DNA from: Entomortierella parvispora E1425
Lineage: Eukaryota > Fungi > Mortierellomycota
NCBI GenBank assembly: GCA_020891255.1
Contig: BQFW01000012.1
Coordinates: forward strand, 1-64,000
Direction: 5' to 3'
DNA length: 64,000 bases
Shown here: positions 1 through 64,000 of the stretch, piece by piece
Layout of the letters: every line of letters starts with the position of its first letter
Position numbering within the stretch: the first letter of the stretch is position 1
The notes under the pieces: model-generated
The model's database searches: none
Seen by the model: only the letters and a program-made list of their open reading frames with translations
What the model was told of the DNA's origin: nothing
Made by a program: the position numbers and the translations under genes

Positions 1-120
1 CTAAAAACCCTAAACTAAAAACCCTAAAAAAACCCTAAAAAACCCTAAAAAACCCTAAAAAACCCTAAAAAAACCCTAAAAAACCCTAAAAAAACCCTAA
101 AAAACCCTAAAAACCCTAAA
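1..120 (-). repeat. Telomeric repeat array, CCCTA(n) with n=3-7 and mode 6 (TTTTTTAGGG on the G-rich strand)
   Basis: About 11 tandem CCCT+A-run units at the very start of the sequence (A-run lengths 3,5,7,6,6,6,7,6,7,6,5,3). The C-rich strand is at the 5' end, as expected for a left chromosome end. Confidence 0.95.
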
Positions 121-699
121 CCTTAATTTTAGGGTTTATTCGCCCTAAACTCGCGTATTTGAGCCGTTTAACGGCGTCCTAGAGCGTCTATGCATCGTTT
201 GCGCCATTCAGTTCGACCGTAAGATACGTTTTCTGTTATTTCCTAAAAAGGAAATGTGTAGATGTTTGGTGGCTTAGACTTTCTGGACTATTAGGTATAT
301 CCTTTTGTTTACTTTTTCTCCCGGGTTCGAATCCGGCTTCGGCCTTGCTTTTCTGAAGATATAAAAACAACGTGCTTTTTTTCCTTCGTAGAGACATAAG
401 ATATGGTGTATTAGATAGCTCCCCTCACAAGTATTTCACCCGGCCAAAAACATCGTCAATCCATAAGGTGGATCTTGAGCAATTGCATTTTTCAATCTCG
501 TTTTTTTTGAAAATCGAACGCTCATTTCTCGATATCTACGTTGACGACCAAGGTGATTTTCATATGGGAAGGTTCCTATTCATCAAAGGTCTATATTCAT
601 AAAGAAAAATCGATGATTGACAATGTAGTTGATGCGTAATTGCTGTTCTTAGATTTCGTTTTTTTTTAAAAAAAATTCATCTGTAAGATGGAGGAGTGA

Positions 700-2945
700 A
701 GTGGTGACAGGAGCCGAGAGCTAGCCACTTACGACAATTCGTGGCTGCATTTCATGAAGTACGAGAAGGAAAAAGAGCCAAGTCTGCAGTGTTTACTCTC
801 CTCATCGTGCATGCAGACAAGAACATCAGCTCGTGCAGTTGTCACGTAGTTTTTTTATTAAAAGTTGTACACGCTAGACAAAAGTAGGAACAAGAGGGCA
901 GAGACGAGGGCGCAAAACACACGAGACTGCGGTGACTTTGCCCTGGATCCTCGCTACTGCATGCTCTGCCTGCGGGCCAGAGAAATCTAGCAGTTGATGG
1001 TAGATCTGACTTACCTGAGAAGTGCGCGCGACTGAATGAATCACCTCATGTTTCCTGCATGCACCTTGTTTGTCGCATGTCCACTCTGGTTCATGGCGAG
1101 ATTGAATGAGCGCTCTCCGTATGATTAGATGTAAAAGAAGTTGTGGTTGACGACAAAGGGAAGGAGTAGCGAGCAACGCGTGAGAAAGGAAGGAGAAAGC
1201 GAGAGGAAACGCCCAAGCTTGCGACGACAGGAAGAAAGGAAGAGAGCGAAAACAAAGACAGGGCACAAAAGACCCGCTGATGTTTGATGCAAGAGTCGAG
1301 TTGGATGCAACGGTCGGTTAAGACGGCGGCTGCAAGACGGCGGCTGCAAGACGTGAAAGATGTGAGGATGTGAGTTGGATGATCATGAGGGGAGAAGGAT
1401 GCACGAGATGAGATGCAACAGAGAAGAGACATGCAAAAAGGAAAGGGATGCAGGAGACGAGAGATGCAAGAGAGGAGAAAAGAAGACGGATGCAAAAGAC
1501 GCGAGGACAGGGGAAGGATGCAAAGTCTAGGGGAACAGGAATCGAGACGAGAGAGACGAGAGAGACGAAAGGAGAGGGATGCAAAAGTCGAGACGGAGAA
1601 TGATGCAGCAGACGAGAGGGAGGGACGCAAGATTTGTAGAATGCAGGAGACGAGAAGGTTGAAGGATGCAAGAGACAAGATGAATGCAAGGGACGAGATG
1701 GATGCAAGGGACGAGATGGACGCAAGGGACGAGATGGACGCAAGGGACGAGATGGACGCAAGGGACGAGAGGGATGCAAGGGACGAGATGGATGCAAGGG
1801 ACGAGATGGATGCAAGGGACGAGATGGATGCAAGGGACAAGATGGATGCAAGGGACAAGATGGATGCAAGGGACGAGAGGGATGCAAGGAGGATGGGTCG
1901 AGAGATGGCAAGAGAAGGGTGGGAGACAGGCGGGAGAAAAGACAAATTCTGGGACGCTCCATCCAAGAAACAACAACGCCCCCCCTTGGGCCCCTTTTTT
2001 TCTTTTTTTTTGACAAAAGGATCCTCGATGGTCTTGGGAGGGAAGAGGACAGGAGGAAAGAGAAGAGGAGGGACAAGAGGGAGGAGAAGAGAGGGAAACG
2101 AAGAGACGGACAAAAGGGAAGAGAAGAGACGGACAAGAGGGAAAAAAACCAGCAGGACATGGACACGGACGTCTTTTCGTCTGGCGGCCCGCCCGCAAGC
2201 GGATCCAGCGAGGATCCAACAACAGCTGAGACAAAAAAGGATCAGGAACGATCGATCAGTCTCGTCCATGCGGAGGATCCCTGATTTTTAGTTGTTGTTT
2301 TTTTTTTGTTGGCGCCAACAGCAGCGTCTTCATACCAAGACTTCATATCATTCATACTTTGAGTGGACAGGCGTAACCTGTGGGGATTCAGACAGGGTTG
2401 TCACAATCCCACAGAGGAAGAGCGAGAAGGTAAGAGGGGAGAGATCAAGCAGACATGTGCAAGAGATGGGAAGGAAGAAAAGAAACGAACGATCAAAACT
2501 TACGAACCAGAGGGAAGAGAAGAAAGGAAAGAAGGGAGGGGGAAGAAGAGAGGGGCAGTTGAGTGCAACAGACGAAAGAGCAATGCAAGAGACGGGAAGA
2601 CCAGACAAGTCCTAGCGTAAAGGAGAAGACATCAGCGAAGGGAAAGAAGAGAGACTGACGAACAAGGAGGAAGGAAACAGAGGAGCAAGAAAGAAGAGAA
2701 GAGAGGAGAGGAACAAGAAGGAAGGGAAGAGAAGAGAAGAGAAAAGACGATCAAGAGGGAAGAGAAGAGAGGGACAAGAGGAGAGAGGACAAGAGGCAGA
2801 AGAGGGAGAAGAAGGGAGAAAACCGACAACAGCTGAGACAAACGAAGATCTGCAGGAAACGATGATCTGTCCATGCGGGACAAGACAAACATAAAAAAGT
2901 CTTCTTTTTTTTTCTTTTTTTTTTTTTTTTGCGCCAGCAGCTGCC
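700..2945. repeat. Subtelomeric purine-rich degenerate repeat block A, with an internal duplication (modules ending ~2315 and ~2940)
   Basis: Plus strand is GA-rich. CAACAGCTGAGACAAA occurs at 2220-2235 and 2827-2842, and GTCCATGCGG at 2264-2273 and 2869-2878. Each module ends in a T-tract followed by GCGCCA(A/G)CAGC. Confidence 0.75.
1680..1890 (+). repeat. 18-bp minisatellite, consensus ATGGATGCAAGGGACGAG, ~11.5 copies
   Basis: Direct tandem units are readable in the sequence and appear as MDARDE repeats in ORF 1413..2291. There are no spacers. Confidence 0.95.
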
Positions 2946-4350
2946 AGCAGCTGTCAAGTGCTCCTCAAAACCTCTTCCTTCTCCCAGCTGTTGGGTGGGC
3001 AAGTGCGCCGCACTGTGGGAATGCAGAAAGGGTTGTCTCAAGCACTCGAGATCATGAGCAGAGTATTTGTCGACGCGACAGTTTTTTTGCCCCAAATACA
3101 TCACACGCTTGTCCCTGCTGGGGTGACCTGATTTTGAGTCAAGCAGCGGTACCATAATCATCAAAGGGAGGGATGGAGGTACGTTTGGGTGTTCGGTAGC
3201 AGCGATCCAGCAGAGGGAGGCTGCGGAAGGTGGATGAGCTGCTGGGCCCATGTCTGCCTTGCCACCTTGCCCTTTCGCGGGAAGAAGACTGTTCCACTAA
3301 ATAATGTGCCAGCATTGCTCCACCAAGGGGACTCCCACCAAGGTGCCTTGTGGCATGATCCGTCTTTACTCCAAAAAAATTCTGTCAAGCCGAGCCGCTG
3401 CATGTTGTTGCATGTTGTTGCATCTCGACTTCATCCCAGTCCCTCCGTTCAAGTAAGGCGTGGGGTGGACTTTGTTACCGCTGTTCCAGTCGTCTCTCAT
3501 GGTTGCTGGCTGTATCCCATCCAGAAAGCCCACTGCATGCCGTGGCACTTCAATTCCATTCTGGAACCCTGCATCAAGTTGAACTGCTCGATCCCCCCCA
3601 ATTCGTTCCGGGACTGAGGGGGGGGGGGGGGGAGTCTCTTACAACTCGCCCTCCTGTGGGTCTTGAGTCCAGGAGGCGAGTGGTGGCCCTGTTGCTACCT
3701 ACCTCCTATTCTGCCAAGCTCTTTTGCATGTCGCTTCCTGTCAACTTCCTGTTCCTGGGGTTGGCCTTGCACTGTTGATTGGGCCTGTTGCAGGCGTGAG
3801 ATGTATCCGAGATGAACCCAATGTTGAATCAGATAGAAGTCGAATAGAATAAAAGTCGATGCCAGTCGACATATTATTATTGAATGCGAGGCCGATTCCG
3901 ATCGAATCTCAAATCTCGCTGCTGTGGACTCAAGAAAACCCGGGGATCCGGATTCCAGTTGCCGGAATTACGATTCATGATTAGTTGCAGGAATTACTTT
4001 TATAGTAATTCTTAGTCAGCCACTAGAGAGCTACAAGAAAAAAAAATGGATTTGGACTCCAGTTGCCGGTATATAGCAATCGCGGTAGGGAGGCTACGTA
4101 ACGCCTCGTGGATGATACTCAAGACGTCAATTGCTATGGATGTTTTTGATAGATTTGTAAATAGCAGATGCTCTATCTTGCCTTACGGGTCCCTTGCCTT
4201 GCTGACCGAATACCACATTGCCGATCATTGCTCTCTAAAACATATTCGAAGTTCCACTATAAAGATGGGATGGATGAGCGGCAAGTTCATCATTCATTCT
4301 TTCATACTCGGATTTCCCACCTCTGTTCGCCATTTACATCTGGCTTCAAA

Positions 4351-5590
4351 ATGACAACATCCGCACCTTCGCTTCCCTCAACTGCCAAGTCCTTGCAATG
4401 GACCGCAGTTGGTAAACCAGCAGACGTTCTCACTCTCAACGAGGCTACGCCTCTTCCCAAGATAACCGGTTCCTATGTCCTTGTGAAAGTCCATGCCGCT
4501 GCCGTGAATCCGGTTGATTGGAAACTCATGAAAGGAGGCGTCCCTCGCTTTTTTATGCCTTCTATCAAAGTGCCTGGGGTGGATATTGCTGGTACAGTTG
4601 TTGCCATAGGTCCCAAGGCTGGTAAGAAAGTCCAGATTGGCGATCAAGTCATGGTCTTATTGAGCCTTTTCCAGTCGGGTGGTTTGGCAGAGTACACGCT
4701 TGTGGATGAATCTCTCGTGGCCAAGAAACCAGAGCGGTGGTCATTTGAGCAAGCCGCATCGATGCCGTTGGCGACAATGACTGCTTGGCAGGCATTGGTG
4801 GATTATGGAAAGTTCAAGAAAGGAGACAAAGTCCTCATCAATGGCGCCAGTGGCGGCACAGGTAAGGAAGAGGTCAGGTTGGACATATTATAACTTCAAG
4901 CATGATATTATTATTGTTGGATGACCACATGGCTCATGTTCTTTCTTGTCATAACGTCTTATCCTGTAGGCACGGTTGCCGTGCAGTTGGCCAAGGCTCT
5001 AGGGGCATATGTCGTGGGTGTCTGCTCAGGCAGCAACGCTCAGATGGTCAAGGATCTCGGAGCGGATGAGATTGTTGACTACAGGACGACCAATGTCACC
5101 GAAAAATTTAAAAATCAAGACTTTGACATCGTCTTCGACGCAGCCACTACTGGAGACCAGGTACGTGTGGTGCTGAAGGGATTCTATACCTGCAAAGAGA
5201 GCGTGGTGCTAATCCAGCATTCTATAAACAATGATTCTCTTGTAACAGTTTTGGGCGAAGAGGCATACACTTATCAAGCCAAGTGGCCATCTGGTCCTGA
5301 TTGTCGCAAAAGACAATGCTGTGGACACACCTTTCCATATGCTCTACTCTGGTGCCTGCGTCGCAAGCAAGAAGGCCGCCACCTTTTTGCAAAGGGGTCC
5401 GGGATACCATCTTCTTCTGACGGAGCGAGATGGTGCAGAGCTAGCAGAAGCTGTAAAAGTCCTTGAAGACGCAAAAGCTGATCCAACCATCGATTCGGTT
5501 TACGAGTTTACACTTCCATCTGTACTCGAAGCTTTCGACAAGAGTATATCTGGACGGGCAAAAGGAAAGATTATCGTCAAGATCCATTGA
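4351..5590 (+). CDS. Medium-chain dehydrogenase/reductase (MDR) family NADPH:quinone reductase-like oxidoreductase; exons ~4351-4861, 4970-5160, 5249-5590
   Basis: Motifs VLVKVHAAAVNPVDWK, GVDIAGTVVAIG, GDKVLINGASGGTG|GTVAVQLAKALGA and GRAKGKIIV. Two GT-AG introns keep the frame. TATAAA at ~4257. Confidence 0.92.
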
Positions 5591-5739
5591 GGATTGATGT
5601 TCCAACAATAACCCCTCTCCTGTCGTTTATACAGGCAGAATAGAAATTGAGCACCATCCTCGTCAGTAAAGTAAAATCGCTGGCAACGTCCTGCCACTTC
5701 CACATGTCCTTGCGCTGCTGGATGACGCTAGAATAGAGC

Positions 5740-7000
5740 AGTGGATCGATAGCAGGAGGCACGGGCTAGCCGTTGCCTACAGCTTTTGGCTGAATACTAC
5801 AGCTTTTGGCTGAATAGGATGGAAAAAATGCCGCGTCTGCACTTTGAGGAAGAAAGAAACCGTTAAGACCTTGATAGAACGATCCAACAGCAGCAAGACA
5901 GACTGTGAACTTGTAGCTTTCTCAAGCAGTTTTCACCCTCCTCATCGTGCATACAGAAGGGAAGAAAAGGGCCCAGGCCGGCAGTAGCGGACTGTCGCGC
6001 GCGCCTGAATTAATGACTTTTTGGTCCGCCTCGCGCTTTCTCGTCGCATGTTGAATGTAGGTCATGGCTAGATTGAATGAGGAGTACCTGTTAACAACAA
6101 GGGGAAGGGGTGGGGTCGCAACGGGCGGGCAAGGAAGGGGGACACGCTTGTTTTTTACTGTCTCAAGGCACCAAGGACATCACTGAAGGAAACAGCCAGG
6201 CCCACAATAGCAACAAAGAGAAAAGGAAACCGATGGCTCACAGGGACCAGCCGACGTTTGCTATGAACTCCAGAGGAAGAGAAATAGAAGGGCTGCAAGA
6301 CAGGAGTTGGATGCAAAGGATGAGCTGAAACGGATGGATGCAAGAGGCGAAAGAGGTGGGTTAGATTCAAGGGATGAGAGGGAGGGAGAAAAGGAGAGGT
6401 AAGAAATGAGAGAGGCAAGAGACGAAGGAGAAGCAAGAGATGAGGGAGACGACAGAGACAAGGGAGACAAGGGAGGCAAGGAAACAGGGGAGGCAAGGAA
6501 ACAAGAAAAGAATGCGAGTCAAGAGGGATGGAAGACTCGTGGATACAAGAGAGGAGCTGAACGCAAGAGAAGTAAATGCAAGTCGATGCAAGGTATGAAT
6601 TGGAAGTGAGAAAGAATGGATCGAACAACAAGAATGCAAGACAACAATCGGATGCAAGAAACGAGCTGGATGGAACGGGCTGGATGCAACAGGCGAAAGA
6701 GCGATGCAAAAGAGGCAAGAGGGGAGACAGAAAGTTCGAGAATGAGGGGAAAAAAAACCAGAGGGAAGAAGGATGGAGACGAAGGAGAGGGAAGGGAAGA
6801 GACGACCACGAAGGGAAGAGAGAAAAGACGATCAACAGAGGAGAGAAAGAAGAGACGACCAAGAGGCCAAGAGGGGAGAGATGTGCAAGAGGGGAAAGAA
6901 GAGAGAAGAGACGAACACGAAGAGAGTTCGGGTCCACGCGTCCACGCGGACAACAAAAACACGGTGCAGGTCTTTTTTTTTTTTTTTGTTTTGGACGACG
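5740..7000. repeat. Subtelomeric purine-rich degenerate repeat block B, a diverged same-orientation copy of block A
   Basis: Collinear anchors shared with block A: CTCCTCATCGTGCAT (798-812 and 5938-5952), TCATGGC(G/T)AGATTGAATGAG (1091-1110 and 6062-6081), GAAAAGACGATCAA (2741-2754 and 6822-6835), GTCCA(T/C)GCGG plus terminal T-tract. Confidence 0.7.
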
Positions 7001-7448
7001 GCCTGCTGGGAGAAAAGATCGAACAGAGGACCTTGTTCCAACAGGAGGGCAGATCGCCAACCAACGGCGCACGCACGGATGGCCATGGCCCAACGAACAA
7101 GGCGGCTCAGGACACTATTCTCTAGCATGGATTGAAGCGCGCCCCGATCAGTCTAGATAAAAAAGTGGACGCCAAGGAGAATAGATGGTTTCTTGCGAAT
7201 TGCCCACATGTTGGCAAGGGCTTCAATTCGGACACGACACGGCATTGTTCTTTTCGGATCGTGCAGGCGGGAGTCGGATCAAGGCGAGCAGCGGCAGTTT
7301 GTGCGCCGAATGTTGTCTATATCTCGAAGCAGTGTCCCATCGTCCCAGCCGCAGAGCAGAGAAAAGGCACTGCCTGACTGGTGCCCCTCGCTCTCTGCAA
7401 CATTCATTGAGCGAACTGCCAAAAAGAGGCAGAGAGCTCGGGAACCCT

Positions 7449-7483
<35 letters not shown>

Positions 7484-7506
7484 TTGGCAAGCGAATCAAA
7501 GCCCGA

Positions 7507-7851
7507 ATGGACGCAGCACAATACTTCTCAGTTGGCAATCTGGTATGTGAACACCACAAGAACATGCCAACTGGTGAAGTCCAGTACATCTGCCCATCTG
7601 AAGACCCCCGGGCATCATGGAAGGTGGATTTTCTCACGCCGAATGTCTTCCACCCACGTACAATGAGAGGTATCACAGCATGGGTCAACAGCGCCCAGAC
7701 CATGCTGTTTCTGCTCCAGTGGGACGAGTGGGCTCCACCGTCAATATTTTTGAATCCAGCCATGCCATGGCTCGTGAAACGCAAAGAGAAGATTCCATCC
7801 TTTTACTACGCGTACAGTACTTCTCAGGGTACAGACGGAGTGAACCGTTGA
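7507..7851 (+). CDS. Hypothetical 114-aa ORF, possibly a gene fragment
   Basis: ATG-started, normal-complexity ORF with no recognisable motif, immediately after a long T-tract. Confidence 0.3.
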   Translation: MDAAQYFSVGNLVCEHHKNMPTGEVQYICPSEDPRASWKVDFLTPNVFHPRTMRGITAWVNSAQTMLFLLQWDEWAPPSIFLNPAMPWLVKRKEKIPSFYYAYSTSQGTDGVNR

Positions 7852-8302
7852 ATGAGGCAACCACCACGGTCAACAACTACTGTTTGCCTTTGTTGTCAAA
7901 CAAAAATGTATCTCTCTCCCGGGAATTGCCAGGGCGATAACCTAGTATCCTCAATGCAAATGTAGAAGGTCTTGCGGTGCGTGCAGTTGGGAGGAAAAAA
8001 GTTTTCCAAAGTCAGACAGACAGACGAGGCTACGTGTTTCCCAGCAGGGAGCGCAGTGCCCTCGACTGAGATTCAATGACCATTGCAAAATCAATGGGTT
8101 GGGTATGAGGTTGACGTCTCTACTTTCAAGAATTGGTTCCCCTCTCCATGAAAGCACAGAGGTAAATGCAAATGAAGAGCGCTGAGTACCAAACCGTGGG
8201 AGAGGCACAGGGGTGACATTCGTATAAATACTCAACTTCGTTGTTCATTCCTAAATCATCACCACTTTCTTTTCATCCACTTACTCGCCCTTCCTTAAAA
8301 AA

Positions 8303-8836
8303 ATGTCAGGCTCCTTTTGCCGAATCCTGCTCCTGGCCTTCGCCATGATTCTTACATTGCCTATGATCATGGCGGCTGTATCCCCGGAAATCCTCGCAGT
8401 CGGAAACTCCTACCGAGACCTTCGCAATATCAAGGGCCACTGGGGTGGAGGCGAACCCGACGAAGATGTTGACAATTACAACGGCAAGAAACACTTGGCT
8501 ATGCAGGTATATGTTTCCACCTAAGTATCCCTTGAACGACTGTGTCAATCCTCATTCAAGGAGATGATGTACTGATAGTCAATTAACTTTCTGGGAACTG
8601 AATAGCAATTGGCGCAATACTTTGGCAAGCCTGGCACCAAACTGGCAGATATCCAGAGTGCCATGGGTGAGCCAGATGTGACGCGCAAGGACCTGATTGA
8701 GGCAAACCAGCCCAGCTCGGTCTCGTTCGAGTACTACGTGTACCAATGGCGTGGCAACCATGACTTTGTGTGGTTCCGTATTGACAATGCCAAAAACATT
8801 GTTCTCAAGAGTGCATGGTACTTTGCATACGAGTAG
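8303..8836 (+). CDS. Small secreted hypothetical protein (~144 aa); exons 8303-8506 and 8606-8836
   Basis: Hydrophobic signal peptide (ILLLAFAMILTLPMIMAA). Phase-0 GT-AG intron 8507-8605 joins two ORFs in frame. TATAAATA at 8223-8230. Confidence 0.85.
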
Positions 8837-9267
8837 AGCGCAGTCCAGTTGTGCGTCAAAAGAATAACGACTCCAGAGCCGCGAGGCCGTATAAAAAATA
8901 AATTTCTTCAGTTAAATTATCCTGGAAAACTAACTGTAAAAGATCTTCCTCCCACATCCTGCAAGTCCCATGCCCTGCTGATGCCCCACTGAGTCTCACA
9001 GGCGCACAAACGAAGCTTCCTTCGCTTTGGCTTTGATGCTCATCAGACCCGATCGAGTCATTCATCGCATGGTCTTTGCCTTCTTTGTCCTTGATTCACC
9101 TTCTTCTTCCCCCTCTTCTTGCCCTCGCATTCCTACTTCCTTCTCCTTCTCTCTGTCTCTCTCCTTTCTTGCACCGACTGTCCTTCTCTCCCTCCCACTG
9201 TCTTCGCACTGTGCATGGTTACCGTGCCTCTCCTTCCTTCCCTTCGTCTCATTGCTCGCTCCAGTTC

Positions 9268-12200
9268 ATGCATGGATCTGTGAATCCTCCCAGTCCTGCC
9301 CCCACCAACCTGCACCCTGCTTCCATGGACGCTGCTAATACGAGTAGAAACCATGGCCTTGGCCCTCAGCACTCGTACGGAGCAACCTCCAACAATGTTC
9401 CGTCCACTGCAGCACTCTCACAGTCGCCGCAGCAGCTATCTCCTCAGCAACAAAAGCTGCTTGCCAAGAGCAAGCCCAGGCCCACCAGATATGGGCTCCG
9501 TCACTCCGCGTCAAACGGCTCTCTCTCGTCCAGTTCCATCTCGTCCTCTGTATCCTCCGTCTATGGCGCTACAGTGCCCTACCCGCCACATCAGCAACAG
9601 GATCGATTGAGCATACAGCAGGGCACCAAATGGCAGACTAAAGTCAGGGAAGGTCAAGGAATTGTCGTTGGGTTCCTACGTCGACGTATCCCCATCCTAG
9701 GCTGGCTGGTCTTTTACCCCGGCTACAACTGGCGAGCCAATACGGCCGAGGATTTCTTCGCGGGCATAAGTAAGTGTGGGCATAGAGTGAAAGAGAAAGG
9801 AGAAAGGGCCCTGACCTGGCATGGGTTTGCCCAGTGACAGGGATAGAGGCGATCAGATGGCCATCCAGAGGAAAGAGTGGCAGAAAGGGCATCCTTTCTT
9901 GCTTATGACATTCATTCCCGCTACTGTTGTTGTTTTGTTTGCAAGGCACGGATGGATGGACGGACGGGACGTCGATGATGTGTCGCACTTAACCTTCTTT
10001 CGGTTCTGTGCGTCGTCGGTTTGCATCGTTCCCGGGTGCATTCTTCGCTGGGGATGCGCGAGTGAGTGCGAGCGAGTGCAGATGCTGTCCCCGCCAGCAT
10101 CTCTCCCCGCGGATCTCACTTTAATCTCAATGTCGCAACCAGGAAACGAATAGGAGCCCTCTGGACTTTTATCTCCGCTCCTTCCATTCTTCTCCAGGAT
10201 CTTCCCTCGCTTAGTTCATTAGTTCCGACTCATCGCCTTCCTTCTGATCCACTGTATCCAATGACACATGAAAGGGGGCGTCGCAACGCGTCCATGGGAG
10301 CACGCCACCATCTCATCCACAGCACTTCTAACCGTTCCCTCCTTTTTCTCTCTCCATCTCCCGCGCTCCAATGACGATCCGTCATCTCCTACCTGGTAGC
10401 CATATCTGCCGTTATCATTCCACAAAGTTTGTCCTACGCCATGCTGGCGTCTCTACCGCCTGCCCACGGCCTCTATACTTCCTTGGTCCCTACAATCGTC
10501 TATGCGATTTTTGGGACGAGCAAACACATGTCCACCGGCACCTTTGCTATCACCTCCTTGCTCCTCGGTCAGTTTGCGCACAAGATCCTCTCGGACCAGG
10601 GTTACGAGGACTCTTCAGATCCTGACTCTGAATACTACCGGCGGTACCTCCCTCTGTGCCTCACGCTCACCTTTGTGATCGGTGGCATTCAAATTCTTAT
10701 GAGTATGGCACGTCTTGGCCGCTGGACTTCAAAACACTTACTCCCAACTGCACTGGTTTCTGGATTCAACACGGCATCTGCATTCCATATCGGTACTCAT
10801 CAGTTGAAACATTGGCTGGGAATGAAGCCGCCTCGCGAAAGTGGTGTGTTTAGTATGATAAAGTCCTGGATCTGGATCGTTGGGCATTTTTGGCAGGAAA
10901 CCTCTTGGCCCTCACTCTCCATGGGTCTGGCTGCCATGATTCTGATGTATCTGCTTCAACGACTGGAATATTACAGGAGGGCAAGGTCGGATTCTGTGCT
11001 GAATGTCAATCCTGTTTCGCCTCCATCTTCGCTTTCTGCATCGACACCCCTCTTGCCTTCAGACCGTCCAGGGTTTTCCACTTCTCCTTCATTGCATCAT
11101 CCAACCTTTGAAGATGGAGCTCGACCTAACCGTAGCCACAGTAGAGGACAAGGAACTCGTTTGGGTCAGGGCTGGACAAGGGGAAGTCGTTCTCGCAGAG
11201 CCAATATTGTGCCCAAGGCAGTCTCAGATCAAGCCCTCCTGACCATGCAGGATGTCGCATTGGAGAGTTCTGGAGATGATTATGACACCGGAGCGTCTTC
11301 AAGGTCCTCACCTGCAACGCTGTCAGCTGTCCGTGTAGAATCTGCCGATACGGCTAGCTCAGTACGGTCACCGCCGCCGCAATCTCCACTTCACTCATAC
11401 GGCTCTTCAGTTCAAGGCCCAGCGGGCTTGGCCAACACTGGGGCATTGGGGCGGGTACCCAAAACAGCAACGCCACCTGTACATGTTCATCAGTACAAGA
11501 CTTTTCGACGTTCCCCCTCCAATCCATCGCTTATTGACAGCAACCGGCAACGTATTTCATTCGAGTCGGCAGAGGGATTGGATCGTTCATTTGCGAATGA
11601 AGCTTCTCCTCGACGTGCTTCTATCGTGACTTTTAGCGGTGCGAGCGACTCTGAAGGGTCATCTTCGTGCTCTAGTGCTCCGTATAGCTCGGTCGGAGCG
11701 GCTCAGCATGACTCTACTCAACAGCAGATATCTACTGCAGAGTCACCACAGGAGGTACAGGAGTCAGCTCAGGACAGGACCTGTATACCCAAGGTTCACT
11801 TTCCTATTCCGGATATTCTTATCTGCGTTGTCGTGTTCACTATAGCGACAGTGGTCTTTGATCTCGACGGACTCTATGGGATTGAGGTCATTGGGGCTAT
11901 TCCCACTGGGCTGCCCACACCGACATGGCCACCCGTGGCAATGACGGAAGGATGGACATGGGAGACTTGGAAGCCGTTAATTTGGCCTGGAATTCTCATG
12001 GCAATGGTAGTATATGTCATGTCGCTCTCAGTTGCCAAGCATTTTGGACGAGAGTATGGATATGAGGTCGATGCTGACCAAGAGATGTTGGCGATCGGGG
12101 CTGGGTCATTGTTTGGGTCATGTTTCGGCGCGTATGCTTGTACAGGCAATCTAACAAGGTCAGCCATTCTGGCGCAGTTGGGGTCCAGGACACCTTTGGC

Positions 12201-12621
12201 CTCGTTAGTCGGAGCCTTGATGGTATTGATGACTCTACTCTGGTTCACGGCGTTGTTCACGCGGATACCCAATACGATCTTGGCCACAATAGTGTTGGTG
12301 TCGCTCAAGTCTTTGATGGGCCATACGATTGAAGCAAAGCGACTGTGGCGCGTTGGTCGGAGGAAGGAAGCTTTTATTTGGTGGAGTACGTTCATGGCTG
12401 TGATTCTGTTTAGTATTGAGATTGGACTAGGCGTCGGTATAGCGACAGTTGTCCTCTTCAAGCTCTATAAGCATGGATCACGCTGGAAGCAGAGGATCCT
12501 GCGGTCGGTCAAGCAGTCGGTCTTGTATCAACGGATCATGTTGATGCTTGGCCTTCAGAGTCCCTTGCATACCACTGTCGGGCGAGGACTCTACACCGGA
12601 GATGATGATGACGATTATTAG
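9268..12621 (+). CDS. SulP/SLC26 anion (sulfate) transporter-like protein lacking STAS; exons ~9268-9769 and 10400-12621
   Basis: Spliced motif EDFFAGI|TISAVIIPQSLSYAMLASLPPAHGLYTSLVPTIVYAIFGTSKHMSTG, plus EMLAIGAGSLFGS, TGNLTRSAI and multiple TM helices. Confidence 0.9.
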
Positions 12622-13106
12622 AAAGTACTTCTTTCCTTTTTTTTACTTCCACCAATTCCCCAATCTCAGTCTCTTCTACCCCGCCCCCCCATTGCACCCC
12701 TCACGGTTGAGTTGTATCTTTTTGTTGTTTTTTGCTCAATCATTGTAATTTTAGCCTGTTCGCCTGTATAAAAAGCCCAGAAAAGTCGTTGTTCTTTTGG
12801 AGTTCTTTTTTTTTTTTATTACTTTACAACAGTGGATTCTTTTTTTTTTTTTGTCATGATCTCGACCTGCCTCCTTTTCTTGCACAGAACGCTTTTGTAC
12901 AATAACCAGAAGATACTGGAGACAATAGACATGAAAAGGTGGGGGGATAAGTAGAAGATATATGGCAATTGTAGATGGTAAAGGGTATGAGAGTGAGCTA
13001 GAAAAAGAGAATGCTACGGGAAATACACAAAGGCCCAGCTATATGTCCCCCGAGGATCTTTCTTTGCGATATCTTTCCGGCTTGAGAGAAGAAACGGGAA
13101 CCTCTT

Positions 13107-13838
13107 TTACTTCTTGACGACGTTGAGGTCAGCGCACGAAGTGTACCACTCGTCCGAGTTCAACTTCCAGCGCCACTGCATGACGTGGTAACCGGTTTGG
13201 AGGTTCTTGGGGAGGTTAAAGCAGCCACCGCAGGGCCAGATATCGGTGTCCTTGCCCTTGTCGGTGCAGTTCTTGTAGTTCAACTTGGCGACGATGTTAT
13301 CCAAGAACTCCAACTGAGTGGGGTCCTTCTTGGGGTTGGCACCGGATAAAGCAATAGTCACGGGCTGGTTCTTCTCATCGGGGACGGCGTGGTTCTTGGC
13401 GGGCCAGCGGATGCAGAGCTGTCCACCAGGGTGGGTAGTAGTGATCATTCCAGTCTTGCGGCCGTGCTGGTCCTTACCAGAGTAGGCAGCAGTGACAGGG
13501 TGACCCATGGTCTCGTCCGCACCGGGTTCCTCACCTTGCCTGCCGTTAGAGCAAGGCAAGGCGTGGTTGGGGTCGGGGTTTTTGTGCGATTGCTGGTAGT
13601 GACGGTTGGGGTCATCCGAATCGAGCTTGGCAAAAGGTTTGGCCTTCAAGGGGAAGCGACGAGCGTATCCGAAGCAGGCGCCATGCTTATCGGACCAAGA
13701 ATTGGACTTCTTGGGGTTGGTGAAGCGCCAATCAATACAGTCAGCGTACGAGTGAGATTCGACCGAGTTGGTCAAGAGGAGGACGAGCGAGGCAGCAATG
13801 AGAGCCAAGCTGGCCTTGGAGAGGGATGTGAAGAACAT
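13107..13838 (-). CDS. Secreted 243-aa protein with predicted mature N-terminal His; candidate LPMO-like copper (histidine-brace) protein
   Basis: Signal peptide ends ...TNSVES|HSYADC. WPAKNH motif, C-terminal QWRW...EWYTSCADL, 8 Cys, single exon. TATAAAA on the minus strand at ~13935-13941. The CDS is secure; the function is inferred. Confidence 0.85.
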   Translation of the reverse strand: MFFTSLSKASLALIAASLVLLLTNSVESHSYADCIDWRFTNPKKSNSWSDKHGACFGYARRFPLKAKPFAKLDSDDPNRHYQQSHKNPDPNHALPCSNGRQGEEPGADETMGHPVTAAYSGKDQHGRKTGMITTTHPGGQLCIRWPAKNHAVPDEKNQPVTIALSGANPKKDPTQLEFLDNIVAKLNYKNCTDKGKDTDIWPCGGCFNLPKNLQTGYHVMQWRWKLNSDEWYTSCADLNVVKK

Positions 13839-14326
13839 GATTTAACGAGGTGTGAGTGGAAGACGGAGGGAGTTGGAGAGAGGAGTGAGGATGAAAGGTA
13901 GAAAAAAAAAGAAGGGAGGGGGCGCGACCGAGGGTTTTATATCTAGGGGAGCAATTCATTGTCGCTTCCCTCGGGCTGTTGGGGAGAGGGTCTGCAGTGA
14001 CCGAGGTCGTGTTTGGATATGGGGGGACAGGGAAACCAGGGACAAAGCATGCAACTGTAACCTGGGACAGCATCAAATCAGTGGTTGTCGTTTGTTCTCT
14101 TTTGTCATTTGAAGTAAAGAGTACTCATTGAATCAGGTAAAAAAGACCACAAGGCTGCAGGCAGAGAGGACCACTGCTTTCGAAAGTGAACAAGCGAACG
14201 ATTAAGGACAATCGTTCTTTTTTGGCAACAGGGATCTTTTAATTGCCCTCAAACACCAATGCGAGGGCGTCCTTTGGGAATGAGATAAATTAGGCGGGTC
14301 AGAGGGACAAAATCAACCCCCGGCAC

Positions 14327-14378
14327 AGGCACAGCGGCGCCTTGTTTCCAGGCACAGCGGCGCCTTGTTTCCAGGCAC
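14327..14378 (+). repeat. 23-bp perfect tandem duplication (AGGCACAGCGGCGCCTTGTTTCC x2 plus a partial copy)
   Basis: Read directly from the sequence. Confidence 0.9.
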
Positions 14379-16533
14379 TGGGCCCCTTGTCTTCCTTCCA
14401 CTGCTGTCATCTAATTTCGTACTTTCTGCATTCCCTCTCCTTTTTGGGCGAGGCTGGAGGCTGAGTGTGTGTCTACATCTTCCAGCAGAAAAAGTCCGAG
14501 AAAGGGCAAGCAAGGCTGACCTGCTCTAATTGCTGGGGATGGCGATTCCTTGGGAGGCAATACCTTGCGAGCCAACACCTCACTTTTGCGTTCTCCCCGG
14601 AACAGATGGGGTGTGGTCAGCCTCGGGTCTGTTGTTGTCCTGCTCTCTTTTCCTTTCATCAGACCAGGTTTTTTTTTTGTTTTCCATTGGTTTGTTTCGG
14701 TGTTGCCCACATCCCCGAACCAAAAACAACAACTTTTTGAGAGCCTTGTCAAAATTGCAACCAAAAAAAAAAGCCATGGCTGGATTTGGCCTATTCTGTC
14801 CAACTGCATTCTCACTGCTCTTTCTACAGCGCCCGAACAGACCCTCTGACGGTGCAACCATCATCTCCTGTTGCTCATCGTGAGCAGCAACACCATCCGC
14901 TTTGTCCTTCTGCAGAGACACCTGCACTTTTTTTTTTAAAAAAAAAAAAGGTGGCGTCTTGGCTCCCGTAGCCTTTTACACCACATCATCTGTCGAAACC
15001 ACTTACACACGGCCCTCTCATGAGGCGGAACTAAATAGCCAAAGGCGAGTTAAAAATACGTTCCTGAGAAAAAGGAGACAAAACAAAGAACCTCATCTTC
15101 TACGTAAGCCCCACAGTGGCTAGAGTTCGGATTCCGACGTGCTGTTCTGCAGCAAAGGAAGAACAGCACCTTGAAGACCACCTCGCCACAGGGGGATTAG
15201 ATTGGAAGGGGAGAAAATCAAGTTAATAGAACAATATCTTGGGTTCCCTTTCCTTCTGCCCTCTTGCCTGCGCCTGGATGTTCAACACTTTAGTCATGGA
15301 CTGGTATGGGGCCCGTTGGCGTGAAAAACTCTGCAAACGATCGTATCTTTATTTTACGATTGGTTTTTTCCGAATGAATTTGGCATGTGGGGCGAAAAGG
15401 TCTGTTAACACTAATTTGCTCGTTTTTTTTTTTGCATGAAGAGGAGCACGAAGGGCAAGGGATGGAGAGGAAAGAGAGGTGATTATGAAGGGAACCAATT
15501 CTCTCTCCAATAGGTTAACAGAGTTCACATCCCAGAAGCACAGATCGCACTGATGGCCTCAGCCATATTGCAATTAGTGGTTTAGGCTGACTACGACAAG
15601 GAATAGAGACGGATTGCGTGCGGGATGGATGCATTTTTTTGTTGTCAGACGCTTGATTGAGCTCCTGCATGTTGTCAAAAAGTAATTGTGGACCACAACA
15701 AAATAACAATAACGGCTGATTTGCATTCATATCAAGCCAGCTGGAATGGAGGAGAGGGGCAGCTGCCAGGATTCTAGTTGACTTTCAAGATTCCAAGATG
15801 CGGACTGCCCTTGGTTTTCACACGCCGGAGTGAACCGGGGATCTGTGGCTATGACCACCTCAGGACAATGCTCAACAGCCGTGGATCCCAGGCCACGCCG
15901 CAGACCTGCGCAGAGAGCACCAAAGTGTTAGAGAGCCGAGGGGTCAGCAGCAGAGATCCGGCGCAAAGAGAGTTGTTCAGAGCATTTTTTTTTTTTTTTT
16001 TGACTTTGAAGACAAAGCCAAAAAGGCCAAACAAGCCAAAGGTCAATTTCCATCTTCTCTCTCTTTGGAGAGCACCACTCATGACGGGATCAGGCAACGT
16101 GGTAAACCCCCGAGTCCAAAAGTCGACAGAGCACTTGTTTCGAGTCTCGACCGGAAAGCTTTTAGTCGCGGTATGAATTAACTCTGAAGTGCCTCTCTGC
16201 CCCTACGCCATTTTTTTGAATTGGTGAGAATGATTTTGACATTATCTGTGTGCAGTTCTTCCTTGTCGCACAATCTCCCGCTCGTCATAAAACGAATTGG
16301 CCCTAGGAAGAGGGACGCGTATCAGTGGCAGCTTTCCGAAATGAAGAAAAAAAATAGAAAGAAAGCGACAAATCTGACTGGAATGGGGATTAAGGCGAGA
16401 GAACATCCCACGGTTAGGACAAGCCAACGCACGCACACTCAACCCCCATTACAACCCCCAATCCCGAGAAAAACATGGCAAACAGTCATTGGGTCATTAG
16501 GCAATGTTTGTCATTTGTATTGGTGAATTCTTC

Positions 16534-17855
16534 TCAAGAGTCAACATCTCCTGCATCAAGCTGCAGCATTTCAAACTGTGCCTGTGTAACGGAACCCTGA
16601 TCAGCGACTGCATTTGAAGCGTCTGCAGGCAAGACACGCTCCAGGGTCACTTCGCCAAAGATCTCCGAGTAACCAATTTGAGCAAAGCCGAGCTTTGTCA
16701 AAAACAACTGGATTGAGCTCTTGTTCTCGGTCGAAATTTTGGCAGTAATTCGCTTTGTGCCGAGAGACTTGAAAGCTGCAGTGCAATCACCATTCCAGGT
16801 AAACAAAGAAGAACAGGCCATACACTTTAGTACGATGGTAAAACACAGCTGGTTGCCATTCTCGAGACGCACGTTTGCAGTATCCTTGTATCGCCTGAAC
16901 GTTGCAAAAAAAAAAAAAAAAAAAAAAAAAAAACACGTTCCTCGTCACTCACCATATGTGATCATCATCCTCAGTGCCTCCAGACCCATTCCTTTCCGTC
17001 TATAGTCAGGCTCTAGTTCATACAGATTGTCAGATACATGTTCCACCGATCAAGAGAGTCTTTTTAAATCAAAGCTGAACGTCAAAGCGGTCAAGCAGAT
17101 TCCTTCCATACTCACCAGCAATCATGATTTCGATTTCAGCTGAATGAGGATCGTCGTGATCATTGAAGAAGAGATTCACATCCCCAACCATATCTATTCG
17201 AGTATTACGGCGTGTCAGTTCAGTGGATCCATAGTTCCATAGTTCCATCGAATAGAGTACAGATCACGAAGATACAGAAGTACTTACTTTGGGAGAGGGC
17301 ATTTTTGGCCGTAATCTCTTGATCTGGGTTATTTGCCAAGATGATGAAGGTACATTCTAAATACATCGAGCAGTAAATTAGGTACAAGTTAAACATTGCA
17401 GAGTAATGAAGACGACTGGAAATACAGGAACTCTTTTCAAATGGCAACATACTGTTCTCATCGACTCGCCATGACTCTTGCATTTCATATTCTTCTTCCA
17501 GCGTCAATGGTTCTGAGGCTGTCATTTCTGCAGTTTTTTTTTTTGTAAGAGATGTTAGCCCTGATGGTATTATACAACTCCATCATGTATCCTCTACTTT
17601 CTGAGCAACAACTCCAACATACCAAGAAGTTCTGGAGATTGCATCCATTTGTTATAGTGCTCCACATGGCTCTTCAAATAAGGGACAAGGACACATTTGT
17701 GGCCGACCTAGATAAGTGATTGAACGCGGCGGGGAGGTTCACGGTCGGGGTTAGGCCGTGTGTCCAAGATTCAAGGCAGCAGATAACACTGTCGTGGATA
17801 ACTTTTGAGGGAGGAAAGACTTCTGTACCAGGGCAATTCTCTCGTTGGCCCGCAT
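16534..17855 (-). CDS. NAT9: GNAT N-acetyltransferase 9 homolog, multi-exon
   Basis: Spliced N-terminus MRANERIAL|VGHKCVLVPYLKSHVEHYNKWMQSPELL|EMTASEPLTLEEEYEMQESWRVDE. C-terminal AKISTENKSSIQLFLTKLGF...SEIFGEVTL. Confidence 0.9.
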
Positions 17856-18022
17856 TGGAGAAGAAAGATGGGTGAGGGAGAGAGGATGTAAGGAATCATG
17901 ATGTCCCCATCATGCCACCCATTGCGTGACTCGTTTTTTATGGCCTTCATTGTACTCTCAGTAAACATAATGCAGTCTTCGTAGCATTTTGGACCATTGA
18001 CATCACCACCACTGATTCCCTC

Positions 18023-19936
18023 ATGTACCGCACTCCTTTACTGCTGCGCTCACTGCAACGGACATTTGCCCCAAAGGGAGCTGCCCGGCCATGCACACCA
18101 GCTCCGTCGCCCTCATGGACTTGTGTCTTGACCCGCCCACAAAGCCCCAGACGACTTTTGAGTTCCAAAACCAAGGAGCACGAGGAACAGTCCACGATGA
18201 CCGAGGCCGAGATATCCTCCGAGGTACGAGCAGGCTACCATATCTGCCCACAGAATAGAGCAAAATAAGGAGACATATTTACTTTATTTTTTCCTTCTTT
18301 CCTTTGCTGATCTGCGCAGGTCTCGGGCAAGATCAAAGCAAGGACCAAGGCACCAAAGGGCCAAGTCCAGAGCTTTAAATGGACAAACGAAATGGACAAT
18401 ATGGTCACCGAATTGCGAGCTCAAAACAAGACCTGGGACTATATCGGCTTAGCGGTTGGTCGCCCCTCCACCGCTTGTTCGGATCGTTACTATACCTGTC
18501 TGGATCCAGCCCTGAAGAACTGGACCCCAGCCATGTTTGCAAAACTGGACGAGATGGTGGAGGCCAATGTCCCCTGGCGTGATATTTCAAACACCTTGGG
18601 GGCCGTCGTCATCTCTTGTCAACATCAATGGAGGACATTAGGCAGAGGCAAATACAAGATTCAGGGCATGGGCATCTCCCTCCGGAGCAAAGCGCAAGAA
18701 TGGTCGCGGTTCGAGGTCGATGGGTTCTGGAGAGCATGGATCACACACGGCGACGGACAGTGGGCCGATATTGCAAAGGATCTGGGCACACGGAGCGCGA
18801 ACGAATGTCGGCGAGGATTCAAAGCTCTTGTTGTGGCAGCACTGAAGGATGCCCCTGGTTGGGTCAAAATCGAAGCCAGCAATTATGTGGCAGAAGTTAT
18901 CAAGGCGGCTCGTGAACGCGCAGATCAGGACACCTCCGATATTGAATCATCGCACCTCACTGGTCAAGGCAGTTCCAAATGGACGAGTGCGGAGCACCGG
19001 GCGCTTCTGGAAGCTGTGGAGAAATATGGACTATTCAGTGGATGGACAAGGATTCGCATGGAGGTTAAGCCAGAGGTCAAAGATGTCGATGTTGAGTCGG
19101 AATACTACCGATTGAGTGGCGTGTCAATGTCTTCTGAATCAAATTCATCACCAAACACGACAGAGGAGGGACTGTGGACAAAAGACGAAATAGAGAAGTT
19201 CTCAAGGATAATGATGCGATTTAGTACCGTCCCTACATGGGTTGAGGAAGCCGGTCAACAGGAAGATGGATTTCTACAGGAAGACCCACAAAAGCTGTTC
19301 TGGGGCGGCTCTCCAGTGGGAACCTCTATCAAAAAGAGAGGCAGGCCAAGGAAGTGTGATGCAGATGCATTAGTGCCTGGCGAATTCGTGTGGACCAGAG
19401 CAAGCTTGGCTCGTCTCAGCAGACTAGTGGGTCAGCAGCGACTACAGGAATCTTTGTCCGGTCATCCCGTTAACTGGCAGTGGGTTGCAGATCACATCGG
19501 ACCAGGAGTCAGTGCCAATATGTGCATCTCTGCTTGGCAAACAGCGCCAAAGTTGACTGTTGGTCGACAAGAGCCTGCCAAGTACTGGGACGAGGCTGAT
19601 GTCGATATGTTGATCAAGGGTATCCGGAAGCACGGTCGAGGCTGGATCAATGTCCGGAAAGAGTTTCTGAAGGATCGCACAACAGACTCCATTCGACGCA
19701 AAGTCAGTAATCTCGAAAATGTTCGGGATCGACTGATCCTGAAAACAAAACGAGCAATTCCTAGATTTGCGTCAATGACACAGGAGCAGCAAAGGGAAGC
19801 TCTTGACGATGCACTCAAAGACAACCCAGTCCTCTTGGCCTACAATCAACTGAAAGAGGCCTTCCAGGAGCATGACAGGAAGATTGCACGCGAAGGAGAA
19901 AAAAATGAAACTGGCGAAGGCAATACCCACCCCTAA
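18023..19936 (+). CDS. Tandem Myb/SANT-like repeat protein with predicted mitochondrial presequence; exons 18023-18223 and 18320-19936
   Basis: About 7 W-T/S-x-x-E...W repeats (e.g. KWTNEMD...TWDYIG...ACSDRY; YWDEADVDMLIKGIRKHGRGW). Arg-rich, acid-free first ~45 aa. In-frame phase-0 intron. Confidence 0.85.
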
Positions 19937-20008
19937 TCACCCATGGGGCCTTCTCATGAAAACACGCTGTTCTTGAATAAAGATTGATATTGTACATGTA
20001 CAAATACT

Positions 20009-23000
20009 CTATGCTAAAAAGATGTTTTGGTCTTTCTGTCGCTGGTGTCCAGCCTTGTCCTCGAGCCTCAGCGCGTCCTCCTCGCCTTCCAGAATGGCGA
20101 CAATCATCTCCAGCCACCTTTCCTCTCTCTCCATCATAGTTTTCCCGGGTTCATCAATGCGTTTCTGGAGAATTTTGTCCTAAGGAAATAAGCGACAAAA
20201 AAAATATAAAAAAAACATGAGATAATTGGTCAAGAAGCAGGGGGGGGGGGGTTAATAAGTACAACCACGTACCAGTTCCTCACGCATGGTCTTGAAAACA
20301 ACCGCAGTTTTAGCGTGACACTTGAATTGAATCCATTTGTCCACTGTAACCAGCTTGGCATGGTGCTATTTGATGGATGAAGGGTTGTTATTGGGCCCCC
20401 CTAAGTATCGTTCCCCCAAGAGTTCTCCCATGTCTGTCGCCTTACCTTCACAGACAGCTCGCCACCAAAGAGCACCAGTGGGAACTGGCCTACACGACAG
20501 CTCTCCCAAACGTACATCCTCGATGACTTGACAAGACTGTTGAACACAAACCAAGGGCTCACATCCGGTCCTGTAACTGCTCCTGCTGATCCGCCTTTCT
20601 GGAAGTTGACAGACGATGGGTGGATCCAAACTGTCTCTTGTTTAGGTCCAGTAACATAGGCCTTGAGGCCTTCATTCCGCATCATCACTTTTGGATACAT
20701 GCCCGCCGTGATGGCTGCATTCAAGACTGGGATTGATCTCTGGTAGACATTGTATTCCGGAATTACGGGGCAGAATGAGATCCGGCTATTGAACCGTTCA
20801 CGGTTCAGGTCCCGCTTTGTCTCGGCATCGACACTCACGAAGCCGGTCCCTACCAAGAATCCCAGGAACTGCTTCTTCATGTCCTCCATCATGGTCAAGT
20901 TTTGGTGACTCAAAAAGTTCCTGCGGCAATAGTCGTAGATTCCGTTGGGTTTGGCCTGATAGGCTTGTCGCCATCCCAGGTAGGCGTTGTACCAGGTTAA
21001 CATGTCGGAATCCGCCAGTTTAAACCTGGCCTTGGCGGCATCTGCCTCGCTCTCGGCGCCAAAAGGCGTAACAAACGGCGACTTAAAACTGAGCATGGCT
21101 GCAATAGTCAAGATCGGGTCCAGACACTTGAAGATGGACCCAAAGAGAATCATCTTGCCAATGTGCACATCCACGGGCAAATTGCACAAATGGATACCCA
21201 GTGGTGTCAACTCCTCTGTTTTCGTCAGTGCACGAACATCCTGCAAAGCCAGAATAGCGTTTTCGATCGCTTTGACAGGCGGCGCATCCAAAGCACTTCC
21301 CAAGACTTCGGCAATTTCGCCCAGCTGACACATTTTGATCATGAGACAGAGCTCCTCCAGAGGCATTCGCATGATCTCCGGCATTTGGTATTCCGGCATG
21401 TAGTCCTCAAACGTCCTTTTGGAGAACAGATGGAAGCACACGCCTTCCTGCACTCTTCCGGCACGACCGCGACGTTGGCGAGCGTTCGATTTGGCAATAA
21501 AACGTTCCTGTAAGGTGGTCACGCGTTTCTTCTCGTCAAACTTGATTTGCTTTGATTTTCCCGTGTCGAGGACAATGGTCACATCTGGAATCGTAATACC
21601 CGTCTCGGCAATGTTGGTCGCCATCACAATCTTACGGACGCCAGGAGGTGGCACATCAAAAACCTGACTCTGGCATTCAGAGGAGACAGAGCTGTGAAGC
21701 GGCCACAACTGGAACAAGGATTCGTTTCCAAATCGACGACTGACTTTGAGCGTATCGAACAATTTGCGGATCTCTGGCATACCAGGCAGAAAAATCAGGA
21801 TTGCACCTTCCTCCGGAATATGAACAGGCTCTACATCGGCACTCTGACTGTGCTTCCTTCGATCCTCTGGGAAACAAATATGCTCCAACAGTAACTGAAT
21901 GAGTTCGTAGTTGATTTTGTTTTCATCAATTCGGTTCAGCATTTGATGGGTGCGATTGACCATGGTAGGACCCTGCGAAGTGTCGTCGCCCATTGTAATT
22001 CGAGCTTCAGCCTCCTGCGACGAAAAGTCGCCCATATCATTCTCCCACTGCAGGTGAACTGTTGTGCGACTCGCTCCTTTGCCTGCAATGTCAACCGAGC
22101 CCTTGCCTATGAATTTCGAGCAAGAGGGATTGTAAGTGAGAAATCAACAAGGTTGACCTTTGACCGCACGTTGATAAAGATGGGGCATCCAGGCCTTACT
22201 CTGTATATCTTTTCTGAAGCGGATGGCGTATTCAGAGTCCTCTTCCAGAGTATATCCAGTAAAATCAATGACATTGTCCAAGAATTGAGCATGAACAGGG
22301 AAAGTTCTTCCAGGGACTTCCAGCACAGGGCAGCCTTTAAAGTATTCTGAAAACCGTTGAGAGTCAACTGTAGCACTCATGAGAATGATCCTAAGAGCCG
22401 CAAGTTTGATCCGCAGTTAGCGAAAGGGTGTCCTCACATAAAAAATGATATAGAAAAATCGAATAGCCGCACTTACTTTAGATCTGGACGTCGGGGCAGC
22501 AACTTTTTAAGAATGATCAGGAGGAAATCCGACTCCAGAGTGCGTTCATGTACTTCGTCGATTACAAGATGCGTGACGCCCTTGAGTGTCTTGTCGCTCT
22601 CCAAGCGTCGCAGGAGGATACCCTATTTTGATGTACGTGCCAACAATAAGTGTAAATGGGAGTGTCCGTTCAGCTAGGTTCATGATCCAGTGGCAACAAT
22701 ACTTACAGTGGTACAGAACTTGAGAATGTTGGTTGGGGCAACGCGAGACTCCAGTCGGATTTGGTAGCCCACAAGGGTCTTGGGTTTTCCAGCAGAGTTG
22801 CGCGAGTCGCCCAGTTCCTCGGAGACACGATTGGCAATGGAGATGGCAGATATTCGCCGTGGCTGGGTGCAGACAATGTCGCACTGGTCTCCCAGGCCTT
22901 GCTGGAGCATATGTTCGGCCAAGTACTGAGGTACCTGTGTACTCTTTCCACATCCGGTTTCTCCAGAAACGATCACGACCTGATTTTTCTCAAGCAGCGC

Positions 23001-25174
23001 CAGCAACTGTTCCCTGAATTGGAAAATGGGCAAGTCCTTGCGCTTCTCGAAAAGTTTGATATGCCCAGGTCGCCTAAGTCTCTCACTCCAGTTTTGCTGA
23101 AGAGCCTGTCCAGCAGGCGTAACCACACGATCCTCTTGAGCCTTTGGAGTGTCGTCCGCAACATCGTCTTCCGCCTGTTCATTTTCGCCCTGAGTATCGC
23201 TCACGGTCCTATTGGGTATCTTAGCAACCAGGGTCTTGATGTACGACAGACGATCTCCATCCACAAGTTTTTTTGCCAATCGTCCAGAAGATTCCTTCTC
23301 GTCAATCCATTCCAGCCACAGATCACGATATGTAGGAGGAAGCGATCTGTACAAAGGAAGAGGCGTCAGATCGTACAGGAGCTTGGTCGCGGCATAGTTC
23401 TCCGCCTCGGTCATATTTTCACATCCCTCCTCTTCCATTTGCGTTGTAGACTGACCACCACTGCCCCATGTAACAGTGACAGAGGCCATAGCTACCGCCG
23501 CCGTAGACGAAGGTGCCTTCTTGTAATTAATCTTGGAATGGCGATCCTTTTTGCGGCAGAATTCAGCTAGGACAACCTTAGGAGATCCTCCGCTCCATGA
23601 TGGATTCGCCATTCGCCGCTGCTTCAAATGTGAAACTGGTGTAGAGTCGGCTTCTGTTGGGGCGAGCCCGCCCTCCAAGTCCCACATTCCTCCGAGTATA
23701 TCTCCTCCGTCTTCTTCTGCTGTAGGTTCTTTGCGACTAGCTTCCTCTTTTTCCTTTTTCCGTTTCGACTTTTTCGCCTTCTTCTTCTCCTCGATAAGAC
23801 GCTGCTTCAACATGGATTCCGCCAGTTTCTTATCAAACGCAAAGTCAATGTCTAGACCATTGATTTTGGAGTTCAATGTGTCGATTTTTCTGGTCACGGC
23901 CTTTTTGTCCGCAGGTGACGCCGCCTCTGTGAGCAGTTGAGCGAGTTCAGCCAAAGACATTTTGTAGTCAACATATCGCTCATTGGGATCCTCTGCTTCC
24001 TCGTCCGAGTTTTCCTAAAGACATGAGTTCCAAAAATGTATGAGCCGAAAATCCACAAAGAGAAAACTAGATGAGCCACATGTCAATTAACGTACAGCTA
24101 GTGCAGATTGCAAAATCCATTCCTTCTCCTTCGATCCTGCGCCTTGTGACATCTGATCCAGTACAGGTTCGGGGGTGGTCTCCCTCTCCACTGGCACAAT
24201 TGCTGGATTTAGAGCCAAAGTCACAGACTCTGGCAACGATGGGGTGTGGGGTACAAAGGGCTGGGACGCGTGCATCGAGATCTTCATATCTGCCGTTAAA
24301 AATACAAAAGGAATGGAAAGGTCAGTTACCCAGTCTGACAAATGTGGAAGGATACCGATGAAGGATAACGTTGGCTGCTGTACCTTCATCGTGATAGAGT
24401 TTGTCCGCAAATCCCTTTGGAAGTCGATCAGCCTCCATGTTCATGCAGAGCTGAAGTGGTGTAAAAATACAACAACTCCTGTCAGTATAACGTCTCGTAA
24501 TATCCCGAAACCGCAGTTAAATTCCGGTTGTGAAGTCCTACCCAGTCCAGCGCATCCTCTGACTCGCCCGTGTATGTGTGTTGCAAAGCCTCCTCGATGT
24601 CTGCCTTTTCAAATCCAAGGCGGACTAGAGCAAGATAGGTGACGTTCAATTTGGCCACCAGTTGGTCATTGCTGAGGTACACATTAGGTTGAAACGCGTC
24701 TATCGAGAGTTATAAAAAAGGACGGTCAGCTACATCTTTCCGTGTCTCCATGTCAAGAATGACGCTCAGAGTGAACCCTGTTGTCCGTTGAATTCCATCA
24801 TGCCTACCAGCGTCTTTGGCCTTGGCTTCTTTCAGCAGCCCGATGACACTGTTCTCGAGGTTGGCCTCTATCTTGAGGACGGGCAACGTTTCAACATTGA
24901 TCCTCTGTGTCGCTCCTAAGAATGCATCAACCTTTCGTAATGACAGTCCTTCGAGTCGCTCTGCCAGAGACACAAATTCGTCCTCTTCCTCGCGCTCCTC
25001 CTTGGCGTCCGCAGTCAACAACTGGTCAAGAATTGGCTCTGGTGCTGGCGTTGGCGGTTCAGGTTCAGGTTCCAGCTCTGGCTCTGGTTCGACCGGCTTT
25101 GCCTTTGGGATTGAAGTGGTGGCAAAGCCTCTCGCCTGCGCATTCGCGTACTTGTTCTTCTTTTTTGGAGGCAT
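20009..25174 (-). CDS. DHX29: DEAH-box RNA helicase, DHX29/DHX57-like, multi-exon
   Basis: [67 protein letters not shown]2/OB-fold region. N-terminal MPPKKKNK...[10 protein letters not shown] and a UBA-like segment. Confidence 0.9.
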
Positions 25175-26717
25175 GGAGGCGATCTGTCAGGATTCGAATG
25201 AATAATGCATGCATGATTGCAGCGATCTCGACGGAAAAGGCACGAAAAAAAAGAGGTCACGTGCCTTTTTTTCCTAGGATCAAAAAAAAAAAAAAAAAAA
25301 AAGGACAAAAAAAAAAGCTCAATGATGACGCTGTGTGTCACCTCACAGGAGGTGCGAGCACATCAGGCAACAAACAACGCCTCGAGACAATTTTTGTGGA
25401 GAGAACAGTTCTTTGTCGACTGGTTTTCTCGAAAAACTTTAATTGGCCCAGATATAGAGCGCACTCTTGTTGTCGCAAAGGTGCATCGAATGCCAGAAGC
25501 GGAAAGGGATGAAAGAAGGGGAGTGGGTGTGATGTTTACTTGAATGAAAGTTATTGTCCATCATTTGCTGAATGAGTAAGAAGCAAAAATGAGGGAAGCA
25601 TCAATGTTTACCTGGTTTCTTTGACGGATGACTCTCCTAAAGGTCGAGACCGACACCGCCCCTGTCTCTCTGCATTTTTGAAATCGACAGGGCCCACTTC
25701 GGAGGAGCGCGCACTGATTATCCGTAAGTATTGGATTGGAAGGGTCTTTGTTCAGCCCGTTCCCTTCCTGGGCAATTGTGGGATGCCGTGATTGGGTCCT
25801 GGTCCCTGGTCGCTAAAATCCAACGGAATTTAATGAAGCCAACGAGCGGCGCCCAAAAGAGAGTTCTGGACTGGAGGGGAGCGAAGTCCAGTGGTCGCGT
25901 GGTTGGCCAACTTGCCGAGGGCTGGCACATGCTCCTTTGTTTGTCGACTCTGCAGCTTTGCGTTCCCCAAACCTTCGTTCGCAAGGTGCCACCAACAACG
26001 GAGTGAATAGAGAAAAAAAAAATCAATTCTCTCGCCCTCTGCCCAACTGAACCTTGAACGGATAACCTCGGTCGCTCCCCGCCAAACGGACAAGGAACAG
26101 CATCAGCGGTGGTGGCGGAGAGGAAACAAGAACTTCAAAGCCGACAGCCGCGCAATGACGAGAGAGGGAAACAAGCGAGCAGAGTTGAATGAAGGGAAGT
26201 GAATTCAAGGAAAAATTGAAAGGAAGTTGAGGGATGAGATCAGCCGGCAGCCAAAGAGGGAAGAGCGAATAAACCAGAGCTGGCCTTCATGTCAACAATC
26301 CAACCAACAGCAGAATAGACACAAACAAACAACAAAGGTGCACAAACCAATTGCGTTGTTGCCGATGTGCTCAGTCCTTTCTTCTTCTTTGTCTTCTTGT
26401 TCGCCTTCTTCTTTTCGTCTCTTCTTTTCCACAATCTCGACATTGAGCCATTCCTTCTTTTTCTTCTTCGTTCCTCCATTTCGACCCGTTACGTCGACTG
26501 CGCCATCTCGCACCCCTCAACCGTTCCACACCCCGCTCGCTTGCCGAGCTATAGTAGTCACAAGAACAGAAGGAACAAAGGGTCCGACCCTTTTATTCAA
26601 TCGCCCTTTTATTTCGTTGCAGCAAGAACACGAAAGCGAACACGAAGCAAGAACAGTAAACCAGCCACGCCAGGAAACACAAGCAGGAGTAGGAACAATA
26701 CCAAAACACAAGTCATC

Positions 26718-28469
26718 ATGGTCGGCAAACTCTTCAACGATTTGGTCACAACGCTTGACATTCTCCTGGATTCGCCCACGATCAACGTCTGCGTCAACCA
26801 TCCCTCGGTCTGTGTCCTCAAAGGGAAGGTCCGGATAATCGCCAAAAGACCCTTCATCTTCAGGTCCCTTCAACTTCACGTCCTGGGTCTCTCTCGGATT
26901 ATTCGTAACCAAGGAGCAAAGAATTCGAATTACAAGCAAACCTTTTTGGACAAGACGTTGGATTTCTGCCAGAACCCAGAACAATCGACATCCCTCCACC
27001 AGGGCGTGAACGACATTGATTTTACAATCGAGTTTCCATCGCACGTACCGAGCAAACGTGTTCAGCGACAGCCTTCTCCGGTGGAGTCTAGTTTGACCGA
27101 GGGTCTTTGCTGTCTCCCAACTGGACCTGTCAAAGCCGTATCTACGGACTCGTCCATCAGCTACACAGTTTGCGCAACCCTAGGAATGAGTCGTCGCGAT
27201 ATCCTTGTCAACAACCACGTTTCGACCACGGTCCCCTTTTGGGTTCAATCATGGCAGGACACGATTGACTATCGACAAAGCGACGACCATTCCTATCACG
27301 GTAAACGGCGTGCTCGGATTGAGTTTCAGTTCCAGGTGCCGAAGCAGTTGGACAGCCGCAGGTTGGGACAATCACTCTTTGGGATCAATGGAAGCTGGAA
27401 GACTCTCCAAGACCATTTGCGTGTCCGAGAGATCCAATACTTCTTGGTCGAAGAGGAGCAGCAAAAGTATGCCCTTCCCCCCCAATGGCCGAAAGATTAT
27501 TAGTCTGCCCTCTGCCTTCATTGATTGCCACCAATTATGTTTTAGCTCTGTTGGTCATGTTACTCATTTTGTTTTCTGCGTCCTTTATATTTTTTTCTTC
27601 TTTTTTTTCTTTTGATTGATAGGTTCGCAGGCAATTCAACCCCACATGTGGATACAACCATCATCAGCACTCAGGTCGTATACGATTGCTCTCAATTTAC
27701 TCCTGCGCCAACAAATGCCTGGAACCACCTTGAGAATCCCGAACGCCTGCAAATCCTTCAGCCCCTGCGCGTGTTGGAAACCTCTCAATTGCCCTTTCCT
27801 CACAGCTTGACTATCTCACACAAACTTCGAGTCTTGATCCGATTCGACCAAACGCTTTCCAAGGAGCGTGATCTTCAACTCTCTTTCCCAGTTCTTGTGC
27901 ATCCTGTCCTGCAAGAAGATGGCGCGCCTGTACATCAGGACCCGACTTTCGACCGAGCCCTACACCGGCGCAGGATAAGGCAAGCACTCTACGGAAACAG
28001 AACGGTGGCAGGTGAGGGGATTGAAGATGGTGAGGGAGGATATGATGATGAGGACGGGTTCCCATTACCCATCTATGCAGACAGGGAAACCACGGTACTG
28101 CTAATGGTGGGCGAGGAGATCATTGCACAGCCCGATATACAAGTAGAAGAGATTGAAGGTCTAGGTCTAGTGTTGACGCCACACGAGTTAGGAAGCAATA
28201 ATGAGCGAAGCAGCCACAGCAGCGATCACGACGGCTCAGATGAACAAAGCATGCCTTTGCACTCGCCTGTGCAGGCGCACTTGTCCTCACCACCACTGTC
28301 ACCAGTCTCATCGATTCTTTCCAGGACGAATATCTTTGACCAGCAGTGGTCTCTTCCCAGCGACGATACGCCGGATTATTCGACCGTTTCCGAACAGGGA
28401 CAGATACCCGGAACTCTGCCACCCCCCTATGGTTACCAGAGCTATCCTCCCAGTGCGCTGTCTGTGTAG
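26718..28469 (+). CDS. Alpha-arrestin-like ubiquitin-ligase adaptor; exons ~26718-27466 and 27623-28469
   Basis: Arrestin-N-like LKGKVRII...LHQGVNDIDFTIEFPS, arrestin-C-like ISHKLRVLIRF, and C-terminal PY motifs (LPIY, TPDY, PPPY). Confidence 0.75.
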
Positions 28470-28716
28470 ACGCACAATCTACTATAAACTTATTTGAATA
28501 AATCTAATCTCCCTTTTGCATGACTGCTTCTTTCCCCCGCAATCGACGCGTCCACGGCGCCAGTCGTTTTTTGGTCTCCACTTTTTCGTCTGGTCTGCAC
28601 AGCATTGGCCCCAGCGACTCTGTTCATTCTTCATCCATCCTTCCTCTGACATTCCTCACCAATTTCCCACCATCCACCTTCACTCTCACCCAAATACACA
28701 TTCACGCATTCACATC

Positions 28717-29295
28717 ATGAAAGATATTGTAAAGATTACTTCAGACATCATCAGTCTCGATGAAGTCGCAAAGTCGGTGCATGATCCCAAGGCGGGTGCC
28801 ATTTCTACATTCTCCGGAACTACTCGCGATAACTTTGAAGGTATTATATCTCCACCATTTCTCCTCGCCTCTAACTCACTCGTTCGTCTTTGAAAGTTCT
28901 TACTCAATTGCTCTGTTTTTCTTGTTTTCCTCTTCTTTTCCCTGGTCTTGATATCCTAAACAGACAAGGAGGTCAAGACCCTTGCCTATGAAGCCTATGT
29001 CCCAATGGCAGAGAAGTCTATCCAGTCCCTGATCACAGCTGCTCGTCAAAAGTGGTCGGATCTGATCCATATTGCCATTTGGCACAAGATTGGCGATTGT
29101 CCTGTTGGCGAAACTTCGGTTGTGATTGCAGTTTCGTCTGGACATCGAACCCAGGGCTTGGAGGCAGTGCATTGGTTGATTGATGAGCTCAAGGTGCAAG
29201 TCCCTATCTGGAAGAAAGAGGTCTACACTAACGGGGGACCTGACGGAACCGATGGCGGAGAAGTCTGGAAGGCGAACAACACGATACCCAAATAA
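28717..29295 (+). CDS. MOCS2: Molybdopterin synthase catalytic subunit (MoaE/MOCS2B); exons 28717-28840 and 28964-29295
   Basis: GAISTFSGTTRDNF, LAYEAYVPMA, HKIGDCPVGETSVVIAVSSGHR, IDELKVQVPIWKKE. Confidence 0.95.
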
Positions 29296-29394
29296 ACCCC
29301 ATTGGAAATAACTAAGTCCATCAATAAAAAAAAAGCTGGGAAGTGGATGTGCGGCGCGGCGCGAATTATTATTGTAATATTGCTGTGCTGCCTT

Positions 29395-32187
29395 CTAGAT
29401 AAAACCAAACATTTTGCCCTTCTTCTTGTCGTTCGCCTCAGATCCATTATTGTACTGTGGCGAAGATTGAGCGGGCGATCGAGGGGGAATAGGTACGTGG
29501 GGCATAGGCGGTGCCACAAATCGACCCGATGCATCTTTCTGGATTGTCCTCATGCCTCCGGGTCCAGATCCTGCGTTTGCACCGCCTCCTCTGTAATCTG
29601 GTGTGATGGGCCGGTGAGACGACGGAGGCATAGGTGGAGGGTTAGTGGGCCTTGATGATGGCTTTGCGCCCGGCGCAGACCGTGAACTCACTGGAGCAGG
29701 ACTGATGACTGGCGCCTTGTATGGAGGAATGGCTGGCGGCAAAGGTCTGGGTGGACCATTGGCAAGATGGCGCAGGTTGAGGACAAACTGTCTTGGAGTC
29801 AGAATGTGAGTTGATCCAACAATAATGTCGCGGCCATGACTATGACAGAGCTCGTGCATAGCGCGGATCTCTGAATGGGTGACACCTCCAGCAATGAAAA
29901 CATATAGCCTTGATCCCTTCACATTGGGTTGCTTCTTATCCCATGTTGGCTGTGCCGTTTTGCGCAGTGAGCGTGTTGACTCCGCAGTGCTGACAGGCGC
30001 CTCGGTTGTATATGGGTAGAGTGTCGTATCCAAGGTGCCATTGATGTGCTCTTCAACAATTTTTTTTGTCTTTGTAACATATCGCGACAAGTCGAAAGGC
30101 TGCTCTTCGTCGTCCAGTCTCTTTCGGGGATAGAATGGCTTCTTTTTGTTCCTTGGTGCCGAGCCGCCCTATATACAAGAGTAAACAACTGTATGAGTAC
30201 ACATCTTGAGTCAAGCTATCATTTCTTTGAATCAACTGCACTACGTCAAATTTGCACATACCCTTTCAACAGAGACACCAAGCATGGCAAGGTTCCTGAT
30301 TGCCTCGGCATTGCCTTCTGAGACTTTAGCATGGCTGTAAAGACGTTCCCGATCCTCTGCTTTAAGGCCGCCTCGACAGATGGTGTAGAGCATGAGCAGG
30401 CGCAACTTGTCCATAGAACTGACGTCAGGATCATCAAGAAGGGGGACCATTTCTGCTAGGACCTGCTTCGGCAGGTGACCATCCACAGTCTCTCCAGTAG
30501 CCAGCTGTTGTTCCACCAGTCCTAGCTCATTGATCTTGAATTTTTCGAAAATCTTCATGCATTCCTTCGCAATATGAATATGTGTCGAGTACTTTGCTTT
30601 CTGATCCTGAAACTGAGGCAGATTCGCCAACTGGTCCTTCATGTTCCTCAATGTCGCGGTCTTGTCCTTATCACCTCGAAGGGCCTCGTTGTCGGCCACA
30701 AACTTGTTGAATTTCGCTGTCAATGTGCTAGCTGTCTCCACAATATGGGCGTGTCGGATATCCATGAAGACTTGATCAGATTCATCAATTACTACTGACA
30801 CCGACTCCATGTCTCCGCTGGCGTTTTCGACTTCGTAGGTGAATTTGGTGCCATCCTCGATCGTCAAGAGATCGTTTGCCATGGCTTGGTAAGTGAACTC
30901 ATGCAAAATCGCTGCTGCCACATCCACCGATCTATCCAAAATCAATATCGTTCCTTGTCCTTGCTGCTTCGTCTATTGAGATGGTTTAGGAAAATACGCA
31001 CTGTGAATTAGCGATTGACTCGCGAATATAGTAACAAGGTTCTGTTCTTTTCGGTCAATCATCTTACAGCAGTTTCAGGATTAGATCTCATGAAGGCATC
31101 CAGCTCTGTCTGCAAAAAGTTTGCCAGTTTCATGGATTGAGTTCGTTTGCCATCCTCTGTCTCCGGTGGTCGAAAGTATCGGATTGAAGGATAGTCGCCA
31201 AAAGTTGCTATCACTGACATGAGCTAGCGGATAGTAAAAGTTAGTTTCTTTGGTCGTTGGTACACTGATACGAGGATCCTTTGTCGATAGCACTCTCTAC
31301 CTGCTTTGCAATCGAATCCAGCTCTGATGAAGCCTCTGATTTTTTCGATGGAGAGTAGAGCGTGAAAAAGCTGGATGGTGTTTCGAACGAGAATACGCGG
31401 GATTCAATAGCTAGTCGAGAGTGCAATGGTGCATGGTCAGTTTCAAATCAGTACTGTAGCCACATTTGACGAAATGAGTCCCGAGCGTACCTGTGAAATC
31501 AATGAAGAGCTCCTTGAGTGTTTTGATATGTTTGGAAACTGGTGATTGCGTGAGTCGTTTGAACAGTCGGTCATCCAGAGCTAAAGGGAGCAGGAAAGAG
31601 TATAGTTTTTCGTTATTCTCCATGACCATCGAGAGACAAAACAGGTACACTGTCCGTGAAAGTGCGCTTACGAGCTGTGAAGAAAATGTGGGCCGCTTTG
31701 TATTTCCCTCCTGGCGTTTCTCCTGCATAGTCGTCAATCAGCCTCATAACAGACTCTTGACAGGCCGTCAACAGGTACACAGCTTCTAGTGACGGGTATG
31801 CCTGGCGCTTGCTTTCCAGCATCTCGACCACTGCATTCAAAAGAAGGGTATAAGTGGGTCAGTGGCAAGTGAGCATGAAGACAGAACCATGCATGGACCA
31901 AAAACAAGTGATGCACTCACAGGTGACGTTCCTGTCCATGATGTCAAACATCTTGCATGCACTGAGCACAATCTTGTTTGTCTTTGCATCGAATACGACA
32001 ATCTTGTACCGCTCTGGCGGCTGAATCGAGTCGATGCTGTCCAGGATCCCTATGTGCAAAAGAAAAGACCAGCAGCATGGTGGAACGTTAGGCCAGTCTT
32101 TGGCGGGGTCATCATCATACGCCCGAAGAATGGGCATTGTCCGGCATATTTCGTACGGTCATGAAGGGCCTTAAGGACCGAGGTCAT
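29395..32187 (-). CDS. SEC1: Sec1/Munc18 family SM protein, multi-exon
   Basis: YKIVVFDAKTNKIVLSACKMFDI, KRQAYPSLEAVYLL, ILDRSVDVAAAILHEFTYQAMANDLL, RLYVFIAGGVTHSEIRA, GSTHILTP. Confidence 0.93.
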
Positions 32188-32551
32188 GGTGAAGAGACAG
32201 AGAGGATGAGCAAGATGAGGATGAAGGGATGAAAGGATGAAGTGATGGAAGAGAGAAGATGGAGAGAGGAAGAAAGAAAGAAAGAGAGAGCAGGGAAGGA
32301 GGAGCAGAGAATAGGAGAGAAAGAGAGAGGAAAGCGACAGAGAGGGTCTGTCGCGTGCATCGCGTGTGTGCGTGCCTTTTTTTTGCTTTTTGGCAGGGGA
32401 AAACGGACGTTTCATCCAACCTTTCTTTTTTTTTGTTCTTTATTCCCTTCACTCCCTCTCTCCCTCCTTCTCTTTCTCTCTCAAAGATGACTGTATAGCT
32501 GCTCTGTATTGATACACTTTCGATTGCTACTCTGCCCCACCCTGCGCTACA

Positions 32552-35500
32552 CTAAGCCGTACTGTTCTCAAGCACCCTCTCAATCACCTCGTTAATGTAC
32601 TCTTTGCGCTGCGTGAGATCGACTCCAAAGAATGCCATCAACTGCTCTCGGACTATTTTGCAGAAATGACAGAACAAAGACGGCACTTTTGTCAGTGAAA
32701 AGCTCCAGCAATCGAAGGAAACGGTCGTCTTTCATATTAATTTTCTGCAGTGGACATCGCCTCTTACCTTGCTTCTTGGTAATACTCATCAGATCGGCTG
32801 TGGCCAGCACGTTTTGGATCTCGTTCGTCAGTTGCTCATCTGTCGGCTGGTCCGATCCGTACCCTACTTGGTTGCTAACCATAACTGGTCCAGACACCAT
32901 CACCGCACTCGCTGTCGATCCAGACCGTCCATGAGTGCGGAAGCCAACATCATAAGGTGCACCCACCACGGAGCCCGATCCCAATTGAGACCCTCTTGTG
33001 GACATTGGAACACCGCCACCATAGGGACCGACACCAACCAGGGACCCCCCTCCATATGAACCCCTCCTATCCAGGTTATACCGCGGCTGCTCTTGATAAG
33101 CAGCCCCAAACGTAGGCATCTGGGGCATCCCGGGGTGGTCGTACTCTGCAACAGGACTTGGGTATCCATGACCGACAAACGCGCCTGGATAAGCCATTGG
33201 ACTAGTTGCATTGACCATCGCCATGGCCCGTGGCATCGAGGATATGGATGCACGCCGCATGTCCTCTTCAAAGCCCAAAGTCGACCTGGATCCTTGATTG
33301 TGATGGTATTGCATCGAGAATTGTGGTGGGTGTTGTTGTTGCTGTTGATGCTGTTGATGCTGCTGATGTTGCTGTTGGCGATAATAGTCTGCAGTGTCGT
33401 TGAGCTCCTCCTGGGAGACTGAATAGGCATGGTGCATCATGGCCATACTTGAAGGCATACCCTGCATAGACCCATTCGGCACTGACATTGGCGAGGCGGG
33501 TATGGGGGCCGGGCCCATGGCCTTACCTCCTGCAGCCTCCGAAAGCTTGGATCGGTATGTGACAACAGTACCCTTGCTCTCATGACTGTGCACGGAATCA
33601 ATCTCCCACATCTCTTGCTCGTACACGCTCCATTTCTTCATCGGAATCATCCTTTCATCAAACGGTTCCTCGTCATCGCCAAGAATGACAACCTTTTTGG
33701 CTCCAGCTGTCTCTCCCACGACCATACGGGTGTTACCCCAAGAAAAGTCATCAAAGTGCCAGAATGAGTAGACAGGGATAAAGAACGAGAAAATAGGGAT
33801 CGCCAAAATGTAGATAAACATCCATCCGATGTGTTGCCATTGACGTTTGATGATGAAGATCAAAGCCTGCAATCCATAGACGGCACCGAGCAGGATGAGC
33901 GAGATCTTTGGCAGAGTTTCCATTCCCGTTGCGACAATGATGATGAGGTAGAGAAGGTAGATGACGGAGGCAGGAAGAGTGAGGGTACCAAAGAGATCGA
34001 GAAAGACAATAAAGCGCATCGAGAAACAGCAGAAGCCGCACATCTCGGGCAAGAACATGAGCTCGGCCAGATTGTGAATAGTAGAGTTGATCCAGCGACG
34101 TCGCTGGGACAAGAGGACGCTCCAACGATCTGGCGCAACCGTGCGGCAGATGGCATCGGGTGTAAAAGTCATCTTGTACTGTGGAAAGTGCTTCATCATC
34201 AAGGTTGTCAGGTATCGATCCTCACCAAGCGAGAGCAGATTCTTCTTGTGAAGAGTGTCGACCGTGTTATCCGAGTACTCCTCAATGACCTTGCTCGAGA
34301 TGATTAGGGGCAACGATTTGGCCACTGTACGAACTCTGTACATGCAGAAGCAACCGGGTAGACATGTAACCGACCCAAAGAGGGACTCGAAAGCTTTGGC
34401 AAGATGATGCGAGATGTAGTATTCATAGACCTGGATCATGGTCGTCCAACTGTTCTCCTCATTTCCCAGCTGAGTTTCACCACAAAGGCCGATAATCTGC
34501 CCGTCGTGGATCATACAACTCACTAGGCGATTGAGAGAGTCCGCCATCACCTCGGTATCGGCATCGACTTGGAGGATATACTCATAAAAGCTTGGGTTCA
34601 CCCCAATGACGTTCTTCATATGATGGTAGATTTCGAGCTCGAGGGGACACATGGGCGAGTCGAAATGGACCTTGTTCAGGAACTTCATCAGGATGATCTG
34701 CGAGTCGCGCTTGCCTCTGTTGCCAGGACGACTCCGCTCGCTTGGTTTACCGACCTTGACTACGACAATATAAGGTACCACATGGCCCTCAAACTCGTGC
34801 AGTCCAGAGTAGACTTTACCCATGTTCAATTGCTTGGAGCCATCGCCAATACTCCTGAACGCAAGAGGCTCCGGATCCAAGGACGGGTCGGCGCCAAGCA
34901 AGTTGAGCACGATCCGTGGTGTTGGTAGTTCATTGCCGCTCCCAATAATCATTCCATCGGCAATGATGAATATGAGCTTGCGTTTGTCATCGTACCTGAG
35001 GGACGCAATCGAGTTGATGGTCTTTCGGAGAGAGTCTTCGTCTTCAGTGTAGCATGGGATCTGCACAATCACAAACTTGTCATGCTCCTCAGGGACGCGA
35101 ACAGAGCCCAATTGCAACGCTGCCAAGAACTTGATCGCGATCACAGAGACCAAAACCACAGAGGTGCTCAGAAGCATGTAGTTCGTAAACTGACATTGGA
35201 AAGACTTTCGATAGTCCACTTTGCCAATGTAAAAGACTTGATCCAGACAACTTTTGGTGAGCAGGCGCTGTTGTGAGTCTAGAGGCAGCTTGCGCCACAA
35301 GGCACTATTGTCCTCGCCATTGTGGTTAAAAGCCATGTCTTCCACAGATTTGTCGAGAAAATGGACCGATGGAACGCCAGATCCTTGGGGACCAGTATTC
35401 CCTGGAGCCTTGATGGTGTTATAGTAGCTGGTGAGATCGTAAACGCCCCCGTCAATCACAAACCATTTCCTGACAGCATCGGATTCAATGTCAGCCATTT

Positions 35501-38500
35501 CAATGGCCAGTTCTCCTTTTTTCATGGGTAAAAGTCTGGGCAGAGCAACGCGCCAGTACCATTGCCCTTGGTTGTTCTTTTCACTCCATCCGATGGTGGT
35601 GTCAGAGGTTGGTGGACCGTGGACCTGTGCTCCAATCACGGTGCTGTTGGTGACCATGGCTAAAGTAGGACTAGACACGAGTCCGTAGCAAGCCATGTTA
35701 AGAGGAAGAGGAAAGTACTCTGTCACGTCCGTTCCTACAAACGGGAGCATGTAGGCAGTGTCGGATGGATAGGATGCGTGGCCGTTTGAATGGTCGCTCT
35801 TTGCAAACTTTGTGATGTCGTAGACCTTTCCGCGAAGCGACACATAAAAGTCCTCAGGCGCGGCATGATAGCCAACCTCCTTTGGCGAGAAGAGATTCTC
35901 TGCTCCTGGGCACATCATTCGGCCGAACCCAGTGATCACGAAGATGATAATGGAGGACATGAAAAAAATGATGCAGCACAATGCAACCTTTTCGCGCCAG
36001 GCCATCCGAATATCCTCCCGTTTCATCTTGCCACAGCTCGAGAGCATGAATGATGGGATCCACCAGGTCATGCACCAGGTGAAGAACACCCACATCTTTC
36101 GAGCCCGCGTCGTCGGCACCATCTCCACCGGCTCCACCGTTTTTTTTTCTGATGCAATACCGCCTTTCCCCTTGGAACTCTGACGGCCCTTCTCACCAAC
36201 GCTCTTTCGCGTTTTAGACCCTCCCTGGCCCGCTCCTACAGGTGAAGACGTTGTGGTTTTCCTTCCTAAACCCCTTCGAATCCCTGTTCTTCCCGGTAGG
36301 GCTGCGAACCCGTACTCACTGGTCATGTCGTCGTCTTGGTCTCCCGGTTCTGAAAAGATGTCGTCCTCCAGACAATCAGCCTCAGAGGCTCCATCGTCTA
36401 CTCCGCCTTTGCCTCCAGACCACAAAAGTCGATCGGTGCTAGAATGTGCAGAGGCCAGTTTGGATGGATCCCCATCGCCATCTCCATCGAGCAGGGCCAA
36501 GTCCCCAGATCCATTGTTTCCATTGAGGGCTGCCAGTTCCATGGCTCTTGCCTTGGCAGTAGCCGCCTGCTCTTCCGCAAGAGCGGCTGCCTGAGCTTTC
36601 TTTGCCTGCAGTCTTTCCTCCCTCTCGACGGTCCTCAGATCGTCCTCAAGCTCTTTCCAGACGTCCTCAGATATCCAAACAGAAGTATGGCCAAGAGCTA
36701 TTTTGGGGCCCTCTTGACCCGTGCGTACGTTCCAGTCTCGCCCTGGAGCATTGGCTACATCGAGACACTGACCTTTCTCTGTCTTTGTAGTGCTGTCCAG
36801 TTTGAGAGTTGAAAATAGACTAGTTCTCTCATACCGCTTGAGGAACTCGTCAAACGTGTAGGAAACGGTGTATTCTGTCCTCTTTTTGCTGGCAATCTCG
36901 GGCAACAAGAAGGCATTCACTTGTGCACGGAGACTCTTTGTGTCAGCACTGAAGCTGGACTGGGCATCGTTTGGTCGAAGACAGAACATATTCCAGAGCA
37001 TCGTCTCATCCATGGTCTGAATCAGATCCCGCATCGTGGTGAACACCTGGGTAAGGACCGTGCTGACGGACTGGGCATCCTCTTCCTGCTGGCGAGCCTG
37101 CATCATTGCCCCCAGGACATCTTGGGCTGGTGGCTGTGCTGAAACATCCAGAGCGCGATGGCCATACAGACTTCTTCTGGCCGTCACGCTTGAGTTCCCT
37201 GCTGCGCCTCCTTGCCCTCCATGTCGGGAAGGCTGTCGTTTCGGCCGAGTCTGCAGTTGAGCTTTCACTATCGTCTTCTCGAATTTAGGATGGCGCTCCA
37301 CTGCAATAGCACCTGAAGCCTCAGTGGAAAAGAGGTCCACAATAAACTTGTTGGCCGAGTTTCGCAAAAGAACAAGGAAATCAGGCGAGATCTGATCGAG
37401 ATTCCTCTCCAAAAAGTCGTCCACTGAATATTCAACCTTGCCCGAAAAGTGTTGGATAGCAAAGTAGTTGGACGAGGCGCGATTGGTGGTGAAGATAGCT
37501 TGACTCTGGGAATCCCCTCTCAACTGTAACGTCGCTTTGTGAAGGCAATCCGCATCAGTAGCGGATCCCTGACTGTAAAGTGCACTGGAATCGTCCATGA
37601 TACGGACCAGGCCTCCAAGAACTGCTGAAGACGAAGAGCCCCGAATGTTCTGCTCCTGCTGTTGCTGGATCCTGACAGAGTAAGGAATGGGCTTTGTGGA
37701 TGACATGTCGATCTTGGGGGGGTTTGAGAAAGGATGGTCGTCTCTGTACTGCCTGCCCACCAGAACCTGAAGACAGCTGTTGTCGAACGGGGCATTGCCT
37801 GTGGCGAGCGACGGAATAGTGGAAGTAGTGACCCTCTGCAAAGCAGCAGTAGGCTCAATGCCATCCTGGACCTGCATTCTGTTGAGTCCTACACTGTCGT
37901 CCAGCATGCGTCGTCCGAGGAACCCATGCAAAACCTCGTTTGCAAAATTAAGTGAGAACTGCTCAAAGGTTGCGAGCTGTAGAGAAAACGAGCGAGGTGT
38001 CTCCGCCAAACCAGACTGATCCAAGATGGCGACAAAATTGGCGGGTTCAGCGTGGCAAAGCGACTTGTTGATTTGCTCCACGAGATAACCAAATAAAGCA
38101 GTGTAGAGCGTGCGTGCCAGCAAGTCTCGATGGGCAGACGACCCTTGAGCATTTAACACTACTGTACAAAGGTCCCTTCTGATGAGCTTGGATTTGTAGG
38201 TGAGGGCTGCAAGCAGCTTGTCTGATATGTTGGTACATGGTAAAAAAAAAAAAAAAAAAAAAAAAGACGGCGGTTGTTAATGCACGCTCACAGCAAACAA
38301 AACGAGGCAGCGACAACGAAACATACCACCGGGTACTCCAAGAATATCAGAAATGAGCTCAAGGACGTCAGGGTTCTTGACAATTGCCGCCTCCTGAAGA
38401 GATGTTTGTTTACTCGCGGCGGCTGGGTCCGTAAACTGTACATTGCCCAAATGCAAGATTGCCGCCAAGAGACGCCACATGCTCTGCATCTGTCGAGGTT

Positions 38501-39735
38501 TGAAGCCGCAAGCTGTCATGCACGACTTTAGGTGATCAAATCCAAGAGTGTCATCCAAACCCATCCCTGTGGACAGCATCGTTCTGCCCGATCCATGAGC
38601 AGTTTGCTCCATTGGTACTGAATGTCCTTCCCCTTCTTGTACTCGCACATGCTTGGACTGATTGATGTATGCAAATGGTTCATGTAGTCTCAATAGGCCC
38701 TTGTCTTGATCTGAGAAAGAGTCTGGATGGGCACACAGCAGATAATAAAAGACGTGGAACGAGCTTTCTTCTTGGGGTATACGAGTTATCCTTGTGCTGT
38801 TGAGCAAATAGCAAAGAGTCTTGGCTCCAAGGATTCGACCTCGTTCATTGAACTAAAAAAAAAGAGAATGACGACAACGAACGGATGTATCAGTAAATTA
38901 CCTCTTATTCTCACTGCCAGAGGAGCGTGGCGCCATTGACATTTTTGTTACCTGGATTTCCAAAAATTTGGAAAACATGCTTGCATTGCGATTCTCAGCA
39001 GTGTGAACACATCCGAACGCGTCCAGGACCTGTTGTGCTTGCTGCAACTGCGAGGACACACGCGCCTCCTTTTTTGTATGGGCAGCGAGGCGGCAAAGTT
39101 GCGCAACGATGTGGGATGCACCCACCGACTTGCCAGAACCTGAGATTCCACTGTGATGCCGTAATGATAGATAGAGGAGATGAAAAGGAATCAAGGGTTT
39201 CAATAAAAAAAAAAAAAAGGGTGGGTGAGAGGACGTGAAATCGAGCTGTTAGAAATCATGGAGGGGCAGGCAGGACATGATCCGAATGAATTGTTCCATG
39301 GCTTATATAAACTTGCCTCATCACCACAGTCTGGTCTTGACCTGTGCGACGAAGATGCAGATAAATCTTTCCAGCCAGCTCAAACGGATGGGGTGCTAAC
39401 GAGGTGGATCCATGCAGACTGCTGTGTTGACTGTGCTGGTCTCCGCTTCGATCTTTGGATCGTTGACCAGTATTTTTAGGGGCAAGTGAGACTGTCGGTG
39501 CAACGGTCGCCTCTCCAAAACTGCGGTAACAATGCTCCGCGTACTGCTCTGCAGATGCATCGTTGAGGATCGGCAGGACCTCATAAGGATTGACGGCGAC
39601 GAGGGTTGTGGCATTGATACGAGTATAGGGCAACTTGTGCTTCCATCTTGAGGAGAGGTTGTGGACAATGGCATCGTCGGATGTGGATCCCAGATGTGTT
39701 AGATCTGGCGAAGTATAGTCTGCTGGCAACGGCAT
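32552..39735 (-). CDS. Chitin synthase with N-terminal myosin-motor-like domain, cytochrome b5-like domains and C-terminal DEK-C (class V/VII type), multi-exon
   Basis: Myosin-like PYTRINATTLVAVNPY, P-loop GISGSGKS, FEQFSLNFANE. Catalytic QIPCYTED, QVDADT, LGEDRYLT, QRRRW. DEK-C-like LATADLMSITKKQ|VREQL. Confidence 0.95.
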
Positions 39736-40984
39736 CTGTCCTTGTTTTCAGTACTCGTCGTCAAGCGTGGAGTCTCTGCAGATTATTGTTCGAAAGAAAG
39801 GGCTCCGAGTGGAAGAGGAGTTAGATGAACCGAAGAGAGTTAAGGAAGGGTAGCTAGACTAAGAGGGGAGAAGAGCATTCGACGATATGGGAGGAGAGAG
39901 TGGATGTCCGCAAAGAGAGGTACGTGGGAGGGGAATGTGAGGGAAGAGTTGACTGCAAAGAAGAAAGGCAAACGCATTCAACATGGCGGTGAAGCTGGAC
40001 CCGGTGAACGGCATGAACGACACATCTAGGACCAAGGGAGCTGGCATGACACAGCGGCTGCACCGTGATAGGATCTAAACGTACCCGCCCCCGTTTTCCA
40101 TCGGGTTCGGCTGCAGTGAGGTTGTTGCGTTTCTTGTCTTTCGCCTTGCTCCCTTGGTGTCCCCTTTTTCTCGGTGGTTCTCTTTCCTTGTTCAAGGGGA
40201 GAGCGTAGAGGGAGTAGAGCCGGCCCCTTGACTGGGACTCTGGAAGCCAGTTCATGCGGATGGGTGACAGAAGCCTGGTTCCTTGCAACATGGCGTGGCC
40301 AGGGTGACAGGACGGCGACGGTGTTGGCGCCCCGAAGGGGGTTGCAAGATTCAGGGTCAACCACTCAGGGTTGCAGTCAAAGGAGGCAGCCCGTCTGTCA
40401 TTCCACACTTCGCGCTGAAAAGATCGCGCCAAAGATACACGTGACGTTGGTGGCTTGTGCAAAAAAAATCGGATTTCAACCTTGCGCACCCTGCGGCCAG
40501 ATTGGTTCGGTCCTTTGCACATATCAGATTTCACCTTGTATGTGGGGAGCGCTGTTGGCTCGCCGATGGATGGATGCATGCATGCATGCATGGCTCAAGG
40601 ATGGATCATGGATGGCTGGATGACAGGAGAGATGCAGCTGTCGATATAGCTGCCATCATTCTCGGATCGCACTACGTACTATGGATCGATGGATCGATGG
40701 ATAGAATGGATACAAGGACGATGCGGCTCATTTGTCTGAAATGGGCAGGATGAGATTCCATCGTCCATCGCTGGATTCAACAGAGATGAATCAAGTTCAT
40801 CATTACGATGTCTGCCCCTCATGGGGAGACCATCGCCAATTCAGGATAGACCGGATGTTGGACATCGAGTCGAGTGACGATCACCGCTCAGGAACAGAGT
40901 AACAGAGTGTTGCTGTAGTCCAGTCAAACTCATCTCTTTTTCTTGTTATCGTTGTTTGTAGCTATCACCCTAACACCGATAGCC

Positions 40985-41991
40985 ATGTCTGGATTGCCCG
41001 CTATTCTCAAAGCCACCGAGGAGGACATCAAGCTCCTCCTCTCTGCCCAGTCCCACTTGGGAACCAAGAACTGCGATGTTCACATGGAGCCCTACGTCTG
41101 GAAGCGTCGTGCTGATGGTAAGGCGCCGGAATCACGTTGGAGTTGGGAAAGCAGGAGCTGGGATATGTCTAGATCTTCTTTTTTTCTTCTCTTCGTTATC
41201 TGTGGAAACCATGCATGTCGCTGCAGAAGATCCGAAATATCTGGCAGGAAAACAATCATGAGAGACTAATAATCCAATGTTACAACTATTACCCTCCTAT
41301 CTGATCAGGTCTCCACATCATCAACATTGGCAAGACCTGGGAGAAGATTGTCCTCGCTGCCCGTATCATCGTCGCCATCGAGAACCCCGCTGATATCTGC
41401 GTTATCTCTGCCCGCCCCTACGGTCAGCGTGCCGCCTTGAAGTTCGCCTCGCACACTGGTGCCCAGGCTATTGCCGGTCGTTTCACCCCCGGTACCTTCA
41501 CCAACTACATCACTCGTGCCTTCAAGGAGCCCCGTTTGATCATCGTTACCGACCCCTTGACCGACCACCAGGCCATCAAGGAGGCTTCGTACGTCAACAT
41601 CCCCGTTATCGCTTTCGCCGATACCGAGTCCCCCCTCCGTTACGTCGACGTTGCCATCCCCACCAACAACCGCTCCAAGCACGCCATTGGTCTCGCTTAC
41701 TGGATGTTGGCTCGTGAGGTTCTCCGCCTCCGTGGCACCATCTCCCGCTCTGCTCCTTGGGATGTCATGGTTGACATGTTCTTCTACCGTGACCCCGAAG
41801 AGAAGGCTGAGGAGGAGGCCGCTGCTGCTGCCGCCGAGAAGCCCGCTGGCGCTGATGTTGCCGGTACCTGGGCTCCTGGTGAGGCTGCTCCTTTCGAGGC
41901 TGAGGCTGCTGCCCCTGCCGGTGACTGGGCTACCGATGCCGCCACCGCCGACTGGTCTGAGGCTGCCCCCACTGACTCCTGGGCTGCTTAA
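40985..41991 (+). CDS. RPS0: 40S ribosomal protein S0/SA (uS2); exons 40985-41117 and 41309-41991
   Basis: [63 protein letters not shown]. Strong codon bias. Confidence 0.98.
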
Positions 41992-42100
41992 GCAGTTCAT
42001 GTTGACTACCATGGACAATAAAAACCCCTACTTTTTTTTTTTTTTTTTTGAATTAAATTATCGATGAATTGACGGTTTTATTGTGGATGGTATCTAAGGA

Positions 42101-45100
42101 TTAAGCAGGTACAGTTTCGACCTCTGTCCGCATGATCTTCATGCGAACATCGGCGCGACGTTTGTTGGCCTTACGAAGACGGACATTTCGACGACATTTC
42201 AGGTACAGGAACATGCCTGCAAGAACTAGGATAATCACTCCACCTAGTAACAAGTCGTGGATGGTCTATTGAGTAACATGGTCAAGAGAACAAGGGTGGC
42301 AAATCAAAATATTTTCAAGAACTCACCGATGGAAGAGACCTTGATAATTTCCTGAAGGGCTACCGTATTATCGGCCGCTTGGTAGGGGCAAACACCATGG
42401 ACCCCACCAGGCACCCAACATCCAGCTGTCTGCCAACTAGAAATGTCAATCCAAATCATGCCTCCGCCTAGAACGTCAGCTGGTGAAAGAGGCGTGTCCG
42501 TGTTGGCGAGCCTCACTCCTCCTGTCCCTTCCGAAATCTCCCCTTTCGGTGTAGTCATTGAGCTGCCACGAGCATTTGGCTGACTTCCACGCGGCTTTGT
42601 TCCATGTCCAGAGGCCTTTTGCCGACCCTGATCGTCCTCATCCTCCTGGTCATCATCGTCCTCCGTCTCCTCGTTGTCGTCATCATCCTCCCAGCGATGA
42701 TCGTGTCCGTTAGCATGCCGTTTCATGTGTAACACAGTTCGGCGAGACGCTTCTGGATCCAGTATAGCTCGAAATGGGTCTCTAAGAGTTGGCTCTAGGA
42801 CACGTTGCTGCAGTTTTTGATGAGCGAGAACGGACTGATAAAAACTGTGAGCTGTAGTATTCCAATAGCTCAAGAGTGTCGAGTACAGTTGCTGGTTTTC
42901 ACGAGCTGTTCGTGGCACGTCAAACTGATATCCTTCTGGGCAGGCAACATCCCTGTAATTGGAGGTTGTCTTGTCGTTGATGAGCCACTGCAAGAGAAGG
43001 GGATTATTGAACATGGAATTGAAACGTTAGATTACAAGGTAAGGTGTTTTAGATACATCGGAGGGTAGAGCAAACCTACCACAGATGATGTCCCGATTTT
43101 TCGACATGCTACAGGCATTTTCTTGTTGCAATCCTGTATCGCCCAACGCCCATTGCTCTGCATGGCTCCGCAACGTTGATCGAGACTACGGGTTTCATTG
43201 GCAAGAGGCTGATTTAAATCCCAGGACCAAACACTCGTGGCAGCATGTTCAGAAAACGACAACAGCGGGGCACTGCCTTCCATCAACAATGAATAGCCGC
43301 AGTCAGTCTAAAAGTAACGAGAGCACGATAAACAACAACAAATAAATCAGTTATACAGACAACCTTCAAGCGTGTCATGATGAGAATATGCGTTCGAGTT
43401 CGAGCCTTACTGCGAGTTGTCCTGAGTAATAGGACCATGGTAGGAGATTTGTATCTGACATACTAGAAAAGCTCCAGGTGACTTCATTTGTAATTGTGTC
43501 GGTGCTGTTCTTGACACTGGCGATAGAGGCAAAGTTTTCCTCAGTTCCCGTAGCCATCATCATCACACCAGGATGGGGAAAACTGCACTGTTGTTGTGTG
43601 AGGGTGGACGAAATATGAAGGAGACTACTGTTGGTCATTGAAGGCCCTAGTGCCTCAGGTGGGTGGATGGTCGTGAAGTCGTCTGTCAAATTATAAGTCG
43701 AGCCTGCGTTGAGATTGTTGGCTCCAATACTGACGATTATCCGTCTTTTCAGAATGTCCCTGAGATACATGCTGGTAGGCCATCCGGTGGGCGCTCGTAT
43801 CTTTCCTGTCACCCCATCTATAGTAGTGTTGTAGTAATCGAGTCCCACAGGGCCATACTTCCACCAAGTACCATTCAGATCCTCTCGGTCCATCTCTAGC
43901 GACGCGGGACTATAAAGTAGCGACGGAAAAGCATCCAGGAAAAGCTCCTTGAGTGATAACAGGTTGGGCATGAGAGCTTTGATGGAGCTATTGGTGTTGG
44001 GTGAATCAATAAGCTGAGGAGCTGTCGATCCGTTGACTGGGGGTGCTGGAGGTCTGGTCCCCAAACTGCTGTTGCCAAGCTCATTTAGATTCAAGACGAT
44101 CAAAAGAATGTCCTGTAGCTCGGCTTGGTCCGTCTGTTCGAACCAAGTCTGTAATCCCTGGAGCAACATCACTACGTCTTCTCCTGTTGAGCATGTTATT
44201 CCATCCATTGTCCGGTCGACTGCCGCAGCTTTGTTGTAAGACGAGACGACGCCTTTGTTCATTGCTAGTCGATGTCGTCCTTCCTGATGCTTATTTTGCA
44301 TAGACGAGCCTTCTATCGCGGGCTCGCTTCTGTTGCCAGCCTTGTCATGTGCCTTTAGCTTGATGGCCGGTTTGCGTCGAGGTTTCTTCAAAAACCAGTT
44401 TTTGAAGCGATCGGTGGGGGTCTTGCCAAGGGATTTCATGGTGATGGTGGGTGCTGCTTTGGCGCCTGTGGTTTTGTGGGCCTTTCCGTTATGGCGCGCC
44501 TTGGATGGTGTTTTCGACGTTGCTCTCTTTTCCAAATTCACTTTGGAGTCCGTGTCCAGAGTCGCCTCGGATGGTTCTTGTTGATTTTCCACAAGGAGAT
44601 CTTGCGATGCGCCTTGATTGCTGCCCATCCGTTGCAGTTCTAGTGTCGGCGGTGGAGGAATGTCGCCTTGCTCCAGAGCAGCGTATATTTTTAAAGCCTG
44701 AGTACCATCCCTGTTGAGTCGAGGGCAAAGTTGCCATCCAAGACCCTGGGCATCCCACCAGAGATCCACAACCAAACGCCGCATTCCTGCCTGAAGCAAT
44801 TGTGGGATCTTTTCAATCCTGTCGCTACTAAAGTCGTTGGCAAAATATGCAGTCCGTGTATCAATGCCCACCCACAACTGTCGATCCAGCGGAATAATTG
44901 GATCGGCAATCAGTCGTTGAGTGGCAAAAGCTCCATCCACATAAGAGCGAGCACTGTCTAATGCACCTAGAGGTGTCTGAGATGTAAAGCTGAATCCAGG
45001 CCCCGTCAGCGGCGGTAAGTCGTCGTCAGAAGGCGCGTCCACGCGTTGATTGGAGCTGATAACGCGACTTGCAGAGCAGGACTGGATCATGAACGGGAAC

Positions 45101-45333
45101 GAGAACGTGCGTAAAGCCAAGGAATGCGTTTTGGAGAGTGGATTGGTCGAGATCGAAGAAATAACGCAGTTCAAGGCCAAGACGACAAAGAAGACGAGAA
45201 GCGTCGATGGGCTTTGGTTTGTTGGGCCTTGGAAGCGAAGGATGGCTGTCACCGAGTGGCTCCTGTTTTCATGCTGAGCCCTGCCTTTGTCCTTGTCCTT
45301 GTTTGCACTCTTGTCCTCTACGTCTGTCAGCAT
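42101..45333 (-). CDS. MTC6: MTC6-like membrane protein (PLC-like phosphodiesterase-fold region, C-type-lectin-like module, C-terminal TM), multi-exon
   Basis: LLQAGMRRLVVDLWWD...WQLCP; WSWDLNQP...RCGAMQSNGRWAIQDCNKKMPVAC; C-terminal TM followed by KCRRN. The start codon is uncertain. Confidence 0.7.
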
Positions 45334-45795
45334 GGTGGGGAATGGAGGGAGCACAATCCACCGGGTGACTGAGAGTCGACAATGAATGGAGAGGATCAGC
45401 TCTGTGGCTCTGAAAAGCGAGGGCGTGGTTGCATGCAAGCGCACACAGACGAACGTTCAGTCAAGATGCGAGCGAGAAGAGGAGAGAGGAGAAAAGGAAA
45501 GAGAAAGAGGAAAGAGGGAGAGGGGAGATGCGATGACCAGAAACGAGGGGATCAGGAAAGAGAAGGGAATGCAGAAGAGATCCCAATTCCACCCAAGAAG
45601 GAAGAAAGGAAGAACAGAGAGAGAGAGAGAGAGAGTAGAGGCAAGGCGCAGAGGGACTGCGCGCTACGCACAGAAGTACAGAGGCACAGAAGCACAGAGA
45701 CACAGAAACGATCCTGTGTTCCGTCGGGTGCAAAATTGAATAAAGTGCAGGTGCCGGGCAGGCTCTCTTTCCCTTTCCCGGTGGAATATCGATTT

Positions 45796-45822
45796 TTCAT
45801 TCATTCATTCATTCATTCATTC
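45796..45822 (+). repeat. (TTCA)n microsatellite, ~6.5 units
   Basis: Read directly from the sequence. Confidence 0.9.
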
Positions 45823-45894
45823 GTATTCACTACAGCAGATAAACTGGTTTGTGGTTTGTGGTTTGCTGTTTGCTACCCTCGCGGCTTCTCCTCC

Positions 45895-48185
45895 TCACTT
45901 TGTCTTCTTCTTCTTGTTCTTTTTCTTCTTGGATCCGCTGGGCGATGGCGAGCTGGTGCCTTCGCCGAGGTTCAAAAGTGTCGACGACGAGACTGACTCT
46001 GGCACATTCGAGTCCTCTGTCAACGCTGGAGCAGCCGAAGCAACTGGGGCTGCTGGTGTAGGTGCTGCTGCTGCGAGTGCGGGTGCGGGGGAAGGGACAG
46101 GTGCCCTGGTCTCCTCTGCTGCTTCGGATGCAGCGGCAATAATTTCAATTGGAGGGTTGATAGAGTATGTGCCAGAGACATCTGGGACCTCAATCGTGAC
46201 ACTAAATCCCTCCTCGGGTTCTGCAGCTGCTTCAATCTCGATTTCAGCGTCCTTCACTGGAGCAGTGGTCGTCTTGCCATTTCGGTCACCATGGACCACT
46301 TCTCTTTCATCTCCATTCATCTTCTGCTGGCTAAGGAGCGGTGTCCTGGGGTCGTCCCCGGATTCGTTGGGGATCTTGTGGTCAAGCAAGGCAGCAGTGG
46401 ATGGGTTTCGGTTCTGAAGGATGGTCTTTCCGGTCGCCATATACTTGTTATCAATGGGCATGGTCGACGAGCGCGCTGCACCAGCAGCCTTCAACAATGG
46501 AGTCGAGTCGCTGATCGCGGGCGACTGAAGCAGGGTCTTGAGGTTCTTGATCATACTGACGTTCCTAGCTGGCTTACGGATCACACGAATCTTGTTGTGG
46601 ACATCCACATACACATCCGACTCGTCTACAATCTCCTCGCCCAGCAGCTCTTCGATCACATCCTCGAGCGTAATCACACCCACAGGAACGCCGAATCCAC
46701 CAGGCTCCGAAGTCACCATTGCCATATGCGAGCGACCCTCTTGGAAAAAGTTGAGAATGTCCAAGCAGCTGGTGTTTGGTGCAGCCTCGGGCAAAGAGTT
46801 GAGGGTGAACTGACGGACAGGAGTGTGGTCCTCAGGGTCGTAGGTAATAAGGCGCTTGACCAAAAGCATCCCAATAAAGTTGTTTGCATCGTCGTGCCTG
46901 TGGATGGGGATACGCGAGTAACCGGCAGAGACAATTTCCTCCATAAGTTGTTCATTCAAGATCGCATCCTCGCTCAGCGTAAAGACGTCGTCGAGAGGGG
47001 TCATGACCATTGAGACTCGCTTCTCCTTCAGATCAAGGACCGAGGCAATGATGGTGACCTCATCATCTGTCAACTCGCCAATACCGTCCATCTGGTGAAG
47101 TGACACCAATGTCTTGAGTTCTGTTCGGCGGTAAGTTGTTCCGTGGTGCACACCAAGCCACGAGTCCAAAAGTTTGGCAATAGGATAGGCAACAGGGGAC
47201 ATGATGTACATGAGCACCAACATTGGTTTGGCACAGTAGGATCCAATAGCCAGTCCATATCGAGCGCACACAGCCTGGGGAATAATCCTAGTAAGTAGCA
47301 TGATGTCACCAATTTGCCTGTTTAAGCATTCCATTCTTGTGTCCAACTTTGTAGAAAAGATTGTCAACGACCGGTACTTACTCTCCGAAAATGACAATCA
47401 GCAGAGTCGAGATCAGAATGGCCACAATACCACCGCCGAGCTCCGAGTCAAGTACAACAGGCAGCGTTTCATTCACAATGACGTTTCCCAAAAGAAGTGT
47501 CACTAGTCGCGATCATGAATTATAAAGAGTTTTCAGTCGGGCTATCATCGTGAGCAATTCGCAACAATGGAGGATCTACTACATACCAAGCACCCAATGC
47601 TTTCCTCGCGACAGCAGCTTGTACACGGTCTCGGCATGGATCTGCTCGGTGGGAGACCCAGAAGCCATCAAGACATGGAGGTTAGTCTCATCCAGACCCA
47701 TCAAACCAATGGTCAGACCTAGAGTCAAGAGCAAATCGACAAGCGCGACCGTTAGAATTCGTGGCAATAGTGATAGCAATAACAACGATCGTTTGAGTGA
47801 CCATGATGGCCACATAGCCTTCTCACTTGCCTGCAAAGACGCCTCCAATCAGAACAAGAAAGACGATAAGTCCCATCTTCAACCAAAACTCTGGAGTGCC
47901 CGCATCCTCGCCTTCGTGTTCTGGCTTTTCAGTGCCAACCATGGCCATTACGAGCCAATCATTGTCCTGCTTTGGCGTGGACACAGTTGAGGCACGCGAC
48001 CACGTTGAGAAGAGTTTTGAACAGAGGAGCAAGTTTGTGAAGACAAGCACATAAATAATGATGTTCTTGAGGCCTAAAGCACTGTTTCTGGGCCTGCTAG
48101 CTCTGCTAGAGCATGTCTGCAGAGATGACGAGTCCTTTTCGATAGTGATGGCCACGGAATGGTCCTGTGCCTCACGGTTGTCCAT
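45895..48185 (-). CDS. MAM3: CNNM/DUF21-CBS domain membrane protein (Mam3-like), multi-exon
   Basis: GGVFAG|[34 protein letters not shown] pair VMTPLDDVF...GYSRIPIH...[31 protein letters not shown]. Confidence 0.92.
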
Positions 48186-48468
48186 TGCGCAATGGTGCAG
48201 TTGGAGAAAAGAGAAGGTGTAGTTTGGAAAGATCGTTAAACCTGTTCTCCGGGACAAGCTGCAGTGCAATGGAAAAGAAGGAAGACAAAAAACGGAGATT
48301 GGAACTTGCGGACAAGGGAGGAAAGGGAGAAGGAAAGAGCGAAGGAGAGAACACGGAGCCAGGAACAGATCCGAGAATGAAGGAAAAGTGATGACCCATG
48401 GACACGTCCTCGTCTCAAAAGGAGTAAAAGAATGCACGTGATCGTTTTTTTAATGCTCTTTGTGGTGA

Positions 48469-49456
48469 CTATGGGTTGGGTTGGTTCTGGTCATAGATGT
48501 GCTTTCCTCTCTGCTGGAATTGGGTCATTCCCTTACCGCTTCCAACAACGCCAACTATAGAACAGACAAGAGGAAGAGAGAACGGAATTATGTTAGATCG
48601 TGATGCCCGTACAAATGACGTAGAGTCGCGTCAAAGTGAGATCTATCTTACCTCTGCCTTCTGGGTTGTCGGGTGTTGCAAAGATACTTTTCTTCAGAAT
48701 GGGACCTCCCTTCGACTTCTTCGCTCCACCCTTTGCAAAGTTCTGCCACGCCATCTGTTTCTGTACTTGCTCACTTCCTGCACCAGGCGCCTTCTTCTTC
48801 TTAATACCTGCAGATCCTGACTCCGAGATGCCTTTCCTTTTCTTGTCTCCTGTACCATCGGCCGAACTGTCGGTGCCTGTTGCACCTCCGCTGTGGGACT
48901 TGTGGTACTTGCTGTGATCCTGAAGTGGTTTAAGATTCTGTGGTCCCAGAGTGACAGGTGGGCTATCTGCATAGCCCTTGAACTCGACTGAATACACTTG
49001 TCCTCCTGCTCCAACCCCAAGAATAGTCGCTTCGTAAAATTTGCCATCTGCCGCGTACAGTGCTCTGCATCTCTCACCCACAGTCCATTGGCGGGCAGGA
49101 GTTGGCGGTGGAGTATAGATAGGTTGCGAAGAAGCAGTACTCTTGGTGGCCGCGGCAGGAGTTGGCGAAGCAGCACTTGCTGGGGATGAAAGATCGGATC
49201 TGGGCGAAGAAGTCGCAGAAGTCACTGTGGTCGCCTTTGTGGTCGTAGACGTCGCCGTTACTGTTGAAGATGCAGCTGTAGCCGGGGAAGGAGCAGCGGA
49301 CGACTGCTCCTGCTGCAGAAGCGCTTCTGTGAGAGAAATGAGTTCTAGCAGTTCAGTTTTGATGCTCAGCAGTTCTGAATTCTCTGGATCAGCCTGCAGG
49401 GCATCGTTGATGGCTGCTACCTGTTCCTTATAAGTGTCAAGTTCGCTTGAGTCCAT
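48469..49456 (-). CDS. SPF30: Splicing factor SPF30/SMNDC1 (Tudor domain), one intron near the 3' end
   Basis: MDSSELDTYKEQVAAINDALQADPENSEL, Tudor WTVGERCRALYAADGKFYEATI, QKQMAWQNF, SIFATPDNPEGR|VGVVGSGKGMT. Confidence 0.92.
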
Positions 49457-49659
49457 GGCAGATTCTATGTTGGAAGGTATTGGATGTAGGGGTTGCAGTG
49501 ATGTGCGTCGTTCGTTGGGTCCTGGGCGTCTCGTCGTCGGATCGTTCTAATTGTTGGTTGTGTGGATGGAATTGCACCGAACAATCATCACCGCTTTTTA
49601 TTCAGTTTTTTGCACGTGACATGTTTGAAAGACTCCTTGACTTGCCCCGGGTATGTTTT

Positions 49660-52379
49660 TTACGGCACAGCTTGATTGGGGTCTTCGCTCATAAACACGT
49701 CAAAGATCTTTTTGGACAAAACCCTGCCAAGACATCGGCGGCTAGAAATCTATAGGGGAGGGCACGGTTGGTTACAAAGCGCCTTCATACCTTCATGGAG
49801 AGCAAATAATAATAAAAAAATAAAAAAATAAAAAAAACGATAGTCATCACATTAGATATACCTCAATTCTTTCGAGCATTTGCTCCGCCTCCTGACGCGT
49901 TGTACATTTCCGGTATCCCTCATAAAGGCTCTTGATAGTTGGATATTCTTCTACAATTGACTTTGCCACGGCTGCTGTCACCATACGAATCTCTTGAAGA
50001 CTCTTGTGCCAAGTGTCCGATGGATCTGTTCCTGATTTGATGCCTTCAACACAGACATTCAGTTTTGACTTGCGCGACTCTCTAAATTGGACAAAAAAAG
50101 GATTAGAATCATGGGTGCATGAGCACCGTTCAATGACCACCGCTCGAGGGAAAAAAAGGAACCGTTGAATAGTCCACTTACTTATAAGGGCGCAGACCAA
50201 TTTGCTCCGTCAAGCTGACAAGTATTTGTGCAGATTCCTCCTCGTTCTCAGCATGCATGACCAGACAATCTTGTTCAAGCTGCAGCCACAACAGCTCCTG
50301 CTCGATACGCTCCTCATCCACAACCGACGCTTGATCCATAACATTCTGAGAGCCTGCCTGCTGATGCCCCAGACTAGCCAACACTGCCTGCTGAAATTTT
50401 TTGGTCGTTACTTTTTTGAGACTTCGAAGATGGGCCTCCAGCCCGTCAATGAGATAGATGACGCGCTGCTTCTGTTTTTCCAAAAGTCTTGTGCTTCTCT
50501 CAGGGAACTCGCGCGACTGTTTCATTCTCTCCTTGTTTATACGGATTCCTAGATCTCGTTTTAGAGACGCCAGCCCTGGCCTCAGACGGTCGTGTTCAAT
50601 CATCGCAGCAAAATCGCTCCCTGAGACGTAAATTAGAGCGAATGGTTCCAAGTCAATCTCTGGAGTGTCGCGGTTGAGCGGGACAAATATCTCCTGATCC
50701 TCGTCAAACCGACTCGTTACCGTACGGCGCCAAAAGATAACGCTCTTCTCTGTCGCTGTTCCGCCTATATCGCCTCCAGACGCTGTTCGTTGTCTTTGGA
50801 TCTGACAGTCCACCGCACCCAGATAATCTCGAGCAGCACTGCCGAATCCTGTTTCCAGCAGAATTTCATCCATGCACAGGATCATTTCCTTGACACCCTC
50901 CGCTTTCGTGGTCAGTCGGTTGGCGATTCTCATATCCCGGGCTGCTTTCTTCTCGGCCAGGCGCTCTTCTTCTTTTGCAACCCTTTCCCGCTCCTTCTTT
51001 TCGCGTTTGTGTTGTTGCTCGGCCTCCTTTTTAGCTTTCTTTTCAGCGGCAGCGGCCTCCTTTTCCCTTCGCTTTACTTCCTTTGCTTCCTTTGCATCGA
51101 TGGAAGTATCATCGTCAATTGTCCGAGAACGCCTCGACCTCCTTGCGATCTCATCCTGCAAGGAGCCAGAACCAGAGTTACCATCATCTGTGTCCCATTC
51201 GTTGAGATCCGGAGTCACAGCTCGAGGTCGCTTTTTTACTTGATTCAGACGGGACCCTGAGCGAGAGTTCTTGGCCCCTTTCCTTTTTGGATTCCCTGAA
51301 AAGACATCCTGCATGAGCATTTCTTGTTCGCTATCCGTGTCATCTTGAAATTGGGTCGGAGGGCTTAGGCTGGAATTGGCAATATCGTTCCAATTTGGCG
51401 ATCCCAGGGTGCTGCGTGGCCGATCACTGGTGGTTTCTCTGTAACGACCTGTGTCCGAGGTGGTAGCTAGTAAATCGATGGGGGATGGCGACCTGCGTTT
51501 CAAAGCAGGGGAAGGGGAGCGCTGCGAAGTTTGTGCCGAATTGAGATCGTCATCAGACCAATCCAGGGAATAACTTTTTGTAGTCGTTACGGCCGGTAAA
51601 GATGTTGATTTCGCTGGCTTTGTTGTCTGCTTGGAGAATTGGTCGAGAATCTCAGGCTTTTGAGCTGGCGCAGGAACATCAAAGTCCCAATCATCAAGAG
51701 GGTCCTGCACCGAAAGAGATCCTACGGCAATCTTTTTGCTGGGCTTTTCCCATTTTTTCCTGGGGTTGAATTGCAAATCAATTGTTGCAGGTTCCCATTC
51801 TGTCTCGCGCAGAGGTGAACCTGCCCTTAAAGGACTATTGTCACGCCAAGGCTCGTAGTCGTTCATGTTGTCGTAGAGAGGCTCTGCCTCTGCTGGCCAA
51901 GAGTCTTCCCTTTTCACTGCCTGTGGCGTTTTATCGCCATGCACTCGCGTGCCTAACACGTCTTCCAGATTGAAATTCGTATTGCTGGATTCTGGTTTCG
52001 ACTTTTGAAGGTGACGAGGCGCAAATTCATCCTTGATTGGATCCTCGTCCTCTGAACTAGATATCAAGTCGACCACCCTTTCCTCTGGAGGTAATGCGCG
52101 AGGTATTGCTGGTGGTTCCATCGGGGAAAGAAACTATTGAGTGAATGAGGAAAAAAACAGTTAGAAAGGAGAGAATTGACCTGCTTGATGAAGTGCTCGC
52201 TTTGACATTACTTGGCCATCAAAGATCCGATTGATGGTAATCTCGCTGCTGCGCGTCATTGCTAGGTCTGTGAGAATATCGCCGAGAGATTTGTCGCAGC
52301 AGACCAGCAAGACCTCACGGGCCATGTCCAGCAGCTGGAAATTCGATGGCGTCTCGCGACCTGTAGCAGACGAACTCAT
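49660..52379 (-). CDS. EME1: Crossover junction endonuclease non-catalytic subunit EME1/MMS4-like (ERCC4 domain), with N-terminal CUE-like motif, multi-exon
   Basis: VIFWRRTVTSRFDEDQEIFVP, VIYLIDGLEAHLR, IEQELLWLQLEQDC...SLTEQIGLRPYK, LQEIRMVTAAVAKSIVEEYPTIKSLYEGY, GRVLSKKIFDVF. Confidence 0.85.
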
Positions 52380-52727
52380 CGAGGGCTTGGGAGGGAGTGA
52401 GGACAATTATATATTCATGCGACAATGGAAGAAGGAGGTGAGGCGCCAACGGGCGTTGGGGACAAGATACGAGGGTTGAGGTAAGGATTAGACCATCAGC
52501 CAGGCACATCATGAATTCGTCCAAGAATCGCCCAAGCCACGATCGCGAATCTCGCTCGTTTGCCACCAAGTGGAATGTCCTTTCTTTCTGCCTTTTCTCC
52601 TTACAGACAATTCCTCGCCAGTCCAATCCCTGCTGTCAGACTAAGATCATCGGTCTTTCCCTCCATCCTGTCATCACAACAACCTCCACATATACACCCA
52701 CACTCACACACCTGAAACAGGAGCAGC

Positions 52728-54569
52728 ATGACGGACATTCGACAGTTCGTTCGGCAGATTGTCAAGGCATTTAGTCAAAAGGACCGGGATGGCATCTGCA
52801 ATCTGATCATGCTCGAAGAGAACAGCCCTGGCATAGGCGACCTCCACAAAACGCTATACGAAGTATGTAATTCGATTCACAAACCGTATCCCTATGTCCC
52901 TTTTTCAAATCATTTGTTGACCGATTCACATCCAATGCATGTGCAGTTATCAGAGAGCTCAATACGAGCACTTGTACAGGAAGTCATCCCTGATTCAAGG
53001 CAGCTTCGCGATTTCGTAACAAACTACCTGATTTTCAGCATTGCCTCGGCACTCGACTCCTCCTCCTATGTTTCAGTCTACGAGCTTTTGTCCAGCTGCT
53101 ACGGGTAATGGCGAGATGTTAGATAATTATCAATGCGACGCGGTTCAAAGAACCAGTAACTAAAACAGTTCTTGGCGCTTTAGATCGTTTCTAGTTTTAT
53201 TTACAGCACAGGACGCTCAATGGTTGACCCCGTTACTCATGAATCTATCATATTCTCTGGTTGATTGGGCGATTATGGTGAGAATTCTGGAAGATGTCAA
53301 CAGCATTGGATTGACCCGAGCGGAGCAAATGCGCTTTACAAGCTTCTGAGACGAAGGATTAACAATATGGGCTTTATTGTTTCTACTGATACAGGCGGAC
53401 AAAGAACAACCAAAAGCGAAAAAGCTCAAGATCAGCGATGCCGCCGCCAAACATCTCACTAGAGTACTCAACATCGTCATCAGTGACAGGTAACCACGTC
53501 TGGCTCCCAATTTTCATCTCAACAGTCCGACATATAATATAGTACTTCAATTCTAATCTCAAGACTTTCTAATGTCCAGAGTCCCGAATCTCGAGGAATC
53601 AAAAAAAATAGCCATCTACTATGTTTCAAACCTGACGTTCCGCGCGTACTTTAAGGTAGGCTACCTTTTGCTCAGAGTGAAAGGATTGTTCGATCATGTC
53701 TCTACGTATTCTGACCTCTTCGAACGCGTCTGTATTTATCTACTACACAGCTCCGCTCCACTCGCCTCATGCCAACTACTCTAGCCAACATTGCAAACTC
53801 TGGCGCCCAGTTGTCAGACTACCCTATGAGTCAGCAAGTAACGCATCGGTACTATCTTGGACGATATAGTCTCTATCAGCTAGATCTTCGCCGTGCGGAG
53901 GCACATCTAGCGTTTGCGTTCAGGAACTGTCCAATGCCTGCTCGGGACAAAGACGAGAACGCGGTCATCTACAGGAACAGTCGATTGATCCTTATATATT
54001 TGACTGCATGCCGACTTTGCTTGGGACGGTTCCCTTCACGACAACTGCTTCAGATTTATGGACTGGAACCTTACTTTGCACCACTAATGCACGCCATTCG
54101 AGTCGGAAACCTGGAGCTCTTGAACAACAGTTTGAATTCCCCAGAGTTGATGGGTTGGCTTGTCAAAAAGGAGCTGTTCTTTTTGCTGAAGGAAAAGTTG
54201 GTTGTCTTGTGCTGGAGGTCATTGATCCGGAAAATTTGTATCGTGTCACGTAGTCCATCCGACACACAGCTCCGAGTTCAGCTTCCTACACTTTTGAACG
54301 TTGTCCAAACCCTGACCAGGGACCCAACTTATGACATTGGGGATGTGGAGTGTATCGCAGCATCGCTACTGGATCAGGTATGTTGTTTTTGTCAACATTA
54401 TTGCTCTGTTCATCTCCTTATTTATGACCAAGAACTAACTTCATGAAACTATGGACAACATGCACAGGGTTATATCAAAGGATACATCCACTCCGCGAAA
54501 AAAATCCTTGTTCTTGGTAGCAAGAATCCATTCCCTACGGTTTACTCCGTTTCTGTGCTGGGAGAGTGA
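52728..54569 (+). CDS. PCID2: PCI domain-containing protein 2 (Thp1/Csn12-like), multi-exon
   Basis: SKKIAIYYVSNLTFRAYFK, QQVTHRYYLGRYSLYQ, LILIYLTACRLCLGRFPS, DVECIAASLLDQ|GYIKGYIHS. Confidence 0.88.
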
Positions 54570-54696
54570 TCATAAAATAAAGGAACCAGAACTACAAATA
54601 TTTTTCGATACATTTATTCCAGCCTCTTGAATACTGACTCCACTTCCAACATCTCATCAGAAACTTGGATCCAGGCACCTCAGGGAGAGAAAGGCT

Positions 54697-56994
<2,298 letters not shown>

Positions 56995-57490
56995 GGTTGT
57001 GATGGTGGCGGGGGTGGTGTGGAGGAGGAGGAGGCTAATGATTAGACGACTGAAGAGGAGGGGGGAAGGAAACAAAACAGATTGGATGCGATTAAGGGGT
57101 GCTGTGTGTGCGATGAGCTTGTTTTTCCCTCTCCCAGGAATCTCGCTTTATTTATTTATTGGGGATTGCAGGCTGCGGGCAGATGACTCACCCTGGATAA
57201 ACGATGCATACGCTGCTGCGTGCGGGGGCTGTGAGGATAATTTTTATTCCCACTCTCCCTTGTCTCTCGATTCTCATGCTGGGAATGCTCTCGTCTCTCG
57301 CAACGTGGCCCAGTCAGTCGTGCACTGCGAAACATGAGCATGCATGGGTCTGGGTCTGGGTCTGGGTGTCTGGGTTTCCTTCTTCACATCTTCCCATCCG
57401 CTATCCACATTCATTCCTTGTCTCCTCGTCTTTGCAGCTGACTTGTACCCGATAACCAACCACAACTACTACTACCACCACTACCAAGAC

Positions 57491-59461
57491 ATGGACCAGC
57501 AATCTCGGGGCCATGGCCCGCCCGCGGACTTGCAACAGGTTGTCAGCAATGACAGCGACCCGGAAGACTATGACGGGCTCATGGACGAGGACTGGCTCGA
57601 CATGGACAAACTCACCGAAGGCGCCTCTGTATCTGAAGGGTCCTCGCTCTCCTCTTCTCGTCCCGTTTCCACAACTGCGCTTGACAGCGACGACGACCAC
57701 CGTGTTCCTTCGCTCCCGCTTTCTGCGCCTTTGACACTCAGCATTCCCTCGACCACGCCTACCTTGCTTCAGGAAGAGGCTCAACATCGCCAGGATACCC
57801 AGACTCCTGGATCTGCCTCACCTGCGGCCTCTTCAGAGTCCGAGTACTCGTTGCTGAATCCGTCCGCAGACCAGTCGCGCAAGAACTCACTCTCCAGCGT
57901 CTCGGGCTTTCATTCCCTCACCCCTACAGACTCTAGGACAGACAGCGACGCCGCATCATTAGCAGAACAGGATCTGTCCTCCACGATGCTCGACGACATG
58001 GCTCTAGACGCAGGGATTCCAGCTATCGTCAGTCCCTCGTTCTCTGATTTTGTTCAGGTTGGAGGTAGTGATGGTGGCCAAGACGACTCCTTGGCATCAG
58101 AGTCCTCGTCGATCGGAGCTGGCTGCGACTCTATCGGAAACTCTGGTGACAGCAAAAGCGGTGACGGATCAAGTCAGGAATCCACATTCTCTCACGTCGG
58201 CAGTGACCCCGCGGATTATCCCACGGCCACTGCAACAATGGCGCCCACGGATGAACAAGGGAGCTCGCAGCAATCTCAAACATCATCGCCTTCAGTTCGA
58301 CGACGGACAACCTATAGAACAACGGTCGAGGATGCACGGACGAGTTCGGGAGAGGAGAGAACCTCGTTCAGAAAGCCGTCTCCGAGAGTTCATTCTACAA
58401 GAACGACTGTTCAGGAGGATCAGCGCAGCACTAGTCGCACACAAGTACTATCGTCCACCATGCCAGGAGGTTTGAATTTGGGCCTGGATGCCGAGATTCC
58501 TGAATATATTCCCACAGGAAACACCGGAGGTGCTGCACAAGTTCCTATGGAAGAACGTCAGTGCAGGATCTGTCTCGGAGGAGCTGATGAAGAAGAAACT
58601 CTCGGACGACTCATTTCCCCCTGCCTCTGTAAAGGATCTATGAAATATGTTCATGTCGAATGGTAAGTTCCGCATCAACAACAGGCTAGTCGGGAGATGT
58701 CCTGAATTCATTTTGTGCACAAGTCTAATACTCGGCCATCTCTTCCCTTCTCTAGTTTGAACGCATGGCGCACAAGGAGTCCAAAGCGCGAGAGTCATTA
58801 CAAGTGCGACACGTGCAAATACTCATTCTCATTCCGACGAACAAGTCTGGCCCGTTACCTGGCACATCCTTTATCAACCTTTCTCCTGACCATCGTCACC
58901 TTTGCCTTGGTTGTTTTCGGAGCTGGATTTGCTATGAAGTTGCTCCTCTACCTGACCATGGATGGATCCCACGAGTTTATATACCCAGCCAACTTGTATG
59001 TGTGCCTTCAAACGACAAATACTGAAGATTCATCCTCGTTTATATTTTAACTAACCCTATTTTTGGCACATAGGGACGAGTTTGACGAGGACCAGCTCTT
59101 GCAGTTGAAGCACGACTTGGTTATTTTCAAAACACCAGAGACATTAAGGGCTGTGTTTAGGATTGACAAGTCGCACATGGTCTTTGGGTCTTTTTTTGTG
59201 AGCTGCATCGGATTTCTGCAGTTGCTTCTCTCTACAATCTGGATGGGGGGTGGAGGCGGCGTCTTCCGAATTGGCGGGTTCGGCCTAGGCGGCAGGAGAC
59301 GTGGCGAACGACAGAGGGAAGGAGGCATCGGAGGCGTCGTCCTCATGGTGGCTCTTGTCTTTGGACTGTTCAAATCGGTCTACATGACCTACCAGTTTGT
59401 GAATAGAGTATCGCGGCGTGTTCTGGAGAAGGCTGAAATGATGGTGCTAGAGGTACAATAG
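57491..59461 (+). CDS. RING-CH (RINGv/MARCH-type) membrane E3 ubiquitin ligase with long acidic Ser-rich N-terminus, multi-exon
   Basis: CRICLGG...LISPCLCKGSMKYVHVE(C)LNAWR...CDTCKYSF followed by TM helices. Confidence 0.9.
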
Positions 59462-60155
59462 TGAAATAAAGGCATTTCCCACAGCGACTCCAGTGCTTTC
59501 GTCCTGTGAATGCTGTCTTTTTTATGATTATAGAAGACCGCGTATCGCCGTAGGAACTGAGCTTGACGAGGCTCTTCACCGAGGAAGTTTTCTCTTTTGA
59601 GCGCAGCATGCAACAAGAGCACTCCAGCGCGCCGGGAAGAGGCAGGTGAGCCACACGCCAGTTAACACAGTCCAGGATATGTTCAAGGTCTGGAATCAAG
59701 GGAATGGGGCTTTCCTGGGAAAGTGGCGAACAGGGGGGGTTTTTTTTCACTCTCCTAAATGAAGGCGATCGACGACGCGGTGCTATGCAGTGAAATATAA
59801 GGTTTGCAGGGAATATTTGAGCATCCTGCTGTGCGACCATAACTGGCCAATTCTTGAACGTTTCAGTGCTATTTTGACCTGAGAAAGCCTGGTAAGTTGC
59901 CCTGTGGGGGTGAACATCTGCACCGGCCGAGGAATCAGAATCTGAAAGTATCATACCGTCTTGAACGGTGAAAACCATCGCTTCAGTCAGTCGACTTCAC
60001 AGGGGAGAAGGACAGTTTCTAAAAAGGGGGTACCTGGCAACTATCATTTAGCATGTTGCAGGTCAAAGGGACTTACCATCGTATAGATACCTGAGGCAAC
60101 TGAAGCCTCCTGTTCCTCATACCTCAGCCTCTACGCCTACACCTCCAAAGACAAT

Positions 60156-60340
60156 ATGATGCGCTTTATTATCACCTTCATCCCCATTGTGCTTTTGGCC
60201 ATTTCCGTCATGGCCTAGAATTCTTGCAATAGAAACGGCCAGGCTGTTGCATCGTACAGGGTAGTTGTCACTTCAATAGTCATTGGGTATACAGGATAGT
60301 CAGAATTACATGGACTGAATCACAACCAACCAACCCTTCT
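60156..60340 (+). pseudogene. Disabled small secreted-protein gene (signal peptide followed immediately by TAG)
   Basis: 60156-60218 reads MMRFIITFIPIVLLAISVMA*. Downstream frames give Cys-containing fragments (NSCNRN; GCCIVQGSCHF). Confidence 0.45.
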
Positions 60341-61169
60341 TGACGAGTGTAAACATGACTTGTTGCCCCAATATGACTATGACGCGTCCGTCTCGCGTTT
60401 TTTTTTTTTTAAAAAAAAGTCGACGCCGCTCCATGCACCATCAAGTTCTCCATGACAAAAGTGGATTGTTCGGCTGTGTTATGTGTACGGCGGTCTCAAC
60501 CGTTTTTTTGAGGTTCTTGCGGTAAATTACTGCACCCTTGTTTGAGAGAGCCTCCACCGCCTTTGTGGTCACAAATGATTGGGCAACTCACTCCAAGAAA
60601 GGCCATCGTCTTTTCCACGGGAAAGAGTAGGAAAGGGATTAATCTTTTTAGAAACTTCAGGGATAACTGAAATAAACAATGATAACCAACTGTATGGACA
60701 CTTTTTGCCATTTCTGTGCTCAGCTCGGCCTGATGTTGGGCTGCAAAAATAAGCATTTCCAAAAATGCGGTAATGGGACAATGTGGGGGATCCAGATTGC
60801 AACAAACAAGCCACACGCCGCGTTTTGTCGTCTCCACATCTGCATACTTTTCGGGATTTCCCCCTTGGATGCGAAAACCATTGAAAACCTCAATGAACAG
60901 CAACCCAGGTTTTGGTCAAAAAAGAAATGGTTGACCATTCTGTCGCCATTGTCACCAAGCATGTCTTTCCGATAGAGATGGCAAGCATCCACGCCTGGAC
61001 TCTTTGAAGAGAAGAGGAGTCGTTGGTATAAATAGTCTGGTCTTTTCATGACACCCATGCCACAATCCCGGCTCTTCCTTCCTTTTCTCCTCGGCAGTTA
61101 GTATCGTCTCCGCTTGCGCCTCACAACCGCTGATACCTTTCAATTCTCAATCGGTTATTGTTGGACAGC

Positions 61170-61420
61170 CTGCACCTAGACTTTGCTCTTATCTCGGCCG
61201 CCGTCCTTGCAGGAACAGCCCTCACTGGTGCGTCTTACCATGTGACCCTCGGGCTGCCAATACAAGTCTCAAGGCTACCGTGTGCAGCCCGAGGATGAGA
61301 AGGCTCTGACAAGACTCCATTGCAACTGCGGCATCAGCAATATTCAGTGGGCTAATAGCATCTCGTTCGGCGTTCCCTCTACCAGCCCTTCGGTCTGCTC
61401 TAATTACATTCATTTCTTAA
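61170..61420 (+). pseudogene. Degenerate paralog of the secreted protein at 62101-62448
   Basis: Signal-like FALISAAVLAGTALTGASYHV and C-terminal GISNIQWANSISFG...SVCSNY match AISNAQWVNSISFG...SCPNWY. No ATG, a frameshift and an internal deletion. TATAAATA is retained at 61027-61034. Confidence 0.7.
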
Positions 61421-62100
61421 AGTGGAAGCGTATAGCGTTCGGTTTGGCGCGTAGAGTCCCTTTGCTGGTGGTAGTAGTGCCAAGTAAACCTCTTTCAATT
61501 CCCACAATAAAATGTGCACCGCCACACCAATGACTTTTTCGCCTCGCCTTTCGGAGCCTCCTTGTGTCCATTGTCTCCAATCGATGAGATCGACTATCGG
61601 ACGTTTAGCCAGAAGGCGGCGTGATTTTAGGCCGATTTCAATTGGCATTTGAATTGAAAATCCGTTGAAAAAAAAAACGGGAACGGTGGGGCTTCTCGTC
61701 ACGGAACGTTCTTTGTTTTCCGCACATGAGAAATCTAGTGCAGCGCTGCGCCGATTGAGACGAGCGGTGCTGTAAGAATGTTGTCGACCCGCCCCGCTGA
61801 AGCTCGATCGTAGACCCTGTTGAGTCGCCGACAGACGCCGCTTTTACGCGTTGGGCTCTCAAGCTGATCACGGTTTTGAGAGAAAAAAACCCCCCACTTC
61901 CTTTTTTCTCCTTGATATAAAAGGATGACTTTCACTGCCCTTGGTCAACAGTTATCCCCCTCCAACACCAACATCCTTTTCCCTAATGTAAGTAGCTAGC
62001 TTGCGCCCCAAGACAGTGCCTGTCACTCGACAACTTGAGCTATTCGATCAACAAGAATGGCCCCTTATTCACTTTATTCCTTCCAGTTTTTTTTTACACA

Positions 62101-62448
62101 ATGCAGAAAACCCTCGTATTGATGCTGTCGGCTGTCTTGTGCGCCAGCATGGTCGCAGCCGAATACGCAGTCCAGATCGCCAACAACAACGGATCAAAGT
62201 CTCTCAAGTTGACGGCTCCAGATGGTACCCGCCCCTGCATCTGTCTTGCCAGCACTCAGACTGCAACAATCAAGGGCATCAATGGAGGCAACATCAAGGT
62301 GTTCTCGTCAGTGGACTGCACTGGCAACTACCAGACCATCGGTAGCAACAGTGCCATCAGCAATGCCCAATGGGTCAACAGCATCTCCTTTGGCGCCTCG
62401 GGCTCGTCCAGCGGCCCTGGCAGCTGCCCCAACTGGTACAACAACTGA
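62101..62448 (+). CDS. Small secreted Cys-containing protein (115 aa), possibly beta/gamma-crystallin-like or killer-toxin-like fold
   Basis: Signal peptide MQKTLVLMLSAVLCASMVAA. 4 Cys in the mature part. KVFSSVDCTGNYQTI and WVNSISFG motifs. TATAAAA at 61916-61922 and a probable 5'UTR intron (GTAAGT at ~61988, CAG at ~62086). Confidence 0.85.
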   Translation: MQKTLVLMLSAVLCASMVAAEYAVQIANNNGSKSLKLTAPDGTRPCICLASTQTATIKGINGGNIKVFSSVDCTGNYQTIGSNSAISNAQWVNSISFGASGSSSGPGSCPNWYNN

Positions 62449-62773
62449 TTTCAATAAAAAAAAATCCTGTCGTCGGGACTGCAGTTGAACTTTGAGTTGA
62501 TTTCAGTCTGCTAGACATGTCATCCTGCTTCGGCTCTGCAGGATTACAGAAACTGTTGATAAAAACACCTGCAAAAGTCTGCCTTGAGAGAAAAAAACAA
62601 TGATCAATTGAAATGTCACGCATAGAAACAACCGCAAGAACATCTGGATGGTCAATTGAGGGGGAACAACGGAGACTCAGTTGAAGGATGAGTGTTTATG
62701 AATGCCAAAAAAAATATTATGGTGTGTATGATTATTACGTTCTAGTTTAAGGAGTTGGGGTAAAGATGGCAAG

Positions 62774-64000
62774 CTACACCACTTGGACGTTTTCGATCCA
62801 GTTCACCACATAGTTCCTGGCTTTAGGATCGGAAGTGAGTTTGACCGGATGAAGCATGCTTACGCCAGATGTCAGGTAGTTGCGCCAGTATTCACGGCCT
62901 CCACCAATCCATAGATACATTTCCTGCCAGCTCAACCAATTTTCAGGTGGCTCTACTGCAACAAGCGCCAATCCAACTGCCATTTCCAAGAAGACACTGT
63001 GCTTGGCAAATCGCTTGAGAACATCGGTCAACTCGACAGAGATCCTTGCTGGGACATAAACAGCGTCGCAATATGATCTAATGTCCGCTGGTCCGTCTAC
63101 TTTGGTGAATGCGGAAATCCTCTTCCGCTGCTCCTCCGTAAGAGATGTGGTGTCATTCCACATGGCAGTCGACTCCTGCTTCAACCAGTGCCAGTCACTT
63201 GGTGGTGGTTTGGCGCGGTCACGGATGTCATAGGTGTGGTCTGGGACCTGCTTCCACACCTTGTCCTGGTCAAACTTTGCAAGCTGGAACACATTCAGAG
63301 CCGTGTCGTCGTTGGTATAGAGGTAGCCCGAGTAGTTGGGAAACCTCTCCATTGCATCAGCAAGAGCTCGGTACGAGGATGTGAATCCCCCGTCATATGG
63401 CTCGACCTCGATGACTTGATCTCTGAGGTCGGTAGGGACCTGGGGCCCATAGACCTTGATATTGGGGAAGTACGGCTTGTAGATGGAAAGGAATGGTTCC
63501 AGAGCTTTGTAGTCGGGGTGATTGAAGTTCACAACCAGGAGAATGTCCTTAAATCGGTCTGATGGGTCGCTCTCCAAGCCGTTGGTGATTTGGATCCGGG
63601 ACATAGGTGGGTCAACATCTGCCTCTAGTTGGCACTGCTTCAAGGCATCACTGGAAAGCTGATGAGATTTTTGTGCTCGGACACGAGGTTCTTCATAGAG
63701 GTAGAGAGAGGCCTCGAACGCCTGAGGGTCGTAGTACGAGACTTTTGGGAAGATGTATCCTACGTTTTGAAGGTCCTTGACCCATCGCTTTGCAAGATCC
63801 ACATCCTCCAGTCCAATGAATTTGTTTTCTGCCATCCCCTCCATCAAGTCGATAATACGAGTTTCGAGATGTGTTGAAGTGGAGTTCCACGAGGAGAGAA
63901 AATCGATGAACTTTGAAGATTGCTCATAGATCTGAAGCTCGTCCATGTAGTCATCGAGGTAATTGTGGGCATTTCGAATCTGATCGACGGTAGGTTTGGT
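62774..64000 (-). CDS. STELLO-like (DUF288) putative glycosyltransferase, 5' part beyond the window
   Basis: Open frame to the window edge. VDQIRNAHNYLDDYMDELQIY...FLSSW...DVDLAKRWVKDLQNVGYIFP, then DILLVVNFNHP...SGYLYTNDDTALN (DxD-like). Confidence 0.75.
   Translation of the reverse strand, partial: TKPTVDQIRNAHNYLDDYMDELQIYEQSSKFIDFLSSWNSTSTHLETRIIDLMEGMAENKFIGLEDVDLAKRWVKDLQNVGYIFPKVSYYDPQAFEASLYLYEEPRVRAQKSHQLSSDALKQCQLEADVDPPMSRIQITNGLESDPSDRFKDILLVVNFNHPDYKALEPFLSIYKPYFPNIKVYGPQVPTDLRDQVIEVEPYDGGFTSSYRALADAMERFPNYSGYLYTNDDTALNVFQLAKFDQDKVWKQVPDHTYDIRDRAKPPPSDWHWLKQESTAMWNDTTSLTEEQRKRISAFTKVDGPADIRSYCDAVYVPARISVELTDVLKRFAKHSVFLEMAVGLALVAVEPPENWLSWQEMYLWIGGGREYWRNYLTSGVSMLHPVKLTSDPKARNYVVNWIENVQVV

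What the first reader, a model, noticed from the sequence alone, without database searches (positions are those of the whole stretch)
13107..13838. Secreted His1 protein with LPMO-like copper-site architecture that I cannot place in a named AA family
Seen in sequence: the signal peptide should cleave at VES|H, giving a mature N-terminal His (HSYADC). There is a second His in WPAKNH, a C-terminal QWRWKLNSDEWYTSCADL segment, and 8 Cys. Established: LPMOs (AA9-AA17) bind copper with His1 plus a second His. AA10/AA15 place the second His after a W...TAxH strand and end with QW.W...E.F..CAD, where the aromatic residue is the axial position. Inference: EWYTSCAD puts Tyr in that axial slot, but the N-terminus lacks the usual HG...P.R motif of AA10/AA15/AA16. 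This may be an unclassified histidine-brace protein, either an oxidative enzyme for chitin/chitosan or microbial walls, or a copper chaperone like X325.
Basis: partly seen in the sequence, partly recalled or inferred. Interest (0 to 1): 0.8.

Follow-up and report, generated by a model that had tools for sequence, protein, structure and literature searches.

The report
Unclassified secreted LPMO-like copper protein
This soil-fungus gene encodes a small secreted protein that has the fold and the conserved copper-holding residues of the enzymes that oxidatively cut chitin and cellulose, but it belongs to a large, unstudied family that fits none of the named enzyme families.

Summary
Window 13107-13838 (-) is an intact single-exon gene for a 243-aa secreted protein from a Mortierellaceae fungus.

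- **Conserved residues:** The residue straight after the predicted signal-peptide cut is His29. His29, His150 (WPAKNH), Tyr232 (EWYTSCAD) and all 8 Cys are invariant across 30 paralogs. They are near-invariant across 281 relatives down to about 22% identity (His1 229/230, His2 267/267, Tyr 256/259).
- **Fold:** A confident AlphaFold model (pLDDT 87.5) matches only LPMOs and LPMO-like copper proteins. The top 23 of 48,161 PDB representatives are all of these kinds, and model residue 29 falls on His1 of the mature enzymes.
- **Distribution:** The family is greatly expanded in Mortierellaceae and also occurs in Basidiobolus, dictyostelids, other amoebae and marine protists.

I found no paper that characterises it. 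The best reading is a histidine-brace copper oxidase of a candidate new LPMO family with unknown substrate (chitin or chitosan is a guess). Copper binding, site geometry and activity are untested. The scan has already flagged paralogs of this family elsewhere in this genome.

The parts
13107..13838 (-). Complete single-exon coding sequence, 243 codons plus stop, of the secreted LPMO-like protein
   Evidence: ORF list. Homologs share the same ends. Soil RNA-library contigs tile 13105-13839 without gaps.
13755..13838 (-). Signal peptide, residues 1-28, with predicted cleavage VES|H
   Evidence: It is the only hydrophobic segment of the protein. The (-3,-1) rule is met in about 210 of 213 family members. 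pLDDT is below 50 here, as expected for a signal peptide.
13752..13754 (-). His29, predicted to be His1 of the mature protein and the first histidine-brace ligand
   Evidence: Invariant in alignment A1 and 229/230 in the extended family. It aligns to residue 1 of mature LPMO chains in nearly all structural alignments.
13422..13751 (-). Long N-terminal loop region between His1 and the core strand, residues 30-139. It holds C34, C55 and C96 and the family motifs HS(W/Y)..C.DW and C.GY(A/P)R. It corresponds to the variable L2 surface of LPMOs but is longer here.
   Evidence: The model shows few regular strands between residues 40 and 132, with pLDDT 80-96. This region has no detectable PDB sequence similarity.
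13389..13406 (-). WPAKNH motif, residues 145-150. His150 is the predicted second histidine-brace ligand, at the end of strand 140-146.
   Evidence: H150 is 267/267, W145 252, P146 258 and N149 257.
13128..13178 (-). C-terminal signature QWRWKLNSDEWYTSCAD, residues 221-237. It holds the second-sphere Glu230, the axial Tyr232 (codon 13143-13145) and the disulfide Cys235.
   Evidence: The profile alignment to AoAA11 puts E230/Y232/C235 on E138/Y140/C143 (E 1.6e-5).

Best explanation
The gene encodes a freely secreted, single-domain protein. The mature form is 215 aa, 24 kDa, with a calculated pI of 8.8 and probably four disulfides. It has the immunoglobulin-like beta-sandwich of lytic polysaccharide monooxygenases (LPMOs).

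After signal-peptide removal, His29 becomes residue 1. I infer that its amino group and side chain, together with the side chain of His150, hold one copper ion in a histidine brace. Tyr232 would sit in the axial position and Glu230 in the second sphere, as in AA11 and AA10 enzymes.

Once the copper is reduced by a small-molecule or protein reductant, the site would use H2O2 or O2 to hydroxylate a C-H bond next to a glycosidic linkage and break an insoluble polysaccharide chain. The substrate is unknown. Chitin, chitosan or other fungal or arthropod wall material is the most plausible guess for a soil Mortierellaceae, but nothing here tests it.

The protein belongs to an uncharacterised family (nearest Pfam model DUF7492) that is equally distant from all named LPMO families. 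It is best treated as a candidate new LPMO family.

Shown: the gene, its secretion signal, the conservation pattern, the fold, and the failure to reach any named family's threshold. Inferred: copper binding, site geometry, catalysis and substrate.
For: - **Residue conservation:** His1, His2, Tyr and the 8 Cys are invariant or near-invariant.
- **Secretion:** the cleavage context is conserved across the family.
- **Model:** AF2 gives pLDDT 87.5 and pTM 0.84, with blocks around residues 31-40, 141-150 and 231-240 at 95-97.
- **Foldseek against the PDB:** all 50 listed hits are LPMOs.
- **Foldseek-independent search of 48,161 chains:** ranks 1-23 are all LPMO or LPMO-like, and unrelated folds score 6.9 or less.
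- **Swiss-Prot models:** all 30 listed hits are AA9 or AA10 LPMOs.
- **Sequence link:** profile A2 hits AoAA11 at E 1.6e-5, with E-x-Y-x-x-C aligned on E138-M-Y140-M-N-C143.
- **Second-sphere Glu230:** conserved in 201 of 261 sequences, and replaced by Q or D in 28 more.
- **No anchor:** there is no C-terminal hydrophobic tail or extension and no BIM1-like hit.
- **Expansion:** several copies per genome, for example six loci in one Actinomortierella ambigua assembly, and a Mortierellaceae clade of 99 of the 189 tree rows.
- **Orthologue in soil RNA:** sequence from an orthologue under purifying selection is present in soil RNA libraries.
Against: - No experiment shows copper binding or activity for any member of this family.
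- I could not read model coordinates, so the closeness of His29, His150 and Tyr232 in space is inferred from alignments, not measured.
- The region around His150 has no detectable sequence similarity to any solved LPMO.
- Foldseek TM-scores are low (0.3-0.4) because of the long loop region.
- X325/Bim1 and some AA16 proteins show that a histidine brace on this fold does not guarantee polysaccharide cleavage (PMC13353379; 7ze9 is titled 'AA16 LPMO-like protein').
- No family member carries a recognisable carbohydrate-binding module, so nothing points to a substrate.
- The RNA-library contigs come from a roughly 90% identical relative, not this strain, and DNA carry-over cannot be excluded.
Confidence: 0.7

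Rival explanations
1. It is a histidine-brace copper-binding protein that does not cleave polysaccharides. It would serve copper capture, delivery or buffering, or cell-wall remodelling signalling, as described for the X325/Bim1 LPMO-like proteins.
Against: There is no Pfam BIM1-like hit even at E<=10. X325 ranks below AA10, AA15, AA13, AA11 and AA9 structurally. According to the review, X325 proteins carry a GPI anchor, whereas this protein ends 6 residues after the last core motif with no hydrophobic tail. The E-x-Y second-sphere motif typical of active AA11/AA10 enzymes is conserved. A large paralog expansion is more usual for substrate-diversified enzymes.
Confidence: 0.17
2. It is a copper oxidoreductase on the LPMO fold whose main role is to make H2O2 or oxidise small molecules, feeding other enzymes rather than cutting polysaccharide itself, as proposed for some AA16 proteins.
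Against: AA16 is among the weakest LPMO-type matches. Nothing in the sequence separates this role from true LPMO activity.
Confidence: 0.08
3. It is a divergent member of an existing CAZy family, most likely AA10, AA15 or AA11, that the tools available here fail to recognise. In that case it would not be a new family.
For: UniRef names many homologs 'Chitin-binding type-4 domain-containing protein' and one 'Lytic polysaccharide monooxygenase'. A review reports an 'AA10' call in Dictyostelium discoideum by peptide-based annotation (PMC6690862). The best structural scores are to AA10 and AA15. The C-terminal motif matches AA11.
Against: This protein gives no LPMO_10 hit at all. The best paralog E-value is 4.9e-4, and the listed scores are 18.1 bits or less against a cutoff of 23. 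The dictyostelid, Basidiobolus and protist branches show no LPMO_10 hit at E<=10. A 35-sequence family profile finds no AA10 or AA15 PDB chain better than E 1.3, and finds AA11 only over 43 residues. Sequence identity to all solved LPMOs is 10-19%. A 2023 AA10 study counts only nine fungal AA10s, all from Ustilaginomycetes (PMC10617569).
Confidence: 0.15

Closest known systems
AA11 LPMOs (e.g. Aspergillus oryzae AoAA11, PDB 4MAH/4MAI; A. fumigatus AfAA11A/B, 7P3U, 9EXJ)
   Different: Similarity is confined to 43 residues. The region from His1 to the second His is about 120 residues here against about 60 in AoAA11 (from memory), and it shows no detectable similarity. The N-terminal motif is HS(W/Y)..C.DW. 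There are eight conserved Cys.
AA10 and AA15 LPMOs (e.g. ScLPMO10C 4OY7, CBP21 2BEM, Thermobia TdAA15A 5MSZ); Pfam LPMO_10 PF03067
   Different: Sequence identity is 11-19%. This protein gives no LPMO_10 hit, and the paralogs stay below the 23-bit cutoff. The family profile finds no AA10 or AA15 chain at a meaningful E-value. Tyr, not the Phe common in AA10, occupies the axial position. The motif is A-K-N-H rather than T-A-x-H (the AA10 motif is from memory).
Pfam DUF7492 (PF24320), an uncharacterised family found mostly in Ascomycota
   Same: It is the nearest sequence model: 19 of 30 paralogs hit it. Some relatives pass its cutoff (P0172 31.3, P0184 31.1 and P0213 29.7 bits; P0072 and P0293 precomputed). 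The model starts about 3 residues before the His of P0213. DUF7492 proteins are structural neighbours (TM 0.58-0.60; Atlas).
   Different: This protein scores 16.1 bits against a cutoff of 27, and only over the C-terminal 55 residues. DUF7492 has no known function and no paper was found on it, so membership would explain nothing.
X325 / Bim1 LPMO-like copper proteins (LaX325, PDB 6IBH)
   Different: The structural score is lower than for the true LPMO families. There is no BIM1-like Pfam hit. There is no GPI-anchor signal or C-terminal linker. The E-x-Y motif of catalytic LPMOs is present.

Membership tests
LPMO / histidine-brace superfamily | His is the first residue of the mature protein after signal-peptide cleavage | tested here: met
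   VES|H fits the (-3,-1) rule. About 210 of 213 family members have the same context, and the His is 229/230 conserved. This is a prediction only; SignalP was not run and there are no protein data.
LPMO / histidine-brace superfamily | Immunoglobulin-like beta-sandwich LPMO fold with the N-terminal His at the LPMO His1 position | tested here: met
LPMO / histidine-brace superfamily | A conserved second His, and an axial Tyr/Phe on the penultimate strand | tested here: met
   H150 is 267/267; Y232 is 256/259, with 3 Phe. Y232 aligns to AoAA11 Tyr140.
LPMO / histidine-brace superfamily | The two His and the Tyr converge on one metal site in three dimensions | not testable with these tools
   Model coordinates are not exposed to scripts. 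Only indirect evidence is available, from alignment ranges and conservation.
LPMO / histidine-brace superfamily | Binds copper and oxidatively cleaves a polysaccharide | not testable with these tools
   This needs purified protein. No paper on any member was found.
AA10 / AA15 (Pfam LPMO_10, PF03067) | Sequence matches the family model above its curated cutoff (23 bits) | tested here: not met
   This protein gives no hit at E<=10. The best paralog E-value is 4.9e-4, and listed scores are 18.1 bits or less. The distant branches give no hit. The family profile against AA10/AA15 PDB chains gives E 1.3 at best.
AA11 | Sequence similarity across the whole catalytic domain to characterised AA11 enzymes | tested here: not met
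   Only 43 C-terminal residues match (E 1.6e-5). The central-region profile finds nothing. Identity in structural alignments is 12-16%.
AA9 (Pfam PF03443) | Sequence matches the family model above its cutoff (27.8 bits) | tested here: not met
AA13, AA14, AA16 | Sequence similarity to characterised members, or a match to Pfam LPMO_AA14 | tested here: not met
AA17 and AA18 | Sequence or structural similarity to characterised members | tested here: inconclusive
   No chain labelled AA17 appears among the sequence hits at E<=10 or the top 50 structural matches. I did not confirm which PDB entries represent AA17. AA18 is cited to Santos et al. 2025 (CelOCE), and it did not appear in any search.
X325 / BIM1-like | Match to Pfam BIM1-like_dom, and a GPI-anchored architecture | tested here: not met
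   No hit at E<=10. The protein ends 6 residues after the core motif, and its last 15-residue window has a hydropathy of -0.6. Z to 6ibh is 8.3.
Pfam DUF7492 (PF24320) | Score above the curated cutoff (27 bits) | tested here: not met
   The score is 16.1 bits, E 0.0067, over residues 188-242 only. A few relatives pass, so the two are related at superfamily level.
CAZy AA classification proper | Assignment by the CAZy or dbCAN family models | not testable with these tools
   No CAZy or dbCAN library is available here. Pfam, PDB profile searches and the literature served as proxies.

The most novel reading that the evidence does not exclude
This is a founding example of a new LPMO (AA) family. 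The lineage would be old and eukaryote-wide, shared by zygomycete fungi, Amoebozoa and marine protists and expanded in Mortierellaceae. Its unusually long substrate-facing loop region would give it a substrate or role not covered by AA9-AA17, for example chitosan or other fungal-wall polymers, or the walls of prey microbes.
Probability: 0.35. Interest if true: 0.8.

Novelty: new variant of a known kind. Interest (0 to 1): 0.6.

Why it matters
From my own knowledge, not checked here: each new LPMO family found so far (AA11, AA13, AA14, AA15, AA16, AA17) opened a new substrate or a new biological role and gave enzymes of industrial use.

A family that is abundant in Mortierellaceae, which are very common soil fungi, would bear on how fungal and arthropod necromass is turned over in soil. 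Because it is also present in amoebae and protists that eat microbes, it would also bear on what LPMO-type copper proteins do outside plant-biomass decay.

The family is directly testable. The protein is small, has a single domain and has many natural variants.

Tried and rejected
1. **Single-sequence PDB search:** only a chance hit to a deaminase (E 1.4).
2. **NCBIfam:** no hit.
3. **Central-region profile:** a profile of residues 112-200 alone, meant to align the second His to a known LPMO, found no PDB hit at all. That residue-level link could not be made.
4. **Model coordinates:** they are not available to scripts, so I could not measure His-His-Tyr distances.
5. **RNA runs of the organism itself:** none was listed. 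The only RNA evidence is soil and root metatranscriptome contigs from a roughly 90% identical relative. The three 'joints' replace sequence or have unknown content between the two sides, and lie on contigs that match only short conserved stretches. I read them as other paralogs, not introns.
6. **Appended domains as a substrate hint:** long relatives carry no CBM. Their extra regions are low-complexity tails, TSP1/EGF domains or a WW domain.
7. **Gene neighbourhood:** a sulfate permease, a Myb factor and a DEAH helicase, so no functional cluster. There is no second copy in this window.
8. **AA18 as a possible home:** rejected. It is cited to Santos et al. 2025 (CelOCE, from a metagenome).
9. 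**The 170-aa plus-strand ORF 13389-13901:** it overlaps the gene and is a shadow ORF. All conservation and homology are on the minus strand.
10. **Literature:** searches for DUF7492, for Mortierella LPMOs, for a Dictyostelium histidine brace and for structure-mined unclassified LPMOs gave nothing on this family.

Full report
**1. The observation**

The window holds a 732-base ORF at 13107-13838 on the minus strand that encodes 243 aa.
- The N-terminus MFFTSLSKASLALIAASLVLLLTNSVES is followed by HSYADC (His29 codon at 13752-13754).
- WPAKNH lies at 13389-13406.
- QWRWKLNSDEWYTSCAD lies at 13128-13178.
- There are eight Cys.

The only hydrophobic stretch is the N-terminal one. The protein ends six residues after the last conserved motif, so there is no membrane or GPI tail. 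The mature protein would be 215 aa and 24.2 kDa, with a calculated pI of 8.8.

**2. It is a real, conserved, secreted protein**

A protein search found 166 relatives. Nearly all named ones come from Mortierellaceae genera: Podila, Linnemannia, Mortierella, Entomortierella, Actinomortierella, Gamsiella, Dissophora and Lobosporangium. The best match is 94% identical (an unnamed ENA sequence) and the best named one is Podila epigama at 81%. The window is therefore from a Mortierellaceae fungus.

Conservation:
- In 30 diverse paralogs and orthologs (alignment A1), H29, H150, Y232, all eight Cys and QWRW are invariant.
- Across 281 relatives aligned to the family profile, some only 22-30% identical, the counts among sequences covering each column are His1 229/230, His2 267/267, Tyr 256/259 (the other three Phe) and Cys235 259/259. 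Glu230 is 201/261, with 28 further Q or D.

The signal-peptide cut:
- 213 members have an intact N-terminus, and 212 of them have a hydrophobic core.
- The residue at -1 is A/S/G in 210, and the residue at -3 is V/A/T/I/S/G in 211.
- The invariant His is always the next residue.

Transcript evidence:
- No RNA run of the organism itself was listed.
- In one soil metatranscriptome, two contigs that are 90-91% identical tile 13105-13839 without gaps and lose similarity exactly at the start and stop codons.
- 34 of the 40 listed differences are at third codon positions.
- This shows an orthologue under purifying selection, present in an RNA library, and it supports a single-exon gene. It does not prove transcription in this strain.

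**3. Fold**

An AlphaFold2 model built from A1 is confident (mean pLDDT 87.5, pTM 0.84). The low-confidence part is the signal peptide.
- **Foldseek against the PDB:** all 50 listed hits are LPMOs, best E 2.8e-7. TM-scores are only 0.3-0.4.
- **Reviewed UniProt models:** all 30 listed hits are AA9 or AA10 LPMOs.

The fold assignment is therefore solid, and no single named family stands out.

**4. Sequence relations to named families**

Pfam:
- This protein's only Pfam hit at E<=10 is DUF7492, at 16.1 bits against a cutoff of 27, over residues 188-242.
- Among the 30 paralogs, 19 touch DUF7492 (best E 8.4e-6), four touch LPMO_10 (best E 4.9e-4) and three touch AA9. None of these LPMO_10 or AA9 hits reaches its cutoff.
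- The Basidiobolus, dictyostelid and protist branches show no LPMO_10 hit even at E<=10.

PDB profile searches:
- The A1 profile gives only marginal PDB hits.
- A broader 35-sequence profile (A2) gives significant hits to AA11 enzymes: AoAA11 4mah at E 1.6e-5, AfAA11B at 3.5e-5 and 7p3u at 2.9e-4. All are confined to the last about 43 residues.
- In that alignment the family consensus W-x-W ... E-l-Y-t-s-C-a lies on AoAA11 W128-T-W130 ... E138-M-Y140-M-N-C143. From my own knowledge, Tyr140 is the axial tyrosine of AoAA11 and Glu138 its second-sphere glutamate.
- AA16 (7ze9) is a marginal hit to the same motif (E 0.13), and the best AA10 chain is at E 1.3.
- A profile of the central region alone (residues 112-200, alignment A3) finds nothing in the PDB. 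The second-His region is therefore unique at sequence level.

A structural difference: the stretch between His1 and the second His is 121 residues, loop-rich and holds three of the conserved Cys. From memory, that is longer than in AA9, AA10, AA11 or AA15 (about 60-90 residues). In LPMOs this stretch forms much of the substrate-facing surface.

**5. Extent of the family**

- **Size:** an exhaustive profile search of 1.84 billion representatives finds 446 clusters at E<=1e-3 and 216 at E<=1e-10.
- **Taxa:** beyond Mortierellaceae, the family includes Basidiobolus (43-45% identity), the dictyostelids Heterostelium, Cavenderia and Tieghemostelium, the amoeba Paradermamoeba, marine protist transcriptomes and environmental contigs.
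- **Structural neighbours:** AlphaFold-DB cluster neighbours include an unnamed-organism 'Chitin-binding type-4' protein (F0ZCG5, 24% identity, TM 0.63) and DUF7492 proteins.
- **Tree:** I built a FastTree of 189 rows (sequences kept after collapsing near-duplicates with a 0.80 similarity-ratio cutoff). The query sits in a supported subclade of 33 rows with its near-orthologs. With a dictyostelid root, chosen for viewing only, all named Mortierellaceae fall in one clade of 99 rows. Basidiobolus is its weakly supported sister (support 57) and 87 other rows lie outside. This fits lineage-specific expansion. The tree is quick and unrooted in truth, so I draw no conclusion about origin.
- **Copy number:** several copies occur per genome, for example six loci in one Actinomortierella ambigua assembly. 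The scan has flagged at least three other places with this kind of gene in the present genome. Only one copy lies in this window.

**6. What is known**

- Homologs carry automatic names: 'Chitin-binding type-4 domain-containing protein', 'Secreted protein' and, once, 'Lytic polysaccharide monooxygenase'. The ESM Atlas clusters carry the same names but have no Pfam family in common.
- No paper mentions DUF7492, and none was found on LPMOs of this type in Mortierella, other Mucoromycota or Dictyostelium.
- A 2019 review mentions an 'AA10' gene in Dictyostelium discoideum from peptide-based annotation (PMC6690862). A 2023 study lists only nine fungal AA10s, all Ustilaginomycetes (PMC10617569).
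- Current reviews give the LPMO families as AA9-11 and AA13-18. AA18 is cited to Santos et al. 2025, the CelOCE enzyme from a metagenome.
- I could not run CAZy or dbCAN models, so an existing CAZy assignment cannot be excluded.

**7. Mechanism**

The best reading is a secreted mono-copper protein with a histidine brace (His29 amino group and side chain, His150 side chain), an axial Tyr232 and a second-sphere Glu230. After reduction it would use H2O2 or O2 to oxidise and break a polysaccharide chain.

Three observations favour an enzyme over an X325-like copper carrier:
- the conserved E-x-Y motif;
- the free, untethered single-domain architecture;
- the large paralog expansion.

Other points weigh against certainty:
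- No member has been tested.
- No carbohydrate-binding module is attached in any relative.
- The site geometry could not be measured.
- LPMO-like proteins without cleavage activity exist.
- The substrate is a guess. From my own knowledge, Mortierellaceae are commonly enriched on chitin-rich soil amendments, and I did not test this.

**8. Verdict**

The protein works like an LPMO on all sequence and fold criteria that I could test. It does not meet the membership thresholds of any named family, and its nearest model is a domain of unknown function. I rate it a new variant of a known kind (a candidate new LPMO family) of moderate to high interest. Two things temper this: machine annotation has already noticed the likeness, and everything biochemical remains to be shown.

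Noticed in passing
Relatives P0062, P0101, P0113, P0119 (alignment A1, columns about 320-347): One paralog subfamily carries a C-terminal extension that ends in a conserved short motif, roughly S-T-S-(I/V)-F-x-(D/E)-L-(A/T)-E-D-(N/D). The window's protein lacks it. It could be a sorting or binding tail of the kind described for LPMO disordered C-termini.
   Followed up: no
Relatives P0147 (784 aa), P0175 (544 aa), P0196 (520 aa): Distant environmental members fuse the LPMO-like domain to TSP1 and EGF domains (P0147) or to a C-terminal WW domain (P0175 at 40.7 bits; P0196 at 24.8 bits). WW domains are normally intracellular, so these may be membrane-spanning proteins with an outside copper domain.
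   Followed up: partly
Relative P0155 (alignment A2): This family member has Ser in place of the N-terminal His but keeps WPAKGH and the C-terminal motif. It may be a non-copper, degenerate paralog.
   Followed up: no
window 10429-12621 (+): The neighbouring ORF is a SulP-type sulfate permease (Pfam Sulfate_transp, E 1.7e-82), with a long low-complexity insert between its two matched stretches. It converges on the LPMO-like gene.
   Followed up: partly
window 18392-19936 (+) and 20401-22035 (-): These are a Myb-domain protein and the C-terminal half of a DEAH-type RNA helicase (Helicase_C, HA2, OB_NTP_bind). They are ordinary housekeeping neighbours.
   Followed up: partly
window 13389-13901 (+): A 170-aa ORF lies antisense to the gene. 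It has no support and is a shadow of the minus-strand coding sequence.
   Followed up: yes
window 12740-12900 and 13895-13915: T-rich and A-rich homopolymer tracts flank the gene on both sides, in the 3' and 5' intergenic regions. They are probably ordinary fungal intergenic low-complexity sequence.
   Followed up: no
UniRef names of homologs (P0009, P0010, P0015, P0170, P0193 and others): UniRef calls these 'Chitin-binding type-4 domain-containing protein', yet the current Pfam LPMO_10 model does not reach its cutoff on any that I scanned. The names may come from an older or different model.
   Followed up: partly
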